Both the position numbers and the translations under genes were made by a program. The notes under the pieces are model-generated. The model did not search any database and was not told the origin of the DNA. It was given only the letters and a program-made list of their open reading frames with translations. From contig DAOVER010000067.1 in NCBI GenBank assembly GCA_030668875.1, positions 1 through 14,149 on the forward strand: DNA of 14,149 bases, given 5' to 3'. This stretch comes from Candidatus Heimdallarchaeota archaeon. GTDB lineage: Archaea; Asgardarchaeota; Heimdallarchaeia; Heimdallarchaeales; Heimdallarchaeaceae. Below, one piece after another: positions 1 to 14,149 of this stretch (within the stretch, counting starts at the first letter, position 1; each line of letters opens with the position of its first letter).

Positions 1-422
1 GCGTTGCTCCCACCGACTGCAAAAATTCCTTCAAGCGTACAGTTAATAATAGTTGTTCCACCAGAAGTGCCTCCATCGACATACACTCCATAGGTTGAAC
101 CTTTTATATTGGAATCTCTAAGTACAAAATAAGAGTTAACATAATAAAAGTGAACTGCATTACTGTCTGTTGTGTTAATATTGAGGTTTTCGATGATGTA
201 AGGATCATCAATAGCACCTGTTCCGGAGGAACTAAAAGAAGCTATATTAGTATCATTGATTAAAATTCCATCAGTTAGTGTAAGATTAATCTCTCGTATG
301 TGTCCGTTTTCATTTTCTAATGTTGCAAGACTACCACTAGTTGCTTGAAACATTAAAGCAAATATAATAAAGATTGTTAGACAAATCTTTATTGTTAATT
401 TAGTTATTTTTAGTTGATTCAT
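1..422 (-). CDS. Secreted right-handed parallel beta-helix (NosD/CASH-like) protein, N-terminal 140 codons; runs off the left edge
   Basis: Not in the ORF track; translated by hand from ATG at 422: MNQLKITKLTIKICLTIFIIFALMFQATSGSLA (signal peptide) ... SSSGTGAIDDPYIIENLNINTTDSNAVHFYYVNSYFVLRDSNIKGSTYGVYVDGG...IINCTLEG. The GxGxxxDPYIIENLxI lead-in and short beta-rich repeats are typical of archaeal NosD-like surface proteins. No stop before position 1. Confidence 0.8.
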   Translation of the reverse strand, partial: MNQLKITKLTIKICLTIFIIFALMFQATSGSLATLENENGHIREINLTLTDGILINDTNIASFSSSGTGAIDDPYIIENLNINTTDSNAVHFYYVNSYFVLRDSNIKGSTYGVYVDGGTSGGTTIINCTLEGIFAVGGSN

Positions 423-450
423 TTTTACGGTAAAGGCAACGAATGAGTTC

Positions 451-463
451 TTTTTTAAACTTT
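451..463 (-). promoter_or_regulatory. Putative BRE/TATA promoter of the beta-helix gene
   Basis: Minus strand reads AAAGTTTAAAAAA; TTTAAA begins 37 nt upstream of ATG 422. Confidence 0.5.
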
Positions 464-673
464 GTTTTACTATCCAGAGATGTTAACATTCCTCGCACAA
501 GTGTGTGATTCTGTTTCTATTTTTCTTTTATCTTTTTAAGTTCAATTCTCTATTATACAGATGTAGTATATGGGAATTACATGAATATATAAAAAAAAGC
601 ACGTTAGTTAAGGTAGAACTACATAAATTGACGTTATAATAGTCTTTGAAAATTATTTACGGTGATACAAAAA

Positions 674-844
674 ATGAGTTATGGCATTAAAAACGGTATC
701 TTGAAAGAGCTTGAAGAGGAGCTATGTGACAGATTGGGAAGGATTCTACAAATCAAAGAAGTGAAAGTTGAAGAAAAAGAAAGCAGAGAAATGTTACTTG
801 ATCTTCTAAAAGGCGCTGATGAAGTATTAACTAAATGGTTGTAA
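674..844 (+). CDS. Small acidic helical hypothetical protein (56 aa from ATG 674; the track starts at GTG 662)
   Basis: GGTGA Shine-Dalgarno-like motif at 661-665 upstream of ATG 674; Glu/Lys/Leu-rich amphipathic sequence; T-tracts immediately after the stop. Confidence 0.55.
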   Translation: MSYGIKNGILKELEEELCDRLGRILQIKEVKVEEKESREMLLDLLKGADEVLTKWL

Positions 845-845
845 A

Positions 846-869
846 CTTTTTCCTAAAAACACCTTTTTT
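846..869 (+). terminator. Possible archaeal oligo-T terminator after the small ORF
   Basis: CTTTTT and CCTTTTTT tracts within 25 nt of the TAA at 842-844. Confidence 0.3.
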
Positions 870-1026
870 ACTTGTGATTTATCAAGAATAGAATGGAGCC
901 AGTTGTTTTATCATGTCATAGGTGGAAAACTCTGACAAAGTGAAGCTAACTCCATAATAATATCTAATTTACATCAATTTAAATTTTTGCTTTGACAAAA
1001 ATAAACTTATTTTGTGCAGAATCAGA

Positions 1027-2775
1027 TTAAAGTGCAAATAATACTCCTTGTGGAAGTATTAATAACTGCAACAAAAATGCTTGAATGAACGCTGTAATAT
1101 AGTCATTTTTGGTTATTTTCTGAACTAGAATGCTAACTGCAACTGATAATCCGAGTATTATTAATCCATTAAAGCTTCCTAGCATTCCAGAGAAAGACCC
1201 TAAAACTAGATAGAAGAGGGCTAGTAGGAAGAAAGGCACAAATCCGATTAGTGTGGAAAGAGTAAGATATAATTTTGATTTTCCAAAAGAACGCAACATC
1301 ATTTTCATTTCAAACAAACTGATATAGAATCCTATAGAAGTAAAGAAACTAAATATTATCAACCAGAAAATCCTTGATGTTGGGAAAACATACCACAGTC
1401 CTGTATTAACAAATAATGAGCTTAAGAGTATAATAACTGCTCCAGCTAGAACAGAAAGAACAGGTTTAACCCAGTTATAGTCTTTGTTTAAAAGATATTT
1501 GAGTTTGATCTTAAAGATTGCAGATTTCGTTAATAATTCTTCATCTTCAACTTCTAAATCTTGGAAACCAAATCTCATCCTTCCCGTTACACCTGGCATT
1601 TTCCCTATGAGATACAGAATTAGGAGCATGATACCATAACCGCTAATAAAACCAACATAGATAAGGTTGAAGATAGGTAAATCTATTGGAATTAATATAA
1701 ACAGTCCACACAGAAGAGCTGCTATTGGCAATCCGCCTAACCAGAGAAGTAATTTTGACCATAGAAACTTTCTTGGTTCTGATACTACAGCTGCATGGTC
1801 ATCATTTCCCAATCTTGTTTCTTTTAAGGGATCAAAAGATAATATGGTTAAAATGATTGCAGAAAAAAGACTCAAAGAACCTATTATCCAGAATATTATT
1901 CTCATTACAGTAGCATCAACATTTATTGATTCTACAGGAAACACCATCAAATCAACAGTCCATTCTTTTGCTTTTTTCATCACTCTTACTGAGAAAACTT
2001 CGTGATTGTGAAACAGATTCTTGACGATTAATAATTCCCTTGTTTTACCTTGAATGTTAGTAAATTGAGCATTGTAATCTGTTGTTTGTTGATCAGTCAA
2101 TTGTTCATAAAGCAAGAAAGCTGATTCAACAGGAAGTACATCATCCCATGAACCACTAATCATGATAAGGTTAGTTTCGGGAGTTTCAGCACTTAAACCT
2201 TGAACCCAAGCTAGCTCTGAATCTGTTTTTCCTGTGAAAAAACTAGGTTGAGCATTGACGTCGAGATTCAATTGTGTCCCTAACAAGATTAACCCATTAA
2301 CTGGATGGGGGTCATAAGTAACAGCTTGTAAAGCAACTCGTGCACCTATTGAATGCCCTAACATGATAATTTCAGAATTGTTCAATCCTGCAAGGTTAAT
2401 GAATTCGTTCTTTGCTAGTAATGTCTGATTCGCCAATCTATCAGTTTGAGCATAATCAAATCCTAACGATCCATCAGATCGACCGTGCCCTGAGAAATCA
2501 AATGCGAAGAGATGAAAACCAAACTCTGCAAATTCAGTAAGGATGTTTTTCATAGTAACATGATCAGTACCAAATCCTTCTAGAACCATTAAACCAACAT
2601 TTACTGTGCCAGGATAGTATTTGCCCCTTAGAGTATCTCCAGTGATAGGTTCAGTCATCGTTACATCTTGATAATTAGAAAGAGCACTATCGTTTACTTG
2701 TAACATTGTTATTGAAACAAATACTAACAAGAAAGATACAAGTGACAAAATGATTTTTACTTGAAATTTTCTCAT
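1027..2775 (-). CDS. Membrane-anchored alpha/beta-fold serine hydrolase with about 8 C-terminal TM helices
   Basis: N-terminal signal/anchor; FDFSGHGRSDG; nucleophile elbow GHSIG; candidate acid in SWDDVLP; candidate His in LFHNHE; long hydrophobic C-terminal half. Confidence 0.9.
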   Translation of the reverse strand: MRKFQVKIILSLVSFLLVFVSITMLQVNDSALSNYQDVTMTEPITGDTLRGKYYPGTVNVGLMVLEGFGTDHVTMKNILTEFAEFGFHLFAFDFSGHGRSDGSLGFDYAQTDRLANQTLLAKNEFINLAGLNNSEIIMLGHSIGARVALQAVTYDPHPVNGLILLGTQLNLDVNAQPSFFTGKTDSELAWVQGLSAETPETNLIMISGSWDDVLPVESAFLLYEQLTDQQTTDYNAQFTNIQGKTRELLIVKNLFHNHEVFSVRVMKKAKEWTVDLMVFPVESINVDATVMRIIFWIIGSLSLFSAIILTILSFDPLKETRLGNDDHAAVVSEPRKFLWSKLLLWLGGLPIAALLCGLFILIPIDLPIFNLIYVGFISGYGIMLLILYLIGKMPGVTGRMRFGFQDLEVEDEELLTKSAIFKIKLKYLLNKDYNWVKPVLSVLAGAVIILLSSLFVNTGLWYVFPTSRIFWLIIFSFFTSIGFYISLFEMKMMLRSFGKSKLYLTLSTLIGFVPFFLLALFYLVLGSFSGMLGSFNGLIILGLSVAVSILVQKITKNDYITAFIQAFLLQLLILPQGVLFAL

Positions 2776-2801
2776 GGTCTACAATTACCATCTATGCCAC
2801 A

Positions 2802-2817
2802 CTTATAAAAGATTTTT
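2802..2817 (-). promoter_or_regulatory. Putative BRE/TATA promoter of the hydrolase
   Basis: Minus strand reads AAAAATCTTTTATAAG, about 35 nt upstream of ATG 2775. Confidence 0.6.
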
Positions 2818-2871
2818 TTGAATCAAAAAGCAAAACAGAAAATAATCATATCTAAAAAGAGTTGAAGGGGG

Positions 2872-3705
2872 CTATCTTAGCAACTTTAACACATTCTCAG
2901 AATAATTAAATTCACGATCCTTACACAATTCAATATATTCTTGTCTTACATCATCTAATCTTGGTACTTTCATGCTTTTTAATTGTCCAAATATCAACGG
3001 ATTGTTCATCGCAGCTCTTCCAATCATAACGCCAACACAACCCATTTCCTCCATTTTTTTTACGTCCTCTTTAGTTTTAATATCTCCATTGGCTACAATG
3101 TTTTTTCCTGTCTTAACGCATTCAGAAAAAACTCTCCAATCTGCTTTTACTTCATATGACTCGGACCTATGTCTGGCATGTACTACGAAAAAATCTGCAT
3201 CTGCTTTTTCTATTAATTTGAGATAGACTTTCTCTCTCTTCTCTGTCCTATTTACTCCTAGACGCAATTTGATATTAACATTGTAACCATGATCTTTTAC
3301 AATTTCAACCATTCTTTTGATTTTTGTTGGTCTTTTAATCATTGCACTTCCTATGCCTTGTTTAACATAAGTTTGTGAAGGACAACCAAAATTAAGATTA
3401 AAACCTTCAAAACCTTTTTCTGGGGTAAAATCTGACATAAACTCAACTAATTTTTGCTCGTCTTTACCCATAATTTGGATCATTGTAGGGGTATCATCAT
3501 AAAGCTTAATTCTCTTCAAAGCAGATTTATTTTTCTTCACCAATGTTTCAAATCTTATTAGTTCGGTAAAAGTAAGATCTGCACCATATTTATGACAAAG
3601 ATATCTAAAACTGGAATCGGATATCTTTTCCATAGGTGCAAGCATATACTCCATGATAATTTGTTGTTTCTTTGTGTCTTTAAACATTTTTTGTTTAGAT
3701 ATCAT
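2872..3705 (-). CDS. dus: tRNA-dihydrouridine synthase family protein (FMN TIM barrel)
   Basis: LAPME, GADLTFTE, NLNFGCP (catalytic Cys), GIGSAMIKRP, VKLRLG-like IKLRLG, VHAR, VANGDI, GVMIGRAA. Alternative starts at ATG 3687 or 3654. Confidence 0.93.
   Translation of the reverse strand: MISKQKMFKDTKKQQIIMEYMLAPMEKISDSSFRYLCHKYGADLTFTELIRFETLVKKNKSALKRIKLYDDTPTMIQIMGKDEQKLVEFMSDFTPEKGFEGFNLNFGCPSQTYVKQGIGSAMIKRPTKIKRMVEIVKDHGYNVNIKLRLGVNRTEKREKVYLKLIEKADADFFVVHARHRSESYEVKADWRVFSECVKTGKNIVANGDIKTKEDVKKMEEMGCVGVMIGRAAMNNPLIFGQLKSMKVPRLDDVRQEYIELCKDREFNYSENVLKLLR
3542..3693. repeat. Left copy of a 152-bp direct repeat (dus 5' end); partner 6340-6491
   Basis: Hand alignment, ungapped, offset 2798: 18 mismatches in 152 bp (~88%). 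The first 14 bp, AATGTTTCAAATCT, are identical. Confidence 0.95.
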
Positions 3706-3733
3706 TAGAGAATGTAAATGGAAGGATAAAATC

Positions 3734-3823
3734 TTTTGGAAGGGATTTCAAATGGTCTACCCGAATGGTGAAAGTTCTAGCTAAGAAACCTATTCTTATT
3801 GATGCCTTTGCGCAATTGTGTAA
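3734..3823 (+). pseudogene. Internal fragment of a GGR-family gene (FGRDFKWSTRMVKVLAKKPILIDAFAQLC), homologous to 7606-7695
   Basis: Ungapped hand alignment, offset 3872: 6 mismatches in 90 bp, 5 synonymous and 1 non-synonymous (F/L); no start codon for the homologous frame at its 5' end. Confidence 0.92.
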
Positions 3824-3950
3824 ATTAAGATTAAAATGAGGAAGAGCACAGTTTTCAAATGATTTTTTGACATAGTTTTTACTCTTGCTATCCCATTCTG
3901 CTGGTTCTAAGAGACTTTTTGTGTTGCTTTATTTAACTTATACTTAATTT

Positions 3951-3962
3951 CTTATAAAGTTC
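3951..3962 (-). promoter_or_regulatory. Putative TATA element pointing toward the GGR relic and dus
   Basis: Minus strand reads GAACTTTATAAG; same TTTATAAG core as the hydrolase promoter. Confidence 0.4.
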
Positions 3963-4377
3963 ATCACATGCTTATCAGAAACATTTAATCGTATTCTTGA
4001 AAATAAAATGAAGAAACTAAGTTTACAAAAACTTATATGAAAGGGAAGGTTTAATACACGTACATTAACTACCTTGGTGAAGATAAGGTTGTTACAGTTA
4101 CAGATACTTCACTTAATCAAATTCTCAAACACCCAACTTGCAAAAGCATAGGAGTATTTGTCCAATAACCATCTATGTCTCAATATCTATAGTAAATGGA
4201 GAAACAGAAAAAAAATAAAAGGATTATAAAAAAATACGATTTCAACATTTTTATTATCTATGAAATATAGTGCTAAAATCTCTGCGAAGATAACAATTTT
4301 TCGAAAAATCGGTCTTAAGAAAACTGTTCTAGCTTCTGGTTGAACAATTGCGAAAAATGTGAAATAGATTATAAGCT

Positions 4378-4893
4378 TTATGATCTTGTATTTTCCTTAC
4401 TAAGAGTTTTTGAATGTGCTTTTTTTATCTTTTTTTCCACTATTTTAACAATAAACACACCTACTACAGCAACAATTAGAGAAATTAAACAAGCAATAGA
4501 AGTATAGATTAATGTTGCAAAGCTTGATGTATATGGATAATCAATAAAAGGAAGCACTATGAAACATAGACCAAGGCTTATCAATCCAATAATATTGAAG
4601 ACAGAGAAACTTTTTTGTGAGTTCTCTTTTTTATAGGAAAGGTAAAGTATAAGTGTAGTATAAATGAGGGCGAAAAGTGCAGGAATAATAATGGGTAAAA
4701 AGGCTTGTGTTTTAAATAATTCTTCAAAGAAATTAATATAATTTTCAAATCCTATCAAGAGCGTAATTAAAAAAAAGAATGAGTAAGTTGCTGAACAAAG
4801 TGTCAAAATAATGATTTTGATTTTCTTATGATCTAACTTATTAGAAGTTTGTTTTGTTACTTCTTGTGATTCTATTTCGAAGCTTTTTCCCAT
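4378..4893 (-). CDS. Hypothetical 4-TM membrane protein (171 aa)
   Basis: Four hydrophobic segments with Lys-rich termini; starts 4 nt after the stop of the upstream 416-aa gene, so probably co-transcribed. Confidence 0.8.
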   Translation of the reverse strand: MGKSFEIESQEVTKQTSNKLDHKKIKIIILTLCSATYSFFFLITLLIGFENYINFFEELFKTQAFLPIIIPALFALIYTTLILYLSYKKENSQKSFSVFNIIGLISLGLCFIVLPFIDYPYTSSFATLIYTSIACLISLIVAVVGVFIVKIVEKKIKKAHSKTLSKENTRS

Positions 4894-4897
4894 TCTA

Positions 4898-6148
4898 TTA
4901 CTCTCCTATAAAGCCTATGTGTGCAAAAACTGAGGGGTTAAATCCTCTTTTCATCAACCAATTCTCTACATATAGTGATATTAAATTGAAGGTTTTTATA
5001 ATAGCATTGTTATTAGAATAAAAATCATATAATAAATCTAATCTTGAATTTATTTCTGCAAAGTAAATACCTATAATTGCTTCTTTATTTATTCCAGCCT
5101 GCTTTAAAACATCATCAAGAGTTTTATCTTCGTATAATGTTGAGTGTAAGAATTTAGTTTTTCCTCCATCTTGATATTCCAACTTTATTGATTGAATATC
5201 CCAATTGTATATCTTTGCAAGCTCCATAAATTCTGTTATCAAGGTAGGATTTTCTAGTGTTAACAACGTGTTAACAGTCTTGTTACTATTCTTGGTCATC
5301 TCCCTTTCAAGTAAACTTAAAGACCATTTGTTAAAATCGTTTCTCTTAATAGTATCACCGTTAAAACCTAAATCTGATACAATTTTAAATTCGCTATCTG
5401 ATATTTTTCTTACTTCAATATTCAGATTGATCTTAGGAATCTTCAAAATTTCTAGTCTAGTACTTTTACGTAATGAAAGTGGTATATAAGTGTGTTCTTT
5501 TTCTGTTGAACGTATAAAAGGTCCTCCTCCACTACTTGTTATTTCAAAAGTAAATTCTTCTCGTAGAAGATGATCATAATCATTACAGCCAAGACCAAAT
5601 CCTTCTACCTCTGAAGTAAGCCAATGTGAATTTCGGTAAAAACCTGCTGTTAGAGCTTGGAAACCTCTCCAAAAAGAAGTAACGAAATAATCTTGTTCTG
5701 GGTTTAAATTAATATCAGGATCCCTAACATGAAGTTCCCATTCAGGATCGTCTTCTACCTCATAGTCAACAAAAGTATCTGAGATGGTTGTAACATAATC
5801 ACCATCATAATTAAAATAATGGATGGCAGAGCCACTAATTCTTCGTTCTTCTATTTCATGAGCATAATGATATCCTCTTCTCCACCATTTATGGAAATAA
5901 TCTTGAAAAGCTTGATCAACTGTAAAATGCGATGTAAGTGCCATGTTTGGAATAATATAATGACTACCATCAGGTATGTGAGTATTTGAAAAGCTTGTTC
6001 TTAAATTATATAAATAAGGAGAAAAATCAAATGTGTGTCCTTCATTATCATCTTGGTATACTAAAGCAGTAACTGAATTAGAAGGTATAATGAAAATACA
6101 TAAAATTATTGAAACTATCAATATCCTTTTTTTAGTTTTTAAAATCAC
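4898..6148 (-). CDS. Hypothetical secreted protein (416 aa, GTG start)
   Basis: Signal peptide MILKTKKRILIVSIILCIFIIPSNSVTA; long open frame; TATA-like element about 29 nt upstream. No family recognised. Confidence 0.85.
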   Translation of the reverse strand: MILKTKKRILIVSIILCIFIIPSNSVTALVYQDDNEGHTFDFSPYLYNLRTSFSNTHIPDGSHYIIPNMALTSHFTVDQAFQDYFHKWWRRGYHYAHEIEERRISGSAIHYFNYDGDYVTTISDTFVDYEVEDDPEWELHVRDPDINLNPEQDYFVTSFWRGFQALTAGFYRNSHWLTSEVEGFGLGCNDYDHLLREEFTFEITSSGGGPFIRSTEKEHTYIPLSLRKSTRLEILKIPKINLNIEVRKISDSEFKIVSDLGFNGDTIKRNDFNKWSLSLLEREMTKNSNKTVNTLLTLENPTLITEFMELAKIYNWDIQSIKLEYQDGGKTKFLHSTLYEDKTLDDVLKQAGINKEAIIGIYFAEINSRLDLLYDFYSNNNAIIKTFNLISLYVENWLMKRGFNPSVFAHIGFIGE

Positions 6149-6170
6149 ATTTTCAATATATTTCCTTAGT

Positions 6171-6183
6171 ATATAAAAATCTT
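6171..6183 (-). promoter_or_regulatory. Putative BRE/TATA promoter of the cargo operon
   Basis: Minus strand reads AAGATTTTTATAT upstream of GTG 6148. Confidence 0.55.
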
Positions 6184-6332
6184 CCTTTAATTAGAACTTC
6201 CGCAATAAGACTTTTTCCCTACATTGATGTAAAATCCAAAGCAATTGTGTTATAATTCCTTTCTCAATTTCTTTCATTGTTATAAGTCTTCTATTCTCAT
6301 CTCTAAAATGTTCAACTCAGGGTATGAACAAA

Positions 6333-6491
6333 TCAGCTGAATGTTTCAAATCTAGTTAGTTCTGTAAAAGTGAGATCAGCACCGTATTTTTGGTATAAGT
6401 ATCTAAAACTGGAATTGGTTATCTTTTCCATAGGTGCAAGCATATATTCCATGATAGCTTGTTGTTTCTTTGTATCTTTAAACATTTTTTG
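6333..6491 (-). pseudogene. dus: Truncated dus 5' fragment (50 codons from ATG 6485: MFKDTKKQQAIMEYMLAPMEKITNSSFRYLYQKYGADLTFTELTRFETFS*)
   Basis: ~88% identical to 3542-3693; 8 synonymous and 6 non-synonymous codon differences; homology stops at 6340 and TGA follows at 6335-6333. Confidence 0.93.
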
Positions 6492-6531
6492 ATTTACATG
6501 ATTTCAGCTTTGACAAAAACAAACCAGCACT

Positions 6532-6542
6532 AAATTTAAATT
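6532..6542. promoter_or_regulatory. Palindromic TATA-like element between the divergent dus fragment and GGR
   Basis: AAATTTAAATT; TTTAAA begins 37 nt upstream of ATG 6572 and reads the same on both strands. Confidence 0.45.
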
Positions 6543-6571
6543 AAACCTAGTTTCTGAATTAGATTGATAAG

Positions 6572-14149: not shown

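What the first reader, a model, noticed from the sequence alone, without database searches (positions are those of the whole stretch)
3542..6491. Islet inserted in dus with 5'-end replacement: candidate archaeal analogue of dusA-targeting islands
Seen: intact dus (2872-3705), then ~2.6 kb of unrelated DNA, then a second diverged dus 5' end (6340-6491; 152 bp, 18 mismatches) that stops right after a 14-bp identical block, AATGTTTCAAATCT (3542-3555 and 6340-6353), and sits divergent to the intact GGR gene. Established: proteobacterial islands with dusA-associated tyrosine integrases insert in the 5' part of dusA, restore the gene with an island-borne 5' end, and leave the displaced native 5' end at the far border. 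Inference: a circular element recombined at or near the 14-bp block, so the present dus is chimeric and 6340-6491 is the original start. Eight of 14 differing codons are synonymous, implying both 5' ends evolved as functional genes in different lineages rather than by decay after a recent duplication. I know of no description of this in archaea. No integrase is present here, so homologous single-crossover integration or trans-mobilisation is equally possible.
Basis: partly seen in the sequence, partly recalled or inferred. Interest (0 to 1): 0.75.

Follow-up and report, generated by a model that had tools for sequence, protein, structure and literature searches.

The report
Recombinase-free gene islet beside archaeal dus
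In an Asgard (Heimdall-group) archaeon, a small borrowed two-gene module sits between the dus and GGR genes, flanked by a live and a dead copy of the start of dus. It looks like the work of the cell's own sloppy and homologous recombination, not of an integrase-driven island like the bacterial dusA islands.

Summary
An intact dus (2872-3654/3705, minus strand) and a 155-nt, 88 % identical second dus 5' end (6340-6494) bracket about 2.6 kb. That DNA is missing in a congener where dus lies directly divergent to GGR (empty site).

The dusA-island reading is only partly supported.
- No tyrosine recombinase is in the window, and none was found in the whole 3.2-Mb MAG.
- The insert is a patchwork. 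It holds 18 nt of dus upstream DNA, a 100-nt GGR fragment (3724-3823), 535 nt of orphan DNA, and a 1.9-kb two-gene module (4359-6343).
- The module is 94 % identical to copies at an unrelated locus in other Heimdallarchaeaceae, whose flanking proteins are only 44-67 % identical. It carries no dus piece there.
That block is simply conserved coding sequence.
- The relic is decaying: D13N, C20Y, H21Q and I33T fall at otherwise invariant residues.
- The same module|relic joint occurs in two other lineages.
- Identity of the intact dus to its nearest kin falls from 97 % to 72 % towards its 5' end, so dus is mosaic here.

Best reading: illegitimate capture with target duplication, later moved and remodelled by host homologous recombination. 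This is an ordinary mechanism in a new host group.

The parts
2872..3654 (-). Intact dus (tRNA-dihydrouridine synthase family, 260 aa from the conserved ATG; the ORF runs on to 3705)
   Evidence: Pfam Dus 4e-49. NCBIfam gives Dus-type hits, all below the equivalog cut-offs. The start at 3654 is conserved in all congeners.
3446..3705 (-). Part of dus (codons about 70 to 1, plus promoter) whose ancestry differs from the gene body
   Evidence: Mismatches to nearest kin L075: 52/1872 over 1574-3445, 14/167 over 3446-3612 (p=6e-4), 26/93 over 3613-3705. The distal part is 92 % identical to G010 and to the relic A'.
3542..3700 (-). Repeat A: the dus 5' end (codons 38-1) and promoter box, still attached to the gene
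3706..3723 (.). u1: short dus-upstream stretch of the G010/L078 type
   Evidence: Window 3587-3724 aligns to G010:C90 4510-4373 at 88 %. The homology stops at 3724.
3724..3823 (+). B': dead internal fragment of GGR (gene nt 1025-1124), truncated at both ends
   Evidence: 91 % identical to 7596-7695. It carries 5 private changes against 2 in the live copy.
3824..4358 (.). Z: AT-rich orphan non-coding DNA of unknown origin
   Evidence: No ORF of 50 aa or more lies wholly inside it (one on each strand runs in from the 3' side, from 4340 and 4378). No blastn or tblastx relative in the own genome or in any fetched locus.
4359..6343 (-). M: horizontally moved two-gene module. It holds sec416 (4898-6148, signal peptide, beta-sandwich-rich), tm171 (4378-4893, membrane protein) and its own 195-nt upstream region.
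   Evidence: 94 % nt identity to L052, L053, L054, L065 and L080, ending at 6343 and at 4417-4421 (4359 in L062). No Pfam, PHROG or PADLOC family above threshold. The fold search gives only weak adhesin/pilin-like beta-sandwich matches.
6340..6343 (.). 4-nt overlap (AATG) shared by the end of M and dus codon 38: the illegitimate joint
   Evidence: Alignment of the window with L052 and L053. The same joint is in L065.
6344..6499 (-). A': displaced, decaying dus 5' end (codons 1-38 plus promoter box). It could still promote transcription into M.
   Evidence: D13N, C20Y, H21Q and I33T at invariant residues. About 8-11 private changes against 3-4 in A.
6500..6571 (.). u': dus-GGR intergenic remainder. 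Its GGR-proximal part is shared with G010 and G021. The 7 nt beside A' (ATTTACA) are shared with L075 and L079.
6572..7831 (+). Intact geranylgeranyl reductase family gene, containing repeat B (7596-7695)
   Evidence: TIGR02032 scores 169 bits, over its cut-off. Pfam FAD_binding_3.

Best explanation
The stretch is a small, recombinase-free, patchwork genomic islet in a Heimdallarchaeaceae (Asgard) genome.

Core of the islet. Its core is a 1.9-kb module of two genes: a secreted beta-sandwich-rich protein and a small membrane protein, both of unknown function. The module is resident at another chromosomal locus in other members of the group.

Step 1 (inferred from the joints). A fragment carrying the module was captured at the dus 5' end by illegitimate, microhomology-guided joining. 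One joint is a 4-nt AATG overlap at dus codon 38. In the sister form of the islet (L065) the other joint is a roughly 16-nt imperfect match inside the gene upstream of dus. Because the second joint lay upstream of the first, the target between them was duplicated. One copy of the dus 5' end with its promoter (A) stayed on the gene and keeps it intact. The other copy (A') was stranded on the far side, next to GGR, and has been decaying since.

Step 2 (inferred from mosaic ancestry). The islet, now bracketed by two direct dus-5' repeats, was passed between lineages by the host's homologous recombination, with the repeats acting as arms. In this genome the left exchange lies at about 3446-3613 and the right one at the promoter box, near 6492.

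Step 3. The islet was remodelled. Here a GGR fragment and 535 nt of orphan DNA stand where the sister form has a piece of the upstream gene and donor flank.

No site-specific recombinase is involved.
For: - Empty site in G016:C121, where one dus 5' end serves both window alignments.
- M is 94 % identical to copies in L052, L053, L054, L080 and L081, which share a different conserved context. The orthologous G000 locus (C33) lacks M, and its flank proteins are 44-67 % identical against 90-91 % for the M proteins.
- The homology ends exactly at 6343, with a 4-nt overlap onto dus.
- The same M|A' joint is in L065, which comes from a different run. It is also in a minor co-occurring variant in run X4, as a unitig of about 6288-6450 at depth 11.5.
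- The other joint in L065 lies in a roughly 16-nt imperfect match.
- A' is decaying. B' has 5 private changes against 2 in B.
- Mosaic dus: identity to L075-L077 is 98.1 %, 88.5 %, 95.8 % and 72 % across 2872-3445, 3446-3541, 3542-3612 and 3613-3705. Fisher p = 1e-14 for 1574-3445 against 3446-3705.
- Distal A plus u1 are G010-like (92 %, 79 %). The 7 nt beyond A' match L075 and L079.
- No PF00589 match in G000, none near dus in G001, G005 or G016, and none at all in G004. There is no Y1 transposase. The window ORFs have no recombinase domain.
- The content between dus and GGR varies among congeners: empty in G016, a 625-aa paralogue-family gene in G010 and G021, another gene in G002.
- Unitigs support all junctions.
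Against: - The polarity of the dus mosaic is not settled. The 5' end of the L075 lineage could be the one that was replaced, since it is 72-83 % identical to everything else.
- A 155-nt tree places A' with G016 and G010 at only 76 % support.
- The origin of the GGR fragment and of Z is unexplained by any single step.
- The L065 and L075 contigs are short, so the full sister structures are inferred.
- The X4 joint 3724->4421 has an unknown sequence between its two sides.
- Only assembled contigs were available, not raw reads. Neither a circular form nor an empty allele in the same population could be looked for.
- The MAG is 92 % complete, so a recombinase could be unassembled.
Confidence: 0.6

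Rival explanations
1. One local duplicative insertion, inherited only vertically. The module was captured once with duplication of the target. All later differences are decay of the dead copies plus local deletions. The sharp drop in identity to L075-L077 reflects a replacement of the dus 5' end in that lineage, not in this one.
For: - A and A' share codon 32 CTA exclusively, and Tyr18.
- B and B' share 2-3 exclusive states.
- Private changes run 2.5-3 to 1 on the dead copies.
- The distal 5' end of L075 is an outlier against all genomes.
Against: - The window has 8 private changes in 3446-3612 against a background of about 1.4 %.
- u1 beside A is G010-type, whereas the 7 nt beside A' are L075-type. 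This fits an exchange in both repeats.
- The relic in the X4 variant differs from A' by 13 of 80 nt, while the adjoining module differs by about 6 %.
- If the islet predates the 2.8 % split from L075, then L075 must have lost it.
Confidence: 0.25
2. A true analogue of bacterial dusA islands. A site-specific (tyrosine) integrase, since lost or acting in trans, inserted a circular element at a core within the 14-bp block and supplied a new dus 5' end.
For: - The insertion lies in the 5' part of dus, with an intact gene and a displaced 5' end.
- The same joint occurs in three lineages.
- Another displaced dus promoter and first-codon remnant exists in G022:C187.
Against: - No PF00589 in the window or in G000, and none near dus in four congeners.
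- The repeats are 155 nt, not a short att.
- The joint is a 4-nt overlap with a module that exists elsewhere without dus.
- A GGR fragment is also duplicated.
- The islet is 2.6 kb with no mobility genes.
- The archaeal Dus is not a DusA orthologue.
Confidence: 0.05
3. Assembly artefact: the contig joins two strains or mis-resolves the repeats.
For: - The source is a metagenome-assembled genome.
- A related strain co-occurs in X3 and X4.
- Unitigs break at the 28-nt core shared by B and B'.
Against: - Zero-mismatch unitigs at even depth span A-u1-B' and B'-Z-M-A'-GGR in four runs.
- The decayed states lie on both sides of the core in B', and the consensus states on both sides in B. The alternative pairing would leave no intact GGR.
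- The M|A' joint is seen independently in L065.
Confidence: 0.03
4. The module was moved by the abundant IS607/IS605-type elements of this genome (serine recombinase plus TnpB, and their roughly 395-nt non-coding derivatives).
For: - G000 has 32 TnpB-type hits, 5 serine recombinases and at least 26 copies of the element end.
- One such element sits inside the dus relic in G010 and L065.
Against: - No copy of the element end lies at or inside 3706-6343.
- The module borders have no such termini in any context.
Confidence: 0.03

Closest known systems
Homology-facilitated illegitimate recombination and insertion-duplication (Campbell-type) integration by host recombination. Described in Acinetobacter, Pseudomonas stutzeri, Streptococcus pneumoniae and E. 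coli (abstract of PMC3240628). Invoked for displaced orphan genes in Vibrio T6SS and Rhs loci (PMC5361080).
   Same: Foreign DNA without its own recombinase. One side sits in homology to a conserved host gene. The other joint is at a few bases of microhomology. A displaced, orphaned piece of the old gene is left downstream. The finished mosaic is later passed on by ordinary homologous recombination.
   Different: The host here is an Asgard archaeon with no known DNA uptake route. The displaced piece is the 5' end and promoter of a housekeeping gene, duplicated rather than replaced. A second nearby gene (GGR) also left a fragment. Nothing here is shown experimentally.
dusA-associated integrase (DAI) genomic islands and prophages of Alpha-, Beta- and Gammaproteobacteria (Farrugia et al. 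2015, PMC4482086; Vibrio dusA islands, PMC8409611)
   Same: Insertion in the 5' part of a dus gene. The gene stays intact with a 5' end of other ancestry. The old 5' end is stranded at the far border.
   Different: No DAI or any tyrosine recombinase. No 21-bp attL/attR-type repeats. The islet is 2.6 kb rather than 30-60 kb. The cargo module occurs elsewhere without dus. The target is not a DusA orthologue. Excision is not shown.
Flexible genomic islets between conserved genes, exchanged by homologous recombination in the flanks
   Same: The dus-GGR gap is empty, or holds different genes, in different congeners. Patches of 94-95 % identity occur between genomes otherwise 75-80 % alike.
   Different: Here the arms are two copies of the same 155-nt target rather than two different flanking genes. 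Insertion therefore duplicates the target.

Membership tests
dusA-associated integrase (DAI) islands | A DAI-family tyrosine recombinase gene next to the dus 5' end | tested here: not met
   No recombinase domain in any window ORF. PF00589 gives 0 matches in G000 (92 % complete), while 14 of 14 control genomes are positive. No integrase lies near dus in G001, G004, G005 or G016.
dusA-associated integrase (DAI) islands | Short imperfect direct repeats (attL/attR, 21-bp consensus) at the island ends | tested here: not met
   The repeats are 155-160 nt of dus itself. The 14-nt block is conserved coding sequence in congeners. The cargo joint is a 4-nt overlap.
dusA-associated integrase (DAI) islands | An island-borne 5' end replaces the native one and keeps dus intact | tested here: inconclusive
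   dus is intact and its 5' 260 nt differ in ancestry from the body relative to the nearest kin. However, the polarity is unsettled, and the module carries no dus segment in its other contexts.
dusA-associated integrase (DAI) islands | Excision as a circle, restoring the junction | not testable with these tools
   Only assembled contigs of the runs were available. No 3542/6340-type joint appears among them, and contigs cannot show rare forms.
dusA-associated integrase (DAI) islands | The target is dusA | tested here: not met
   The best NCBIfam hit is DusB-type at 151 bits, below its 293-bit cut-off. DusA models score 84-99 bits, far below their cut-offs.
Homology-facilitated illegitimate / insertion-duplication recombination | Illegitimate joint at a few bases of microhomology | tested here: met
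   AATG is shared by the module end and dus codon 38. A roughly 16-nt imperfect match lies at the other joint in L065. There is 1-2 nt at u1|B'.
Homology-facilitated illegitimate / insertion-duplication recombination | A homologous anchor in a conserved host gene, with donor-type sequence beyond the exchange point | tested here: met
   Identity to the nearest kin steps from 97 % to 92 % to 72 % inside dus. The distal part and u1 are G010-like.
Homology-facilitated illegitimate / insertion-duplication recombination | Inserted DNA is foreign and lacks mobility genes | tested here: met
   M is 94 % identical to copies whose flank proteins are 44-67 % identical to G000 orthologues. M has no Pfam, PHROG or PADLOC mobility hits and no viral-contig relatives.
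Insertion sequence / MITE / transposon | Terminal repeats, target-site duplication of fixed short length, transposase or its ends | tested here: not met
   No repeats at the module ends in L052 or in the window. No copy of the genome's IS607-type element end lies in 3706-6343.

The most novel reading that the evidence does not exclude
The two dus-5' repeats may turn the islet into a self-sufficient, homology-armed cassette. Any naive dus allele in the genus could take it up by host recombination alone. Each entry would re-create an intact dus and strand the resident 5' end. That would make it a recombinase-free functional analogue of dusA islands in Asgard archaea. The identical module|relic joint in three lineages, with different sequence on the other side and different relic alleles, would be its footprint.
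Probability: 0.3. Interest if true: 0.65.

Novelty: new member of a known kind. Interest (0 to 1): 0.38.

Why it matters
The case gives a concrete, junction-level example of how Heimdall-group Asgard archaea pick up and pass on small gene modules without mobile-element enzymes. The steps are microhomology joints, duplication of a housekeeping gene's 5' end, and later exchange by homologous recombination. Gene flow in these archaea bears on models of how eukaryotic gene content arose (PMC8813620). However, the mechanism is ordinary and known from bacteria. The specific claim of an archaeal dusA-island analogue is not borne out.

Tried and rejected
- Rfam and tRNA scans of the window and three related loci found nothing.
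- The 180 nt at the end of the G010 contig were suspected to be a group II intron. They turned out to be the end of an IS607/IS605-type non-coding element.
- The orphan stretch Z was compared by blastn and tblastx with the own genome, all fetched loci and the G010 upstream gene. No relative was found.
- The cargo proteins have no family in Pfam, PADLOC or PHROGs above threshold. The protein atlas gave no lead (score 0.77). The AlphaFold model has mean pLDDT 69, and Foldseek gave only weak beta-sandwich adhesin/pilin-like matches (TM 0.24 or less). No function is assigned.
- The viral contig scan for the secreted protein found nothing.
- The junction pattern, searched with up to 3 mismatches in 39 other representative genomes, was not found in those searched.
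- Exact-protein look-ups of GGR and of the G010 upstream gene found nothing on record.
- A 155-nt maximum-likelihood tree of the repeat is too weak (76 %) to decide which copy is foreign.
- The test with sites discriminating G016 from the main clade was marginal, p = 0.04.
- The laid contigs show no joint between the two repeats. Contigs cannot show rare excised forms, so this says nothing either way.


Full report
WHAT IS THERE

The window is the whole 14,149-nt contig C4 of a 3.2-Mb, 99-contig MAG (92 % complete). Its relatives are titled Candidatus Heimdallarchaeota or Heimdallarchaeaceae, including AB_125.

On the minus strand lies an intact Dus-family gene (ORF 2872-3705; Pfam Dus 4e-49). 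On the plus strand lies an intact geranylgeranyl-reductase-family gene (6572-7831; TIGR02032 over its cut-off).

The dus 5' end occurs twice: 3542-3696 and 6340-6494, 155 nt at 88 %, or 87.5 % over 160 nt by BLAST. The conserved start of dus is the ATG at 3654 (6452 in the copy). The upstream ATGs used by the ORF finder are CTG in G016, or are followed by an in-frame TAA in G010. The last 45 nt or so of the repeat are therefore a conserved promoter or leader box, not codons.

A second direct repeat was not part of this finding. Bases 3724-3823 are a 91 % copy of GGR 7596-7695.

The layout, left to right on the plus strand, is:
- dus with repeat A
- u1 (18 nt)
- B' (GGR fragment)
- Z (535 nt, without a contained ORF or any relative)
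- M (two genes on the minus strand: tm171 at 4378-4893 and sec416 at 4898-6148)
- A' (dus relic)
- u' (about 70 nt)
- GGR

IS IT REAL

Logan unitigs of four runs from one marine-sediment study cover every junction with zero mismatches and even depth. In X1 they span 2920-3791 and 3765-7663. The graph branches only at the 28-nt identical core of B and B'. Two of these runs may be the source of the MAG.

The alternative path through that core would pair decayed with consensus halves and leave no intact GGR. Instead, the five private changes of B' lie on both sides of the core, and B is consensus on both sides. I therefore accept the assembly, but raw reads were not available to me.

EMPTY SITE AND VARIABLE NEIGHBOURHOOD

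In G016:C121 the window aligns as two blocks. Window 397-3698 matches 6218-9481, and window 6340-7840 matches 9325-10856. The two alignments share one single dus 5' end, and dus lies directly divergent to GGR.

In G010:C90 and G021:C114, a 625-aa secreted repeat protein lies between GGR and the dus 5' end. G002 has a different neighbour. That 625-aa protein belongs to a family with about 3-50 matches per genome. Members lie near dus in several congeners. The dus 5' border is thus a synteny break-point in this genus.

THE CARGO IS A MOVED MODULE

Window 4417-6343 is 94 % identical to several contigs: JGI contig L052, ENA contig L053, L054, and L080/L081. In one contig, L062, the match runs on to 4359.

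In those contigs the module sits in one shared context: a 52-aa ORF, the module, then 256-aa and 292-aa genes, desulfoferrodoxin and further genes. The orthologous locus of the window's genome (C33) has the neighbours but not the module. Its neighbour proteins are 44-67 % identical, against 90-91 % for the module's two proteins. That is horizontal transfer of a discrete segment.

Among those contigs the module and its right flank co-diverge (L056 94.8 %, L055 97.8 %), so that context is the resident one. No dus sequence accompanies the module there. No repeats mark its ends.

THE JOINTS

The homology to L052 and L053 ends at ...CAGCTGAATG, and the dus relic begins AATGTTTC.... Four bases (6340-6343) therefore belong to both.

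It is present, exactly or with one change, in nearly all congeners.

The u1|B' and B'|Z joints are abrupt, with 0-2 shared bases.

THE SAME JOINT ELSEWHERE

A Logan contig from another run (L065) reads, in order:
- the end of a 395-nt non-coding element
- dus codons 24-38
- the same AATG joint
- the module
- 325 nt of the module's resident right flank
- a piece of the 625-aa family gene (87 % identical to G010's copy)

The last joint lies in a roughly 16-nt imperfect match.

G010:C90 ends with dus codons 1-24 followed by the other end of the same 395-nt element, at the same base (AAATACG^GT). G010's dus piece is therefore the orthologue of that relic.

In run X4 a minor variant unitig (about 6288-6450, depth 11.5 against 30) also spans module|relic. 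Its relic differs at 13 of 80 positions and looks G010-like. Another unitig joins 3724 to 4421 with unknown sequence between the two sides, which fits an L065-type islet.

The joint was not found in 39 other representative genomes searched.

The simplest origin for the L065 form is a duplicative capture. A fragment (module plus 325 nt of flank) from an L052-type donor was joined at two microhomologies. The target between them was duplicated: the upstream-gene C-terminus, u1, and the dus promoter with codons 1-38.

The window's form differs in the middle. B' plus Z stand where L065 has the upstream-gene piece plus donor flank. It also lacks the 625-aa gene between the relic and GGR. I cannot derive B' or Z from a single step.

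WHICH 5' END IS WHOSE

The relic is decaying. Thirteen codons differ between A and A'. Seven differences are synonymous and six are not, one of these being the joint codon 38. Of the other five, four are changes on A' at residues invariant in the 11 other genomes: D13N, C20Y, H21Q and I33T. Overall A' has about 8-11 private changes and A has 3-4. The argument that both ends evolved under selection therefore does not hold.

The intact gene is nevertheless mosaic. Three independent contigs (L075, L076, L077) are the nearest kin of the window's left flank. They carry the hydrolase gene, dus and then the 625-aa family gene, with no islet within their reach. Their mismatch density to the window is:
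- 52/1872 over 1574-3445
- 14/167 over 3446-3612 (p = 6e-4)
- 26/93 over 3613-3705 (overall p = 1e-14)

Distal A is 92 % identical to both A' and G010, and u1 is G010/L078-like. The first 7 nt beyond the relic's promoter box (ATTTACA) are L075/L079-like.

All six of these affinities are what a double exchange would give. An islet-bearing G010-like donor would recombine with an L075-like backbone. The left exchange would lie in repeat A (about 3446-3613) and the right one at the end of repeat A' (about 6492).

The caveat is that L075's own distal 5' end is an outlier, 72-83 % identical to everything. The replacement could therefore have happened in that lineage. The 155-nt tree (A' with G016 and G010, 76 %) and the site-pattern test (p = 0.04) are weak.

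NO RECOMBINASE

No window ORF has a recombinase or transposase domain.
- PF00589 gives no match in the MAG, and none near dus in four congeners. Controls were positive.
- There is no Y1 transposase.
- The genome does hold 5 serine recombinases and 32 TnpB-type hits.
- The 83-nt conserved end of the 395-nt element lies just downstream of TnpB genes.
- None of its ends lies in or at the islet.

COMPARISON WITH KNOWN SYSTEMS

dusA islands are defined by several features (PMC4482086):
- a DAI tyrosine integrase next to the gene
- 21-bp attL/attR repeats
- an island-borne 5' end
- circular excision
- sizes of 30-60 kb
- a range limited to three proteobacterial classes

Only the outcome is shared here: an intact gene plus a stranded 5' end.

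The anatomy matches homology-facilitated illegitimate recombination or insertion-duplication by host recombination (PMC3240628). It also matches the displaced-orphan patterns explained that way in Vibrio T6SS and Rhs loci (PMC5361080).

VERDICT

The dusA-island analogy and the att-like role of the 14-bp block are not supported.

The mechanism is of a known kind, seen here in a new host group. Interest is moderate to low. The one reading that would raise it is that the repeats make the islet a portable, homology-armed cassette. That reading is open, at about 0.3.

Noticed in passing
window 14009-14149; G000 C83:33630-34024, C29:51575-51969; L014 (G010:C90) 64-241 and 4513-4692; L065 1-26: The right end of the contig runs into a roughly 395-nt GC-richer non-coding mobile element, with at least 26 full or partial copies in G000, many at contig ends. 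Its first 83 nt also lie just downstream of TnpB genes, some next to serine recombinase genes, so it looks like an IS607/IS605-type non-autonomous derivative. In G010 and L065 it sits at the same base inside the dus relic (AAATACG^GT). The scan had already noted this element on other DNA of this genome.
   Followed up: partly
L034 (G022:C187) 1261-1321: This is another displaced dus remnant, 62 nt of promoter box plus the first codons. It lies between two members of the 625-aa secreted-protein family, next to sequence that lies upstream of dus in G007 and G011. G022 has an intact dus on another contig (C120).
   Followed up: partly
L014 2422-4299 (G010), and many loci: The 625-aa gene upstream of dus in G010 belongs to a large family of secreted repeat proteins of about 500-700 aa, with a weak BNR-like hit. 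There are about 3-50 matches per genome, and members lie near dus in several congeners. Such paralogues may drive the rearrangements at this border.
   Followed up: no
window 7841-8677: The PNPOx-like gene (8066-8578) downstream of GGR is present in G010 but absent in G016, where GGR is followed directly by the next gene. This is a second indel in the same neighbourhood.
   Followed up: no
L052 963-2339 vs G007, G009, G011, G012: A beta-eliminating lyase gene is 94-95 % identical between the L052 lineage and four congeners, while the next gene is only 75-79 % identical. Kilobase-sized patches of recent exchange seem common in this genus.
   Followed up: no
L063 9495-10476, L062 407-1078, L057 5159-5260: In contigs 99 % identical to L052 over the shared part, the module is truncated at window-equivalent 5399 or 5031 and joined to other genes. 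The resident locus of the module is itself structurally unstable.
   Followed up: no
L032/L033 (G019:C224 end, C250 start): The G019 assembly breaks inside dus between residues 61 and 62, close to the repeat border. This may be a graph branch from strain variation at the same place.
   Followed up: no
window 6333-6499 (minus strand): The relic keeps the conserved promoter box and an open 39-codon frame ending in a stop made by the module's first bases. It points into sec416 and tm171, so it may add transcription of the module.
   Followed up: no
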